A DNA stretch of 64,000 nucleotides from Acidobacteriota bacterium (GTDB taxonomy: Bacteria > Acidobacteriota > UBA890 > WLXD01): NCBI GenBank assembly GCA_965205505.1, contig CBDBHB010000009.1:1-64000 (forward strand), given 5' to 3'. The notes under the pieces are model-generated. The model saw only the letters and a program-made list of their open reading frames with translations. It was not told the DNA's origin and ran no database searches. The translations under genes and the position numbers were made by a program. This document shows positions 1 through 64,000 of the stretch, in pieces; position 1 is the stretch's first letter, and each line of letters begins with the position of its first letter.

Positions 1-564
1 CGAGCGAACGGAAGATCGCCGATCGCAGCTGGCGCGCTACCGACGTCAACTCGCTGTCGTCCTGATACCCGTCGTCGTCGGCTCCGAGCTCGACCACCAC
101 CACACCCGGTGCCGCGAGCCGGCGTGTCAGGTCCGCGGGTTCGTCCGAGTAGTGCCGCAGCTCTTTAAACAGCTGCTCGACCTGACGTCGATCATAGCCG
201 GCCTGGACGGCGGCGATCCCGTGCGTCCAGGCAGCCGCGAAGTCGGCCAGCTGCCACCCCACGGTGGCGATGAGATAGTGTAGCTCCGCATTGCCGGGGT
301 TGAGCTCCGCGGCACGGAGGAACGAGGCTTTGGGCCCCGAGATCGTCGCCGAGCTGTACCTGTGTGCGGCCCAACCTGATAGTAGGCAGGCCAGTACCGA
401 TCGTCGCGGGCGAGGATCGCTTCAATATCGATCAGGGCATTGATCGCGTCGCCCTGTTCGAGCTTGGATACCGCCATTCGCAGCCGCGTGTCGAGCTCGG
501 ATTGCGCCTGAGCAGGCGCCACCGCCACGACCACGAGCAAGCCGATCAAGAGTCTCGATCGCAT
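1..564 (-). CDS. Secreted TPR-repeat protein, frameshifted, runs off window start
   Basis: Signal peptide MRSRLLIGLLVVVAVAPAQA. TPR-like text (WPAYYQ..GRTQVQLGD; FLRAAELNPGNAELHYLIATVAWQL) is recoverable by switching frames around 330-380. Confidence 0.6.
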
Positions 565-702
565 CGAACCCACCCCCGCTGAGCCTAAGCTTAGCAGGGC
601 CGGGCAGACTACCGGCGGTTGGGGCGCAGCACATGCTGGCGCGTTTTGCCGCCCCAAAACCGCGATGCTATGCTTGCCGACTCGGTCCGAGCTTTTTCAA
701 GT

Positions 703-776
703 GCGCCCCTAGCTCAATTGGACAGAGCGTCTGGCTACGGACCAGGAGGTTGGAGGTTCGAGTCCTCCGGGGCGCG
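703..776 (+). tRNA. tRNA-Arg(ACG)
   Basis: Acceptor stem GCGCCCC/GGGGCGC, D-arm TAGCTCAATTGGACAGAGC, anticodon loop CT-ACG-GA, T-arm GGAGGTTCGAGTCCTCC; no encoded CCA. Confidence 0.97.
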
Positions 777-823
777 CTTCGTTTTTCTGGCAGACCGGCG
801 GGAAGTGTGATGGTCTGCTCCGT

Positions 824-1308
824 ATGACGCGTCTCCTCGAGATCGACGCGTGGATGCGCCTGGCGATCGCCCAGGCGAACCAGGCGTCAGAAGAAAGCGA
901 GGTGCCGGTCGGCGGCGGTCCTGCTACGAGGCGACGAGCCGGTCGCGGTCGGTCACAACCGCACCGAGCAGCTCGACGACCCCTCGGCGCACGCCGAGAT
1001 CCTGGCGTTGCGGGAGGCCGGTCGCATCGCCGGTGATTGGCGCCTCGACGGCTCGACCCTGGTGGTAACGCTGGAACCCTGTCCTATGTGTCTGGGGGCG
1101 ATCATCATGGCGCGCGTAGAACGCCTTATCTACGGTGCACGGGACCCGCGTTACGGGGCCTGCGGCTCGGCGATCGAGCTTCCCCGACCCGGCTCTGGCG
1201 CCGCATCTACGCGAGGTGCGGCACGCGACGCATCCCGATGAGTGTGGCGAGATCCTGCGCACGTTCTTCCGGAAGCTACGCGACGGCTCAGGCGGCGACA
1301 CGGCCTAG
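824..1308 (+). CDS. tadA: tRNA adenosine(34) deaminase, two apparent +1 frameshifts (near 914 and 1185)
   Basis: Joined frames give EVPVGAV..VGHN..DPSAHAEILALR..WRL..TLEPCPMCLGAI..ARVERLIYGARDP..GACGS..ECGEILRTFFRKLR, with HAE and PCxxC zinc motifs. Confidence 0.9.
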
Positions 1309-1312
1309 CAGG

Positions 1313-1921
1313 CTACTGTCCCGAGCCTCCCGCTTCCTCGCCCGGGCCGGTGATCAGGAACAGGTCGTCGGTAGTGCCGCCGCGGCCATCCGGCCCATCC
1401 GACGTCAGGGTGTACTCGTCTTCCTGCATCCGGTAACGCAGGCCGTTACCCCACCCGTCGATGAAGCCTGTATCCGGGGGCGAGTAATAATCGGGAACGA
1501 GCTCACGCAGGCCCACCAGGTCCTCGAGCCGCGGATACGCTCCGGTCTCGGCACGGAAAACCGCCAGCGCATCGGAGACCTCCTGCATGAGCGCCAGCGA
1601 GTTGCCGATGGAGTGCAGCTGATCGGTGGTGTAGGTATTGCCGCCCATCTCGGCCCCGTCGACCATCCACGCCGACTCGCCGGCCACCAGCAGCAGCGTT
1701 ACATCGGAGCCGGCGTAGTCCGCCCTGGCGCGCACGCTGCTGTCGGCTCGCTCGATGTCGCGCACCTCGACCTGGCCGGCGGCACGCGGAAAGGTGGTGT
1801 CTAGCAATGCCTCGATCTCATCAGCCGTCGGCGTGTCCAACTCTGCCGGCGCGCATCCTAACGTGACAATCGTCAGCAGCACGGGGAGGAATCGACGGGC
1901 GCGACGCGGACGATCGAGCAT
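1313..1921 (-). CDS. Lipoprotein with C-terminal GspG/pseudopilin-like domain
   Basis: Lipobox LGC; YP..L..L..DGWGN.LRY..YTLTSDGPDG..GTTDD resembles the GspG C-terminal domain. Confidence 0.7.
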   Translation of the reverse strand: MLDRPRRARRFLPVLLTIVTLGCAPAELDTPTADEIEALLDTTFPRAAGQVEVRDIERADSSVRARADYAGSDVTLLLVAGESAWMVDGAEMGGNTYTTDQLHSIGNSLALMQEVSDALAVFRAETGAYPRLEDLVGLRELVPDYYSPPDTGFIDGWGNGLRYRMQEDEYTLTSDGPDGRGGTTDDLFLITGPGEEAGGSGQ

Positions 1922-1984
1922 GCGGTCTCTTTAGCCAAGGTCTGGAGTCGTTACCGGGCGTCGTCGCCGCGGCTCGGCGGTATT

Positions 1985-2154
1985 GTACGCCGGTGATGCG
2001 GCCGACCCTACCCTCCGGGCGACAGGGGGTTGCGCGCGCATGCTGCGTCGTTCCTCGTCAACGATGCGGTAACCATCGCCTCCTCCTCTCTCCTTGCCTC
2101 CACTTCGCAAGACCCTGTCGCCAGACCCACCACACTTTCACCACGGCCTGCTAG
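1985..2154. repeat. Degenerate MITE/REP-like palindromic element
   Basis: 17-bp inverted repeat GGCGACAGGGGGTTGCG (2018-2034) / CGCAAGACCCTGTCGCC (2106-2122); ends TTTCACCACGGCCTGCTAG. Confidence 0.4.
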
Positions 2155-2160
2155 TCCGAC

Positions 2161-3006
2161 TTAGAACGTCATCACCACCGAGCCGATGATCAACCGGTCG
2201 CTGCGGCCGACGATGTATGGCGCCGGGGGGTTGCCCGGAATGCTATCGATGATCAGGACCGGCGGTACGTTGTCGGTGCGCAGGATGCCGCTGATACGCA
2301 ACGCGAAGAGCTCGCTCATATGCGCGGTGATCGCGGCGCGGCCGTTGAAACGGTAATCGGTGCTGTGCTGCAGGTTGGTGAGAAACTCACCGCCGACGCT
2401 GAACTCGGAGGTGGAGGAAAGCCCCATCTTGATGTCGAGGCCTAGACGACCCACCACATAGTTGTCCAGTGGTGCGGAAACCTGAGTCTCACGCGTCAGG
2501 CCGACGCCCGCCTCGCCCACGACTGTGGCGCGGGCGTTCTCGATGAAACGAACGCCCAGACCCGCGTGGCCCGTCAGCCGGTTGTCGATCCCGGCAGCGC
2601 GGTCGCGAAACCAGTCGCCGCCGAGGAACCAGAAGACGTTGCCGACGAAGTTCTGTCGGTACTTGAGGCCGAACTCGTAGCGCCGCGCCGTCGTCTCGCT
2701 GGTCAGGGTTTCGCGCACTGTACCGTTCGGGCGATTCACCAGCTCGCGTCGCGTGGAGGTCAAGCGGTAGACTTCTCCAAAGACGATGATCTCGGAGTAG
2801 TCTCCGTTGATGATGAGCCGGTCGGTGAACGCCAGCGTCGTGCCGGCGCTGTTTCCGGAGGCACTGACCAATGCGAGCTGTGCCTCGTTCGTCCAAGCCT
2901 TACTCGGCGGCGCGACGCCCAAATCTTGGGCCTCTGCCGGTATGGAGAAGACGAATGCGCCGAGGAGACAGAGCGCTGCTGCACGTTGCCAACGCGAGTC
3001 GAACAT
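2161..3006 (-). CDS. DUF481 (YdiY-like) outer-membrane beta-barrel protein
   Basis: Signal peptide, SASGNS..T, W.RDRAAGID, alternating beta-strands, terminal Phe. Confidence 0.8.
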   Translation of the reverse strand: MFDSRWQRAAALCLLGAFVFSIPAEAQDLGVAPPSKAWTNEAQLALVSASGNSAGTTLAFTDRLIINGDYSEIIVFGEVYRLTSTRRELVNRPNGTVRETLTSETTARRYEFGLKYRQNFVGNVFWFLGGDWFRDRAAGIDNRLTGHAGLGVRFIENARATVVGEAGVGLTRETQVSAPLDNYVVGRLGLDIKMGLSSTSEFSVGGEFLTNLQHSTDYRFNGRAAITAHMSELFALRISGILRTDNVPPVLIIDSIPGNPPAPYIVGRSDRLIIGSVVMTF

Positions 3007-3181
3007 TCCCACCCCGATCTGTCGCGCCACGCCAGCCTGCCCCCGCTGCTGGCGTCGCAAGTGTATTCGACCGCCCCGTTTCTCCTAATCAGGTTAGTAA
3101 GGCGAAGGAGCGCTGTCCAGACGCATACGCTGTCTCCGACGGTGAATCTTCGCGCGGCGGAGTGCTGCCGTAGGCTTCGCT

Positions 3182-4162
3182 GTGCACTTCCAGCCAGCTG
3201 GTAGGGCACCCACCGGTGCCGCAACGAATAGAATCGTCGTCGCACTCGCGCCGCGTCGAGCGCGTCCTGCGGAGCCTCTTGTCTTGTCGCTTCAGATCGG
3301 CACTCTTCTCTGTTTGCTGACCATTCCGTTCGCCGCGGTGAACTCGTTGCACCATGCGCTGGCCCGCCGTCCGGTGCCCAACCGACGGCGCATTCATGCA
3401 GTGAACTTGCTCGTCGCCATCGGCTTCTTCGGGTTGGCCAACGTCGCGCAGGCCAACCCCGGCAATTCGGGCAGCTCGCTCGTCTTCGCGCGCCTGTGGC
3501 TGCCGATCGTCTATTTCTGGTGGGCCTACTCCTGGGCCGGGCACACGCTGCACCTCTTTCACCCACCGGAGTTCTCTTACGACCGGCCGCTGATCGACCT
3601 GGAACAGCGGCTGTTCGGCAATCCCAGCCTGTGGCTGGCGCGCGGCCGCCCGGCGTGGCTCAACGAGCTGATGCATATCTCCTACTGGCTATACCTGTTC
3701 TTTACCCCAGTGCTCGGCATCGCGCTGTACGCGGCAGGCGATTTCCAGCGCTTCGAGGCCATGGGACTGGCCGTGTGTCTGGGCTACGTGATTTGTTATT
3801 CGGCCTATCCCTGGATGCCGCTCTGGGGGCCACGCTGGGCTCTGGTTTCGGAGGGCCTGCTTCCCGAGGCCGAACGGCTGCTGCCGGGACACCTGATCAC
3901 CGGTTGGACGAACCGGATCATGTGGAGCTCGACCGCGCACAAAGGGGGGGCGATGCCCAGCGCCCACAGCTCTACCTGCCTGGTTTTCATGGTTTGGTGT
4001 TGGCGGATCTGGGGGGTGAGTGGCGCCCTCGCGGGCGGCGTGATCGGCGGCCTGATGTTCGTGAGCACGGTGTACGGTCGCTACCACTATGTGGTTGACG
4101 TGCTCGCCGGAGTAGCCGTTGGCCTGGTGTCGCTCGGCCTGGCAGATCTGCTCACGCGATAG
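3182..4162 (+). CDS. PAP2-superfamily membrane phosphatase/phosphotransferase (IPC-synthase-like); start uncertain
   Basis: AMPSAH and STVYGRYHYVVDVLAG motifs; multiple TM helices. Confidence 0.85.
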   Translation: MHFQPAGRAPTGAATNRIVVALAPRRARPAEPLVLSLQIGTLLCLLTIPFAAVNSLHHALARRPVPNRRRIHAVNLLVAIGFFGLANVAQANPGNSGSSLVFARLWLPIVYFWWAYSWAGHTLHLFHPPEFSYDRPLIDLEQRLFGNPSLWLARGRPAWLNELMHISYWLYLFFTPVLGIALYAAGDFQRFEAMGLAVCLGYVICYSAYPWMPLWGPRWALVSEGLLPEAERLLPGHLITGWTNRIMWSSTAHKGGAMPSAHSSTCLVFMVWCWRIWGVSGALAGGVIGGLMFVSTVYGRYHYVVDVLAGVAVGLVSLGLADLLTR

Positions 4163-4579
4163 CTACAGCGTCGCGAGCAGCAACAAAAAGAGCGCCGTGT
4201 TGATCGCGTGGCTGGTGAAGCACAACGTACAGCGGACACCGAGCACGTAGATCAGCGAATAAGACAGATACGCAGCCAGCACGACGGTGGCGGCCGCAAC
4301 GGCCAGGTAGCCGTACACCCACGGTCGTTGCAGGGCGGCGCCGTCCGACACACCGATGAGCAGCGCCAGGTAGTACACCTGTCCCAACAACGAGTTGGGC
4401 ACACCGAATACCCGCGCCTGCGGGGTGAACACCACCAGCGTGCAGGTGCCCTCGTCGAGTCGACAAAACGGCGGGATCCACTGCGAATCAGGCCGCATCC
4501 AGCGGAACGCTACCGCGGTGAAGTAAGTGGAGACCAGCAGGCCAGTCAGCGCCATTACCAGGAACAGTGATTCGATCAT
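4163..4579 (-). CDS. Vitamin K epoxide reductase (VKOR) family protein
   Basis: Loop cysteines C(RLDEGT)C, FGVPNSLLG, active-site CTLC in the last TM helix. Confidence 0.85.
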   Translation of the reverse strand: MIESLFLVMALTGLLVSTYFTAVAFRWMRPDSQWIPPFCRLDEGTCTLVVFTPQARVFGVPNSLLGQVYYLALLIGVSDGAALQRPWVYGYLAVAAATVVLAAYLSYSLIYVLGVRCTLCFTSHAINTALFLLLLATL

Positions 4580-4637
4580 CGCTGCGCTCAGCCTAGTATT
4601 GATGAGGACAGAACGTCCCAGCGCAGGGGAGGGTTGC

Positions 4638-5312
4638 TTGAGATTATCTACGCCAGACCGTTGGCTACTTGCTGCTACGATCGAAGCGGTCCTGAGCCTC
4701 GGATCGTGCGCGCCGGCGCCAACCGGCACGGTCCGGCTGGTTGACGGCAACACGGTCGAATTTCCGGCTACCGTGCAATCGAGCGCTTTTGCTCAAGGAG
4801 ACACCGCCGGCTACCACCTCGTGGTATGGCGCGGTGGGCGAGCCACCGACCACGCGCTCTTTGTCGCCAGCGTAGGTGACATTCAAGTCATCGACGCTCT
4901 CGAGTCGCTCGGCGCCGCGCCCGGCGATGCACTCTCCATCGACACCTGGGAGCAACGCCACGACACCGAGGCAGCGGCTCCCGATCGAACGATCGAGGGT
5001 CCGAGGGTCGAGCTGGAGTTCTTGCTGCCGGGATCCGAGCAGCCACTAGCGCTCGACGAGTTCCTCGACGATTCCGGAGATCGCGGTTTCGACATGCGCT
5101 TCGGCGGCCATCGCGGCAACATCGATGCGTGGCACTCCGGCTGCGTCGTATGCCTCTATTCGTGCCCGGGCAGCAAAGTAGGCAACGCGCGTTATACGGT
5201 GCGCGACTTCGTCGCCGGTGGGCCGCATTTTACGGTGCGCCCGGGCATATTGCCCGCCGACGGAAAGGAGGTTACGGTCCGACTACGGTTGGTCGAAGGG
5301 GGGGTCTCATGA
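4638..5312 (+). CDS. YdjY-like Cys-motif lipoprotein; start uncertain
   Basis: LGSC lipobox-like sequence, ALESLGA.PG, GCVVCLYSCPGSKVGN. Confidence 0.55.
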   Translation: MRLSTPDRWLLAATIEAVLSLGSCAPAPTGTVRLVDGNTVEFPATVQSSAFAQGDTAGYHLVVWRGGRATDHALFVASVGDIQVIDALESLGAAPGDALSIDTWEQRHDTEAAAPDRTIEGPRVELEFLLPGSEQPLALDEFLDDSGDRGFDMRFGGHRGNIDAWHSGCVVCLYSCPGSKVGNARYTVRDFVAGGPHFTVRPGILPADGKEVTVRLRLVEGGVS

Positions 5313-5339
5313 AGGTACTGCCCAGCCTGGCGGTCTACG

Positions 5340-6116
5340 TCAACGTTGTTGCATCCGATGCACCGCTTGCGCCACGAGCGCACGCGGCGCGCAGCGAACC
5401 GACAACGCCATCAGGCGATTCTTGAGCCCGGGTATGAACACCCTGCGCCCACGCCACAGCGCCGCATAGCCGGCGGCGGCGACCGTTGCCGCATCGGGAA
5501 CGCCCGCCGGCACCGGAAGTTCGTCGCGCCCATGCAACACGGCGCGAAACTCGGTCAGCGTAGGACCGGGGCAGAAAGCACTCACGACGATGCCTGCGTC
5601 ACGTACCTCCTCGGCGATCGCCTCGCTGAAGTGGAGGACGAAGGCCTTGGTCGCAAAGTAGACGCTCATCAGTGGCCCGGGCTGGAAAGCCGCCGTCGAA
5701 GCCACGTTCATGATCCAGCCCCGGCGACGTTGACGCATCGTCGGTAGGAACAGGCCGGTAAGTCCGACAAGGGCGCTAACGTTCACCTGGATCATCTCCA
5801 GCTGGCGATCGAGATCCGTGTCGGCGAAGCTTCCCGAGCACCCGAACCCGGCGTTGTTGACAAGGACATCGATCTGCAGGCCGCGTTGCTGAACACTCTC
5901 GTGCAACGCCCGCGCCGCGCCAGCCGCGGCCAGGTCCGCGGCGATCACAGCCACCTCCACATCATGGGCATCAGACAGCTCGGCAGCCAGCTGCCGGAGC
6001 CGGTCCTGGCGCCGTGCGGTGAGCACCAGGTCGTGGCCGTCGGCGGCAAACAGTTTGGCCAGCTCGAAACCGATGCCGCTGGAGGCGCCGGTAACGAGCG
6101 CCGTGATCTTGCCCAT
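5340..6116 (-). CDS. Short-chain dehydrogenase/reductase
   Basis: TGASSGIG, NNAG and YFATK motifs. Confidence 0.95.
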   Translation of the reverse strand: MGKITALVTGASSGIGFELAKLFAADGHDLVLTARRQDRLRQLAAELSDAHDVEVAVIAADLAAAGAARALHESVQQRGLQIDVLVNNAGFGCSGSFADTDLDRQLEMIQVNVSALVGLTGLFLPTMRQRRRGWIMNVASTAAFQPGPLMSVYFATKAFVLHFSEAIAEEVRDAGIVVSAFCPGPTLTEFRAVLHGRDELPVPAGVPDAATVAAAGYAALWRGRRVFIPGLKNRLMALSVRCAPRALVAQAVHRMQQR

Positions 6117-6240
6117 CGTCGTCTTCTCCCTCGCCGAGGTTGTTCTGGACGATCACGCTTCGCTTCGGTTCCGGGATTCCCGCGATCTGCTCGCCTATAA
6201 TCCGGGCGGGCGCGAGCGTACAAACCCTGGGGAGCTCAGC

Positions 6241-8349
6241 ATGATCCGACAACGCCGCATTGCTCTCGTGATCGCGTGCGCGATCACCGCCGTAGTTTCT
6301 ATCAGCAGCGATGGCAGCGCCCAGTTTGCCACTCGCGCTGTCAGCCTGACCGACTACTACGAGCTCGTCGGCGTGAGCAGCCCTGCGATGGCGCCCGACG
6401 GAAGCTCGGTGGCGTTCGTTCGAACTGTGGCCGTGGAGGCGGAAAATACACGGCGGGCCGAGCTCTGGCTGGCGGATTCACGCGACGTGATCCCGCCCCG
6501 GCGACTTGCCAGCGCCGCGTTCGACGCCAGCAATCCGATCTGGAGCCCCGACGGACGGCTGCTCGCATTCACCTCCGGACGCGGGGTCACGCAGGAGATA
6601 CCGGGCAGTATCTGGTTCCTCGACTTGCAACAGGGTGGCGAAGCGTTTCAGATCGAGGGCGTCGAGGGCAGCCCGGTCTTTAGCCCAGACGGACGCTGGA
6701 TCGCATATACGCGAGCTACACCGCCAACCGGCGAGGCGGCGGCGCGCACGCGCTCCGGACGTGGAAGCTATGAACGAGATTCCGAGCTCGAGCAGCTGTT
6801 GCGAGATCGCTTCAATGGTCTGATCTACGACTGGCTCCAGTACCGGTTCGACCGCCGCGGCTACCTCCCCGACCCGGCCGATCCGCTTGCGTCACCGCCG
6901 CGCGAGCTGTACCTCGTTCCGCGCGCCGGCGGGCCGCCGCGCCAGCTGACCCAGCTGGGCTTCGATGTCGGCGACGTAGCGTGGCACCCGGACAACGAGC
7001 GGCTCGTCTTCTCTGCCGATGAGCATCAGCGTGACGAGTTCACCTACCCGCGGCACGACCTCTGGGCGGTCGATTTCGCCGGCAGTATCGAACGACTTAC
7101 CGACGACGGATTCGTCAACAGTCGGCCGCGGTGGAGCTCCGACGGTTCGACGGTGGTCTATCGGGGCGTCGAGGGGCTCGACGCAGTCATCGAAGCAGAG
7201 CGCGGCCGCGGAGCACCAACCGACCTGTACGCGCTCGACGTCGCCGGCGGTGTAGCCCGCAACCTCACGGCGTCTTGGGACCTCCGACCCCGCGCCCATG
7301 AAGTGAGTGCCGACGGCACGGTGCGCTTTAGCGGCGGGACCGGCGGCCAAAACGATCTCTTCTCCGTGCCGGTTGCCGGCGGCGCCATTCGGCAGCTCAC
7401 GGACGGTCGCCGGTGGCTCGCGGGCGTGAGCTTCGGCGCTGATCCGCGCACCTTCGCCTACACCTCCACCACGAGCACGTCGCCGGCGGAGCTCTACGTG
7501 ACGCGGCCAGACAGCGGTGAGACCCAGCTCACCCGGTTCAACCAGCTGCTGGTCGCGAACACGATGCCAAGGGTCGCCCGCCCGATCGAGTACCCCAGCA
7601 ACGACGGCACGTTGATCGAAGGTTGGGTCATCCTGCCGCCGGGATATGCACCGGATGAAGGCCCCTACCCGCTGATCCTGAACATCCATGGCGGGCCGCA
7701 CGGCGCCTTCGGCGAGCGCTACTCGTTGGAGTTTCAGCTCTGGGCGAAGGAGGGGTTCGTGGTGCTCTACACGAACCCGCGCGGGTCCAGCGGATATGGC
7801 GAGGACTTTCTGTGGGCTACTTGGGGCGGTTGGGGCGGCTTGGACTACGAAGACGTGATGTCGGGCGTCGACTACGCGCTGCAGAACTTCGCCATCGACG
7901 AGGAGCGTCTGGGGGTGTCCGGCTACTCTTATGGCGGCTTTCTGACCAACTGGATCATCACCCAGACCGACCGCTTCGCAGCGGCGATTTCCGGCGCCGG
8001 GATCTCCAACTGGCTCAGCGACTATGGAACCGCCGACATTCCGCGCACCAAGGAGTCGGAGTTCTACGGACCGCCCTGGAAGCCGCGCAGCGGCGATCTA
8101 CTGTGGGAGCAATCGCCCATCAAGCACGCCGATGGCATCTCGACTCCGACCTTGATCATTCACGGCGAGAGCGACTATCGCGTGCCGATCGAACAGGGTG
8201 AGCAGATGTATACGGCGCTACGCAAACAGAGGGTGCCGGCGAGGATGGTTCGCTATCCCGACTCCTACCACGGTGGCTGGCGTCCCTGGGACATGGTGCA
8301 CCGGTACTCCGAGGAGCTGACTTGGTGGAACAAGCACCTGGGCAACTAG
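6241..8349 (+). CDS. S9 family (prolyl oligopeptidase/acylaminoacyl) peptidase, secreted
   Basis: PD40-like WSPDG repeats, IHGGPH, GYSYGG nucleophile, HGESDYRV, catalytic His. Confidence 0.95.
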   Translation: MIRQRRIALVIACAITAVVSISSDGSAQFATRAVSLTDYYELVGVSSPAMAPDGSSVAFVRTVAVEAENTRRAELWLADSRDVIPPRRLASAAFDASNPIWSPDGRLLAFTSGRGVTQEIPGSIWFLDLQQGGEAFQIEGVEGSPVFSPDGRWIAYTRATPPTGEAAARTRSGRGSYERDSELEQLLRDRFNGLIYDWLQYRFDRRGYLPDPADPLASPPRELYLVPRAGGPPRQLTQLGFDVGDVAWHPDNERLVFSADEHQRDEFTYPRHDLWAVDFAGSIERLTDDGFVNSRPRWSSDGSTVVYRGVEGLDAVIEAERGRGAPTDLYALDVAGGVARNLTASWDLRPRAHEVSADGTVRFSGGTGGQNDLFSVPVAGGAIRQLTDGRRWLAGVSFGADPRTFAYTSTTSTSPAELYVTRPDSGETQLTRFNQLLVANTMPRVARPIEYPSNDGTLIEGWVILPPGYAPDEGPYPLILNIHGGPHGAFGERYSLEFQLWAKEGFVVLYTNPRGSSGYGEDFLWATWGGWGGLDYEDVMSGVDYALQNFAIDEERLGVSGYSYGGFLTNWIITQTDRFAAAISGAGISNWLSDYGTADIPRTKESEFYGPPWKPRSGDLLWEQSPIKHADGISTPTLIIHGESDYRVPIEQGEQMYTALRKQRVPARMVRYPDSYHGGWRPWDMVHRYSEELTWWNKHLGN

Positions 8350-9302
8350 CAGTCCGTGTGGCGGTCTCGCTCGCCGTGGCGACGGTGAGCCTCTCGCCGA
8401 GCCCCTTCGCTCTTCCAGCCGCTGCGAGCCCGCGATCCACGACGGTCGTCCAGCCCATTGCCACACTTGGCGGGGCCCCAACGGCTCAGTTGCCACCGCG
8501 CCTGCTTACTGACGCCGACGGAGCGCCGCTGCCGTTCGAGTCGGACGCCGACGTGTTGGAGTTCCTGCGCTCCGCCGAAATTGTCTCGCAGAAACGCTAC
8601 GACGAGGGCGGGCGGCCGATCGCCTTCAATGACGCCGACGAGTTCGGCCGCGGAACCTATCTAGTTCGCCTTCGGCTGGGCGCCGTGGAGCTCGATGCGG
8701 TCTTCCGCAGCATCGAAGATCGTCTCGGGGTGGCACGCTTCGTGGATGGGAGCACCGAGGTTCACTTCCGCGACAGCGGCCTTTTCGAGTGCGCCGCGTA
8801 CGAGCTGAGCACCCTGCTCGGGTTGCACCAGGTGCCGCCGGCGGTGCGCAGACAGATCGGCCCGGTCGAGGGTAGCCTGCAGATCGTCATCCCGACATCG
8901 TTCAACGAGTCGGATCGGGTAACGCGCGGTCTCACCGACCCCTCGTCGCAACGTTGGAACAAGCAGCTCGCGACGATGAACACGTTCGACGCGCTCATCG
9001 CCAATCCCGACCGCAACCGCAGCAACCTGCTGTACGACCCGAGCTGGCGGGTGTGGCTCACCGATCACTCGCGCGCATTTCGGGTATCCACGCGCCTCGA
9101 TGAAGCGCCGCTGCAGGCGATCGAGCGTACCTTCTGGATCAGCATGCGCGCGGTTACAGCGGAGGCGATCAGCGACGCGGTGAGCGACTACCTGAGCGAC
9201 AGCGAGCTGACCGCGCTTCTCGAGCGTCGCGACCGTCTGGTAGCGCACTTCCAGTCGCTGACCGAGCAACGCGGCGAGCAGATGGTGGTGTTCGGCTACT
9301 GA
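8322..9302 (+). CDS. Secreted protein with PI3/4-kinase/HipA-like fold; start uncertain
   Basis: ECAAYELS..LG..VPP, FDALIANPDRN.SNLL, WLTDHSRAF. Confidence 0.6.
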   Translation: MVEQAPGQLAVRVAVSLAVATVSLSPSPFALPAAASPRSTTVVQPIATLGGAPTAQLPPRLLTDADGAPLPFESDADVLEFLRSAEIVSQKRYDEGGRPIAFNDADEFGRGTYLVRLRLGAVELDAVFRSIEDRLGVARFVDGSTEVHFRDSGLFECAAYELSTLLGLHQVPPAVRRQIGPVEGSLQIVIPTSFNESDRVTRGLTDPSSQRWNKQLATMNTFDALIANPDRNRSNLLYDPSWRVWLTDHSRAFRVSTRLDEAPLQAIERTFWISMRAVTAEAISDAVSDYLSDSELTALLERRDRLVAHFQSLTEQRGEQMVVFGY

Positions 9303-9420
9303 CCCGGTTGGGGGGCTAAGAGGTTGCTTGGGGTGCTTTGCTGCCCGGCCCCGGGGCGTGGATGCCGGGCACGAGAACGAGAGCCCCGATGCTATCCTAG
9401 GCGCGCTCGACGGCCAGCTC

Positions 9421-9518
9421 GGAGGGGTAGCGAAGTCCGGCCGTAACGCGCTCGACTCGAAATCGAGTTGTCGGCGTAAAAACCCGGCACGTGGGTTCGA
9501 ATCCCACCCCCTCCGCCA
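9421..9518 (+). tRNA. tRNA-Ser(CGA)
   Basis: GGAGGGG/CCCCTCC acceptor, anticodon arm CTCGA-CTCGAAA-TCGAG, long variable arm, GTGGGTTCGAATCCCAC, encoded CCA. Confidence 0.97.
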
Positions 9519-9720
9519 CTCATTTTCTCTAAGTCATTGTAATAAAACAAGATACTGTGACGATACCTCGCAGTATATACAATTTCAGCAACAAGACCAG
9601 ACAAGAACTCATGGGTACCAGAGACCCAGTTTAGGAACGACTGGATCGTGGTCATGCTGGACACCAAGCCGTAATGAGAATCCTGGCGCCGCCGCAGCGA
9701 TCGACAACCCCGCGGCGGGT

Positions 9721-11613
9721 TTGTCTCCGCGCTGGCCATCGCGGCTGCCGCCACACTACGAGTACTTACGCAACATAGAGCACCAGCACCCGGAGCTCAC
9801 CGGTGGCCTGTGCGCCGTGCTGCCGCGGAAGGTGCTGGCGCGGCTGCCGAGCTTTTCGCACCCGTGGCCGGAGGTCCTCGCCGCCGAGCTGACGCCGGAG
9901 CTGGTAGCCGAAGCGCTACGCGCGCTGGTGCCGCACGTCGGCGACGACACCTCCTCGGGCTCGAGGTTCTTTCAGACGATCCGCGACGGCCGCGGCCACT
10001 GGAACAAGGAAGTGTTCTGGCACCCTGGGCTCGTGATCCTGCCGCAGCTCGCCGCGGCTCACTGGTTGCAGCAGCTGGTGCTCGGCTCCCCGTTGCAGGA
10101 TGCGCGCGGTCGCGTTCGTCACTTGGTGATCGACTACGACGGTCCACGGCGCCTCTGCGACCCGGAGACACGACACGAAGCGCTGCGCGAGATCCGCATC
10201 GCCGGCGTGCCCGTCTGGTTCGCCACGCGGCCGAGCTATAACCGCGAGCACTCGATGCACGTATACGTGCTGCTGGATCAGCCGATGCCGGCGGACGAGG
10301 CGGCCGAGCACGTTCGGCGTCTGTTGCGCACCAAGCCGGGGGCGCCGCCGGGACAGTGGTGCGAGATCCTGGTGAGGGCTTGTCGTCTGCCGGCCGGCCT
10401 CGACGCCGCCCGGCTCGATCCCGCCACCGGTGCCGAGCTCGAAGAATCGCCCGGCGTGCAGCTGCGCTCGATTCTTCAGCTGCGCGACACCTGTGACCGG
10501 CTCCGGGTGCGCAGGTGTCCAATTCGTGTCCCGAGGATGGCTCAGGACACTCGCGGATCTTTCGCCGCAGGTCCGGGTGCGGAGACCTGCCTAAGTCGGG
10601 CACCATCGCCGCTGGAGGCGATCGCAGCCGCAGCCGAGGCACGAGCCGAGCGCTACGAGCTCGCGGAAGCCGCGGGCGGTGAGCGGCCGCGCTTCGGATC
10701 CGTCGGGCCACTACCGTGGGACGGGCCGTGCGAGATCGCACAGCTGTTGCGCTCCGGATCGGTGGACCCTGGCTACCGCAATGCAACCGCCCGCGCCATC
10801 GGGCACTTCGCGCACGCCGCGGGCCTCGACCTGGACGCAACGCTCCAGTCCTTCGACGCCATCACGTTCCAGGGCGCCACGTGGGCCGAGTTACGCGGCT
10901 GGCGAGCCGACTGCACGAGATCGTACGCACGCGGCGCCAAGCTGCTGCGCAACCCCGCCGCGACCGAGGCCTCGACGCCGACGCCTGACAAGCTCCGGGA
11001 AATCGCCACAGCCGCGCTCGAGCAGCTGCCTGACGAGGTGCGCTCCCGCCTCGAGGCCGACGCGGCCGAGATCCCACACCGGGCACTGCGGCGCGCGTTC
11101 CTGCGCCTCGTCGGCTATACGCTTGCCCGGTGCCGTCAAGGGCGGCCCGATGTGCCGGCCTCGACGTTGCGCACTTTGGTCGGTACGCCGCGCTGGTGCA
11201 AACCAGCGATCGAACGCGCCGTGCTCCTCGGCTGGCTCCGGATCGAACGCGAGGCCGATCGCCTCAAGCACCGCTGCCGGCGCTTTGCAACAGGTCCTCA
11301 AGCTAGCGCTCCGGCTCCCGATCCCCCGAGCGGATGCATCATCGAGTCCCCCATGCAGCACTGGAGCATCGTTGAGTTCCCCCTGGTGCACATGAGCTTT
11401 TTGGGTACACATAATGACCCGAAGGGGGACCGGTCCGACAAGGAGTACTCCCCACACACGGTCCGAGAGGGAAAACGCCGCCGACACGCCTGCCCGGGAC
11501 AAGGCGATCGCGGGCCGCCGAGCGCCGCCCGAACAACTGCCGCGACCGCCTACCGGCGCAGGCGAGTCGACTGGTACCGCACTCGGGACGCTCGCCGCCG
11601 ACACCAAGCGTGA
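9721..11613 (+). CDS. AEP (primase-polymerase)-like replication protein with PriCT-like and C-terminal HTH-like regions; start uncertain
   Basis: HLVIDYD (hhhDxD), SMHVYVLLD (sxH), CRLP, PGYRNATARAIG (PriCT-like). Confidence 0.65.
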   Translation: MSPRWPSRLPPHYEYLRNIEHQHPELTGGLCAVLPRKVLARLPSFSHPWPEVLAAELTPELVAEALRALVPHVGDDTSSGSRFFQTIRDGRGHWNKEVFWHPGLVILPQLAAAHWLQQLVLGSPLQDARGRVRHLVIDYDGPRRLCDPETRHEALREIRIAGVPVWFATRPSYNREHSMHVYVLLDQPMPADEAAEHVRRLLRTKPGAPPGQWCEILVRACRLPAGLDAARLDPATGAELEESPGVQLRSILQLRDTCDRLRVRRCPIRVPRMAQDTRGSFAAGPGAETCLSRAPSPLEAIAAAAEARAERYELAEAAGGERPRFGSVGPLPWDGPCEIAQLLRSGSVDPGYRNATARAIGHFAHAAGLDLDATLQSFDAITFQGATWAELRGWRADCTRSYARGAKLLRNPAATEASTPTPDKLREIATAALEQLPDEVRSRLEADAAEIPHRALRRAFLRLVGYTLARCRQGRPDVPASTLRTLVGTPRWCKPAIERAVLLGWLRIEREADRLKHRCRRFATGPQASAPAPDPPSGCIIESPMQHWSIVEFPLVHMSFLGTHNDPKGDRSDKEYSPHTVREGKRRRHACPGQGDRGPPSAARTTAATAYRRRRVDWYRTRDARRRHQA

Positions 11614-12140
11614 AAGGGGTCGAGGTCCCCGAGCTGGGAGCCTACGACGTTGTAGCCCGAGGAGCTTTGGAGCCGCTGACGGTACTTGAGTACGTAGCGT
11701 AAGAGAAGGCAGGCATGGTGTTGCGTGCCGCGAAGCTCAAGGGTGGAGATGCTACGCATCGTACGCGGACCGCAGGCGCTTCGGCCTCAACGAGATACGC
11801 GCCGTGGATCGAGGTCGCCGAGAGGGAACTGCTCGGAGAGAAAACGCGGGTGACGTTCCTTGGTCCCCGCGCGAGCGGACCGAGTTCGCGCTGTACCGCT
11901 GCACCCCGGCGAGCGCGATTGCTTCGCCTCCTACGTGTGCGTACACGAGAGCGCGGTCGTGGATGCGCTGACGCAGGACAATGGCGGGGAGCTCGGCTGG
12001 CTGGCCAAGCGGGCTGCTAGAGGCCGCTGGCATCGAGGCGGTTGAGAGTCTCTCCTGATCGCCCTCGCCTGGGCGCGATCCGCTCTCGGCGTCGAGCTGC
12101 GATGGTTTGCCGCGGGCGGTGCTCGTGTTCGCGATCTCTC

Positions 12141-12815
12141 TCACCACGGTGATCGTCCCCCGCTGCCTGAACACTGGCGATCTCGCCGGCCCCGTTGCTG
12201 GTGGCGTGCTCGCCGGCCCTGTGCGTGATCGGGCCCGCCACACGCACGGCCAGGCCTCGAACTCGGCGCGCACCCTGGCGCGTCCTGGCCACTCATTGAA
12301 CTCGGCCACACTGCGCCGGCGCGCTCACGAGGCAAGCTGATGCTATTAACCGATGCCTTCGTGTGGGTCGTCATTTTTCTGATCGGCTGGATTATCTCAG
12401 CCTCTGGCGAGTAGACGATCGCGCCGGCGCTCGAGCCTATCGAGCGCCGAGCGGGGCCGCCTAGAGCTCCACCACTACCGCAACATGCGAGGGGAATCCC
12501 ATGACAGACGCACAACGGCGCGAGACCTGCGCCGACAAGGTTCAAGATTCGATGGAATCGAGGCGTGCCGATATCCGAGATCTCATCGAGGCCCACCATC
12601 GCAACTGGGACAACGACGGCTCGAGGCGCGCTCAAGTTAGCGCGGTAGCGCGATACCAAGCGCACGTACCACCACGGGGCCCGGCCATACGGTCGGGCCT
12701 TTCGTGCGTCTATGGCGTGGCCCTGATACGCCACCACGCGGCCGGCGCGCCACCATAGGCCGATCATCGGCCGCGAGTTCTGCCTCGCGTCCTGGGGCCA
12801 CCACGGCTCGCCCAC
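12141..12815 (-). CDS. Hypothetical protein of the mobile element
   Basis: 224-aa ORF with plausible composition; no recognisable motif. Confidence 0.25.
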   Translation of the reverse strand: MGEPWWPQDARQNSRPMIGLWWRAGRVVAYQGHAIDARKARPYGRAPWWYVRLVSRYRANLSAPRAVVVPVAMVGLDEISDIGTPRFHRILNLVGAGLAPLCVCHGIPLACCGSGGALGGPARRSIGSSAGAIVYSPEAEIIQPIRKMTTHTKASVNSISLPRERAGAVWPSSMSGQDAPGCAPSSRPGRACGGPDHAQGRRARHQQRGRRDRQCSGSGGRSPW

Positions 12816-12908
12816 TCCACAGGCCCGACCATCGCGCCGGCCACCTGCACGCGCTAATACGCGCGCCTAACGCACCTCGAGGCCCTAGGCGAACTCATAC
12901 CCGCCTAG

Positions 12909-12993
12909 GCGCCACCACCTGCGCCACGCGCCACCACCTGCGCCACGCGCTGCGCCACGCGCCACCACCTGCGCCACGCGCCACCACCTGCGC
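12909..12993. repeat. Tandem 19-bp repeat GCGCCACCACCTGCGCCAC (3 full copies, 2 partial); iteron-like
   Basis: Units at 12909, 12928, 12947 (12 bp), 12959 and 12978 (16 bp). Confidence 0.9.
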
Positions 12994-13338
12994 TCGAACT
13001 GGCCCCGCTGCTGCCCTGCTGGCCCCATCGCTTCGAGTGCGCCGGCGCACTGGTGGCGCAGTCGGCGCACTGGTAGCGCACCCTGGCCCCCAACCGCGCG
13101 CGCCAGCTGGCCCCCAACCACCACGCGCGCCGAACTCTCGAGCCCTAAACCGTCCGATATGGCCATGCGCTCGCGTGCTCGAGGTCGTCATCGGCCCCAA
13201 TCTGTAAACCCTATGGCCACAGTCATTTATGGGGGCCTAGCAAAGTAAACGAGGCCCCCCACGTGGATACCGCGATGTGCCCTGACATTTGTAAGCAAAG
13301 GTTCGTCGCCGGTGCCGCATCATAATATGACCAACTAA

Positions 13339-13872
13339 ATGACAATCGACCGAAACCAGCCGACCGACCCCGAAGTCATCCGCCGCATGCGGTGGACTCG
13401 CCGCTATCGCCGGTGGCGCGCCGGGATCCTCCGGAACGAGCCGTTGTGCCGATCCTGCGCCGAGAATGGCTTCACGGTCGCTGCGGAGCACATCGACCAC
13501 ATCGAGGCCGTCCACCTGGCGCCTGAGCGCTTCTGGGATCGGGCCAACATCCAGCCGTTGTGCCGGGACTGCCACGAGAACAAGCACCGCGGGAAACCCC
13601 TCACCCTCGAGCAGTTCCGTGAGCGCGAGGCCTGGCTCCGCCACCGTGGCCGATCCGCTGACCGCCCCTCGAGCGCCGCTGCCGGCGCTTTGCACCAGGT
13701 CCTCGATCTGGCGCTCCGGCTCCCGATCTCGCGCGCGAGTGCATCATCGAGTTCAGGTCAGCGACCGCATGATCGCTTCCAGCGGCCCCCGACGGAAGCG
13801 CCGCCGCCACACATGCGAGAAGACCACGCCGAGCCCGCAGAACAGGACGGAGCTTCCGACCACGAAGGTTAG
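13339..13872 (+). CDS. Phage-type HNH endonuclease (terminase-associated gp74-like); 3' end fused to unrelated DNA after about 13650
   Basis: WRAGILRNEPLCRSC..AEHIDHI..FWDRANIQPLCRDCHENKH. Confidence 0.85.
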   Translation: MTIDRNQPTDPEVIRRMRWTRRYRRWRAGILRNEPLCRSCAENGFTVAAEHIDHIEAVHLAPERFWDRANIQPLCRDCHENKHRGKPLTLEQFREREAWLRHRGRSADRPSSAAAGALHQVLDLALRLPISRASASSSSGQRPHDRFQRPPTEAPPPHMREDHAEPAEQDGASDHEG

Positions 13873-14829
13873 CGAGCGGTCCTGGAGTCCACCGAGGCTC
13901 TCGATCGTGCCCATGCCGAGGACCACATGGGCCACGTAAAGAGTCAGCGCCAGCTGCCCGGTGTGGACCAGCGGTCGGATCCAGGCAACGTGCCCGAACC
14001 GGATACCGATTCCGACCGTCAGCGCGATCACGGCGCAGGCGGTTCCCGCGCCGGCGATCATGTACAGCGGCATGGGCGGCATCGGGGCGGTGCCCAGCAG
14101 GAACTCGAGTTCCGGGACCACGTTCGGCGCCCGGCCGGCGCCGGTGAGCCGCACCAGGACGCGACTCAGGATCTCGGTGGCGACCGCGGCGCCGGCGCCA
14201 GCCACCAGCACCCTGCGTCGCGTTGCTGGATCGGTCATGTCGAGACGGCCCACGATGAGGCCGAGCAGCAGAAACGCCAACCAGGGCACGACCGGGTGGA
14301 AGCCGTTGAACAACACGTGGCGGACCATGCCCTGCAGGCTCCAGAACCCGGTGTACTCCAGCGTCTCCCAGTTCCAGCCGCGATCGTAGTCGAGCATCGC
14401 CATCAGACCCACGAAGCCCAGGACCAGGCTCCATGCGATCGCCCACAAGCGTCGCGGCGGTGACGCGAACAGGAAAGCCGCCGCAGCGATGTAGACGCCA
14501 TAGAAGTGCAAGATGTCCGCGGTCCAGATCGGCGTGTACAGCAGGCCGACGACGAACAGAAACAGCGCACGACGCAACAGGGTCGACCGTGTCGATGCCA
14601 TCGCCGTGGGGTCGCTGCTGTCCCGCGCCTGGCGCGACAACAGGGCGATACCAATCCCGGCCAACACCACGAACGTCGCGGCGGCGCGCCCCTCCAGGAG
14701 ACGAAGCGCGGTCGCCAGCCATGCAGGACCCGCGGCGGGCTCCGACATGACCACGTTGAAGTTGACGATGACCATTCCGAACACCGCCAAGGCGCGCGCC
14801 AGGTCGTAGCCGATGATGCGCTCGCTCAA
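13753..14829 (-). CDS. DUF418 family membrane protein
   Basis: RIIGYDLARALAVFGM, EGRAAATF, GQLALTLYVAH, RRGPLEAIMR. Confidence 0.9.
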   Translation of the reverse strand: MSERIIGYDLARALAVFGMVIVNFNVVMSEPAAGPAWLATALRLLEGRAAATFVVLAGIGIALLSRQARDSSDPTAMASTRSTLLRRALFLFVVGLLYTPIWTADILHFYGVYIAAAAFLFASPPRRLWAIAWSLVLGFVGLMAMLDYDRGWNWETLEYTGFWSLQGMVRHVLFNGFHPVVPWLAFLLLGLIVGRLDMTDPATRRRVLVAGAGAAVATEILSRVLVRLTGAGRAPNVVPELEFLLGTAPMPPMPLYMIAGAGTACAVIALTVGIGIRFGHVAWIRPLVHTGQLALTLYVAHVVLGMGTIESLGGLQDRSLTFVVGSSVLFCGLGVVFSHVWRRRFRRGPLEAIMRSLT

Positions 14830-15241
14830 CGGTCGTATCCCGCGGCAGGCTCGCCGATGGTTGGCACGGCGGTCCCCGGCGCCACCGCCGCAAGGTCATA
14901 GCCGACATGGGGCTCCGGGTGTGGCTGGCCGGGAAGGGCGCGCCGCTGCCACGGCGCTGTTTTCAACAAGTACATACTGTCGTTTCTTCTTAGGCTTCTG
15001 CCTTGCCCTTGCAGATGCCCATCGGCACTAGGAGGCGGCGGAGAGGAGACGAGCCCCAGAATCGCTTCCAACGCGCGCCGAAGCGTAATTGGGTATCCGG
15101 GGGCGTCCTGCGGGTAGCTCCGCGCCGCTCCTGAGCGATCCTCGCCTCGCTTCAGGTGCTGGCGTGGGCGACGGGGCGCGCGCCGCCAGCATCCAGCAGC
15201 AGGAAGAATGTATTCTATCCAGCAGCAGGAGGGAGGTGGGA

Positions 15242-15853
15242 ATGGCCATCAATAACATGGCGAAGCTGCGTGCCGTCTATCCTCCTCCTGCCGCGCAGGC
15301 CGAGCTTAAGGTCCTGGACCACCTGGACGTTCACTGCCGCAATTTCATCGCCCTGTCTCCCTTCTACGTCATCAGTTCCGGCCGCGCCGACGGGCGAGCC
15401 GACGCCTCTCCACGGGGCGATCCGCCAGGATCCCTGGCGTACATACCGGACGACAAGACGCTGCTACTGCCTGACCGGCCGGGAAACCGTCAGGTGGACA
15501 CGTTGATGAACCTGGTGGAACGTCCCTACGTGGGCCTGGTGTTTTTAGTGCCAGGCTTGACTGAAACACTTCGGATCAACGGGCAGGCGGAGATCTCCAC
15601 CGACCCGGAACTGCTGAAGCCTCTGGCCATCCGGGGCAAGCTGCCCATCTCTGTCCTCAAGGTGACGGTGGAAGAAGCGTTCCTGCACTGTGCCAAGGCC
15701 CTTATTCGAGCCCGGCTTTGGGATGAGGAGGCGCAAGTTGAACGCTCCTGCTTCCCGACCTATGGACAGGTGCTGGCGGAGCAGATCGCAGGGGCTGACG
15801 CCGCCGAGATCGATTCCGGCGAGGCGGAAAGCGCCCGGACTGAGCTCTCTTGA
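15242..15853 (+). CDS. Pyridoxamine 5'-phosphate oxidase-like FMN-binding protein (MSMEG_1061-like)
   Basis: DASPRGDPPG, LPDRPGN, ETLRING, HCAKALIRARLW; RBS GGAGG. Confidence 0.9.
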   Translation: MAINNMAKLRAVYPPPAAQAELKVLDHLDVHCRNFIALSPFYVISSGRADGRADASPRGDPPGSLAYIPDDKTLLLPDRPGNRQVDTLMNLVERPYVGLVFLVPGLTETLRINGQAEISTDPELLKPLAIRGKLPISVLKVTVEEAFLHCAKALIRARLWDEEAQVERSCFPTYGQVLAEQIAGADAAEIDSGEAESARTELS

Positions 15854-16252
15854 CCCCCAAACCCTCGCGCGAGTGTCGCATCTAGGACCGGGAAAGCGGC
15901 GCGAACATGCGCGCCATCGGCTCGGACCTCCGTAGAGAGCACGGACTGGCCAACTCAGACAACGAGATGGCTGGGCGCTGTGGGACCTGACGCCACGCTT
16001 TCTGAGGCATCTCGGGAGGCCTCAGGTGGGTCGCTAGGAGTAGACCGGTGATGCCGAACGTGGCCTCAGCAGCGGCGTCTACGTATTCTTCAAGCGCTTC
16101 CCAGAAGTTCGGATCTCGCCGACGCCGTCTGCTGGTACCGTCTGGCTGCCGGGCAAGGCGACGCCGACGTCCAGTGATCGGCACGCCAACCATCACTTCG
16201 AGGCTGCCGGCGTTGGAGGCGATGCCATCGACGCGCTGCGGCGGCGACTCAG

Positions 16253-17041
16253 CTATAGCAGTGCCATGCGACTCGACAACTCGTCGCGGAAGGTTCTACT
16301 GAGCCGCAGCTCCTCGCCTGACTTGAGGCGCACGACATAGTCTCCGGCCCCCAGCGCGTTCAGTGACTCGATCGCATCTACGTTCACCATGGTAGACCTA
16401 TGGATTCTCCAGAACGTCTCAGGATCGAGTCTTGTTTCCAGATCCTTGATCCGGACACGGACCAAGTGCATGGTATCGACTGCATGGAGGTTCACGTAGG
16501 GGCCATCGGCGGTGATGTGGGTTACGTCGTTGAGGGCAACAATGCGAAGCCTCCCTCGGCTCTCGACAGCGACGCGTTGCGGCCACGGTCGGTCGTGAGT
16601 GTCAACTCGCCCGTCCCGCGATTTCAGCAGATGTTGGAGTGTCGCCAGCCGAGCGCCTGTCCGAGCCGAGCGGATCAGCTCGATCGCACGATCAACGCTG
16701 GCGTTGAACCGATCTTCGGTAAAAGGCTTCAGGACGTAGTCGACGGCAGCCAGTTCGAAGGCGGTCAGTGCGTGCTCCGCATATGCTGTGACGAAGATCG
16801 TATGTGGTGCGTTGCCACCCAGACGCCGCACGACTTCCAGACCGCTGAGTCCTGGCATCTGGATATCCAGCAGGACGAGATCTGGAGCATGCTCGTTGAT
16901 TGCGGCTGAAGCGAGCTTGCCATCCGAACAGACTGCCGCCAGTTCGCAATCGCCCCGCTGAGCCAGCAAGTCAACTAGGCGTTGCCTTCCTGGCTGTTCG
17001 TCATCCACAACGAGAACGCGGATCGGCTTGGATGCGCTCAA
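16253..17041 (-). CDS. LytTR-family response regulator
   Basis: Receiver domain (VVDDE, LDIQMP, FVTAY, LKP) plus LytTR motif F.RIHRS..VN. Confidence 0.95.
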   Translation of the reverse strand: MSASKPIRVLVVDDEQPGRQRLVDLLAQRGDCELAAVCSDGKLASAAINEHAPDLVLLDIQMPGLSGLEVVRRLGGNAPHTIFVTAYAEHALTAFELAAVDYVLKPFTEDRFNASVDRAIELIRSARTGARLATLQHLLKSRDGRVDTHDRPWPQRVAVESRGRLRIVALNDVTHITADGPYVNLHAVDTMHLVRVRIKDLETRLDPETFWRIHRSTMVNVDAIESLNALGAGDYVVRLKSGEELRLSRTFRDELSSRMALL

Positions 17042-18156
17042 GGTGAAATTTCCTCCTCGGAGCTGACAAACGGCACCTCCACCGTAGCGATAAATCCCGA
17101 ATCCCCCTTTGACGTCGTCTGTAACGAGGCATCTTCGGCGCCGTACAGGTGCGACAAACGTGCCTCGAGGTTCTCTAGTGCTACGCCCTGGCCGGACGTG
17201 ACACTCACACCGGGGGCCCCAGCCAGCTCGTCAGTGACGCTCAGTTTGATCCGTTGTCCGGAGCGGACGAGGCTCACGCGGATTCTGCCCCCGCTCGGCG
17301 AGGCTCCAGGCCCATGTACATATGCGTTCTCCACTAGAGGCTGAAGCGTCAGAACAGGAATGAGTCCCGACTCGATACCTTTGTCGACATGCACATCAAC
17401 CACGATGCGGTCGCCGAAGCGATACTGCATGATCGCAATGTAGCTGCGGAGGAAGGCGACCTCTTCCGCAATCGTAGCGAAGTGGCCGTCGCCTGCCGAA
17501 GATGCCCTGCGGAGCAGCGAACTCAACTCCGACAGCAACTCGATCGCTGCTCGCGAGTCGGTGCCCGCCAGGCTGGCGGCAGTGTTGAGCGTGTTGAACA
17601 GGAAGTGTGGCTGCAGCTGGGCGCGCAGATTCGTCAGACGAGCGTCCGCAAGCTCCGCCATCAGTACAGCGTGCGTAGCCTTTCGTTGGCGAGAGCGGTC
17701 CAACAACACCACGATTGTGCACAGAGCAAGCAGGCCGACAAATCCGGGTAGGTGTAGAAACAGTACTGGCAGGAGTCCCCAGTGGGTGAATCGGCGCAAT
17801 ATGGAGCAGGCCACGCCGCATTGAGCCGTCTGCAGATCGAGCCAGATCACATCGACTGCTACCTCGACCATGTGTCCTGCCAGGCTTCCGAAGAGCCAGG
17901 CAAGCAGCAACAGGGGCACTCTCCGCGCCCAAGCTCCGCGTCGGGACCACGGCGCCGCCAGGACAGGGTAGAGGGCCACACTGAGGAGTGCCCAGATGGC
18001 GAGACCAAGCGAGTCGCTGACCGCCCAGATGAGCCGGTGACGGTGCTCGTCGCCCCAGCTCGTCGCAAGCAGTAGCGTAGCGATCCCTGCCCACGCGGTG
18101 ATGGCGTACAGCAAGCGCCATCGCACCGAGTCCAGCGACGTCTTGGTCAACTGCAT
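17038..18156 (-). CDS. LytS/YehU-family sensor histidine kinase
   Basis: N-terminal TMs, LRAQLQPHFLFNTLN, LQPLVENAYVHG, G.AL.N...RL. Confidence 0.93.
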   Translation of the reverse strand: MQLTKTSLDSVRWRLLYAITAWAGIATLLLATSWGDEHRHRLIWAVSDSLGLAIWALLSVALYPVLAAPWSRRGAWARRVPLLLLAWLFGSLAGHMVEVAVDVIWLDLQTAQCGVACSILRRFTHWGLLPVLFLHLPGFVGLLALCTIVVLLDRSRQRKATHAVLMAELADARLTNLRAQLQPHFLFNTLNTAASLAGTDSRAAIELLSELSSLLRRASSAGDGHFATIAEEVAFLRSYIAIMQYRFGDRIVVDVHVDKGIESGLIPVLTLQPLVENAYVHGPGASPSGGRIRVSLVRSGQRIKLSVTDELAGAPGVSVTSGQGVALENLEARLSHLYGAEDASLQTTSKGDSGFIATVEVPFVSSEEEISP

Positions 18157-18439
18157 ACCCCTCGTGATCCGTTACAGCCGTCGTGCTCACCGCTCGTAAC
18201 TGCTCAACAATACGACCGTGATGCGTGACGGCAAACGACCGTGGCATGAAGCGCACCGAAACAGGCTCGAGACGACCGTATCGTTGGATCGAGCGAGTAA
18301 CGGTACGTTCGCCGAAACCAGCGGTTGGGCACGCTCTGCGTGCGACTCGGAACAAAGCCCTTGTTCAGCAGGAACACAGAATGCGAGGAATGTCCCTACA
18401 CGCCGTCCTTGACGATCCCCAAAGGGGCAACCGAAACTC

Positions 18440-20947
18440 ATGAGATCGACGCGCCTGCACTGGCGGCATCTGCCACTTTCCGTCGGCCTGTTTGATGGCT
18501 CTACTACTCTGGAGCCGACGTGGGAAGGGGCCCGCACGAAAGCTTCCTTACCGGCGGGGACGCTTGTGCCGATGGGGCCCACCGCTTCCGCTACGCCAGC
18601 CATGGCGCGCAAGCTCCGTGTGGCTCCAGGCGGCCGGACTCGGTGGTGCCCAGGACGGGCGCGAGAGCATTGCGCTCTTGCGTTGCTCACACTGGCGAGC
18701 CTGGCGATCTCGGCAGCCTTCCCGGTGCCGGCGGTAGGATCGTCGCCTCAGGAGCCGGACGGCGCGCCCGCACCCGATAGCGCCGCTGCCAGCATGAACG
18801 TCGTCCGCGCCCTCGAGCCGCCCGTGATGGACGGTATCGTGGACGAATCCAGCTGGACGCTGGCCGATGTCGCCACCAACTTCCTGCAACGCGAGCCGCG
18901 GGAAGGTCAGCCGGCAACCGAGCGCACCGAGGTCCGTATTCTCTACGACGATGAGAACCTCTATGTCAGCCTGATCGCCTACGATAGCGACCCGAGCGCC
19001 ATCATAGCCACCGAGCTGCGACGCGACGCGATCGGGCACCAATTCCGTAGGTCGGACGATACCTTCACCGTTCTGCTCGATACCTTCAACGACGGCCGCA
19101 GCGCGTTCCAGTTCACCGTTAACCCCCTCGGCACGCGCTACGATGCCACCATCCGCAACGAGAGCGAGGTCAACTCCGATTGGGATGAGGCCTGGGAAGC
19201 GGCGGCACAGATCACCTCGCGTGGATGGGAGGCAGAGCTGGTGATCCCGCTGCGGATCCTGCGCTACTCGTCAGGTGCCTCGGATTGGGGTGTCGACTTC
19301 GAGCGCCAGATCCTGCGCAAGAACGAGCAGGTGGCCTGGAGCAACTACCGGCGCGACTTCCAGTTCATCGCCGTGTCGCAGGCCGGCGACCTGCGCGGCT
19401 TCCAGAACCTGTCGGTCACCCAGCGCTTCCGTCTGCGGCCCTACTTTCTTGGCACCGTCACGTCGTTGTTCGAGGACCCCGGGCGCACCAACAACGTCGA
19501 CGAGCAGCTCGGCATCGACGACCTCAAGATCCAGCTCACCTCGAACCTGACCGCCGACCTGACCTATAACACCGACTTCGCCCAGGTCGAGCTCGACGAG
19601 CAACGCGTCAACCTGACACGCTTCGACCTGTTTTTTCCCGAGAAACGCGACTTCTTCCTCGAGGGGGCCAACAACTTCAGCTTTGGCCAGCAGTCCGGTC
19701 TTTCCGGCGGCTTCGATGGGCCGGTGCTTCAATTGTTCCACTCGCGCAACATCGGGCTGTCGGAGTTCGGCGAGCCACTACCGATCGACTTCGGCGTCAA
19801 GATGACCGGCAAGGTGGGCAGCGGCAACATCGGGTTGCTGAACGTGCAGACGGGTGACTCCGATCTCGGCGAGGGGCGCAACTACACGGCCCTGCGCTGG
19901 CGACAGGATATCCTCGAGCGATCGTCTGTCGGCGCGCTGGTGACCAACGTCGAGGGACCGGACGGCGCCACGAACACGGTGATCGGCGCCGACGTCAACT
20001 TCACGTTCCTCGATCACCTCAACATCTCGGCTTTCGGTGCCCGGGCAACCACCGATAGCCTCGCCGATGACCTTGAGGACATCGACGCTGACCACTTCCG
20101 CGCCCGAGCCACCGACGACCTCGACGAGGAAGGCAAGTACGCCGGTCAGTTCCGCATCGGGTGGCAAAGCGATCTGTGGACCGCCAGCGTCGATGTGATG
20201 CGCATCGACCCCGGCTTTCGCAGCGACCTGGGCTTTGTTCTTCGCGAGGACGTTGTGCGGCGCGACTACCTAGCGTCATTCAACCCTCGGCCTGATGTCT
20301 CGTGGCTACGTTCGGTGACCTTCGACACCTTTTTTACCACCTTCCACGACACGCGCGGGGACCTCGTGACGCGACAGGGGTCCGCAGGAGCGTTCTTGAA
20401 CTTCGAGTCCGGAGATGCGATCGGCGTCGCCTACCTCAACACCTTCGAGCGACTGGATTTCCCCTTCCAGATCCATCCGGAAGTGACGATCCCTCCCGGC
20501 GAGTACGAGTTCAACAGTTTGGACGTGTTCGCGTTCACCTTCGACGGGCGCAGGATCAGCGCCGCCACGATGGGCACGTTCGGTCAATTCTTCGACGGGA
20601 CGATCCTGTCGCTGTCACCGCAAGTGACGATTCGGTTCAGCGAGAAGCTGCAGCTGTCCCCCGCCTTCAGCTACAACAAGATCGACCTGCCGGGCGGCAG
20701 CTTCACCTCCAACGTGCTCAACGCGCGCGCCAACTACAGCTTCTCGGACCGCTGGCTCACCGACGCGCTGGTGCAATACAACAACCTCTTCAACACCGTG
20801 TCGATCTTCGCGCGTCTGCGCTACATCTATCGCATCGGCGACGATATCTACCTGGTGTACCGTCAGGCCGGCGAGTACGACGGCTTCCAGTTCGGCCGCC
20901 ACGACCGCACCCTGACACTGAAGGTGACGCGCTCGTTCGACTGGTAG
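18440..20947 (+). CDS. CBM9-like + DUF5916 outer-membrane protein; true start probably downstream
   Basis: DGIVDE..W, ERTEVRILYD, NTDFAQVELD..VNLTRFDLFFPEKRDFFLEG, beta-barrel C-terminus. Confidence 0.85.
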   Translation: MRSTRLHWRHLPLSVGLFDGSTTLEPTWEGARTKASLPAGTLVPMGPTASATPAMARKLRVAPGGRTRWCPGRAREHCALALLTLASLAISAAFPVPAVGSSPQEPDGAPAPDSAAASMNVVRALEPPVMDGIVDESSWTLADVATNFLQREPREGQPATERTEVRILYDDENLYVSLIAYDSDPSAIIATELRRDAIGHQFRRSDDTFTVLLDTFNDGRSAFQFTVNPLGTRYDATIRNESEVNSDWDEAWEAAAQITSRGWEAELVIPLRILRYSSGASDWGVDFERQILRKNEQVAWSNYRRDFQFIAVSQAGDLRGFQNLSVTQRFRLRPYFLGTVTSLFEDPGRTNNVDEQLGIDDLKIQLTSNLTADLTYNTDFAQVELDEQRVNLTRFDLFFPEKRDFFLEGANNFSFGQQSGLSGGFDGPVLQLFHSRNIGLSEFGEPLPIDFGVKMTGKVGSGNIGLLNVQTGDSDLGEGRNYTALRWRQDILERSSVGALVTNVEGPDGATNTVIGADVNFTFLDHLNISAFGARATTDSLADDLEDIDADHFRARATDDLDEEGKYAGQFRIGWQSDLWTASVDVMRIDPGFRSDLGFVLREDVVRRDYLASFNPRPDVSWLRSVTFDTFFTTFHDTRGDLVTRQGSAGAFLNFESGDAIGVAYLNTFERLDFPFQIHPEVTIPPGEYEFNSLDVFAFTFDGRRISAATMGTFGQFFDGTILSLSPQVTIRFSEKLQLSPAFSYNKIDLPGGSFTSNVLNARANYSFSDRWLTDALVQYNNLFNTVSIFARLRYIYRIGDDIYLVYRQAGEYDGFQFGRHDRTLTLKVTRSFDW

Positions 20948-21079
20948 CGCCTGCCAGCTCCCACATTCGCATGCAAGTCACTGATTCTGTTGGTTGAGAT
21001 TCTAGCCACGGCCGAGCGGCCCGGCACCTCGAAGACCTCCCGGTACGCGGCCCGCTGGCTCGCTCTGCCGAGCCGAGCG

Positions 21080-21853
21080 TCACTGGTCGAAGCGGAACGC
21101 TACCGTCGTATCGCCGCCGGCAATCGTGATCTGCTGGCTCAGCGTGCCGAGTACCTCGTGCCGAGCCTCGATGACATAGGAGCCATCCGGCACCTCGCCG
21201 ATCTCGAAGTTGCCGTTGGCGTCCGTGACGGCGTGGAACGGGTGGCCGAACACGCTCAGGAACGCCGACATCCACGGGTGTATGTCGCAGCGGATCGGAA
21301 TGCCGAGTTCGGGATTCGCGAAGGCACGCCGAGTCTCGAATCCCTGGAACGGCTGGCCGACGTTGAAGGCTGGGTTGGCCTCAGGCTCCGCGTGCATATT
21401 GTGCAACGTCATGTCGCTGTTGCGGAACACTACAGTTTGGCCGACCGAAGCGCTTATCACATGGGGTGTGTACACACAGGCCCGCTGATCGAGCAGGACT
21501 TCCGAATCGCTGCTGCGGCCGACCGGGGCGTCGCGGAGGTAAACGACCACGTTGCGAAGCCCGCCCGACGAGCCGACCCCTACGGGACGGAGGATCATAG
21601 GCTCGTCGTGCTGCGTAGCGCAGAAGGGGTCGGCCGCCAGCAATGCCGTCGGCGCTACCTCCGGCTGGGTGCCGCCGAATGTCACTCTGCCTTGCACCGA
21701 TCCCTGGCGCGGCGAAGAGCGCGTTGCGGTCTCCACGGCAGGCCGCCCAGCCACCGCGCCTGACGCCAAGACGACCGCGGCGAACACTGCCACGAGTCCC
21801 GGCAACGCGCGTATGCGAGAGCCCGCAAACGCCGACGTGGCGCTCGTTACCAT
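21080..21853 (-). CDS. Periplasmic cupredoxin-like / carboxypeptidase-regulatory-like domain protein
   Basis: LDQRACVYTPHV, NSD..LHNMH, CDIHPWM (Cys/His/Met ligand-like), VTDANGNF. Confidence 0.75.
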   Translation of the reverse strand: MVTSATSAFAGSRIRALPGLVAVFAAVVLASGAVAGRPAVETATRSSPRQGSVQGRVTFGGTQPEVAPTALLAADPFCATQHDEPMILRPVGVGSSGGLRNVVVYLRDAPVGRSSDSEVLLDQRACVYTPHVISASVGQTVVFRNSDMTLHNMHAEPEANPAFNVGQPFQGFETRRAFANPELGIPIRCDIHPWMSAFLSVFGHPFHAVTDANGNFEIGEVPDGSYVIEARHEVLGTLSQQITIAGGDTTVAFRFDQ

Positions 21854-22965
21854 CCGTCCAGAAAGCCGCCATCGAACCAATCCCATAGGACGTACATTAA
21901 CAACTGGGTGCTGCGCGCGTCGGAACCGGTGAGCGGTATGCGGACGCCTACGTTCAACAGCACGTGCTGGCGCCGATTCAGCGATACCTGCAGCTGCGGA
22001 ACCAGGCTCCAATTAACCCAGGCGCGATCCTTCAGCTCGACGCTACCGAGCACCTCGACCATAGGCGACCAGGTCCGACCGAAGCCACCTTGGCTCCAGC
22101 TACCGCCCAACACCGCGCGCCAGAGCGCTTCGTGGTCGACTTTCGCCGTATCGGTTGACAGCTCGACGGCGCCGAACAGCTGCAGGAACAGGTCGCTCGG
22201 TAGCAGCTGGCCGTACGCTACAAAGGGCTCGAAGCTCGTAGTGCCGGTGCCGAGGCCTTGGTCGCTTCTCCCCGTCGGCAGGATCACCTCGCCGCCGATC
22301 GAGGCGATAGAACCGCCGTCGATACTGTGATGCACGGTGTGCTTCACGGCGACGGCGACGTCACCGATGCCGACGTCGCCCCAGCCGTCGGTGGCCGAGA
22401 ACTCGCGGGCCCCGAACGGCACCTCGATCTCCCACATGCTGCGCGGCCCGAAGCGCTTCTCGTAGGTGATCTCGTGGAGCACGGCGCCAGCGCCGCTGGT
22501 GTTGACCCCGAGCGTGTAGACGGCTTCGTCCTCGGGATACGCCTTCTCCGTAACGATCGCGCGCGGCATGTTGAGCTCGCCGCGCGGCCAGCGCTCGTCA
22601 ACGCAGAAGGTGCGCGTGTAGTCGATGATGAGCTGTAGCTGCTGCATCGTGAAGGCCTCGCCGTAGGCCGGCATGCTGGTGCTGAAGCCGCGCGAGGCAC
22701 CGCCTTGATGCGTCACCGTGATCCAGTCACCGTCAGGCTCGCGCTCGGCGAAGGAGCAGTCGGTGAAGTCGGGTAGAGGGTCGTCGAAAGCGACTGTGTC
22801 AAGATCGACGCCACGACCTTCGACTCCGTGACAGCTGGCGCAGCCGATCTCGTAGAGTCCCTTGCCTGTGGTCGGAATCTGCATTCCCTGGGCCAGCGCC
22901 ACGGCCGGAACTCCGACGCTGGCGAAGAATACGACCAGCGGCGCGATCCTCACCCCGCTCGTCAT
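21847..22965 (-). CDS. Monoheme cytochrome c fused to a beta-barrel-like C-terminal domain
   Basis: Signal peptide, CASCH, distal MPAYG, then amphipathic strands (GIGDVAVAVK, LPTG...GLGTG). Confidence 0.75.
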   Translation of the reverse strand: MTSGVRIAPLVVFFASVGVPAVALAQGMQIPTTGKGLYEIGCASCHGVEGRGVDLDTVAFDDPLPDFTDCSFAEREPDGDWITVTHQGGASRGFSTSMPAYGEAFTMQQLQLIIDYTRTFCVDERWPRGELNMPRAIVTEKAYPEDEAVYTLGVNTSGAGAVLHEITYEKRFGPRSMWEIEVPFGAREFSATDGWGDVGIGDVAVAVKHTVHHSIDGGSIASIGGEVILPTGRSDQGLGTGTTSFEPFVAYGQLLPSDLFLQLFGAVELSTDTAKVDHEALWRAVLGGSWSQGGFGRTWSPMVEVLGSVELKDRAWVNWSLVPQLQVSLNRRQHVLLNVGVRIPLTGSDARSTQLLMYVLWDWFDGGFLDGW

Positions 22966-23219
22966 GCGTCCCGCTTCCGCCGAGTTCTCTGCATCGCCTC
23001 CTGCTTCATAAGGAGGACATCGTATCGCCCGCGGCCCCGAACAGGGGGGACTGCGGCTTCGCAGACGGCCATGAGACAGCGGCTCCCGAGCGACCGAAAT
23101 AGATCATTGGGCACCTCCTCGCTGAGTCTTGGATCCGGTCGGCTTCGCGAGGCGCCGGGCCGTGTTGCGGATCCCGAGGATACTCGTGCGACGTGCGGCT
23201 AGGAATGGGGTCGTCGCGG

Positions 23220-23681
23220 CTACGAGCCGGGGTGCCGCCAAGCGAACAAAAGGCCCAGCAGCCCGATCACGGTCATCGTGCCCGGTGCCAGCACCGGTGT
23301 GGCTCCGGCCATCGACTCGCGAAACAGCTCCATTCCGGCCCGATCCGGGTACATCTCGCGCTCGAACTCGACGTTGCCGGAGTAGTGCAGCCAATTGCCC
23401 ACCACGCCGCTGAGCACACACGCCACCATGAGCGCGCGCCACCACGCCAGTACGCGGCGGCCAGGCACCCGCCAGGCGATGGTCCCTAGCAGCGCCACGG
23501 CGCCCATCAGCACGAGCGGCAACAGCTGCCACCAGTCCTCGAAGTGACCGATAAGCAACAGCTCGACGAACGTCCCCGCGCTGCCGAACAGCAGGATCAA
23601 GAGGATGCCCCGACGGAGCATTCCGGCGGTGGCGGCAGGGACCGCCGCATCGCTAGTTGGATCTTCCGGCGGCGACCTCAC
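23220..23681 (-). CDS. Small four-TM membrane protein
   Basis: ELLLIGHFED.WQ..P, G..LHY.GN.EFE.E, P.LAPG. Confidence 0.7.
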   Translation of the reverse strand: MRSPPEDPTSDAAVPAATAGMLRRGILLILLFGSAGTFVELLLIGHFEDWWQLLPLVLMGAVALLGTIAWRVPGRRVLAWWRALMVACVLSGVVGNWLHYSGNVEFEREMYPDRAGMELFRESMAGATPVLAPGTMTVIGLLGLLFAWRHPGS

Positions 23682-23692
23682 GCCCCCGAGCC

Positions 23693-24328
23693 TCAGTTCG
23701 AGTCGATCTTCACGTAACGCTCGAACCGGGCCACCTCGTCATCGTCGACGTACTTGCCGATCTCGCGCCGGAACTGCTCGATGGCCGCGTAGGGCCGATA
23801 CTCCTCGAACTCGTGGATCATGCGCGGTCCGATGCCAGGGATGGTGCCGAGTTGCTCCGACGTCGCGGTGTTGAGATCGAGCGGCACGAACACGTACTGC
23901 TCGAGGCGTGCCACCTCCTCGTCGTCGACGTACTTGCCGATCTCACGCCGAAACTGCGCCAAGCCGGCGTATGGACGGTACTCCTCGAACTCGTGGGCCA
24001 TGCGACGACCGACGCCGGGAATCAATTGGATCTCGGCATCCGTGGCCAGGTTCAGGTTCAGTGGCAGCCACAGTGACGAGTACACGACATCGCGCTGCTC
24101 GTTGCTGAGGCCCGCTCCAATGGCCGCGTCGAGCGACGCGATGCTCAGCCAAGGGCGCCCGTCGACGATGGTCTCAGCGCCGGTCGCCCCGACGTGCGGC
24201 ACGGTGGCGAGCTCGTCCTTGGAGGCCAGGTTGGGGTTGAGCAGCGACGCGTTGGTCCCGACTTGGGCCGAGGCTGAGGTTACGATCAATAGCAGAGCGG
24301 CGGTCACGACGAGGAAGCGCGGGCGCAT
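23693..24328 (-). CDS. Secreted helix-hairpin-helix repeat protein (ComEA-like motifs x3)
   Basis: LNxNxA...L..IPG(V/I)G repeated three times; the last two repeats are nearly identical. Confidence 0.85.
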   Translation of the reverse strand: MRPRFLVVTAALLLIVTSASAQVGTNASLLNPNLASKDELATVPHVGATGAETIVDGRPWLSIASLDAAIGAGLSNEQRDVVYSSLWLPLNLNLATDAEIQLIPGVGRRMAHEFEEYRPYAGLAQFRREIGKYVDDEEVARLEQYVFVPLDLNTATSEQLGTIPGIGPRMIHEFEEYRPYAAIEQFRREIGKYVDDDEVARFERYVKIDSN

Positions 24329-24389
24329 GCCGGAGTTCTCCTTTGAGATGTTTCATCGAGCGTTACTGATCTAACTACATCATTCCCAT

Positions 24390-25205
24390 TTATACGCCAC
24401 CCCTGCCGAAGCCGTCAGGGCGAGCGGCAGCGGCATCGGTGAGATCGAGGCCCAGGTTGAACGCCGCGGCGTATCCAGAGCCCGTCTCACTCACCCGGGC
24501 CATCAAGCTCTCGCCACCGTCGTCGCTGAAGATCTCGTCAGTAGCGTTGGTTATCTCGCTCCGCCCCCGCGCCGCGTACGGCGCCAGCGCGTGCACGTGT
24601 TCGGTGAGCGCATCGTCGAAGTAGAGCTGCGAGGTGAACTCGTACGGCTCCCCGGCGACGTCGGTGCGCACCTTGAAGTGCACGTGGACCGTGCGCCCGT
24701 TGTACCAGCCCGGATAGATCGTGGTGAAGCGGGCCGCGCCGTTCGCATCCGTGCGCTGGTAGCCTCGCAAGAACTTCTGGCCTCTTGCCTGGTCGCCGCC
24801 GGCCTCATCGGAGAAACCCGAGTACACGCCGGCGGCATCGCACTGCCACACGTCGATCATCGCGCCGGCCAGCACTCCGCAGGCGTCGCCATCAATTTGC
24901 GACAGGTTGAACGTGAGCGTCAGCGGCACGCCCTCACGCTGCGCTCCGGTCGACGGCTCGGACCGGATGTCAGAGCGGTAGAGCTCCGCGTCGACGAAGA
25001 AAGGCCCTTCGGTCTGTTCCGGCCGCACGACGCAGGCCGGTAGGGTTACAGCAATCCCATCGCCCTGGGGGGCCGCATGCGCCACGTCCGCGCCCGTCCG
25101 AAGAGCCCACCAGCCGGTGGCCAGCGCCCCGCCGCCCACACCGAGGCCGGTGAGAGCCTCGCGCCGCGTCAGTACCCGCAACGATTCGATGTCCTTCGGT
25201 CTCAT
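24390..25205 (-). CDS. Tat-exported intradiol ring-cleavage dioxygenase family protein
   Basis: TRREAL Tat motif, TEGPFF, DVWQCDAAGVYS, TIYPGWYNGRTVHVHFK. Confidence 0.9.
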   Translation of the reverse strand: MRPKDIESLRVLTRREALTGLGVGGGALATGWWALRTGADVAHAAPQGDGIAVTLPACVVRPEQTEGPFFVDAELYRSDIRSEPSTGAQREGVPLTLTFNLSQIDGDACGVLAGAMIDVWQCDAAGVYSGFSDEAGGDQARGQKFLRGYQRTDANGAARFTTIYPGWYNGRTVHVHFKVRTDVAGEPYEFTSQLYFDDALTEHVHALAPYAARGRSEITNATDEIFSDDGGESLMARVSETGSGYAAAFNLGLDLTDAAAARPDGFGRGGV

Positions 25206-25863
25206 GGTTCCCAGTTCTCCTTGGGGTTCGTCGAGTGTACCGAGTTAGTGGGTCTTTCCTAACATCTGACTCTGCCCCCGAGCAAAGGCTTTGTTCCGAG
25301 CCGCACTGGACGCACCCTGAACCGCTGTTTCGAGGAGTCACGACCGCGGTCGGGCTAGGCAACGAAATCGGTCGTCTGGGAGCCGACCCATCGCCTTGCG
25401 GACTCGTTCGTTGCTCTTTGCAAACGACGGTGTATTCCTAGCCATCTCCCGCACAGGACTTCACAATCTTCGTAGAGACTCCGAAGAGACAATATCGCCC
25501 AAGGTTCATGCGAGCCTGGCAAGGATGTGCCTCGTACTACCGGCGACCTGGAGTCTGGGTCGATGCGAATCCGAACAATGCTGGTTAGCTCTGAACTGCA
25601 TTCCACGAATTCGGCGCGCCAGTGGAGGGCATTCGGCCTCGACGCCTCAGATCTCACACGCTCCGATCAGGTGATCTAGATCTAGATCGGTCTTCCAGTC
25701 GTGCCGCCGCCGGTGGCGAGCCGATAACCCCCGATGTACAGTCCGGAACTCTCACTCCGCGCGGACCAGTAAAGGGGGCAGGCCACTGGCTTGAAGCGCC
25801 GCCAAGCCCTGTCCGGTACTGACGACGCTGCCCGACCTGGTGCCCATGCTCGGAATCAAGCCA

Positions 25864-26470
25864 CTATCGACCCGGTAAGAGTTCCGTGGATTTGACTTTG
25901 CTCGAGCGGCTCCTCGAGGTCCTAGTCGGTCGGCCCCTCGTCGTAGCTCTCGGCCACCACTCTGGCGCCGGACAGTTCCGGCTCGCGGGTGATCTTCTTG
26001 CCGGTTGCCCCTCGATGCGCTGGAGTAGGGTCTCAGCGCGCGCAGCGTAGAAGTTCCAGAAGCGGTCCGCGCGCAAAAGCTCAGGCGTGATGCAGTGCGA
26101 AGCAAGGATCTCATTCATACGCCCGTGCTCGATGTCCGCCGCTTTTTCGACCGCGGCCAGGTATTTTGACGGCGCGCGGCCGCCGATCTGGCGGTTAGTA
26201 CGCGCCGAAATGGCGGTCTTGTTGATGACGCTGTTGTAGGTGCCGTGCTCAATGCCAACTGTCCTGCACCACTTCTCTGGGAAGATGTGGTGAATGTCGA
26301 TCCTGTCGTCAAAAAAAGCCTGCGTCTCGATTGGCTCGCCAGTGCGGAAGTCGCGGCAGCCGTCTCGCATCAGCAGCGCATAAAGCCCCTTGTAGGCGGA
26401 GCTGTTGCGGGTGCGCAGCGTCAGCAGGCGGCCAGCCTGGAAGTTCGACTCGGCGATGGTGCCGGGACGC
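25864..26470 (-). pseudogene. C-terminal fragment of a DUF262/GmrSD-like nuclease
   Basis: RLLTLRTRNSSAYKG..IDIHHIFP..NSVINKTAISARTNRQIGGRAPSKYL; N-terminus absent, tail appears frameshifted. Confidence 0.75.
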
Positions 26471-26485
26471 GGAGCGATTGATCCG

Positions 26486-26600
26486 ATGAGCCCGGACGGA
26501 AGGCATCTGCATGCCGCGGGACCTCCGATCCCTGAGTTGCTCGAGGCTATCCGCGTCCACAAGGACGAGATTCTCGCAGCACTCCGGAACGACCGCCAGA
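26486..26600 (+). pseudogene. TubC-N-docking-like small phage/satellite protein fragment
   Basis: DGRHLHAAGPPIPELLEAIRVHKDEILAAL. Confidence 0.45.
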
Positions 26601-26796
26601 GCCTATCGATCGGCTGCCTGAAGCCATCGGATCCCGCATCACCACCCGAGGTTTTCGCCTGTGTATACGCTGCTGAAGCGCCTCGCGGGCCGTTTTGCGC
26701 TTACCCTGCCTCTGGTCGACCGTCGGCCGGCGTCTCCGCACACCTGCGTATGCCTGTTCAACGGGGGCATTCGAAAGTCAGAGCTGCGGCAGTCCC

Positions 26797-26942
26797 GGAT
26801 ACCGCTCAGTGCCCTGACATTTGTAAGCAAAATTCTTCGAGGTCATAAAATGACCACGAAATGACCAGACGCCGAGGACCGCCGACAGACTCCGAAGTTG
26901 TCCGCCGGATACGCTCGAGTAGACGGTATCGGCGGTGGCGCT
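26797..26942 (+). pseudogene. Second copy of the HNH upstream motif and 5' coding end
   Basis: Exact 23-mer GTGCCCTGACATTTGTAAGCAAA shared with 13277-13299, then TDSEVVRRIRSSRRYRRWR. Confidence 0.85.
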
Positions 26943-27345
26943 CGCCCGTTACGTGATGCGCTACCGCCGTCAAGGACCTGGAGGGTAGTTGTCTACAGGG
27001 GTCGGGCGGCGCCGGCAACCTGGCCAGACTCGAACACATAGAGGGTTCGGAGCACCAACAGGACGCCAGCGCCGTCGGCATCTTGAGGCACAGGACATAG
27101 TCGCGACCTTCGTTCGTCGCCGGGCACAGACGGGGTGCCTTTGTTCCCGCTTGCCGGTGTTCAGCGACCGCCGTCGACACCAGCCCTCGCGGGCGTTTCT
27201 GCGGGGAGAGTCCTGCTGTGGTCCCAAAGCCGATGCGCCCAGGTCCTGCGTACCGCCGAACTCGCGGTCCGGAAGCATCCGCGGACCTGAGCCTGGCACG
27301 GGCTGGCTTAGAGATCGGCCGCAAGTGCCGTCGGCTCGCCCTCTC

Positions 27346-28179
27346 TCAGGTCGCCAGGCCGATGGCGGAGAGCCGACCCGAGATCTCCCGCAAGCGCAGC
27401 CACTGCTGGTAGTAGAAGGGAAGCAACATGACCGATTCGACGAACTGGAAGACGTACATCACGACGGCGAAGACCATTCCGTATTCGAAGGTCTGGTCCG
27501 CTGCCTCTCCGATGGTGAACACCAGCAAGCCGATCATGAACAGCCACACGATCCCGAAGTTGGCGGCTTCCAGATCCGAGAGCCTGATGTTCCAGCGCAT
27601 CATGTCGCGAAGGTGTAAGCCGACACGGACGGCGTCACCGCTGGCGACGGCGTCGACTTGCCGTTCGTGCTCGTCGTTGAGCCCTTCGTTGTAGCGCGTG
27701 GTCAGCCCTCCGGTCAGCGCGTACAGGGCAATCGTGGCGCCTGTGACGGCTAGGCAGGCGAGGAAGACCGGAAAGTTCAGGGCCGACAGGATGAGGATCG
27801 TCCCGGCGAGTCCGACGAGGCTGGTGATGAGCCCGGGCAGAGAGTTCTCGAAGAACTCGACGATCTCCCGCAGCATCCCTAGACGCGCCGTCGTTGTCGA
27901 TGTCCCGGTCTCGGGATGCTGCTCGAGAAGCTCCTCCCCCAGCCGCGCGTAGATCCGGGCGTATGCCCTGCTGTCGACGATCCGCCGGGCGATCCCGATC
28001 CCCATGGCGACGATACCGAGCCCGGCCAACTGGTAGAGCCCGCGCGGCGAATCTGTCAGGACCCCGTCGATGGCCCGGCCGATGGCCAGCGGGAACAGGG
28101 TCCATCCCGCGGCTTCCAACACGACCAGCGACAGGGTGAGCGCGAAACGACCCGCGAAGCGCTTCAGCAGCGTGTGCAC
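27346..28179 (-). CDS. ABC transporter six-transmembrane-domain-only protein
   Basis: LFPLAIGRAIDG, RRIVDSRAYARIY, REIVEFFE, LNDEHERQV, IRLSDLEA. Confidence 0.8.
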   Translation of the reverse strand: MHTLLKRFAGRFALTLSLVVLEAAGWTLFPLAIGRAIDGVLTDSPRGLYQLAGLGIVAMGIGIARRIVDSRAYARIYARLGEELLEQHPETGTSTTTARLGMLREIVEFFENSLPGLITSLVGLAGTILILSALNFPVFLACLAVTGATIALYALTGGLTTRYNEGLNDEHERQVDAVASGDAVRVGLHLRDMMRWNIRLSDLEAANFGIVWLFMIGLLVFTIGEAADQTFEYGMVFAVVMYVFQFVESVMLLPFYYQQWLRLREISGRLSAIGLAT

Positions 28180-28697
28180 AGGCGAGACCCCGGGCTATGA
28201 TGCGGGCCTCCTACCATTGTGGCTGCGTCCGTCTAGGTCGTGGACGACCTCCACCCGGACAAAAGCAGGAAGCTGACGCGCTGCCAGCGCTCAAGGAGCG
28301 TGAGTGCCAGCGGACAGTCCATCCGCCAGTGTATGCGCGGAATCCCGCTAGTGCCAGTGGGTTAGAGCTTCCCGGCTGGTGGCTTCCCCCATCCCGCCTG
28401 CCGTCCCGCCGGCGATGCCCTCAAGGGACCACCACCCGCCCTCCGAGCCGCGTGATTTGTTCCTGGTCATATCGGCGTGCGATCTCGGCCGCGTCTTGCG
28501 GGTCCTAGATGCTCAGGCAACCTCTCCACGAAGACGGCCGCGTCGGCCATCCGCAAGGGAGCGCGGGCGCGAATCCGGAGTACGATCTAGCCGCAGGAGG
28601 GCGAGGAATAAGGGGGACAGCTACGGACGCGGCACCGACCGTACGGCGCCGCGTTGTCCGCGACCCACATGCTCACCGTTTGCGAAAGGATGGAACA

Positions 28698-29054
28698 ATG
28701 GCGACTCGGAAAGCGGCTGCAGTAATTCAAGCGGTTGGAACTGTATTAGCAGCGATATTTATCGTGGGGGGAGCATGGGCGGCCGCACAATCGTTCCAAC
28801 CGAAGTTCGTACGGTGGGGGAACAACGTAGCAAACATTGAGCACCTGATCTTGGTAGGGCAGCAAGATGACGGTTCGGGCTGTTCTGTGATCCTTTCCAC
28901 AACTCTCGTGCGCGTGATCGAAATGCCAGAAGGGCCTCCAAGGACAGGGTTATCCGGCCACACTGTAAACAACGACTTCGAATGCGAAGCCATACGACGG
29001 GCCCTTGGGAAATACACGATCGACGGCAGGGAAAGAACGGCAGGGGAAGAATAG
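28698..29054 (+). CDS. Small secreted hypothetical protein
   Basis: RBS AGGA, hydrophobic signal-like N-terminus, two Cys, lower GC. Confidence 0.55.
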   Translation: MATRKAAAVIQAVGTVLAAIFIVGGAWAAAQSFQPKFVRWGNNVANIEHLILVGQQDDGSGCSVILSTTLVRVIEMPEGPPRTGLSGHTVNNDFECEAIRRALGKYTIDGRERTAGEE

Positions 29055-29070
29055 TGGAGGTACAATTCCT

Positions 29071-29222
29071 CGCAACCGATGGTGGTCAGCCCTAGATGGG
29101 ATTCACGTCCAGATCGCGAATCACCCTTTCTAGGGACCCGCTGGCGGTTACGGGCGGTCAGCCTAGATCGACTTCGCCATCTGGAGGCGAGTCAGCTTTC
29201 TGGGACCCGCCCACTTTTTTTA
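29071..29222 (+). ncRNA. Candidate structured RNA/DNA element: two homologous long hairpins with complementary loops and a terminal T-tract
   Basis: Shared flanks GGTCAGCC(C)TAGAT and CTTTCT(A)GGGACCCGC; loops TCCAGAT and ATCTGGA; TACAAT at 29061; T7 at the end. Confidence 0.5.
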
Positions 29223-29237
29223 TACCGGGCCCGCCGA

Positions 29238-29309
29238 TCAACAGTTTGAGATCAGCAGGAGAACCACGGCGCCAACGAACACCAGCCAGAACAAGCACCC
29301 GCAGGTCAT
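29238..29309 (-). CDS. 23-aa hydrophobic peptide MTCGCLFWLVFVGAVVLLLISNC
   Basis: ATG preceded by GAGGGG; single TM helix. Confidence 0.45.
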   Translation of the reverse strand: MTCGCLFWLVFVGAVVLLLISNC

Positions 29310-29337
29310 AGCCCCTCGGTAGCGAATCGCAGCACGG

Positions 29338-29710
29338 TCAACCCGTACCGAGCTGCGCTTCAGCCACCTCCGCAGCCAGGCGCGCGTCCTCAGCCATCGC
29401 CGCGGCGGCGCCCGCGCCTGGCACCAGATCAGCGCAGCTTTGCGAAGGTCTGGGCCGGTGGCCAAGCTCGGCGCGGAGCTCGTCGCCGCGATTTAACAAC
29501 TCCGCCCTGGCATCCAGCCAGCGCGACGTGCACTCGCGCAGCTCGTCGGCCTGGCGACGTGCCGGACTCGGCCTCGGGCTACCGGCCCCGAGCGCTGCGC
29601 GTACCGAGCTAAATTTCCCAACTTGGGAACTTTCAGGGAATCGCGCGGCAAGCTGCATAAGCCTCGAGGCGGTCGAAGTAGAGATCCCGCGCTCCGCCAG
29701 GCAGGTGCGT
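29338..29710 (-). pseudogene. DUF3102-like phage protein, 5'-truncated
   Basis: LAERGISTSTASRLMQLA helix motif followed by a coiled-coil. Confidence 0.4.
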
Positions 29711-30102
29711 TCAGAGGGTTGGGTTTCTACCTGTCTGGCCGCTTGCGTGCGTCTTGGTCGATTCTGGGGCCTCGTAGGTGGGCGTCGGGTCGATCGCACC
29801 TCTGGCTCGTCAGATACGCTGGACGCGGGTCACCGCCCTTTCGCGCCCTACGACCAAGGTCGCCCTTGGTGTCGCTGTCGGCCATGCTGATGTCGTCGAG
29901 CTGGTCGACCACATTGGCAAGCACCCGGGCCGTGGGCATCATGCAGAGTGCGGACCTTCGACTTGAAGATCCCCTGCTGGCTGAGTGCGCGTGCCCTCGA
30001 ACGTGAATCCGTGCAGCAGGAGCGACCACGGGAGCATCTCGACCTGCTCCTCGAGCCATCGAAAAGCAGCGAGCCGCAGGCGAGAATCGACATCTGACGG
30101 GC

Positions 30103-30763
30103 TCATGGTCCGGCCACCGGGTCATCATGCTCAGCCACATGGCGGATCGTGGGGGAGCGTTCCGGGGGACGAAACACCTCGCGTCGGTGCCAGGCGAGGT
30201 GACGTGGGTCGGGGAGCAACTCCCGCGACTGGGGCGGCCACACCGCAGTCTCATGCTGCTCGAGCAGCCAACGTGCGATCCAGCTCGTGCCGTGGAGCTC
30301 CATCGAGACGAGAACGCGCAGATCGTCGTTCACAGTAATCCCGCCTCGGTCGAAGACCTTGTGATGAAGCGTGCAGAGCGCGAGTCCATTGGGCACAGTG
30401 TCTGGCCCGCCGTTCTGTTTCCAGCGGATGTGGGCAGCCTCGAGCGCGACATCCTGAGTGCCGAGCCGAAGATCAAGACCGCAGATCGCACAGCGATGCT
30501 CGTAGGCTCGGACCACGTCGCTGCGAAACCTTGGGTCACGTCGCCGTCGGGGGCCGCCGGCGGAGTCTCCAAACGAAATCCCGACCGCAGACAAGATGTC
30601 GTCGTGCACGGTCTCCGGGAAGTGTCCCTCGAGCAGCGCGGTGGTTACATCGCGGAAGAGCGCCGCGTCCCTCTTCAGGGCCTTGTAGACCTTAGGCGTA
30701 AACCCGCCTGAGACGTCGTGCTCGATCAGCTCGCTCTTGAGAGCGTCTGTATTGCTGGCTCTG
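30103..30763 (-). pseudogene. Phosphorothioate-dependent-type HNH restriction endonuclease, N-terminus removed at the IS3 junction
   Basis: GGF..LLEGHFPETVHDDIL; RDPRFR.DVVRAYEHRCAICG; LEAAHIRW..GGPD..NGLALC.LHHKVFDRG. Confidence 0.8.
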
Positions 30764-32136
30764 TGGGCCTCCCCCGATTTCCCGGACACCTTTGGAAGCC
30801 CGATAATGGGCTCGGAGGTGAAGCATGGGGTCACGACGGCGGTACAGTCGCGAGTTCAAGATTGAGGCAGTGAGGATGGTGACGCAGCTGGGCCATCCGG
30901 TGTCTGAGGTGGCCCGGGATCTGGGTGTTGGCCGCGGCATGTTGACCAAGTGGCGCAAACAGCTCCAGGAGCAGGGGGTCACGGCGTTTCCGGGCGCGGG
31001 GAAGATGCCCGACCAGGACCTGGACGGGCAACAGCTACGGCGGGACGTGCGGCGAGTACGGCAGGTGCGCGACATTCTAAAAAAAGCGTTGGCGATCTTC
31101 TCGGAACGCCCGCGATGAAGTACCCGATCATCAAGCAACTGTCCGGCAAGTTCCCGGTGCGGCGGTTGTGCAAGATGCTCGAGGTGTCTCACGGCGGTTA
31201 CTACGAGTGGCGAGGAAGGGGGCCGAGCCCGAGAGCGCGAGAAGATCGCCGTCTACGTGTGCAGATCAGAGCTGCATTCCGAGAGAGCCGCGACCGTTAC
31301 GGAAGTCCGCGCATCCACAAGCAACTTCGGCAACGAGGGATCCGCTGCTCTCGCAAGCGGGTAGCTCGGCTGATGCGCCAGGAAGGACTTCGAGCTCGCC
31401 AACCCCGTCGGTTCCGGGTGACAACACGGCCCACACCTGGCCGGTCAGCGGCGCCCAACGTGCTGGCACGGCGCTTCACGGTGGATGCCGTGGACAGCGT
31501 CTGGGTGGGCGACCTGACATACCTGTGGACGCAGGAAGGATGGCTATACCTGGCCGTGGTGATGGATCTGTGCTCGCGACGGATCATCGGCTGGGCGGTG
31601 AGCGAGACGATGACGGACGATTTGACGCTGGCGGTCCTGGATCAGGCCTTGGAGCAACGCCGTCCCGGTTCCGGAGTGCTCCATCACAGCGACCGCGGCA
31701 GCCAGTACAGCAGCGACGATTACCTAGACAAGCTGCGTGACCGTGGCTTCACCATCAGCATGAGCAGGAAAGGAGACTGCTGGGATAACGCGCCGATGGA
31801 GAGTTTCTTCTCTACCCTGAAGTTCCAACTCGGTGGCTGCTTCAGTTCCCGGGCGGCGGCCCGAGCCGAGTTGTTCCACTACATCGAAGTGTTCTACAAC
31901 CGGGCTCGCATGCACACCTCGATCGGAGACCAGAGTCCGGCTCAGTTCGAGGCGGCAATGCGGCGGCCAGGCCAGAGCGGCCAATCAGCTGTGGAAGCTG
32001 ACGCGCCCGTGGAAATCGACTCCCGATTTCCACCGTCGCTTGGACAACGCTCCGCGTTGCCAACAGCTCCCACAGCCGCTAATACGACTACGACAATGGA
32101 TCTTAACTAAGTGTCCGGGAAAGCGGGGCAAGGTCA
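30764..32136 (+). mobile_element. IS3-family element (orfA 30825-31118, orfB to 32110)
   Basis: 26-bp terminal IRs (21/26 match; TG...CA), A7G slippery site at 31079, DDE motifs (WVGD, HSDRGSQY, DNAPMESFF). No target duplication. Confidence 0.95.
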
Positions 32137-32735
32137 GACTGGCTTCGTAGACTGGAAGGGTTTGCTACGCGACGTGGCGGACGAACTTGGGCTAGACGTG
32201 GACACGGAATCTGATCTCGTAGCTGTGGCCCAATACCACGTCAACAAAGCTGGCGGCCGAGCCCGGCGTGACCAGTTGATCATGGACGAGTTCACCGAAG
32301 GCGCCGAACCAGGCGCGGCGCACAAGTACCTCGTTCGGCTGCCGCTCTGGACAGTTTGGACAACGAACTACGATCGGCTACTCGAGGAGGCGTATCGGAA
32401 GCTGCGGAAACGCGCCGATGTGAAAACAACACGCGCGAGCATCGCGCAAACTATGCCGCGCCGCGAAGTCGTCCTGTACAAGATGCACGGGGACGTCCAA
32501 GAGCCTGCGGAAGCAGTTCTCACGAAAGAGGACTACGAGACCTATCTGCCGAAGCGCCAGGCCTTTGTGACTACCCTTGAAGCCGACTTACTCACAAAGA
32601 CATTCCTGTTTTTGGGGTTCAGTTTCTCGGACCCCAACCTCGACTACGTGCTCGCCCGGATACGTGGCTTGCTTGGTGAACACCAGGGCGAACACTTCTG
32701 CATTCTCAAGCAGCCTGGAGACAACAAACCGGAAG
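32137..32735 (+). pseudogene. thsA: Thoeris ThsA-like SIR2 domain fragment
   Basis: DLVAVAQY, LP..T.WTTNYD, YKMHGDV..P.EAVL.K.DYE, TFLFLGFSFSDPNLDY.L.R match the ThsA SIR2 domain as I recall it. Both ends are missing. Confidence 0.75.
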
Positions 32736-32749
32736 GCGGAACTGCACTG

Positions 32750-32925
32750 GCGCTACGTCATTGGGCAAGATCGAGATCGAGAGGCTCCTCGCCGAACGCG
32801 CCATCCAACTCGGAGATAGATTTACCCTGAAGCGGTTCATGGACGAGTTTGCCACTGTCGGTGTGATCCCGGTATCGATGGTGCGCTGGGAGTTGACTGG
32901 GTACGACAACGAGGTGCCGCGTTAG
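32750..32925 (+). pseudogene. DUF885-like C-terminal fragment
   Basis: YVIG-KIEIERLLAERAIQLGDRFTLKRFMDEF...G.IPVSMVRWELTG. Confidence 0.55.
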
Positions 32926-33012
32926 AGCCGGCTGCGTGCCCTACACGCGCCCCGCACGCCGCGAGAAACTTGTGCGCACGGTTGGAGGTACGGTTCAGGG
33001 TACAGTCAAACC

Positions 33013-33440
33013 ATGCCCCGCATAGGCACCTGGAATACCGAATGGGCGAAACTGGGTACTGCGCGCGGCAACCGTGTCAGTGGCGCCTTGGCTGAGCCCG
33101 ATTGCGATGTCCTATGCGCAACGGAGGGGTACGCGGAAATCCTTCCAAGCGGAGGCCATGTCATCGACGCCGGGCCCGACTGGGGCTACCGCCTCACGGA
33201 AGGACGCCGGAAAGTGCTCCTCTGGAGCAAGCGTCCGTGGTCCGTAGTCGATCCCGCCGGCTCCGAAGAGCTCCCCAGCGGGAGGCTCGTGGCAGGGATC
33301 ACACAGACCGACCTTGGCCCGCTGGTGGTGGTTGGCGTGTGCATTCCCTGGCGCGACGCCCGTCGATTGATCACATCGCTCATACGTGTGATTTAGCGCC
33401 GTTCGGCCACATCGGGCTCTGGCCCAAGCGAAGCGCCCGG
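33013..33440 (+). pseudogene. Endonuclease/exonuclease/phosphatase (EEP) family, internally deleted
   Basis: IGTWNTEW, DVLCATE, GVCIPW, then a jump to out-of-frame IDHIAH. Confidence 0.65.
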
Positions 33441-33839
33441 CCACCTTCCGTCCTCCGCCAAGGCGGATCCCGCAAGCCCGCGAAGCTGGAACAGCAGATC
33501 AGGCGATCCCATCCCCGAGTACCAAAGCTATCTGCTCAAGCGTCGAAGGCAACGTTTGGCGATAACCGATTCACCTACCGGCGAGAGTGCTCCAGCTCAG
33601 TGCTCGTTGGCAGCGGGATGTCCTCGCTCGATCTACATGAACTTTCTAGGAGCATGCTAGCGTCGGCGCCGAAGAATCATCGCCGAGTCAACCCCAGCTC
33701 ACTGCGCCGCAAGCCACAGCGGGCAATGCAGTGAATTGGGTCCGGCAACACGGGCTTCCTGACTTGCTCTCTCGGACTCGTCGAGGGCACCGCAAGCCAT
33801 ACGAAAGCAAGGCCAAACTGGTACGGAGGATTCGATGCC

Positions 33840-35765
33840 ATGCAGGAGAATCAGCTAACGTCCGCCGAGGCCACTGTTTACCGGGAGTTCGGGCGCGGCA
33901 AGCCAATTCTGTTCGTGCCGGACGAGTCGTGCGGGTCGCGACCGGGCGCACGGCCCAGCCAAGGAGTGGACTGGGGGCCGGAACGTCAACTGCGGGCTGA
34001 TTTCCTGATTTGGTTGTTGGATATCTCTAGATCCGAACAGCCAATGTCGCCGCAGAGTATCGTGGTCATCGGCGCGCGTATCACCGGCTACCTCGATCTC
34101 TCCGGGAAAGTTCTCCCCATCTCACTAATCCTGCAGGATTGTAGCTTCGAAACCGCCGTCAATCTGAACAGCGCGCGTACCAAGCAGGTAAGCCTCGCTG
34201 GCTCTTGGCTCCCAGGCCTGCTCGCAGACTACGCCCAGGTTGAGGGAATGCTGGATCTCAGCTATGGAACGGAGGGGTTCAACGCGACAGGCAAGGTCAG
34301 CCTGAATGGAGCTATCGTGGATGGTCAGGTGATCTGCCAAGGGCGGGTCGGCCGAGATGCCGACGTGAGCGAGCGCGACTTGGTTCGCGGTGCGAACACG
34401 GTACCCAGTGGGAAAGTTGCCGAGCCCAGCCGAGTCGCGTTTGCCGCGGATGGCCTAAGAGCGCGAGGAGGCGTTCACGTGGGTGGCGAGAAGGGCGTGG
34501 TCTTCGATGGGCAACTACGCTTCATTGGTTGCCGGAGCGATCAATTCCACATCTCCAACGCAAGATTCGTTCACGAGAATGGTACAGCCATATTGGCGCG
34601 GCAGGCCTGGATCGAGGGCTCCTTGGTTCTCGACCGCGTCACAACGAAGGGGCCTGTGTTGCTGGACTCGTGCAATGTAGGGACAGACCTTATCGTCAAG
34701 GGCTGCCGATTCCGCAGGAACGCAAGCTGTGAGAACCACCTGGTCAGCATTTCATTAGGTCTGTTCGGGACCTCGGTAAGTGGGGAGATCAGCGTTAGCG
34801 GCTCAGTCTTCGACGGACAGATCTCGCTTGTCGGCAGCCGGGTTGGCAGAACAGTTCGCCTCGACAATGTCGAAGCATCCTTAGCAAATTCCGAGAGCCC
34901 AGTGTTGCACGCCGACGGCTTGAGGGCTCAGGGGCTTCTTGTGAAAAGGGGTAGTTACATCGGAGGCGCGCAGATCTTGAATGCAAAGCTCGACGACCAA
35001 CTCGTGTTCCGGGACGCCACGCTGGTAGGGGACGGGCGCGACGCCTTATGCATTCAGGGCACTGCCGTTGGGCAATCAATCATCCTGGGCCCCCTGGAGT
35101 GCAAGATATCAGGAGCGGTCGATTTGAGTTGGGCGACTACCCGTGTGTTCGTAGACGACGAAACGGCGTGGCCTGACGAGGGTGAACTCCGCGTCGTGGG
35201 GTTTAGGTACGAGTCGCTCTTACCGCCGAAACTCTTCGATGCTTCCAAGCGTTTGCAGTGGCTAGGCCGCCAGCGAGCCAACCGGCCAGATCTCGGCCCG
35301 TACCGCACTCTGGCCGCGATCTTTCGGGAAGCCAACCGGGCTCCGGAGGCTAGACGGATAATGATCGAGGCAAACCGAAGAGGGCGCACTGGTGGCGCGT
35401 TGAACTGGTGGCGCCGCTTTGCCGATTACTTCGAAGAAGTCACGATCGGGTACGGATACACGCCGTGGCGGGTGCTGTACTGGGTGGCAGGCCTCGCCTT
35501 CCTCGGTACTCTAATACTCTCCTGGGCGGCGTCCTACGGTAGTGTCGTACCCCAAACTGACGTGCCCCCCAGCTACTGGAGTTGGATCCACGCAATCGAC
35601 GAGGTCGTGCCGCTAGTTGACCTCCATATGGCGCGCTATTGGATTCCGATCGAGAACAGCACCGCTGGATTCATAGCTGTCTGGGCAATTCGCGTAATGA
35701 GGCTGAGCGGGTGGCTACTCACAGCCATTTTCGTGGCTGGTGTCACTGGGCTGCTTCGTCGGTGA
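33840..35765 (+). CDS. Beta-solenoid repeat protein with C-terminal membrane domain
   Basis: Repeated G.v.L.GA.i.G.l units; IGYGYTPWR-TM..AIDEVVPLVDL..W-TM..GVTGLLRR. Confidence 0.75.
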   Translation: MQENQLTSAEATVYREFGRGKPILFVPDESCGSRPGARPSQGVDWGPERQLRADFLIWLLDISRSEQPMSPQSIVVIGARITGYLDLSGKVLPISLILQDCSFETAVNLNSARTKQVSLAGSWLPGLLADYAQVEGMLDLSYGTEGFNATGKVSLNGAIVDGQVICQGRVGRDADVSERDLVRGANTVPSGKVAEPSRVAFAADGLRARGGVHVGGEKGVVFDGQLRFIGCRSDQFHISNARFVHENGTAILARQAWIEGSLVLDRVTTKGPVLLDSCNVGTDLIVKGCRFRRNASCENHLVSISLGLFGTSVSGEISVSGSVFDGQISLVGSRVGRTVRLDNVEASLANSESPVLHADGLRAQGLLVKRGSYIGGAQILNAKLDDQLVFRDATLVGDGRDALCIQGTAVGQSIILGPLECKISGAVDLSWATTRVFVDDETAWPDEGELRVVGFRYESLLPPKLFDASKRLQWLGRQRANRPDLGPYRTLAAIFREANRAPEARRIMIEANRRGRTGGALNWWRRFADYFEEVTIGYGYTPWRVLYWVAGLAFLGTLILSWAASYGSVVPQTDVPPSYWSWIHAIDEVVPLVDLHMARYWIPIENSTAGFIAVWAIRVMRLSGWLLTAIFVAGVTGLLRR

Positions 35766-36014
35766 GCTTCTAGAGCTGTTTCGTAAGCGAATCACCATCC
35801 ACGACCGTGAGTTCGCCGCGGTGCAGATAGCTGATGCTGTCGAGGAACAGATACATGACACGGTCTCACCCCGAGGCAGGGGAAGGTCGCTCAGCAATAG
35901 GTGAAGAACAGGACCGCCGCGCCGCGGCGGGCCGCCTGCAGTCCCGCCCTCCGCCTCGCAAATTGGCTAGATCGGCACGCTGCCTCCGGGAGGTCAAGGT
36001 CAGTCGGTCGGGTA

Positions 36015-39000
36015 TCACATCGAGCCGAATCTTGTGGCGACGTACTTGTCGGCATCCTCCTGGGCGAGTCGCACCGTACCGGGGCCGCTGCGGACGTAGA
36101 GATCTCCTTCAACGGCCTTCTCGAGACCCTTCCATCGCAGATACACCGGCTCGAGGCTCCGCTGGCAGCTCACGAGGCAGACGGTCTTGCCCTCGACGAT
36201 CTGCGCCTTGGGATCGATGCAGGTTCCGGCGCGGTCACCGAGGCCATTGCGCACGACCTGGGCCAAGTGCCGCATGAACTTATCGTCGCTGTCGAGGCGG
36301 TCGTGCTCGATGCCGACAACCTTGCGGTCGTCGTCCACGCCGATCAGCAGGTCGCCGCCCTCGGTGTTGAGGAACGCGGCGATACTCTTGAGCGCCGCGT
36401 GGGTGACGCGCTTGTCGTCCTTGCGGTCTTTTCTCAGGTTCCAGCGCAGGCTCGACTTGAACTCGAGCGTCTTGGACTCCCGGAGCTTGAGCAGTTCCTC
36501 TGCTCGTCGGTGCCGCTGGATGTAGTCGTCAAACAGGAAGTTCTTGAGCGCCCGGCCGAAGTCCGCATCGTCGGTGATGCGCTTGTACAGCTCGAAGTTG
36601 GTCTCGACGAACTCCTGGAACTTGTCCTCAACCTTGGGGTCGAAGGTCAGCCGCACGTTCTCGCGCGTGTTCACCCGGGCGCTGGCCTCCAGCCCGTCGT
36701 CCTCTTCCAGGGCCAACCGGATGCGCTCGAGTGCGACGCGGTGCTCAGGGCCGAGCTCTGTGCCGAAGCGCTCGTTGAGCGCCTCGATGATGCGCGAGAG
36801 CGCCTCCAGTTCCTGCGCGCCGGCCCCACTGTGCGGCTTGCTGCCGGCCGGGTCGAGCGGCCAGACCTGCCGCTCCAGCGCGATTGAGCCCTGGCTCGTC
36901 TGCTGGATGCGGAAGGACTCCATGTCGATGTTCTGCTGCACCTCGAGAGGTAACTCCTCACGGCTGGCCGGCAGCAGGCGCCTGAGGTGTCGGGCAAAGA
37001 CGTAGAGCTTCTCCAGGTCGAGGTCGGCGAATCTCAGCACCTGGGACAGGAACGCGTACAGGCGCGCGTAGTCGCTGAGGTCGCCACGGAAGTCGCCTCC
37101 CTCCTCGGGCCCAAGCTCCCCGAAGCGCTGACGCGCCGGCTCCAGCGCCGCGTACAGTCTGTCCTGGGTGCCCTTGGGGTCGAAGTACACCCGCCCGAAG
37201 GCCTCCACGTCGTCGGCCGCGAACACGCCGTAGTTGAGCAGCCTGTCCTGGACTTCGTACAGGAGGTTGGGGTCGGTCTCCTCGGAAAGCAGGGTGGTCT
37301 CGTAGTACGGCTCGAAGGCTTTCCGGATCTCCTCGGCCTCGTTGGCGAAGTCGAGCACCATCGTGCCCTTCTTGCCGGGGTGGGTGCGGTTCAGGCGGGA
37401 CAGCGTCTGGACCGCGTTCACCCCACCGAGCTTCTTGTCCACGTACATCGTGTGCAGCAATGGCTGATCGAATCCGGTCTGGAACTTGCTGGCGACCACC
37501 AGGAAGCGGTACTGAGGCTTGCCGAACTCGTCTGCCGTCTGCCGCTCGCCGATCACTCGCTCCTGCCCGGCGGAGTTCATGCCGGACTCCGTGTAGGAGG
37601 CGCCCTTGTCCTTCACCGTTCCGGAAAAAGCGACGAGCGCCCTGTACGGATGGCCCTTATCGTCCAGATACTGATCCAGAGCGAGCTTGGCCCGCACCGC
37701 GTGCAGGCGTGATCGCGTCACGATCATCGCCTTGGCCCGCCCGCGGATCTCACGTGCGACCTGCGCGGCGAAATGCTCCACGCAGATGGCGATCTTGTCG
37801 CGGATGGCATGCGGGTGCAGCTCGACGAAGGACTTGAGCAGGTACTCCGCCTGACTCTTGTCGTACCGCGGGTCCTGCTCGATCTTTTTCAGCAGGCGCC
37901 AGTAGGCCTTGTAGGTGGTGTAGTTGGCGAGCACGTCGAGGATGAACCTCTCCTGGATCGCCTGGCGCATGCTGTAAAGATGGAAGGGCTCGAACTTCCC
38001 GTCCGGCCGCTTGTGGCCGAACAGCTCCAGCGTCTTGGGCTTCGGGGTCGCCGTGAAGGCGAACGTCGAGAGGTTCGGCTGCCGCCCGCGGCTTTGGATC
38101 TCGTCGAGGACCCGGTTGTCGATCTCCTCTTCGGGGGTCTCCGCGCCCACTTCCTCCTGTTCGGCCTGCTCCAGAGTCCCTGCTCTGAGCACCGCCTTGA
38201 GGCTCTTGGTGCTCTCGCCAGACTGCGAAGAATGGGCCTCGTCCACGATGACTCCGAAGCGCTGACCGGGGAGCTGGCCGATCTGCTCGGCGATCACCGG
38301 GAACTTCTGCAGCGTGGTGACGATGATCGTCCGGCCAGCCTCGAGAGCCTCACGCAGCTGGCGGGAGGTCTGGTCGATGTTTTCCACCACGCCGAGGGTC
38401 TGCTCGAACTGCCGGATGGTGCGCTGCAACTGGCGATCGAGCACCCGCCGATCGGTCACCACGATGACCGAGTCGAACACACGCCGGTCCTCTCGGTCAT
38501 GCAGCACCGAGAGCTGGTGGGCGAGCCAGGCGATCGTGAAGCTCTTGCCGCTGCCCGCAGAGTGCTGGATCAGATAGCGCTCGCCGGTGCCGTGCTCTCG
38601 CGCATGGCGCACAAGGCGGCGCACGCAGTCCAGCTGCTGGTAGCGCGGGAAGATCAGGAAGCGCTTGCCGGTCTTGCGTCCGGCATCGTCCTCCTCCTGC
38701 ACCTCGTGAATGAACTGACGGAGCAGGTCCAGGACACTGTCCCGGGCCCAGATCTGCTCCCACAGGTAGTCGGTCGGAAAGCCCGGACGGGTGGGCGGGA
38801 CCGGTGAATTCCCTGCGCCGCCGAAGCGCCCTTGGTTGAAGGGTAGGAACCGGGTCCCGGGCCCGGACAGCTGCGTCGTCACGAACACCAGCTCCGGGTC
38901 CACGGCGAAGTGGGCAAGGCAGCGCCCGTAGGAGAGGAGCGGCTCCCGGGGGTCACGGTTGTGCCGGTACTGCTGGATGGCGTCCTGCACGTCCTGGCCG

Positions 39001-39551
39001 TTGAGCGGGTTCTTGAGCTCGGCCGTGAAGATGGGGATGCCGTTCAAAAACAGCGCGAGATCGAGGCTCTCCTCGCTCTGCTCGCTGAAGCGAAGCTGGC
39101 GCACCACGGCAAAGAGGTTGGCCGCGTGAAGGCGCTGCAGCTGTTCGTTGAGCCCGCTCGCAGGCCGGAAGTAAGCGAGCCGGAACCTGCAGCCCGAGTC
39201 TTTGACGCCATTGCGGAGTACGTCGAGTGCCCCCCGCCGGCCGATCTCGCGCGACAGCCGGCTCAGGAAGCGCACCTTCACGTGAGCGCCGTGGTGCTGC
39301 TTGAGCTTGTCCCACTCCTTGGGCTGGGTGGCCAGGAGGAAGTCGACGACATCGGACGGAATCAGGCAGAGGCCGCGGTCGTAGTCCTCCGGCCGACGCT
39401 TGCGGTAGCCGCCCGGCACCGGCTCATCGTCGTACTCGGGCGCTGACTCTCCCACGGCCGTCGTATCGTCCGGGCGCGCGCCGATCCCGTTCCGCAGCAG
39501 CGCGTACTCGATCGCCTCCTCGAAGGCCTGCTCGGAGACCTCGGGGCTCAT
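36015..39551 (-). CDS. hsdR: Type I restriction subunit R fused to a C-terminal Schlafen/AlbA_2 domain
   Basis: D..LFLNGIP..AELKN nuclease, QHSAGSGKS, DEAH, FTATP, QTLSRLNR; C-terminal ESKTLEFKSS..SIAAFLNTEGGDLLIGVDD..YVRSG..T. Confidence 0.95.
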   Translation of the reverse strand: MSPEVSEQAFEEAIEYALLRNGIGARPDDTTAVGESAPEYDDEPVPGGYRKRRPEDYDRGLCLIPSDVVDFLLATQPKEWDKLKQHHGAHVKVRFLSRLSREIGRRGALDVLRNGVKDSGCRFRLAYFRPASGLNEQLQRLHAANLFAVVRQLRFSEQSEESLDLALFLNGIPIFTAELKNPLNGQDVQDAIQQYRHNRDPREPLLSYGRCLAHFAVDPELVFVTTQLSGPGTRFLPFNQGRFGGAGNSPVPPTRPGFPTDYLWEQIWARDSVLDLLRQFIHEVQEEDDAGRKTGKRFLIFPRYQQLDCVRRLVRHAREHGTGERYLIQHSAGSGKSFTIAWLAHQLSVLHDREDRRVFDSVIVVTDRRVLDRQLQRTIRQFEQTLGVVENIDQTSRQLREALEAGRTIIVTTLQKFPVIAEQIGQLPGQRFGVIVDEAHSSQSGESTKSLKAVLRAGTLEQAEQEEVGAETPEEEIDNRVLDEIQSRGRQPNLSTFAFTATPKPKTLELFGHKRPDGKFEPFHLYSMRQAIQERFILDVLANYTTYKAYWRLLKKIEQDPRYDKSQAEYLLKSFVELHPHAIRDKIAICVEHFAAQVAREIRGRAKAMIVTRSRLHAVRAKLALDQYLDDKGHPYRALVAFSGTVKDKGASYTESGMNSAGQERVIGERQTADEFGKPQYRFLVVASKFQTGFDQPLLHTMYVDKKLGGVNAVQTLSRLNRTHPGKKGTMVLDFANEAEEIRKAFEPYYETTLLSEETDPNLLYEVQDRLLNYGVFAADDVEAFGRVYFDPKGTQDRLYAALEPARQRFGELGPEEGGDFRGDLSDYARLYAFLSQVLRFADLDLEKLYVFARHLRRLLPASREELPLEVQQNIDMESFRIQQTSQGSIALERQVWPLDPAGSKPHSGAGAQELEALSRIIEALNERFGTELGPEHRVALERIRLALEEDDGLEASARVNTRENVRLTFDPKVEDKFQEFVETNFELYKRITDDADFGRALKNFLFDDYIQRHRRAEELLKLRESKTLEFKSSLRWNLRKDRKDDKRVTHAALKSIAAFLNTEGGDLLIGVDDDRKVVGIEHDRLDSDDKFMRHLAQVVRNGLGDRAGTCIDPKAQIVEGKTVCLVSCQRSLEPVYLRWKGLEKAVEGDLYVRSGPGTVRLAQEDADKYVATRFGSM

Positions 39552-40894
39552 GCCGCTTGTTCCCGGACGTCGATCTTGCCGGTGACCGCTGCCGAGATCA
39601 GCGCGGTACGGAATTCTCTGAGGTGGCCGATGGCTTGGAGAATTTTGGCGATGAGGGCGTCGATGCTCGTCGTCTCGCGGTCGAGGAAATCAGCGATGGC
39701 ATGTTGCTCTTGGCGGGGCGGGGCCACCACTAGCATCCCTGCAAGGTGGGAAGGCCCGAAGTGCTGGATCGTGCTTCCGCTGCGTGCCAGGTCCACCTGC
39801 GTCGCAAGCACGTCGGAGAGCAGCATCCATCGGGCGAAGTTCTTCAATACTCTTTCGGCTCTTGGGCGGATGATGATAATGCCGGTATAGGGGATCGCAC
39901 CAGCAGTCTCCTCGTCGACCTCAGCGCAGAATCCTGTCGACGCGCTACCGCTGATTAGCAAATCTCCTGACCTGACTTGGAAGTGGCTCCACCTTTTCCA
40001 AACGGTCTCGGGTGACAAGTAATTGCTACCATCGAGAGTGGCCCAACGTCCACGAATGCCGGAGATACGGAGGAGTGGAACCCCTTCGGCCAGGAAGTCG
40101 GCCGCCATGATCCCGGGACCCTCGAGGTAGTCGATGGCTCGCTTGAACGGGACCACCTCCCAATGCGCAGGGATCTCACCCAGCCACTCGACACCGGAAT
40201 CCTTCATGGGGACGTTCGGGTCCAGACCACGGGTGACGGCACGGGTGATCAGGGCGGTGCGTTTCTCCTGAAGTAGCTCGACCAACCGCTCCTTGTCCGC
40301 CACCAACCCATCGATCTTCGCTGTCTCGCGGTCAAGGAAAGCGGCGATGGCCCGCTGCTCTGACAAGTCCAGGACAGGGAGTGGAACTTGAGCGAAGTTC
40401 TCGTATCTGAGCTCCTGCCCGTCTCTCACGTAGTTGGATGTACTTTGGAGCGCTTGGACATAGGCACTGGACTTAAACAAATGCGCAAAGAGAGGCGCAT
40501 GCACCGGCCCTCTCGGCTCTAGCATCACGTACGCCGAGCTTATGTTCCCTCGATAATGAGAGAGTTCCAGCCCGCCCTGAAAGCTACGCATGCTGATCAC
40601 GAAGTCACCTGGCTCGACGTGCTTCAGGATCTCCGGCCGGTGAACGACCTGGACGACGCGACGCCCTTCCCGAGCCATGAACTCATCCTGTGGGATCACG
40701 CCGTAGCGCTGAGATGCCGTTAACTGCTGCTGTCCGCCCCTCGCCTTGTCCCTGCGAAGTCTGAAGAGTGCTTTGCTGCGAACCACTTCCCAGTGCGACG
40801 GAATCTCCCCCAGCCAGGGCTCGCCACTAACCCGGTACTCAGAGTACGGGCGGCGCCGGCGCCGGAACCCGGCCCTGGCACTGGCCTCGGTCAC
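39548..40894 (-). CDS. hsdS: Type I RM specificity subunit
   Basis: Two WLGEIP.HWEVV repeats, two EQ.AIA.FLDRET repeats, ALISAAVTGKIDV; GTGA overlap with the hsdM stop. Confidence 0.95.
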   Translation of the reverse strand: MTEASARAGFRRRRRPYSEYRVSGEPWLGEIPSHWEVVRSKALFRLRRDKARGGQQQLTASQRYGVIPQDEFMAREGRRVVQVVHRPEILKHVEPGDFVISMRSFQGGLELSHYRGNISSAYVMLEPRGPVHAPLFAHLFKSSAYVQALQSTSNYVRDGQELRYENFAQVPLPVLDLSEQRAIAAFLDRETAKIDGLVADKERLVELLQEKRTALITRAVTRGLDPNVPMKDSGVEWLGEIPAHWEVVPFKRAIDYLEGPGIMAADFLAEGVPLLRISGIRGRWATLDGSNYLSPETVWKRWSHFQVRSGDLLISGSASTGFCAEVDEETAGAIPYTGIIIIRPRAERVLKNFARWMLLSDVLATQVDLARSGSTIQHFGPSHLAGMLVVAPPRQEQHAIADFLDRETTSIDALIAKILQAIGHLREFRTALISAAVTGKIDVREQAA

Positions 40895-41798
40895 CCCGCT
40901 ACCTCCCGAAGCATCGCCACGATGTCCTTCTCGATGGTGCGGATGTCGGCCTGTATCTGCTCCAGCGGCCGCGGTGGGCGGTACTCGTAGAAGTAGCGGT
41001 TGAAGTTGATTTCGTAGCCCACGATCCCGACCTCTCCGTCCCGCACATCCCGGCATTTCGTGTCGATCCAGGCGTCGGGAACGTGCGGCTTCACCTCCCG
41101 CTCGAAGGACGACTCAACATCCTCCAGGAGGGGCACGCTCTCCGTGTCGCGGAGCCCTGGATCGGGCTCGGGGCTACCCTCCCGGTCCCTGCAGACCTCC
41201 GCCTCCTCGTTGCGCTCGGACAACGCGGAGAAAATGGCCTTCTTGATAGGCGCGGAGAGCTTGAGCTTCGCCTCTCGAGCCGTCTGGGAAAGCTCGGCCT
41301 CGAAGTCCTCCCGATCCAGGAACAGCTTGCCCGGCAGATTCTTCAGCAGGGTTCGGATCTCGGCCTGCTGCTTCCGGCCCGCCTCCTCGTCCTTCGCCTT
41401 CGCTTCGCCCTTCTTGCGCGACACCGCCAGGTTGACGAAAGCGCGCTCCTCTTCGAGCCGTGCGATCCGCTCGGGTCTGGGCTGGAAGTCGAGCTTCAGC
41501 GGTCGCTCCACCGTGATCTTGCGGAAGCCGAAGTGCGTACTCGGGTAGATGCGGCTGACGACAACCTCGCACTCCTCGCCATCCTGGACGACCTTGCGGG
41601 TTGCGCCGTCCTCGAACTCTGCCAGCAGCTGCAGGATCTCCTCCTTTCGCTCGACCGGAACCTCGCGACGCTTCGCACCCAGGCTCTTGCGCAGAGGGAC
41701 CCAGAACGAGGTGGCGTCGATGAGCTGCACCCTGCCAGCCCGCTCGGGCCGTTTCCGGTTCGTGAGCACCCAGACGTAGGTTGCGATGCCCGTGTTGT
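40891..41798 (-). pseudogene. hsdM: Type I RM methyltransferase, only the C-terminal part remains (cut by IS3)
   Basis: NTGIATYVWVLTNRK, LRKSLG.KR, LRDTESVPL, REVKPHVPDAWID, GYEINFNRYFY; SAM-binding and NPPY/F motifs absent. Confidence 0.92.
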
Positions 41799-43069
41799 TG
41801 ACCTGCCCCCCAATAATCGGGCCAGTTTGAGAGTTAGGAATTGAGGCTCTCAGGAAGGCTCGGGAAGGGGGAGAAATGGCCCGGAAGCGATACACGGTAG
41901 AGCAGATCATCGCCAAGCTCAGGGAGGCAGAGATCGAGCTGGCGCAAGGAGCCAAGACGCCGGAAGCGTGCCGGAAGCTGGGCATCAGCGAGAACACGTA
42001 GTACCGGTGGCGTAAGGAGTACGGCGGCCTGAGGGTGGATCAGGCACGGCGACTCAAGGAGCTGGAGCGCGAGAACGGGCGGCTCAAGAAGCTGCTGGCG
42101 GAAACGATGCTCGACAACGCCATCCTCAAAGAGGTGTCGTCGGGAAACTTCTGAGCCCGGCGCGCCGGAGCCGGGCAGTGCGACACGCACAGCAGTCGCA
42201 GGGGGTGTCGGAGAGGCGAGCCTGCCGAGTGCTGGGCCAGGTGCGCTCGACGCAGCAATATCGGCCCAAGGCGCCTGGAGACGAAACACCGCTGGTGAAG
42301 CGAATGACCGAACTGGCGACGCAGTACGGACGCTACGGGTACCGTCGGATCACGGCTCTGATGGAACGCGAAGGGTGGCGGGTGAACCACAAGAGGATCG
42401 AACGGTTATGGCGTCGTGAAGGACTGAAGGTACCGAAAAAGCAGCCCAAGCGCGGACGCTTGTGGCTCAACGATGGATCGTGCGTGCGGCTGAGGCCGGA
42501 AAGGAAAGATCACGTGTGGGCCTATGACTTCGTGCACGAACGAACTCACGACGGGCGAGCGGTTCGTCTGCTGACGATCGTGGATGAGTACACCAGGGAG
42601 TGCTTGGCCATCGATGTGGCGCGCAGGCTCAACTCCGAGAACGTGTTGGATCGACTCGCTGAGCTGTTCGTGAACCGTGGTGTTTCCGACCACATCCGCT
42701 CCGACAACGGACCGGAGTTCACTTCTCGGGTAGTGCGTGGCTGGCTCGAGCGGGTCGGTGTGAAGACGTTGTTCATCGAGCCCGGCTCGCCGTGGGAAAA
42801 CGGCTATGTGGAGAGCTTCAACGGCAAGCTACGCGACGAGCTGCTGAACGGGGAGATCTTCTACACGCTCAAGGAGGCGCAGAGCTTGGTGCAAGCCTGG
42901 CGCCGCAAATACAACCAGGTGCGGCCACACAGCTCGTTGGGCTATCGGCCGCCTGCACCGAAAGCGACGTTGTTAAAGCCGGCTACGCTCCGCTCCGCCG
43001 GCTGCAACAACCTCTTGCCAGCACCGATTCTATGAGTTACGAAGTGGCCTCAACACTTGGGGCAGGTCA
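41799..43069 (+). mobile_element. IS3-family element (IS407-like; orfA 41876-42154, orfB to 43035)
   Basis: IRs TGACCTGCCCC / GGGGCAGGTCA; WAYDF, RSDNGPEF, WENGYVESFNGKLRDE. No target duplication. Confidence 0.95.
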
Positions 43070-43454
43070 GCCTAGTGCGCTTCGAGATATTGGCGAGAGT
43101 TGTGGATGAGGAAGCAGCATGATCAGGCTGCGTCCTTCCTGGTCTTCTCAGTGGTCGGCCACGTCCTTCTCGGACAGGCCGAACTCGGCGAGCTGTCCTG
43201 TGACCAGCACGTTGTGCTGAACTTGCGACCCCACCATACCGTCGGTGACTTCACCTACTAGAACACCGCACCGCCAATCGGGAAGCACGGACATCATCGA
43301 TCTCGCTGACCGTTCCGGCAAGTGCGGCGCTTTCCCAAAGTAGAGTCCGGCCCATTATGCGGGCTTGGTGCTGTCCCTATGTCCTGGAAGAAGAAGCGGT
43401 GCGAGCCATCCTCTGGGCCGCAAGATCATCTCGAATGCCGACGGGGCGAGGCCA

Positions 43455-44725
43455 TGACCTGCCCCCCTTTTCTGGTCCACTGGAAGTGAGAGTCTCGGAC
43501 CGAATGACCCCACCCCGAAATCAGTACCAGTCAGAGGTTTAGGATTCGGTGTTCCGAAGCCTCCGGTTGCCAGCCCCTGGCGAACTCCGTAGGAGTTCGA
43601 TCGTTCAGTGAGCTGTGTGGTCTGTGGGTATTGTAATCAAGCCTCCAAGCCTCCAGTTTTCGGCGCGCGTCATCGATCGAGAAGAACAGGTTGGCGTTGA
43701 GGCATTCGTCGCGAAGCCGTCCGTTGAAACTCTCGATGAACGCATTCTCCACGGGCTTTCCCGGCCGAATGAACTCCAACTGCACGCCTCTTCGGTACGC
43801 CCAGGAGTCCATCGCCTGGGAGTAGAATTCTGAGCCATTGTCGACGGTGATGACCCGTGGCAACGGCCCGGCAAACGACAGCCGCTCGAGTGCTCCAGCC
43901 ACCGCCTTGCCGGTCATCGACACGCCCGGCTCAAGTAACGGACATTCACGGCTAAACTGATCGACCACCGTCAGCACCCGAAACGGCCGGCCACTCTCGA
44001 GCCGATCGGTCACGAAGTCCATGCTCCAGCGCTCGTTGGGCCGCTCTGCGGGCGGCAGCACAAGCCGTATGTGACTCGCCCGCTTGCGCCGTCGCTTTTT
44101 GGTCCGTACCTCCAGCCCCTCCTCTCGATAGATCCGATACACGCGCTTCTGGTTCACTACCCATCCCTCGCGGCGTAGCAACACGCACAACCTCCGATAC
44201 CCGAACCGCGGACGCGCCGCGGCGAGCTCGCCAAGACGACGCCGCAGCACGGGGTCGTCCGTCCTTGTGCTCTGATACCGATGGCTGGTGCGCGACAACT
44301 CGATCAGCCGACACGCTCGACGCTCACTGACACGGAACCCGTCCTGCAGGTACCGCACCACCTCGCGCTTGCGCGCCGGCTTCACACCTTTTTTGACAGC
44401 ACCTCCTGGAGCATGTGCTTGTCCAAGCTCAGATCTGCCACCAGCTGCTTCAACTTCCGGTTCTCATGGCGGAGTTGTCGTAGCTCCCGAAGTTCGGCCA
44501 CGCCCATCCCGGCGAACTTGCGGCGCCACGTGTAGAACGTCTGCTCGCTGACGCCCAGCTTGCGACACACCTCCTTGATCGGCGTGCCCGCCTCAGCCTG
44601 CCGCAGCGCGTAGGCGATCTGCTCGTCCGTGTACCTCTTCCGCTTCATCTGTCCTCCTGCTTGGAGGACGACGGTACACCGATTTCCTAAACATCAACCT
44701 GGCACCGTTTTCGGGGTTTGGGTCA
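43455..44725 (-). mobile_element. IS3-family element (IS407-like; orfA 44382-44648, orfB 43531-44385)
   Basis: TGACC...GGTCA termini, A6G slip site, [26 protein letters not shown]. Confidence 0.95.
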
Positions 44726-44948
44726 CACTCGCTGCGGTCAGTTACGTCCGTTAATAAGTCGGACATAACCCTAGTGACTCGGTTGTACAATCTCTTCCAT
44801 GGTCGACCATCGTCCATTCACCCGCACGGTGCTCACCGTCGCCGGCATTGACCAAGAGACACGGTCCCCCGGTGATGCCGTTCGGGTAGGCGGACGCAAC
44901 AGATCTACAGCCGAATCTGCCGGCGTGAGGACAGCATCGTGTCGGAGC

Positions 44949-47900
44949 ATGTCCAGAAACGATGCCTGTCTCTCTGGACCCCACAGTAAGCGTCGAGTTG
45001 CCCTCGCCGTCACGCTGTCAGTGCTGCTGTCGGGCATCGTGGCGGCGCGGGTCCACGCCCAGTCCGCATGGGACGGGACGGTGGAGGTGTCCCCGAGCAC
45101 GTTGACCGTCAAGGAAGGAGAATCCGTCAGCTACCGCGTGAGACTGACCAAGCCGCCGACAGGGGACGCCGACAGCAATGTGTGGTGGATCATGGTGCAG
45201 GCTGATGGCGCGAGGCGCGCCGACGGCATCTACAAGAGTATCCATTGGGTGCCGTCGATCGGCCGAGAGTTCAATCCGGACAGCCGGTCGGGTTGCGCAG
45301 GGTGCTGGGACCAGTGGCAGGACATCCGTATATATGCGGATCAGGATGACGATGCAGAGGATCTGTGGGTAACCTTCACCCACGAAGTGTGGGATCACAA
45401 CGCTGACTGCCCGGTGCATGGGGTGGGCGAGGTGACGGTACACGTCATCGATGACGACGGCGGAGGCACAACGGATGACAACCCGGCAGTCACGGTGTCC
45501 TACCGTCCGACGACCTACACGATGGTCGAGGGCGAGACGGTACCGGTAACGGTGGTCCTGAGCGCGGACCCGGAGCGCGAAGTGGTCATCCCGATTGCGG
45601 TTGAGCCCGGTGGCACCGCGACGACCGCAGACTATTCAGGGGTGCCCACGAGCGTGACCTTCGCATCCGGTGAGACGACCAAGGCCTTCACCGTCATGAC
45701 CACCGAGGACACCGCGGATGAGCCCAACGAGACCGTCAACCTGGGTTTCGGCTCGCTGCCCACTGGCGTGAGCGAGGGAAGCTCCCCGGATGCGGTCGTC
45801 ACCATCATCGACGACGACGGCGGAGGCGACGGGGAACGACGGCGGCGGCGGAGGCGACGGGAACGACGGCGGCGGCGGAGGCGACGGGAACGACGGCGGC
45901 GGCGGAGGCGACGGGAACGACGGCGGCGGAGGCGACGGGAACGACGACGGCGGCGGCGGCGACGGGAACGACGACACCGAGGACGGCGGGGCGAACCGGC
46001 CGCCGGTATTCGCCCGGAGCTATGCGTTCGACCTGCTGGAGCACCGGTCCGGGCGCGAGGTGCCGGTGTTCCTCGGAACGGTCCGGGCGCGAGACCCGGA
46101 CGGTGACCGGATTCGCTACGCCCTGTCCGCGGGCGACCGCGAGCGCTTCACCGTCTCTACGGCGAGCGGCGCGGTGAGCTACGTCGGCGGGGGCGAGGAG
46201 TTCGAGTCGGGTCCGTCGCGCTACGAGTTGCAGGTGACGGCGGAGGATGGGGCTCTCCGTGCGAGGGCCGATGTGGTCGTCCGGGTGGTGGACGTGCCGG
46301 AGGCGCCGGATGCCGGCGACGACGACGCGGAGACGCCGGAAGACACGCCGACGGTAATCGACGTGCTGTCGAACGACCGCGACCCGGACGGCGACCGGCT
46401 GCGGATTGCCTCCGTGGGCGCCGCGGAGCACGGCACGGCGACGCTGGCGTCGGGCGGGATTCGGTATGCGCCGGACCTGAACTGGCATGGCACGGATCGG
46501 TTCGACTACACGGTGGCCGACGCGGGCGGGCTGACGTCGACGGGTACGGTGACGGTGCGGGTGACGCCGGTGAACGACCCGCCCGAGGCGGTCGACGACG
46601 AGGCGGAGACGCTCGAGGACGTGCCGGCGGTGGTGGACGTGCTGGCCAACGACACCGACGTCGACGGGGACCGGTTGCGGGTGGTGGCGGTGGGCTCGGC
46701 GGGGCACGGCGCCACGGCGATAGCGTCCCGCAGGGTGCGCTACTCACCGGATCCGAACTGGTATGGGACGGACCGCTTCCGGTACACGATTGCGGACCCG
46801 GAGGGGTTGACGGCGACGGCGATGGTGACGGTGACCGTGCTGCCGGTCAACGACCCGCCGGAGGCCGTGGGGGTCATCCCGGACCAAGCGCTCGAGGAGG
46901 GCGGGGCGCCGGGGACGGTGGACCTGGCGCCGTACTTCACCGACGTCGACGGGGACGCGCTGACCTACGCCGCGGTGTCGTCGGACGAGACGGCGGTGAC
47001 GGTGACGGTTGCCGGCGCGACGGTGACGCTGTCGGCGGTGGTGACGGGCACGGCGACGGTAACGGTAACGGCCAGCGACGTCGAGGGGCTGACGGCGACG
47101 CAGACCTTCAGCGTGCAGGTGGGCGACCGGTTGGTGCGAGCGGTGATGACCGACGCGCTGGCGGCGCTGGGCCGGGGGCACCTGTCGAGTGCGCGGTCGA
47201 CGATCGGCCGGCACCTGGAGATGGGCGGCGGCGCGGCGACGCGGTTGATGGTCGGAGGCCAGCTCCTTTCGCCGGACGCCTGGGACCGGATCGGCGCGGG
47301 GGGACTGGAGCATACCCACGAGTTGCTGGTCCGGGCAGCGCAGTGGCGGCAGCGCGTTTCGGGAATGGACCTGGTCGGGACGTCGGCGGAGCCGCGGCTG
47401 GGGCGCTCGGGGTCGGCGGGGCTGCTGGGCGGCGAGTCCGGCGGGGACTGGAACCGGCTGCTGCAGGGGACGGACGTGCTTCTGTCGTTCGGGGGGCAGG
47501 ACGGTCCGCCGGGACCGGCGGGCGAGCGTGTCGGCGGGCCGCGGTGGACGGTGTGGGGGCAGGGTGACCTGCAGACGTTCCGAGGTGCGGACACCGAGGG
47601 CGACAGTTATGAGGGCGACCTGCGGACCGGGTATCTGGGGCTGGATGCCCGGCTGGGCGAGAAGTGGCTGGTGGGTGCGGCGTTGGCGCGCAGCGGCGGC
47701 CGCGGCGACTGGCAGGTGGGCTCGTCGAGCGGCCGCCTGACGACCGGGCTGACGGTGGTGCATCCGTACCTGCGGTGGGGTGACCGGGACACGTCGGTGT
47801 GGGCGTTGGCGGGCATCGGGTGGGGGACGGCGGAGAACGTGCGGACGCTGACCGGCCGGCGGGAGACGAGCCCGTTGCGCCTGGGCCTGGGCCTGGTGGA

Positions 47901-48765
47901 GGGTCGCCGTCGCGTAGCGACGACAGGCCGGTGGCTGGCGGTGGATCTGCGGGGGGAGGCGTCGTGGGCGCGGCTGCGGACCGGCGACGGGGAGGAGACG
48001 GTCGACGGGCTGGCGGCGGAGGTGCGGCGGGTGCGGACCGGCGTCGAGGTGACGCTGGCGCTGGACGGCCCGGGCGGTCTGGAGGTGGCGCCGTTCGGCG
48101 CGGTGAGCACGCGGCACGACAGTGGTGCGGGCCAGACCGGCGTGGGGCTGGAACTGGCGGGCGGTGTGCGGCTGACGGGCGGCCGCGTGCGCATCGAGGC
48201 GCACGGCCGGACCCTGGCGCTGCACACGGCGACAGACTACGAGGAGAAGGGAGTGAGCGTGACGGCGAGCGTCGGCGCCGGGCAGTACGAGCCGGGGTTG
48301 AGCGTGTCGCTACGCCCCCGGTGGGGAGCCCCGGGCTACGGAGCCGAGGCGCTGTGGCAGGACCAGCTGCAGAGCTACACGTACGGGTACGGGGCGGAGC
48401 GAGACGACGTCGCGGTCGACGCGCGGGTCAGCTACGGCCTGCGCCTGCCCGGTGGGCGGCTGCTCACGTCGTTCGGAGGCTACGGGGAGATGGGCACGCG
48501 GCGGCGCATGCAGGTGGGTGCGAACCTGGGCACGCTGGGCCTCTTCGGCGGCGACCTCGACAGCCCGCTCCAGTTCGAGTTCGTGGGCGAGCGCCATGTC
48601 CGGCCGCGAGGCGGAGCGGACCACCGCCTCACGCTGTTCGGAATCGTCAACCTGGGCGCGCGATCCAGCGCGTGCCGGGGCGGCACCTGCGCGTCGGCGA
48701 CAGCTCACCGACAGGGTCGGCGTGCGCCGCGGGCGTGGCGCCAGGCCGGGCACGAGCCCCGCTGA
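44949..48765 (+). CDS. Large adhesin/autotransporter (Calx-beta-like, cadherin, tandem Ig repeats, beta-barrel), split by one frameshift near 45831
   Basis: TF.SGET..V....D..DEP.ETV.L; ARDPDGD..Y; NDPPEAVDD..DVLANDTDVDGD repeats; C-terminal barrel (WGQGD, GLDARLG). Confidence 0.85.
45816..45975 (+). repeat. 27-bp tandem repeat GACGGCGGCGGCGGAGGCGACGGGAAC encoding a DGGGGGDGN linker
   Basis: Three exact units at 45838-45918 plus variant units on either side. Confidence 0.9.
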
Positions 48766-48854
48766 CGCAGCGATCAACCGCTCTGCCTCGGTATCGGATC
48801 TATCGGGAGGAGGGACTAGAGGTACGGACCGCCGGCACAGCGGCCCAACGAGCG

Positions 48855-49238
48855 TGACCCAAACCCCGAAAACGGTGCCAGGTTGATGTTTAGGAAATCG
48901 GTGTACCGTCGTCCTCCAAGCAGGAGGACAGATGAAGCGGAAGAGGTACACGGACGAGCAGATCGCCTACGCGCTCCGGCAGGCGGAGGCAGGCACGCCG
49001 ATCAAGCAGGTGTGCCGCAAGCTCGGCGTCAGCGAGCAGACGTTGTACACGTGGCGCCGTAAGTTCGCCGGGATGGGCGTGGCGGAGCTGCGGGAGCTCC
49101 GACAGCTCCGGCATGAGAACCGGAAGTTGAAGCGGTTGGTCGCAGACCTGAGCTTGGACAAGCGCATGCTCCAGGAGGTGGTGTCAAAAAAGGTGTAAAG
49201 CCGGCGCGCAAACACGAGGTCGTCCGGTACCTGCAGGG
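48855..49238 (+). mobile_element. Partial IS3 (left end and orfA 48932-49198), near-identical to the 43455-44725 element
   Basis: Same IRL TGACCCAAACCCCGAAAACGGTGCCA; orfA differs at about 5 residues; preceded by an orfB scrap at 48790-48854. Confidence 0.9.
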
Positions 49239-49356
49239 CGCCCTGGGCTCCGGGCGGGCTCGCTGACGTATGCAGTGCCTGCAGACGAGAGCGATCCGTC
49301 AGACTGCAACCTCATTGTTTGGCGGCCTCGATTGTTTGGCGGCAGTTGCGATTGGC

Positions 49357-49662
49357 TCAGATCTCCGGCTCCTCACCGCGGCGCGCGTGCCACAACGCCA
49401 AGATCTCGACCGTATTGCCGGTCTGTCCCAGGATGTAGTACAGGTGATAGTGGACACGACCGAGTAGTAACCGTCGCAACCCGCGCAACGACGAGTGTTG
49501 CACTGGTTCGCCCGCCGAAGGAAGGCGCCAGATCGTCTCGAAGCCTCGCTCGATCTCTTCGGCGAAGGCATCCGGCGCTTTGTCTCGATTGTGTATCCAC
49601 CAGTTGGCGGCGGCGCGAATCTGCGCGGCGGCACGCGGCGCTACGACAAGTCGCCGACTCAA
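49357..49662 (-). CDS. RelE/ParE-family toxin
   Basis: LVVAPRAAAQI..W..F..I..LP.AG..RRLLL..YHLYY..VEILALWHARR. Confidence 0.88.
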   Translation of the reverse strand: MSRRLVVAPRAAAQIRAAANWWIHNRDKAPDAFAEEIERGFETIWRLPSAGEPVQHSSLRGLRRLLLGRVHYHLYYILGQTGNTVEILALWHARRGEEPEI

Positions 49663-49886
49663 TCCGCGATGAGGGCTTTCAGCTCTGCGACAAGATCGTC
49701 TCCGTCGACGGAATCGCCCCCGTGGATCTCATCGGCCGCCACCGACAACTCAGCTTCTTGCTCAGCCGTTAGGCGGATTGGCTCATCCGCATCCCTGGCA
49801 AGAATCGTCACGCTCTCGCCTTCCGCAAGGACTCCGTCCGGAACCTGGATCTTGCCGTCTACAACGGTACTGGTAATGACCTTCAT
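49659..49886 (-). CDS. Cognate antitoxin
   Basis: Small acidic ORF overlapping the toxin start by 4 nt. Confidence 0.8.
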   Translation of the reverse strand: MKVITSTVVDGKIQVPDGVLAEGESVTILARDADEPIRLTAEQEAELSVAADEIHGGDSVDGDDLVAELKALIAD

Positions 49887-49973
49887 GGTTCTGCATTCTA
49901 CCAGCCGAGTAGCGGCCCCGCCTGGCCGCCCAACGGTTCACGGGCTCAGCCGGGGGCGCGTCCGGCGCAGCAG

Positions 49974-50259
49974 GGCTCGCCGTGGGAAAACGGCTACGTG
50001 GAGAGCTTCAACGGCAAGCTACGAGACGAGCTGCTGAATGGGGAGATCTTCTACACGCTCACTGAGGCGCAGAGCTTGGTGCAACGATGGCGCCGCGAAT
50101 ACAACCAGGTGCGGCCTCATAGCTCGTTGGGTTATCGGCCACCCGCACCGGAAGCGACGTTGTTGGAGCCGGCTACGCTCCGCTCCGCCGGCTCCAACAA
50201 CCTCTTGTCAGCACCGATTCCATGAGTTACGAAGTGGCCCAAACACTTGGGGCAAGTCA
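49974..50259 (+). mobile_element. Partial IS3 (right end), copy of the 41799-43069 element
   Basis: Near-identical to 42784-43069, ending GGGGCAAGTCA. Confidence 0.9.
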
Positions 50260-50888
50260 TGATCGCACGATGGCAGCCGAATACTAGTTTGGGGGGGGCA
50301 GATTCAGAGGTCGCTGTGGGAGTGAGGCGCAGAACGGTCCGTGACGTGATCATGTACGAGTACTCGAAGCTGATCGCCGATGCAGCTGTCGGTGGTCGAT
50401 CATCGCTCGCGCCGGTAACGCGCACGGGCGACGAATACTGGTCGTTCGTCACAGCCACCTTCGGCAAGCTGGCGAGAAAGGACATTCAGCCATCGACGGT
50501 GCTGCGAGAGAACAAGCTACTTGTGGTGGAAGAAAATGGCTGCGCGTACTGCGGGACCGAGAGTGATTCCCTGCAGTGGGAGCACATCATCCCGCGCGAC
50601 AAGGGAGGACCCGACACAATCGACAACCTCGTAATGGCCTGCTCAAGCTGCAACGCGACGAAGGGAGCACGAGATCCGTTCGAGTGGTATGCGGGCCGAC
50701 GTGCCGAGATCCCGCGCATAGTCCTCGGCAAGCTACTCAAGCAACTACTCGCGGCTCATACGGCGGCAGGGACACTCGCGTGGACCGAGTATCCGATGGG
50801 TCAGGGTCTCAAGGCGGCTCAGCTTGTCCGCGTGTTCACGAAACCGGGCTCTTCTGCGACGGGAGGGTGCGAGGAATCGCCAAGATGA
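50259..50888 (+). CDS. HNH endonuclease (McrA-like zinc finger); 5' end abuts the IS
   Basis: CAYCG..LQWEHIIP..GGPDTIDNLVMACSSCNATKG. Confidence 0.85.
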   Translation: MIARWQPNTSLGGADSEVAVGVRRRTVRDVIMYEYSKLIADAAVGGRSSLAPVTRTGDEYWSFVTATFGKLARKDIQPSTVLRENKLLVVEENGCAYCGTESDSLQWEHIIPRDKGGPDTIDNLVMACSSCNATKGARDPFEWYAGRRAEIPRIVLGKLLKQLLAAHTAAGTLAWTEYPMGQGLKAAQLVRVFTKPGSSATGGCEESPR

Positions 50889-51142
50889 ACATGGATCCGT
50901 GGCGGACCAATCCCGCCGCCCAACAGGCCCCTGCACCCGACGGTAAAGCTGTTCGCTCTTTTCGGAGAATCCCCCGTGGGAGGCGGGCGCCGATACCGCC
51001 GAACTCAGTGTTGTTTGGGCCGCCGGGTGGGCAGGTCACTGGCGCAGACAAAACGGTCCTACTTCGACGGATCCCTAAAGCGACTCAATGCGATTACGCC
51101 ACCAGCGAGGACCCCGTGGGCACTGCAAAAGCTGCAGCCGGA

Positions 51143-51705
51143 CTACTCGTCCTCGAATGCCACGTGGTCGAACTTCAGTGTTGAGGCGTTTTCTTTGACC
51201 GTGCGCACGAGGTGCTCATCGGCACCCTCCGGCATCTGGACATGGATCTCCATGGCCACCTTGACTCTCGCCCCGGGCAACGCACCGAGATGGCTGATGA
51301 CCTCGTCAGCAATCTGGCCGGCACTCTTGTGGCCTCGATCAGCGTGTCCCGGTCCCGCACGCGCGGCAGGTACAGATAGCGGGAAAACCACTCCGCGAGC
51401 TCCGCGAAGGTGACGTGGTTGCGGCCATCCCACAGGCCGGCGCTCTCGAGCGCCATGCGTAGTCGCGCACCACCCATGGCAGGCATCAACAGCTCCTGCT
51501 GCTGGAGCTTGTTAGCAGTCCGTACCGCCAGCGGCTCGGTGCCTGAGACCTTGACAGCCTCCCATGTAATCTCCCCCACCGGATCGTTCTGGACCTGGGC
51601 TAGCGCCCAGATCCAGGTTGCGGCGATACGGAGCTTCACTGTGCTGTCGGCATCATGCTGTTTCGACTCCGCCTGTGATTTCTGGAACTCATCCAGATTC
51701 AGGCC
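51143..51705 (-). pseudogene. DUF499 ATPase fragments (internal deletion)
   Basis: NLDEFQK.QAE, FSRYLYLPR, then IADEVISHL..VKV..EI..P.G..VRTVKENA.TLKF...FE.E. Confidence 0.75.
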
Positions 51706-52410
51706 GGGGGGAGTCCGACTGTAACCGGACATCTCTCACCCCCGGGGACCCGGCCGGCCCGTGGGGGTGGGGGTCGAGGGGATAGTGGCCGGTGATCCCT
51801 CGACGAGGGTCCGTCTGGGAAGGCGGAGGTGAACGCCGACCCGGGGCCTTGCGTCCGGGTGCAGCGACTCATAGGCCACTGCTATTGAGTGGCCGGCGGC
51901 GACCAGGCCGACGAAGGGGTCGGAACCTTTGGCGAAGTCGGCGACAAGTCCATGATCGGCGATGGCAGCATGAGCCATCTTAGGAGGCGCGGGTGGCTCG
52001 CGCGTTGCAGCGCGGGGGATTTCGGCCGACGAAACCCCCCATCTTAGGGTGCTCGCGCCCCACTTTGGGGACTCGATCGGCCGTGCACCCGAACGCGTTT
52101 CAGCGGGGGGAGTCCGACTGCAACCTGGATACTTGCACGAGCACGGCGGCGCAGCCCCGGCAGGGCGGATCATTGAGGCAGCAGAGCGTGACGGGATCGC
52201 GCGCCGCACGCTTCAACGCTCCCGCAACCGCGCTCGGGGGTCCGGTTCAGGCCTCCCGCTGCGGAAACGTGGACACCGAATCGCACGCCGCTTCGGTCGC
52301 TCATGCTTCAACCGCCCGAGCTGCTCCCGCAGCTCGGTGAGCCAGTGAGGCGTCAGTCAACTTCGCGTCGGCCGAAGGCACGGCAACCGACCACCGAGCC
52401 CCCCGATCGT

Positions 52411-52645
52411 ATTTCCCTGTTCCGGCGCACGGATTTCCCTGTTCGGCCGCAGAAATTCCCTGTTCGCCGCCAGAAAATTCCCTGTTCCGTTGCGTAGGGA
52501 ATTCGGTCCCTAAGCCCCATAATATCAGTGGGTTAAGAGACCTCGATCGGGCCGATTTGGGGCTAAATCGATAAAATTCCCTGTTTTTCCCTGTCTAACA
52601 GGGAAATCGGGCAGAGACGGGTTCGCTCCAGACTGCGCCCACCAG
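52411..52645. repeat. Array of TTCCCTGT(T) boxes
   Basis: Direct copies at 52413, 52435, 52456, 52478, 52577 and 52587; inverted copy at 52597-52605. Confidence 0.85.
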
Positions 52646-52659
52646 CGCCCGATTCGCCG

Positions 52660-52890
52660 TCTGCTCCCACACCTGGCGGGTCTTGTCCAGCTAGTCCCCG
52701 GCCTTGGCTGCCCGGCTCTTGCGCGCCCCGTCCTGCGCCGGGGCCTTGGGGGTTGTGCCGCTTGAACCACTGCTCGGCGCTGCGCGCGATGCCGTCATTG
52801 CCGCGCTCGGAGAACATCAGGTGCGCGTGGGGGTTCCCCCCGTCCTGGCCGCCGCGGTGGAGGGCGAGCGTATAGATGCGTCGATCGTCG
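52660..52890 (-). pseudogene. MobA/MobL (MOBQ) relaxase fragment
   Basis: YTLALH..NPHAHLMFSERGNDGIARSAEQWFKR.N (three-His motif). Confidence 0.8.
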
Positions 52891-52907
52891 GCTTTCATCT
52901 CGCCCGG

Positions 52908-53906
52908 TCAGTGGGCGGCGGCGAGGTACGGGAACTTCTTGGAGAACTCCCCGTCGTTGCCGTCGACGCAGTCGGTCGCTGCCGGGTTGCTGGTCAACAA
53001 CGCCAGGGTGATGTTGGCAACGTCGTCAGCGAGCCCGCGGCCGTTCGGGAACATACTCTCTGCCTGCCGGCTGTACTGCATCACGTCGGGCAGCAGCGCG
53101 GCCACCAGCACCGCGGCGGTCGCTTCGTCGGCGCCGAGCGCCATCACGTTGTTGTTGACCACCGTGCCGAACCTCTTGGGGTCGTTGTGGGGCCTCTTGT
53201 TCTTGTTGAAGGCGTTCTGGTTCTTTTTCAATGGCCCCACCAAAAACAGGTTGATGAACGGACGGCCCATGCGGTCGATCTGCTTGTTACCTATCTGCAC
53301 TGAGCCCCAGAAGTTCACCCCGGGCAGCACATCTAGCCCGACGCTGCCGTTCGGTATGTCAAGGATGATCGCCATCACGTTGGCGTTGGAGAAAAAGTCG
53401 AAACCCACACCCCCCGGACAGAACGCCAGCCCGTTCTGCGCCGCCAGCAGATCAAAGTAGAAGGGATCGTCGAACATCCCTGCATTCGCCCGACCGCCGC
53501 CGTCGAGCCGGATTGGCCGCCGCCCATATGAGCCTGAGCCCATCTCTACGCCATCGAGGCTGACCTGCATGTTGTCACCATCGAAGGCCACCGCCCACTG
53601 GCGGTCGACCTTGAAGTCTCCGTCGTTGTCGAAGTTGAAGATGTAGTGGGCCTCGTCGTTGAACTCCGCCGGGCTCAATAGGCCCGCGAGCGGGGCCACG
53701 GTCATGATCAGCGTCGTTTCTCTCTTCTTCTTCTGGGCCGGGAAGATGTAGACATCGCCGATGTCAGTGCGGCCGTCCTTGAGGACGCTGGGCGAGTCGA
53801 AGTGGTCACCTGCCCTCAACGGGCGAACGTCGAGCCCCGCGATCACAAGCGCGGCTACGGCGATCGTCGGAACGGCTGCGGTGAACACAACACTTGCCTT
53901 GCGCAT
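52908..53906 (-). CDS. DUF4331 family secreted protein
   Basis: DHFDSP..TDIGDVYIF, DDPFYFD, QIDRMGRP, PNGRGLADDV, FPYLA. Confidence 0.88.
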   Translation of the reverse strand: MRKASVVFTAAVPTIAVAALVIAGLDVRPLRAGDHFDSPSVLKDGRTDIGDVYIFPAQKKKRETTLIMTVAPLAGLLSPAEFNDEAHYIFNFDNDGDFKVDRQWAVAFDGDNMQVSLDGVEMGSGSYGRRPIRLDGGGRANAGMFDDPFYFDLLAAQNGLAFCPGGVGFDFFSNANVMAIILDIPNGSVGLDVLPGVNFWGSVQIGNKQIDRMGRPFINLFLVGPLKKNQNAFNKNKRPHNDPKRFGTVVNNNVMALGADEATAAVLVAALLPDVMQYSRQAESMFPNGRGLADDVANITLALLTSNPAATDCVDGNDGEFSKKFPYLAAAH

Positions 53907-53986
53907 AAACGTTCACTCCTGGTTCAGCGGCGGGGTCTCATTCCTAAGCCACGCGGAACCTTAGGAGAATGGAACGTCGTGCCGCG

Positions 53987-54002
53987 CCCTCAATATTGAG
54001 GG
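53987..54002. promoter_or_regulatory. Perfect 16-bp palindrome CCCTCAATATTGAGGG, candidate operator
   Basis: About 80 bp upstream of the DUF4331 gene, near a LuxR-type regulator gene. Confidence 0.45.
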
Positions 54003-54415
54003 GTTCGGCAAGATTTCTGGAAGACTCAGAGAGGAACATACGGCGGTACGGCCCGCGTCGGACTGCGCGACGCTCCCTGCCGGCCGAAATCAGCTTGTCC
54101 ACGCTCGGTCGGAGGCTGGAGGCACCGCCCGATCGGACCCGGTCCTATGATTCATTCCGATGCGACGCACTGCAGCCGGTCAATAAACAGGATCCTGCGT
54201 CCTAAGTGGGGCACATCCCCGCATTCAGTCCCAGTCGCGGCGAAGCGAATCCCGACAGCCACATCACCCTGCGCCTACCCAGGTCGCCGTGACTCGACCG
54301 AGTCGGCTGTGGTCCTAGACCGGTGGGTGACGACATCGCACGCCTGCTGTGGGATCTCTGAGGAGATATCGGCAGCACGGTCGAAGTCAGTGCTGACAGA
54401 GCGCTCCTGTCGACT

Positions 54416-55567
54416 TCAAGGCCGAGCGTGGGGAGCGCCCGCCACCGATAGCACTAACTGTACAAGGTCCCCTTGCCGCGTGAGGCCATGCTTGGTGAAG
54501 ATCTGCCTCACGTGCCAACGGATGGTGCTTACCCTGCGGCCCGTCGCCGAGGCGATTTCACGGACGGTCTTGCCTTCGGCCAGCAACACGACCACCCGGC
54601 TCTCCATCGGCGTAAGGCCGAGAACTACCGTTACGAGACCCGTATCAATACGCGTCCCTCTTCCAGCGTCCACAACCAGCACGAGCGCCGCGACCGGCCA
54701 AGCGCGGAACTCCCTCTCCCGGCTGTCGACCGGGGTGATGTGCAACATAAGCGGCGGCAGAGCCGCCGAGCGCCTCACCATCATCGAGCCGCCGGTGCCC
54801 TCAGCCCCGAATGACGGCAGCGCGCGCGTCAACAGTCCCTGAAGATCGTCATTGTCCGCCGACGAGCGGGCAAACAGGAAACCGCCCTCGTCGAACAGGC
54901 CGTCAGCGGTTCGCAGCAGGTCCCGGGCACGGTCGTTGGCCGCTATGATCCGCCCGCGCGAGTCCAACTGGACGATCCCGGACCCCTTGGTGGAGAGCAA
55001 CTCGTCGAACGACGCACCTAGGGCTCCGGCCCCGGCCAGCATCTGTCGGACGCTCACGTATTGGCGCATATGAGGCAATAGACGCCGGATCAATTCAGTC
55101 TGGGCCGACGACCAGCCGTCCGCGTCAATGGGGTCATTGATGACCCAGACGATGCGCGTGCCGTTGGGGCCATCCAGGCGCACGTTGAGACCCTTCTGGA
55201 CATGGGCCAAGTGCAGGAACTCGTTATAGGCCGGGGAGGTCTTCAACTCCTTGTCGGTGTAGAGGTCTGCGGTGTGGACCAGTTGGCTATCGGGCAGGTT
55301 CCGGAGTCGCGGCGCACGTTCGTCCACGGGGTAGTAGGTGTCGAAGTACTCGCGCTCCAATTCTTCGTGGCGTTGCCCGCCGCGAAAGTACCCGGCAGAG
55401 AATATCTGGATGCCTTGTTCGGGGCTTCCTGAGCCGAACACCAGGCTGTGGCCCTTCGCGCGGACCGCGTCATCTATAAGGGCGGAGGCGGCTGGCCAGT
55501 GGGCGTCGTCGAGCGCGGCTTCGTGCAACGATGCCAGGATGCGATCGAATGTGTCTCCTTTGTTCAT
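54416..55567 (-). CDS. LuxR-type HTH regulator with GAF/PAS-like sensor region
   Basis: GLTPMESRVVVLLAEGKTVREIA..STIRWHVRQIF.K. Confidence 0.9.
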   Translation of the reverse strand: MNKGDTFDRILASLHEAALDDAHWPAASALIDDAVRAKGHSLVFGSGSPEQGIQIFSAGYFRGGQRHEELEREYFDTYYPVDERAPRLRNLPDSQLVHTADLYTDKELKTSPAYNEFLHLAHVQKGLNVRLDGPNGTRIVWVINDPIDADGWSSAQTELIRRLLPHMRQYVSVRQMLAGAGALGASFDELLSTKGSGIVQLDSRGRIIAANDRARDLLRTADGLFDEGGFLFARSSADNDDLQGLLTRALPSFGAEGTGGSMMVRRSAALPPLMLHITPVDSREREFRAWPVAALVLVVDAGRGTRIDTGLVTVVLGLTPMESRVVVLLAEGKTVREIASATGRRVSTIRWHVRQIFTKHGLTRQGDLVQLVLSVAGAPHARP

Positions 55568-55735
55568 GACGGTGCCTTTATCGCAGGATTTTCCTTCGGG
55601 CACACTCCTGACTCAATCATCTCCGACGGCTAGCGCTCTTCCTTGCTGCACCGAATAAGCTACCGCCACCGCTGGAGATACTATCGCCGAAGCAGGGACG
55701 AACTAGGCACCGCCGAGATACATGGCGTCCATGCC

Positions 55736-57001
55736 TCAGAGTCTGCGGCAGCGCACCGCCAGGGATTGGAGGCCTCGGATGATGAGGCTCTTGCGAAACC
55801 GCGGGTGATCCTCAAGTAGGCTCATCGACTTGAACCGGTCGAGCAGTATCTCGAGAACGATCCGGCCTTCCAAACGCGCTAGCAGGGCGCCGAGGCAATG
55901 GTGGATCCCGCTCCCGAAAGAGAGGTGCGAACCCTGGTGGCGATCAACATCGAGCCGGTCCGGATTCTCGAACACGTCCGGATCCCGGTTGGCTGCGCCC
56001 AGAAGAAGGACGACATTGTCACGTTCTCGCAGCGGAGAGCCGTTGACCTCGCAGTCCGCGAGCACACGCCGAAAATCCACCTGCGCCGGAGAGTCGAAGC
56101 GCAGCAGTTCCTCCACGGCCGCCGGGATCAGGCTCGGGTCTTCCCGGAGCCGTTGAAGCTGTTCGGGATGCCGAAGCAGGGCCAGGATGCCGTTTCCGAT
56201 CAGGTTTACGGTGGTCTCGTTGCCGGCGCTGAGCAGAAGCCGAAGCATGTTCAGCGTCTCGCGTTCGCTCAAATGTACGCTTTCGTCCTGCGCTCGCACC
56301 AGAGTGCTTACGATGTCGTCGCGCGGCTCGGCGCGCCGCTCCTCGATGATCGGTCGGAAATAGGCGTCGAACGCCCGCGAGGCCGCCGCGCCGGCCTTAC
56401 GTTCGCGCGCACCGATCATCGGGTCCAGCAGTCGCGCACGCTGCTCCGACCAGATCATGAATTGTGCCCTGTCTTCAGCCGGAACGCCCAGCATCTCGGC
56501 GATGACGATCACTGGCAGGGGCCGGGCCACTGCCTGCATAAAGTCGAACGCCGTCGGGTCGTCGATGTCGTCCAGCAGGGCCCCCAGAATGGCGCGGATG
56601 CGGGACTCAAGCGCGTTGACCGCCCTCGGGGTAAACGCCGTCCTGACGACCGCCCGCAGCCGCGTGTGGTCCGGTGGGTCCAGAAGCAGCATCGTGAACT
56701 CGTCCGGCGGCGACAGCATGGCCAGCTGTCGAGACGATAGCGTGCCCTTGCGTGGGTCATTGCCGAAGCGCTGGTGGTCGCGCAAGATGGCTTCCACATC
56801 GGCGTAGCGGGTGAACAGCCAGGCATTGAACAAGCGGCTCCGGTGCACCGGAGCCCGGGCTCGCAGAGCCGCATAGACGGGATACGGATCCTGGGCCATC
56901 TGGGCCGACAGCGGGTTATACGCTACGCCGCTCTGCCAACGTTCCCGCAGGAGCACTGCGTTGGCGACTGCAGAACGTATCGCCTCGCCAACCGGAAACA
57001 T
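55736..57001 (-). CDS. Cytochrome P450
   Basis: DPPDHTRLR, AGNETT, EELLR, HLSFGSGIHHCLG. Confidence 0.97.
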   Translation of the reverse strand: MFPVGEAIRSAVANAVLLRERWQSGVAYNPLSAQMAQDPYPVYAALRARAPVHRSRLFNAWLFTRYADVEAILRDHQRFGNDPRKGTLSSRQLAMLSPPDEFTMLLLDPPDHTRLRAVVRTAFTPRAVNALESRIRAILGALLDDIDDPTAFDFMQAVARPLPVIVIAEMLGVPAEDRAQFMIWSEQRARLLDPMIGARERKAGAAASRAFDAYFRPIIEERRAEPRDDIVSTLVRAQDESVHLSERETLNMLRLLLSAGNETTVNLIGNGILALLRHPEQLQRLREDPSLIPAAVEELLRFDSPAQVDFRRVLADCEVNGSPLRERDNVVLLLGAANRDPDVFENPDRLDVDRHQGSHLSFGSGIHHCLGALLARLEGRIVLEILLDRFKSMSLLEDHPRFRKSLIIRGLQSLAVRCRRL

Positions 57002-57209
57002 CACCGATCCCTCGCAATTGGCGCCCAGAAACCTGCGTACCGGTGGCGCGAGGGGCTCCTTCAGCGACCTGAAGCGCGCAAAGCGGTGGCGACCGATCCG
57101 CGCGACCCCTTGAGATCCCGATAGCATCGCCACGCGGCGCGTGCGGGCACGCAGATCGTCATCCGATAAGGACGGACCCACCATATAGCATCGCCACGCG
57201 GCACGCCTT

Positions 57210-58018
57210 GGCTGGGCCGTGCACCCGGTTCTCGTCCGGCGCGAACAGAATTGGCGTGGCGCGCCCGAACTCCCGGTAAACAGTGGCCTCGGCGGACGTT
57301 AGCTGATGAACAGCGCGCGTACCAAGCAGGTAAGCCTCGCTGGCTCTTGGCTCCCAGGCCTGCTCGCAGACTACGCCCAGGTTGAGGGAATGCTGGATCT
57401 CAGCTATGGAACGGAGGGGTTCAACGCGACAGGCAAGGTCAGCCTGAATGGAGCTATCGTGGATGGTCAGGTGATCTGCCAAGGGCGGGTCGGCCGCGAT
57501 GCCGACGTGAGCGAGCGCGACTTGGTTCGCGGTGCGAACCCGGTACCAAGTGGGAGAGTTGCGGAGCCCAGCCGAGTCGCGTTTGCCGCGGATGGCCTAC
57601 GAGCGCGAGGAGGCGTTCACGTGGGTGGCGAGAAGGGCGTGGTTTTCGACGGGCAACTACGCTTCATTGGTTGCCGGAGCGATCAATTCCACATCTCCAA
57701 CGCAAGATTCGTTCACGAGAATGGTACAGCCATATTGGCGCAGCAGGCCTGGATCGAGGGCTCCTTGGTTCTCGACCGCGTCACAACGAAGGGGCCTGTG
57801 TTGCTGGACTCGTGCAATGTTAGGGACAGACCTTATCGTCAAGGGCTGCCGATTCCGCAGGAACGCAAGCTGTGAGAACCACCTGGTCAGCATTTCATTA
57901 GGTCTGTTCGGGACCTCGGTAAGTGGGGAGATCAGCGTTAGCGGCTCAGTCTTCGACGGACAGGTCTCGCTTGTCGGCAGCCGGGTTGGCAGAGCAGTTC
58001 GCCTCGACGATGTCGAAG
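57210..58018. pseudogene. Rearranged partial duplicate of the 33840-35765 gene
   Basis: About 57210-57306 is an inverted copy of about 33850-33960; 57307-58018 is a direct copy of about 34164-34876 with a frameshift near 57820. Confidence 0.9.
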
Positions 58019-58095
58019 ATGCCGAAGTCGTCCGCCGGATGCGATCGAGTGCCCGGTATCAGCGGTGGCGCGCCGCGATCCTCCGAGACGAGCCA
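58015..58095 (+). pseudogene. Third HNH N-terminal fragment
   Basis: DAEVVRRMRSSARYQRWRAAILRDEP versus DPEVIRRMRWTRRYRRWRAGILRNEP at 13366. Confidence 0.8.
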
Positions 58096-58210
58096 CCTGG
58101 CGCGACACGGTGGTCCGGACCTCGACTGCTGGCGAGCGTACCCGGCTCAACCGCGGCACTCCTGAGCTCGGCGAGAACGACAAGATCGTCCGGCGCGAAT
58201 ACCGGATGAG

Positions 58211-58585
58211 TCAGCGCCGCTGGTATGGGTGCAACGGCCGGAACAGATTCAAATAGCGATATTCCCATAGGGCCGCGTGTGATCTCTCCGACCGGATCAA
58301 CTGCGCTAACTGATCTTCCTGTTCTCGGGGCAGTGACAGGCCGCCTGGCAGTTCTAGGTCCTCCGCGTTTGATAGGTCTGGTGACGTGTCTGCTATGGTG
58401 GGCGCCTCCTCTGATCTCCGACGTTGCGAAACACTGACCTCGCTACCACCGGGTAGTCTGATGTGCGCGACGCGAGCCATCAGTTGCCGTATGTCCGTGT
58501 GAAAGATGAGGATGATCACGACGACGGCGACCGGAATCGACAGCAGGACCGCCAAGTAGTCGAGTATGAGCAGGGAGATATCCAT
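58211..58585 (-). CDS. Membrane-anchored hypothetical protein, probably 3'-truncated
   Basis: N-terminal TM followed by I.LPGG.EV; RBS-like GGAGG upstream. Confidence 0.5.
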   Translation of the reverse strand: MDISLLILDYLAVLLSIPVAVVVIILIFHTDIRQLMARVAHIRLPGGSEVSVSQRRRSEEAPTIADTSPDLSNAEDLELPGGLSLPREQEDQLAQLIRSERSHAALWEYRYLNLFRPLHPYQRR

Positions 58586-58739
58586 CTACACGGTGGGTCC
58601 TCCGCCGAGCAGTTATGGTCACATTCTAAATTGTGAGTACAGCGGCCACTTGCACTTGAAGTCAAGGAAGGCTTGTCTCGCATAGTGTTCGGCAATGCCT
58701 GCCCGGTTCATGATCTCGCCGTCAAGACTGTCATGGCCC

Positions 58740-58975
58740 GGAGCGCCGCGTGGGCGCCGGCAAGGACGGCTCCGCCGACATTCGTGCGTTCCAGGCCGAG
58801 ATTCTCGACGGCCACCTGCGTACCCATCGGTCGCTTCTCACGGAGAAGCCATCTACGAATGCAACATCGGCCACGACACGAACGGCAACCCTCGACTGGG
58901 CAAGAGCCGCACGCGAGGACGGATCGAGGCACTGTAAGCCGCTGTTCTGGCGGTAGGATTGGGGCGCCGGTGGCG
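58740..58975 (+). pseudogene. Phage terminase large-subunit C-terminal relic
   Basis: Joined frames: GKDGSADIRAFQAEILDG..AIYECNIGHDTNGNPRLGKSRTRGRIEAL*AAVLAVG; one frameshift and one in-frame stop. Confidence 0.6.
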
Positions 58976-59187
58976 CTTGCCGTCTCCGGACCGCACAGTG
59001 TCCGTAGCCCACACGACTACGTGCTCACCGAGCAGCTCTACACTTGAGGGGCGAGGCCGAAGCCGTCCGCGGGTATCGGTTCGCTGCCGAGCAGGGCAAC
59101 GCCGATGCCCAGTGTGTACCTCGCGTTCATGTACACGCGCTCGTCTCTTATTCCACAGCCGCGGGTTTACGCAAAGGATGAGTTACT

Positions 59188-59997
59188 GTGACAGAGTTAC
59201 ACGTGGTGAGCTGGAACATCGGCCTCCGCGACGCGCCGATGCGAACACTCAGGGGATCCGGCTACGATGTGGCGTTGCTCCAGGAGACACGCCTGCCCGA
59301 GGATACGTGGGAGCGGGAACACTACGACCGCGGCACGGCGGTGCTGGGACTCTCGGCACGAGTCAAACTCCTCAAGCTGAGAAGCATCCCGCAGGGCCGT
59401 AGACCGGGACGAGACGAAGTCGCGGTGAGCGCTCCCGGCACGATCGCTGCCGCCCACATCATCCCCGAGACCGGAGAACCCTTCATTGCCGTCTCGCTCT
59501 ACGCGCGGTGGGAAAGACCGCATCCACTCACCCCGAGCAGTTGGGGCGTCGGCTACTCCGACGCGATGGCACATCGTGCCATTTCGGATCTGAGCGCGTT
59601 CATCGGCCACGAGGATCCGACGAAACATCGACTCTTGGTCGCGGGTGACTTCAACCTCATCCACGGGGCGACCGACACGAATCCCCTGGCGCTCCCGGAG
59701 CGTGACCGGAGCGTGTTCGAGCGGCTCGATGCGCTCGGCCTCAAGTTTATGGGGCCGCAACACCCGAACGGCAGAAGCGCGGATCCGACGCCACAGGGCC
59801 TCGCGCCGAACACGCGGAACGTTCCGACCTACTACACGAGCCACCAGAAGCCGCGGACAGCAGCGAACCAGCTGGACTATGTGTTCGCGTCGCGGGGATT
59901 TCACCGAAGGGTCCAGACGCGTGCGCTCAATACACCCCAAGAGTGGGGACCTAGCGACCATTGCCGGATTGCCATCGACGTCGACGTGTTCGCATAG
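59188..59997 (+). CDS. EEP family nuclease/phosphatase
   Basis: VSWNI, ALLQE, VAGDFN, QLDYVF, SDHC. Confidence 0.9.
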   Translation: MTELHVVSWNIGLRDAPMRTLRGSGYDVALLQETRLPEDTWEREHYDRGTAVLGLSARVKLLKLRSIPQGRRPGRDEVAVSAPGTIAAAHIIPETGEPFIAVSLYARWERPHPLTPSSWGVGYSDAMAHRAISDLSAFIGHEDPTKHRLLVAGDFNLIHGATDTNPLALPERDRSVFERLDALGLKFMGPQHPNGRSADPTPQGLAPNTRNVPTYYTSHQKPRTAANQLDYVFASRGFHRRVQTRALNTPQEWGPSDHCRIAIDVDVFA

Positions 59998-60480
59998 ATT
60001 CAGGACTCGAAGGAGTAGAGGAACCACTGCGTATGCTCACGGAGCTGCCGGTGTTCGTGCACCTGTTCCGGGACGTTTTCTGCGCCGGCACGGCGGGCCA
60101 CTCGCTACGCATCGGTGTGGCCAGGACCTTGCCGCCGCGAGCGCTTCGCTGGTTGAAATGTAAGCAGGCCGGTGGCTCTCGCCCACAATGCCGGTTCGCT
60201 ACGCACGCGGACAGCTCGCCTCGCGCGGGTTGCGGTCGCTAGGTTACGCTGCAGCCAGTACAAGAGGTCGAGAATGACGATCGAGCTCGGCGGGTTCCAT
60301 CGGTTTGGCCTCCTTGATGATTAGGCTGTTCACGTGGCTGCGCCAGGACGTAGCAGGCGTCGAATCCAGGCTAAGGTGAATGGATCGATGCCCCGTGGAG
60401 CACGGGCAATCCGAGTTGCGCGAGCGCATGGCGAAGCTCGCAGGGCTACGTGAAGCGATCACGGGCCGACGGGCCGCTAC

Positions 60481-61086
60481 TTGACGCTCGGGGCGAACTC
60501 GCCTCTCGGGGAGGTCTCGAGGCAGATGGAGGACATGCGAGCCGGGAAGGATTCTACCAGACGGAAGTCTCTCTCACGGGCCTGGACCGCGGTGGAGGCC
60601 GATGATCTCTGGGCTTTTCTAATCCGCTCAAGAGTCCGCGGAGCCCTCCGCGGTCAGCCCGCTGGCTCGGCGAGCGCCGGCCGTGCTGCGCTCCGCCGTC
60701 TGAAGCTCTCAGACTTCGGTAGGTGCACCAGCCAGGCGGCCTTCAACAAGCGACTCGACAAAGCGACCACCTCAGTTCGTCATGCCCTGGCTTCAGAATC
60801 CTGGGGCTGGGCACGCAAGTGCATCAACATGTGCTTGCGAGACGCCCTGTACAATGTCTACTTGCGCGCCGAATTTGATCTGGGCCACGTGGAGCCGTGG
60901 GCCGAGTTGCCGCTGGACAACGAGGTGGCAGCTCGGTTGCGACAGCGCGAGCCGGATCTTCCCGGCGCCTTCGCGGTGTCGGGCGTCACGCCGGCCCAGC
61001 ATGCGCGATTCCAGACGGTGGCTACGCGCTGGGCCGAAGAGCTGTGCACCTGCCGGGTTCATCTGGACATACTGATTTGGAAGTAG
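60481..61086 (+). CDS. Alpha-helical hypothetical protein; start uncertain
   Basis: WGWARKCINMCLRD..ELPLD..FQ..A..RVHLD...W. Confidence 0.6.
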   Translation: MTLGANSPLGEVSRQMEDMRAGKDSTRRKSLSRAWTAVEADDLWAFLIRSRVRGALRGQPAGSASAGRAALRRLKLSDFGRCTSQAAFNKRLDKATTSVRHALASESWGWARKCINMCLRDALYNVYLRAEFDLGHVEPWAELPLDNEVAARLRQREPDLPGAFAVSGVTPAQHARFQTVATRWAEELCTCRVHLDILIWK

Positions 61087-61124
61087 CAGATTTTGTTCCA
61101 ACCAACTGACAGGGAGCAGGAGCC

Positions 61125-61829
61125 GTGGCGGCCGACAACAAGCGAGACGGTCGTATCCGTCACGGGCGTGGTGACAGCATGACCGGCCGTGGGCGAAGCG
61201 GCGGGCTGCAGGCGATTTTCTCGTTCTTCCTCGGACTGATGGTGACCGCGTTCGTCGGCGTGGGCGCCTACACGTTCCACCCGCCGCCACACGAGCAGCT
61301 CGCCCGGCAGATGCAGCAACTGGATCGCCGGGAGGTAGCAGTTCGGGATTCACGGCCACCCGAGCAGCTGACCGCCGAGGACCGAGGCCAGATCCAGATG
61401 CTGAACTCCGAGCGGGACCAGCTCTCGGATGCCATGCAACAGGCCCGGGAGGGGTGGGCTCGGAGCACGAGCATTATCCTGATCACGCTGGCAACACTGG
61501 TGATGGCCGTGTCGCTGGTGCGTTCCGAACAGTTGCCGGTCGTGGGCAACGGCCTGTTGCTGGGCGGTCTGTTCACGATGGTTTATGGCATCGGCTGGAT
61601 CATCTCCACGGACACCTCCGTACTCCGCTTCGTGGTGATGACCGTGGCGCTCAGCATCACGCTGGCCCTGGGCTATATCCGCTTCGTGCGTGCGCAGGCA
61701 TCACCGCCAGTGGCACGGGACCAGGCCGGCGTGAGTGTAGGGGTGGCGGAGCTGGAGCGGCGCGTGGGCGACCTCGAGGCGCGGCTGAACGCCGTGGCCG
61801 AAGCGCTCCGACACAGAGGCGAGCGCTAG
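61125..61829 (+). CDS. Membrane protein with a periplasmic coiled-coil
   Basis: Four TM segments, GNGLLLGGLFT, C-terminal coiled-coil. Confidence 0.75.
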   Translation: MAADNKRDGRIRHGRGDSMTGRGRSGGLQAIFSFFLGLMVTAFVGVGAYTFHPPPHEQLARQMQQLDRREVAVRDSRPPEQLTAEDRGQIQMLNSERDQLSDAMQQAREGWARSTSIILITLATLVMAVSLVRSEQLPVVGNGLLLGGLFTMVYGIGWIISTDTSVLRFVVMTVALSITLALGYIRFVRAQASPPVARDQAGVSVGVAELERRVGDLEARLNAVAEALRHRGER

Positions 61830-61849
61830 AGGCTTCCGCTGCTCCGCGC

Positions 61850-62340
61850 CGGATGCACCCAGGTAAATTCGGCTCCATTATCGGAACGGATGGAGGCAGC
61901 AATGCCGCCGTGGACGAAGAGCCTGCCGAACCGCTCCAGCACGCTCTTGGAGTTCAACTCCCGTTCTGCGTCGATCGCCAGGCATTCTCGCGTGTATTCA
62001 TCGATGACGCTCAGCAGGCCGCAGCCGGATGCAGGAACCGTCGGTTGAACCATAAGCGCGCCCGTCTAGGCTGCTTGTTCGGGACGTTAAGCCCCTCACG
62101 TCGCCAGATCCGATGCACCCGCTTCGGGTTCACCGACCCGCCCTTCATCCGCAGCAAGGCCGTGACCCTCCGGTATCCATAACGGCCGGTTTGCCGCGCC
62201 AACCCGATGATCCTGTGGGGTGTCGGGGCACTCGCTGCGCATTGGAGCCGCACAGGACCTCGCCGCCGCGGGTGCTTCCCTGGTTGAGATGTAGCGGCCG
62301 GACGCTGGCTCTCGCCCACCATGCCGGCACGCTACGCTTG
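61850..62340 (-). pseudogene. Degenerate IS3 orfB
   Basis: RYGYRRVTALL, IDEYTRECLAID and IRSDNGAEF in broken frames. Confidence 0.85.
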
Positions 62341-62524
62341 CGGACAGCTCGGCACCCGTGGCACCGTGGCGCGACTGCGATTTGGCCAGTAGCCGCAGGC
62401 CGTCCACATCGCGGGTCGGAGGCGGCCACGAAGGTGGAGACTGCCATACCCCATTGGCTCGATTCCCATCACGACGACGTGTCGATGCCGGGCTCGCGGA
62501 AGGCGTCGAGGACTCCGCGTTGAA

Positions 62525-63835
62525 ATGGCGCGTGCCGGGGTCTGTGGCAAACTCATTCAGCATCCTTGCGGGAGTCGAAGCGTGTCGACCAAAAGTCCAT
62601 TCCTTGTCTGGCTCGGGCGTCTCCTACTGGTCATCGGATCGCCGTTGCTGTTCTTGGCCATCGCCGAGCTAACGATCCGCGTCGCCGGCATTGAAACGGA
62701 CGTTGCTCAAAATCGAAACGCGCAGATCGCCGTTCCGGTTTGGTTGTTCACCGACCAGGGCTGGGTGCGCCAGCGCCAGGCCGATCTGATGCGCTCGCAG
62801 GAGCCGATAAAGGCCGTGGACGTGGCCTGGATGTACCACTTCGAAGAGGCCCGCTGGATTCAGTACCGGATGAAGCCGAATGTCGACACGTTAGCGGTGA
62901 ATCCCTTCAACAGGATCGAGGTCGCCAAGAACATCACGTTTCAGCTCACGTCCAACAGCGACGGCTTCCGCGGCCACAAACTCGGCCCCAAGCGCCCCAG
63001 AGTGACACGGATCGTCACCATAGGCGACTCGAGCACGTTCGGTTGGGGCGTCGAGCTCGAACACACCTTCCAGCACATCCTGGAAGCGAAGCTCAACAAG
63101 TCCTTGCCCGGCTCGATGGAGGTCATCAACCTCGGGATCCCCGGCCAGAACACCCGACACGGGGTGGGAATGCTCCGGCACTACGCGATGCCGCTGGAGC
63201 CCGACCTGCTCATTATGAGTTACGGCGCCAACGACCCACGCTTAGTGCCGACGGCCGCCGACGAACTACTTGCAGCACACGACACCTACCTCGGCGCCCT
63301 GCGCTTCGTATTGCTCGAGCTGCGCAGCTACAGGCTGCTCCGTCGCCTCGTGTTTACGGTGTGGGACCCACTCACCGTGGACCCGGAGGAGGCTGCCGCA
63401 GCACAGCAATTCGTCCAGGCTGTACCGCTCAAGGAATATCGTAACAACCTAGCCGCGATGTGGGAGATTGCAGAGGCTGCCGCCGTGCCGACGGTGTTTA
63501 TGTCCGTGTGCACGGGCGCGGAGGAGTACGTCGCGATGATGGCCTCGGTGGCGCGAGACACGAAAGCACCGATGCTGAACACCCGCGCGCTTTTCGCGGA
63601 TCGGCTCGAAGAGCTGATCGACGGACGCCTGCATCCCAGGAAGGTACGACACTATAGGTCGATATACGGACGTCGCGTTCTCGAACGGATGCGCCAGTAC
63701 TATGTCACCAACGACGGTTGCCATCCGAACTGGGTTGGGCACAGTCTGATTGCCGAAGCGTTGGCGCCGTTGGTGAAGCGGGCGCTGCGCCGTAGCCAAT
63801 CCGCAACCGCCGAGTTCAAGCAGCGAGCTCCCTAG
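62525..63835 (+). CDS. Membrane-anchored SGNH/GDSL hydrolase
   Basis: NSDGFRG, IGDSSTFGWG, NLGIPG, GAND, DGCHPN. Confidence 0.92.
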   Translation: MARAGVCGKLIQHPCGSRSVSTKSPFLVWLGRLLLVIGSPLLFLAIAELTIRVAGIETDVAQNRNAQIAVPVWLFTDQGWVRQRQADLMRSQEPIKAVDVAWMYHFEEARWIQYRMKPNVDTLAVNPFNRIEVAKNITFQLTSNSDGFRGHKLGPKRPRVTRIVTIGDSSTFGWGVELEHTFQHILEAKLNKSLPGSMEVINLGIPGQNTRHGVGMLRHYAMPLEPDLLIMSYGANDPRLVPTAADELLAAHDTYLGALRFVLLELRSYRLLRRLVFTVWDPLTVDPEEAAAAQQFVQAVPLKEYRNNLAAMWEIAEAAAVPTVFMSVCTGAEEYVAMMASVARDTKAPMLNTRALFADRLEELIDGRLHPRKVRHYRSIYGRRVLERMRQYYVTNDGCHPNWVGHSLIAEALAPLVKRALRRSQSATAEFKQRAP

Positions 63836-64000
63836 GCCGTCGAGCCGGCGGAATGGGTCATGCACGCGACGAAGACGATCGCCACATCCGACGCCGTGCC
63901 CACGCCGACGCCGCGGGAGTGTAACCGACCGCTCTGGTGCTCGATGCCGACAACGCAGGGTAATGTTCAACGGCCAGCTTGTTCGGCGCCGTGACGATGA

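Follow-up and report, generated by a model that had tools for sequence, protein, structure and literature searches.

A C-terminal Schlafen/AlbA_2 domain, a predicted RNase, on the type I restriction subunit HsdR of an Acidobacteriota bacterium

Type I restriction-modification (R-M) systems are treated as purely DNA-targeting, non-abortive immunity. In the 64,000-nucleotide stretch of an Acidobacteriota contig analysed here (CBDBHB010000009.1, positions 1 to 64,000; the window), the gene for the restriction subunit HsdR continues past the last helix of the HsdR core into a domain of the Schlafen/AlbA_2 type. This raises the questions of whether the HsdR in front of this domain is complete, whether the domain is maintained by selection, and what it might contribute to a restriction enzyme.

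The HsdR core and its Schlafen tail

The open reading frame was confirmed to encode a complete HsdR plus a Schlafen tail (Table 1). Its nuclease domain (Pfam HSDR_N, residues 143-227, E 2.8e-14) contains D164...E178-x-K180, with no clear placement of the QxxxY motif, and the motor (Pfam SWI2_SNF2/ResIII/DEAD, 302-508) carries a Walker A motif GSGKS (333-337) and a DEAH box (437-440); a T1R_D3-like Pfam match covers residues 678-729. The PADLOC profile REase_I matches the protein with an E-value of 2.2e-33, and NCBIfam TIGR00348 scores 207.9 bits (E 2.8e-61) against a cut-off of 284.55, as a clear relative that misses a curated subfamily threshold. Classical HsdR proteins (EcoR124I, EcoKI) likewise consist of a PD-(D/E)xK nuclease, an SF2 motor and a helical C-terminal region. 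Twelve natural tail-less relatives from the same clade, 59-68% identical over residues 1 to ~1015, stop 1 to 10 residues from query position 1010-1019, in agreement with the claim of the preliminary description that the tail follows a complete HsdR. Compared with both the classical proteins and these relatives, a 160-residue Schlafen domain has been added past the last core helix, behind a linker of ~8-10 residues.

Table 1. Features of the type I R-M locus and the adjoining insertion sequences in the window.
Feature	Position	Strand	Remarks
hsdR	36015-39551	-	1178 aa, single unbroken ORF; PD-(D/E)xK nuclease, SF2 motor, C-terminal helical region, Schlafen tail
Schlafen/AlbA_2 domain	36069-36479	-	HsdR residues 1025-1161; Pfam PF04326, same coordinates in the genome search
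E1025-x4-E1030-x-K1032	36456-36479	-	ESKTLEFK, residues 1025-1032; predicted metal-dependent RNase centre
HsdR core end and linker	36483-36554	-	last helix with KNFLFDDY, residues 1003-1010
hsdS	39548-40894	-	~448 aa, GTG start at 40894; intact
hsdM 3' remnant	40891-41799	-	residues ~402-703 of a 703-aa HsdM, matched over 40894-41799
IS3-family element	41799-43069	+	1271 bp; transposase orfB 42178-43035; adjoins the end of the hsdM remnant
Second IS3-family element	43505-44725	-	orfA 44382-44648, orfB 43531-44385

The assignment of the tail, which had been proposed from its motifs, holds at the levels of profile and fold. PF04326 (SLFN_AlbA_2) matches with an E-value of 4e-18 and 66.5 bits, against a gathering score of 25.3, over profile positions 1-116 of 118. 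The AlphaFold2 model of the domain (pLDDT 96.1, pTM 0.91) was matched by Foldseek with probability 1.00 to the PDB entries 3lmm, 5yd0 (SLFN13), 9o0d and 7ksp (SAMD9) and to SLFN14/11/12, with SLFN5 also among the matches. The ESM Atlas gave leads to a fragment cluster with PF04326 and T1R_D3 (0.91) and to a cluster with PF04326 and PF11867 (0.83). The E-x4-E-x-K layout agrees, as had been suggested earlier, with a motif whose catalytic function in human SLFN11 and the bacterial proteins RorSlfn5 and CbCash is reported in the main texts of two recent studies (PMC13056530; PMC13462974).

Other recognizable segments of the tail are AAFLNTEGG (1058-1066), IGVDDD (1070-1075) and YVRSGP (1152-1157). 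A third acid, equivalent to D248 of SLFN13 and D252 of SLFN11, was sought among them. In a sequence-only profile search against PDB chains the match to SLFN12/13/11/14/5 was confined to the AAFLNT-GG...GV-DD segment, with weak E-values of 0.002-0.5, and at the level of this sequence alignment HMMER placed D1074-D1075, as candidates, opposite the E-D of SLFN12 'IGLNED'. E1064, at the NT(E/D)GG position, was dropped as the third acid because its column varies (D in 31, E in 28 and other residues in 38 of 97 divergent relatives), while D1074 is retained in 95 of the 97.

Conservation and distribution of the fusion

The conservation of the putative catalytic residues E/E/D and the frequency of the fusion, both of which the preliminary description had left to be checked, could be determined from homologs. 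E1025, E1030 and K1032 are retained in 61 of 62 HsdR tails, and the same fraction (61/62) retains D1074. The loss of these residues in homologs, named in the preliminary description as grounds for refuting its proposal, was therefore not observed. Among the 97 divergent relatives the first Glu is present in 92, the second in 95 and the Lys in 93, and both D1084 and R1154 are invariant (97/97). Mean pairwise identity is 0.767 for the Schlafen domain, compared with 0.777 for the motor, 0.777 for the nuclease and 0.672 for the C-terminal helical region. The tail is thus under family-wide purifying selection, with a conservation on a par with that of the motor. One relative (L023) has E/E/K replaced by A/A/T in a Schlafen domain of which the remainder is conserved; since all three motif residues were lost, a non-catalytic role may exist.

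PF04326 was found in 120 of 120 homologs among the matches listed. Among species genomes 554 relatives were counted, and the tail is present in 61 of the 80 loci fetched from these, spanning Acidobacteriota, Gemmatimonadota, Gammaproteobacteria, Actinomycetota, Cyanobium and others. In a sample of the phylum 16 of 401 genomes contain the tail in frames of HsdR length (at least 1184 aa); six of 23 high-identity (at least 71%) tail matches lie in frames of at most 574 aa, and the start of a contig is close by in at least one of these six (G094). A full 703-aa hsdM stands upstream on the same strand in 36 of the 47 tail-bearing loci judged, so the hsdR-Schlafen genes of relatives reside in complete type I operons, and other abortive-infection cargo (AbiEi/AbiEii, Fic, GmrSD) is often found within these operons. 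HsdR-Schlafen is, therefore, a large, horizontally spread family that is not peculiar to the present locus; the design is widespread, and the role of its tail as an RNase is predicted. The long, 703-aa form of HsdM was considered as a feature co-varying with the tail and ruled out; it also accompanies tail-less relatives, and no partner feature therefore co-varies with the tail.

A broken operon and its twin

The genes are arranged in the order hsdM-hsdS-hsdR with overlapping stop and start codons, hsdS sharing 4 nt with the stop of hsdM and 4 nt with the start of hsdR; because M, S and R are contiguous in this way, no gene is embedded in the operon. The hsdS frame is matched by PADLOC Specificity_I (E 2e-112, ORF residues 70-501). 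That hsdM is destroyed, as described previously, is borne out: the remnant aligns to positions 391-660 of 661 of the PADLOC MTase_I profile, lacks the N-terminal HsdM_N and most of N6_Mtase, and abuts the insertion sequence at 41799, within 1 nt of the end (41798) given in the preliminary description. This element occurs in at least 10 copies in the genome with 99-100% identity, the second one in at least 15 near-identical copies, and 75 IS matches were counted in total. The missing 5' half of hsdM was sought beside the IS pair and was not found there. With the first ~400 codons of hsdM and anything upstream lost to the insertion, this copy of the operon very probably no longer works in restriction.

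A second hsdR, 99.2% identical, is located on another contig, and its protein is identical over residues 1-1177. In this twin operon hsdM has a frameshift and hsdS a stop, and hsdR-Schlafen is intact. The hsdM pieces found away from the present locus lie on another contig and comprise a near-full copy with a 1-nt insertion and a remnant of 1-219/626-703. The genome contains a third remnant of hsdM, and its third type I system is interrupted by an IS.

Possible roles of the tail

The likeliest reading, to which we assign a probability of roughly 0.6, is that the tail is an RNase effector coupled to restriction. It is most likely a metal-dependent RNase, and probably a tRNase. In the type I enzyme the M2S-R machinery would detect unmethylated DNA, HsdR would translocate and then cut it, and the tail would act as a second effector that arrests translation. 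We infer the RNase activity, its substrate, its trigger and its role in defence. For prokaryotic Schlafens, phage-defence tRNase activity was demonstrated in 2026. Perez Taboada et al. (Nat Microbiol 2026; PMC13056530) describe in their main text pSlfn1-55, including RorSlfn5 (Ig-like-Slfn), for which tRNA cleavage was demonstrated, and EcoSlfn7 (DUF262-Slfn). Like the HsdR tail, these are single-lobe Schlafens that contain E-x4-(E/D)-x-K and are joined to a larger, presumed sensor module in a defence context; unlike in these proteins, the partner here is by itself a full DNA-targeting effector and the motor of an enzyme with three subunits, and the Schlafen domain is C-terminal. Weickert et al. 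(Nat Commun 2026; PMC13462974) report a CRISPR-associated Schlafen (Cash) whose E-D-K/Mg2+ centre, to which we liken that of the HsdR tail, cuts tRNA loops and is activated by oligomerisation, cA4 acting via Csx15 as the activator; according to the main texts of both studies, the tRNase activity of RorSlfn5 and CbCash is switched on by a trigger and requires E-x4-(E/D)-x-K.

Schlafen fusions to the methylase and specificity subunits of R-M systems are already in print. In the survey of Weickert et al. cluster 3 comprises fusions to R-M methyltransferases and clusters 4 and 7 are genes beside R-M systems, so that the partner, as given in the main text, is a methyltransferase or a separate ATPase protein and not HsdR (PMC13462974). 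A preprint outlines SLFN-pAgo/'Schlatpase', a Schlafen effector on a DNA-sensing defence machine, with one variant on type I HsdS; there the unit contains a GHKL ATPase as well and is carried by HsdS or pAgo, whereas HsdR here bears a bare Schlafen (bioRxiv 10.64898/2026.05.29.728809). HsdR is absent from the architectures listed in the main text of PMC13056530, and the word does not occur in the text of PMC13462974 that was searched. In the passages found in papers with both 'Schlafen' and 'HsdR' the two words stand in unrelated contexts, and a named HsdR-Schlafen fusion was not found in the main texts searched.

As for the trigger, we infer, purely by extension, that two HsdR tails meet upon stalling or collision of translocating complexes, because single-lobe bacterial Schlafens are inactive unless they form dimers or larger assemblies, and because the linker measures only ~8-10 residues; according to the preprint, dimerisation of single-lobe Schlafens rebuilds the mammalian two-lobed site (bioRxiv 10.64898/2026.05.29.728809). 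It is conceivable, if doubtful, that immunity is two-tiered within one polypeptide: recognition of unmethylated DNA and the stall or collision that licenses DNA cleavage would also complete a tRNase site from two short-tethered tails, so that each restriction event would give a burst of translation arrest. Restriction would then hold up against phages that are faster than DNA cleavage or able to mend the breaks.

If thousands of type I systems bear a working tRNase on HsdR, restriction and abortive-type translation arrest would be joined in one enzyme. In human SLFN11 a DNA-sensing helicase module controls the Schlafen tRNase, and HsdR-Schlafen would be its direct counterpart in bacteria. It would also make the coupling of first- and second-line defences readily accessible to genetics, though its value is lower for the present genome, in which the operon is broken.

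The preliminary description proposed instead a guard resembling PrrC, i.e., a latent RNase restrained by the assembled M2S-R complex and freed when Ocr, ArdA or Stp-like proteins disturb it. The tail directly follows the C-terminal helical region of HsdR, which in EcoR124I is responsible for assembly with the methylase. PrrC, the anticodon nuclease associated with EcoprrI, is encoded as a protein of its own and combines an ABC-type ATPase with a nuclease fold unrelated to Schlafen. Like PrrC-EcoprrI, the restriction-coupled RNase would be a second line of defence that is aimed at tRNA and physically attached to a type I enzyme, and PrrC serves as a precedent for the guard (cited in the main text of PMC13056530). 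The abortive-infection cargo common in the operons of relatives also suggests that second-line defence is habitual in these islands. However, the tail has no sequence relation to PrrC and no ABC ATPase or HEPN match in the Pfam search, and Pfam, NCBIfam and PADLOC profile searches found no PrrC-type domain in HsdR, HsdS or the hsdM remnant. Nor does any partner feature co-vary with the tail. An RNase released upon loss of M or S should be counter-selected, and the persistence of two intact hsdR-Schlafen genes, one beside a truncated hsdM and one beside a frameshifted hsdM and a stopped hsdS, weakly disfavours such a guard, although the operons may be silent. It seems, therefore, rather unlikely.

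The restriction-coupled RNase also has to be weighed against a non-catalytic, AlbA-like tail that would improve the grip of HsdR on DNA or RNA, or sense structure, without cutting RNA. Some database records read 'putative DNA binding domain-containing protein', a crystal structure shows the AlbA_2 domain of SAMD9 together with DNA (7ksp), entries for SLFN5 carry the description DNA/RNA-binding, and L023 retains the domain with A/A/T. The retention of E-x4-E-x-K and the Asp residues in 61/62 tails, and in 92-97 of the 97 divergent relatives, is, however, the pattern of an active site, and mammalian non-nuclease Schlafens lack these residues, according to the main text of PMC13462974; a purely binding tail is improbable. 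Least probable is a dead remnant, in which hsdS-hsdR would be a duplicated, IS-truncated copy heading to loss with a tail functionless in this organism: the IS junction and IS load, the 99.2% identical hsdR, the other hsdM and type I remnants and the short-frame tail matches of the phylum sample are in line with it, but hsdR and hsdS are full-length and stop-free here, the identity of the two HsdR proteins means that decay is recent at most, and such a reading covers the locus and not the function of the family.

One variant of the family (P0166) is an HsdR-Schlafen-Peptidase_S24 fusion, which hints at a DNA-damage-sensing release step added in some lineages.

Domain structure and predicted active site of the restriction subunit

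The 1178-aa protein encoded by hsdR is a bona fide restriction subunit of the type I operons that carries, at its C-terminus, a domain with the Schlafen nuclease fold and an intact, strongly conserved predicted active-site motif. PADLOC assigns it to the type I restriction endonucleases (E 2.2e-33), while its match to the NCBIfam profile TIGR00348 (residues 143-751; 207.9 bits) falls below the curated cut-off of 284.55. The preliminary description had noted that the reading frame runs on past a complete HsdR, and had quoted motif strings that were indeed found in this ORF (residues 1025-1157). Twelve of the 80 relatives fetched (core identity 59-68%) naturally lack the extension and stop within 1 to 10 residues of query position 1010-1019. 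The extension, or "tail", is therefore an addition beyond a complete HsdR, and a linker of only about 8-10 residues separates the last core helix from the Schlafen domain.

Coordinates of the features of the hsdR-Schlafen operon, its surroundings and its second copy (twin) in the same genome (G000)
Feature	Position	Strand	Remarks
hsdR with Schlafen tail	36015-39551	-	1178 aa
HSDR_N	residues 143-227		Pfam
SF2 motor (SWI2_SNF2, ResIII, DEAD)	residues 302-508		Pfam
T1R_D3-like	residues 678-729		Pfam
SLFN_AlbA_2 (PF04326)	residues 1025-1161; 36069-36479	-	Pfam E 4e-18, 66.5 bits vs cut-off 25.3
ESKTLEFK	residues 1025-1032		motif
AAFLNTEGG	residues 1058-1066		motif
IGVDDD	residues 1070-1075		motif
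YVRSGP	residues 1152-1157		motif
hsdS	GTG 40894 to 39548	-	intact; PADLOC Specificity_I E 2e-112
hsdM remnant	40894-41799	-	residues 402-703 only of 703-aa HsdM
IS3-family element	41799-43069		1271 bp; at least 10 genome copies at 99-100% identity
Second IS3-family element	43505-44725		at least 15 near-identical genome copies
Twin operon	G000:C7:164886-171853 (L097 6887-13860)		hsdM, hsdS, hsdR with Schlafen tail

An AlphaFold2 model of residues 1000-1178, built from an alignment of 97 sequences with 35-79% identity to the tail, reached a mean pLDDT of 96.1 and a pTM of 0.91. Foldseek returned 25 matches to it in the PDB at E <= 0.001, and the best of these are all AlbA_2/Schlafen folds: DIP2311 (3lmm), the SLFN13 N-domain (5yd0), the tRNase/DNA-binding domain of SAMD9 (9o0d, 7ksp), SLFN14, SLFN11, SLFN12, SLFN5 and 2kyy.

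The catalytic motif reads E-x4-E-x-K in SLFN11 and E-x4-(E/D)-x-K in bacterial Schlafens, and the E15A/D20A mutant of RorSlfn5 is dead (PMC13056530); in CbCash the scissile phosphate is held by E17, D22 and K24 together with Mg2+ (PMC13462974). The predicted counterpart here is E1025-x4-E1030-x-K1032. The conservation of these residues in homologues, on which the preliminary description depended, was confirmed in the 62 HsdR tails compared (61 loci and the window, leaving out one unrelated AlbA_2 ORF of locus L035): E1025, E1030, K1032 and D1074 each occur in 61 of them, and D1084, D1090 and R1154 in all. Among 97 more divergent relatives E1025 is retained in 92, E1030 in 95, K1032 in 93, D1074 in 95, and D1084 and R1154 in 97, the five exceptions including some fragments that begin past the motif. 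The sole exception among the 62 tails, from a Nitrospiraceae MAG (L023 10001-13543), has A, A and T in place of E, E and K with the other tail positions conserved; it constitutes a natural "dead" variant of the motif, and its hsdM is apparently split as well. The "GVDD Asp" of the preliminary description, D1074, is a plausible candidate for the counterpart of D248, the acidic residue of SLFN13 used for comparison (PMC5862951), because HMMER sets D1074-D1075 opposite the E-D of the SLFN12 segment IGLNED.

A broken operon and its twin in the same genome

In the window hsdS overlaps both the stop of hsdM and the start of hsdR by 4 nt. The loss of hsdM that had been reported for this copy is borne out: measured against the 703-aa HsdM of the closest locus, L001, which has HsdM_N and N6_Mtase domains, only the C-terminal part is left, covering positions 391-660 of 661 of the PADLOC MTase_I profile. 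The break point coincides with the end of an IS3-family element at 41799, and the missing 5' half of the gene is absent beside the two IS elements. This HsdR copy thus belongs to a broken operon. For the IS elements, a 3.4-kb query gave 75 matches across the genome, which is therefore IS-ridden.

The twin hsdR (C7:168323-171853) is 99.2% identical to that of the window over 3722 nt, and the proteins are identical over residues 1-1177. The twin hsdS differs from the window hsdS except for the last ~160 nt and a conserved stretch of 196 nt, and this divergence makes it probable that the two operons differ in specificity. Since near-identity is confined to hsdR, the comparison points to gene conversion between two systems of different specificity, or to a recent exchange of the R gene between them. 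In the twin, hsdM contains one inserted nucleotide within a run of T and hsdS an in-frame stop; these may be either genuine lesions or errors of sequencing. The assembly (96% complete) shows no intact partner set for the tailed HsdR, and both hsdR genes are intact despite this. The genome further contains a third hsdM remnant (G000:C7:712473-713360), in which residues 1-219 are joined to 626-703 and which has an IS copy about 480 bp away, and a third type I system (G000:C9:1660496-1667326) with a tail-less HsdR (44% identity, 1011-aa frame) and IS copies inside and beside it.

Distribution and history of the tail

PF04326 was present in all 120 homologues listed (81-96% identity), drawn from at least 8000 candidates, and a genome scan yielded at least 554 relatives in 585 candidate stretches. 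The best 80 of these at least 554 loci comprise 61 with the tail, 12 without it, 3 cut by contig ends and 4 otherwise truncated. Record titles among the relatives listed name Acidobacteriota, Gemmatimonadota, Gammaproteobacteria, Actinomycetota, Nitrospirota, Planctomycetota, Chloroflexota, Spirochaetota and Cyanobium. Of 401 genomes from the phylum of the window, 28 contain a tail-like match (E <= 1e-20); for 16 of these it falls in an open frame of at least 1184 aa. Where a tail-bearing locus has at least 7 kb of upstream sequence (47 loci), a full same-strand hsdM is present in 36 cases, a split or edge-cut one in 9 and none in 2.

Across 600 pairs sampled from 62 full-length proteins, identity averaged 0.767 in the Schlafen domain, 0.777 in both the motor and the nuclease domain, 0.672 in the C-terminal helical region and 0.668 at the N-terminus; judged by these values, the tail is conserved as strictly as the enzymatic core. 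In a FastTree phylogeny of the HsdR core (midpoint root, supports not inspected), the tail-bearing proteins form one clade with ten tail-less proteins as sister, and a tail-less pair (L061, L068) is nested within the tail clade. A more distant HsdR of 1329 aa, P0166, is 46% identical end to end, tail included. Together, these observations argue for an old fusion of HsdR and Schlafen domain, the tail probably having been lost at least once. In P0166 the tail is followed by a Peptidase_S24 (LexA-like) domain at 1189-1316, an arrangement that hints at control of the tail, or its release, in connection with DNA damage.

Among proteins other than HsdR, those closest to the tail (about 36-49% identity) are 385-451 aa long (P0169, P0170, P0183, P0185 and many others). 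Their Schlafen domain is C-terminal, and their N-terminal domain of ~260 aa has no Pfam match and in a profile search resembles Atu1473 and ATP12-type proteins (2r6i, E 5e-7). The second-ranked cluster in the ESM Atlas (score 0.83; 52 members) pairs PF04326 with PF11867 (T1RH-like_C), which may represent a Schlafen fusion that arose independently in a different HsdR family; we regard it as a lead only.

Possible function and neighbouring genes

That prokaryotic Schlafens are tRNases acting in phage defence, with 55 architectures, was established in 2026 (PMC13056530). Also reported are fusions of Schlafen domains to RM methyltransferases, Schlafen genes adjoining RM systems (PMC13462974), a type I HsdS fused to a Schlafen-GHKL module (bioRxiv 10.64898/2026.05.29.728809) and, in BREX loci, Schlafen RNases that serve as a backup effector (PMC12839542). 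The family and its link to RM are thus known already, and the fusion with HsdR goes unnamed in the main texts searched: "HsdR" has no occurrence in PMC13056530, PMC13462974 or bioRxiv 10.64898/2026.05.29.728809, whose supplementary architecture tables may catalogue it. Co-mentions of Schlafen and HsdR in a literature search were, where checked, unrelated to a fusion.

We infer that the tail would serve HsdR as a second effector by cutting RNA, probably tRNA. Since bacterial Schlafens with a single lobe act as dimers or filaments (PMC13462974; bioRxiv 10.64898/2026.05.29.728809) and the linker is short, the trigger may be a stall or collision of complexes that brings two tails together. The preliminary description had instead proposed a PrrC-like guard RNase, fused to HsdR and freed by anti-restriction proteins (Ocr, ArdA, Stp-like). 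This is possible, but nothing found here supports it, and the persistence of an intact tailed hsdR beside damaged M and S genes weighs weakly against it.

The stretch between hsdM and hsdR often contains cargo; the 10 ORFs scanned, of 179 listed, included AbiEi/AbiEii, GmrSD and Fic, with AbiEi/AbiEii pairs, GmrSD and Fic/DOC in the intervals of L003, L007, L018, L019, L020, L021 and L035; in L035 AbiEii is fused to HsdS. Locus L001 is flanked upstream by a Hypoth_Ymh gene (PF09509, placed among the HEPN-superfamily families; PMC3710099) and downstream by GmrSD_N. Within window positions 30950-32830, a SIR2_2 domain (E 1e-31) is present in a 239-aa ORF immediately behind an IS3-type transposase (rve, HTH_21); the ORF may be a truncated defence gene of the SIR2 type next to the RM remnant. 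The GC-rich region 45790-48765 (0.736 at 46001-48000) codes for a 991-aa protein containing Big_9 and cadherin-like repeats, and the frame 44799-46106, which overlaps this ORF, has long E/R-rich repeats at its end.
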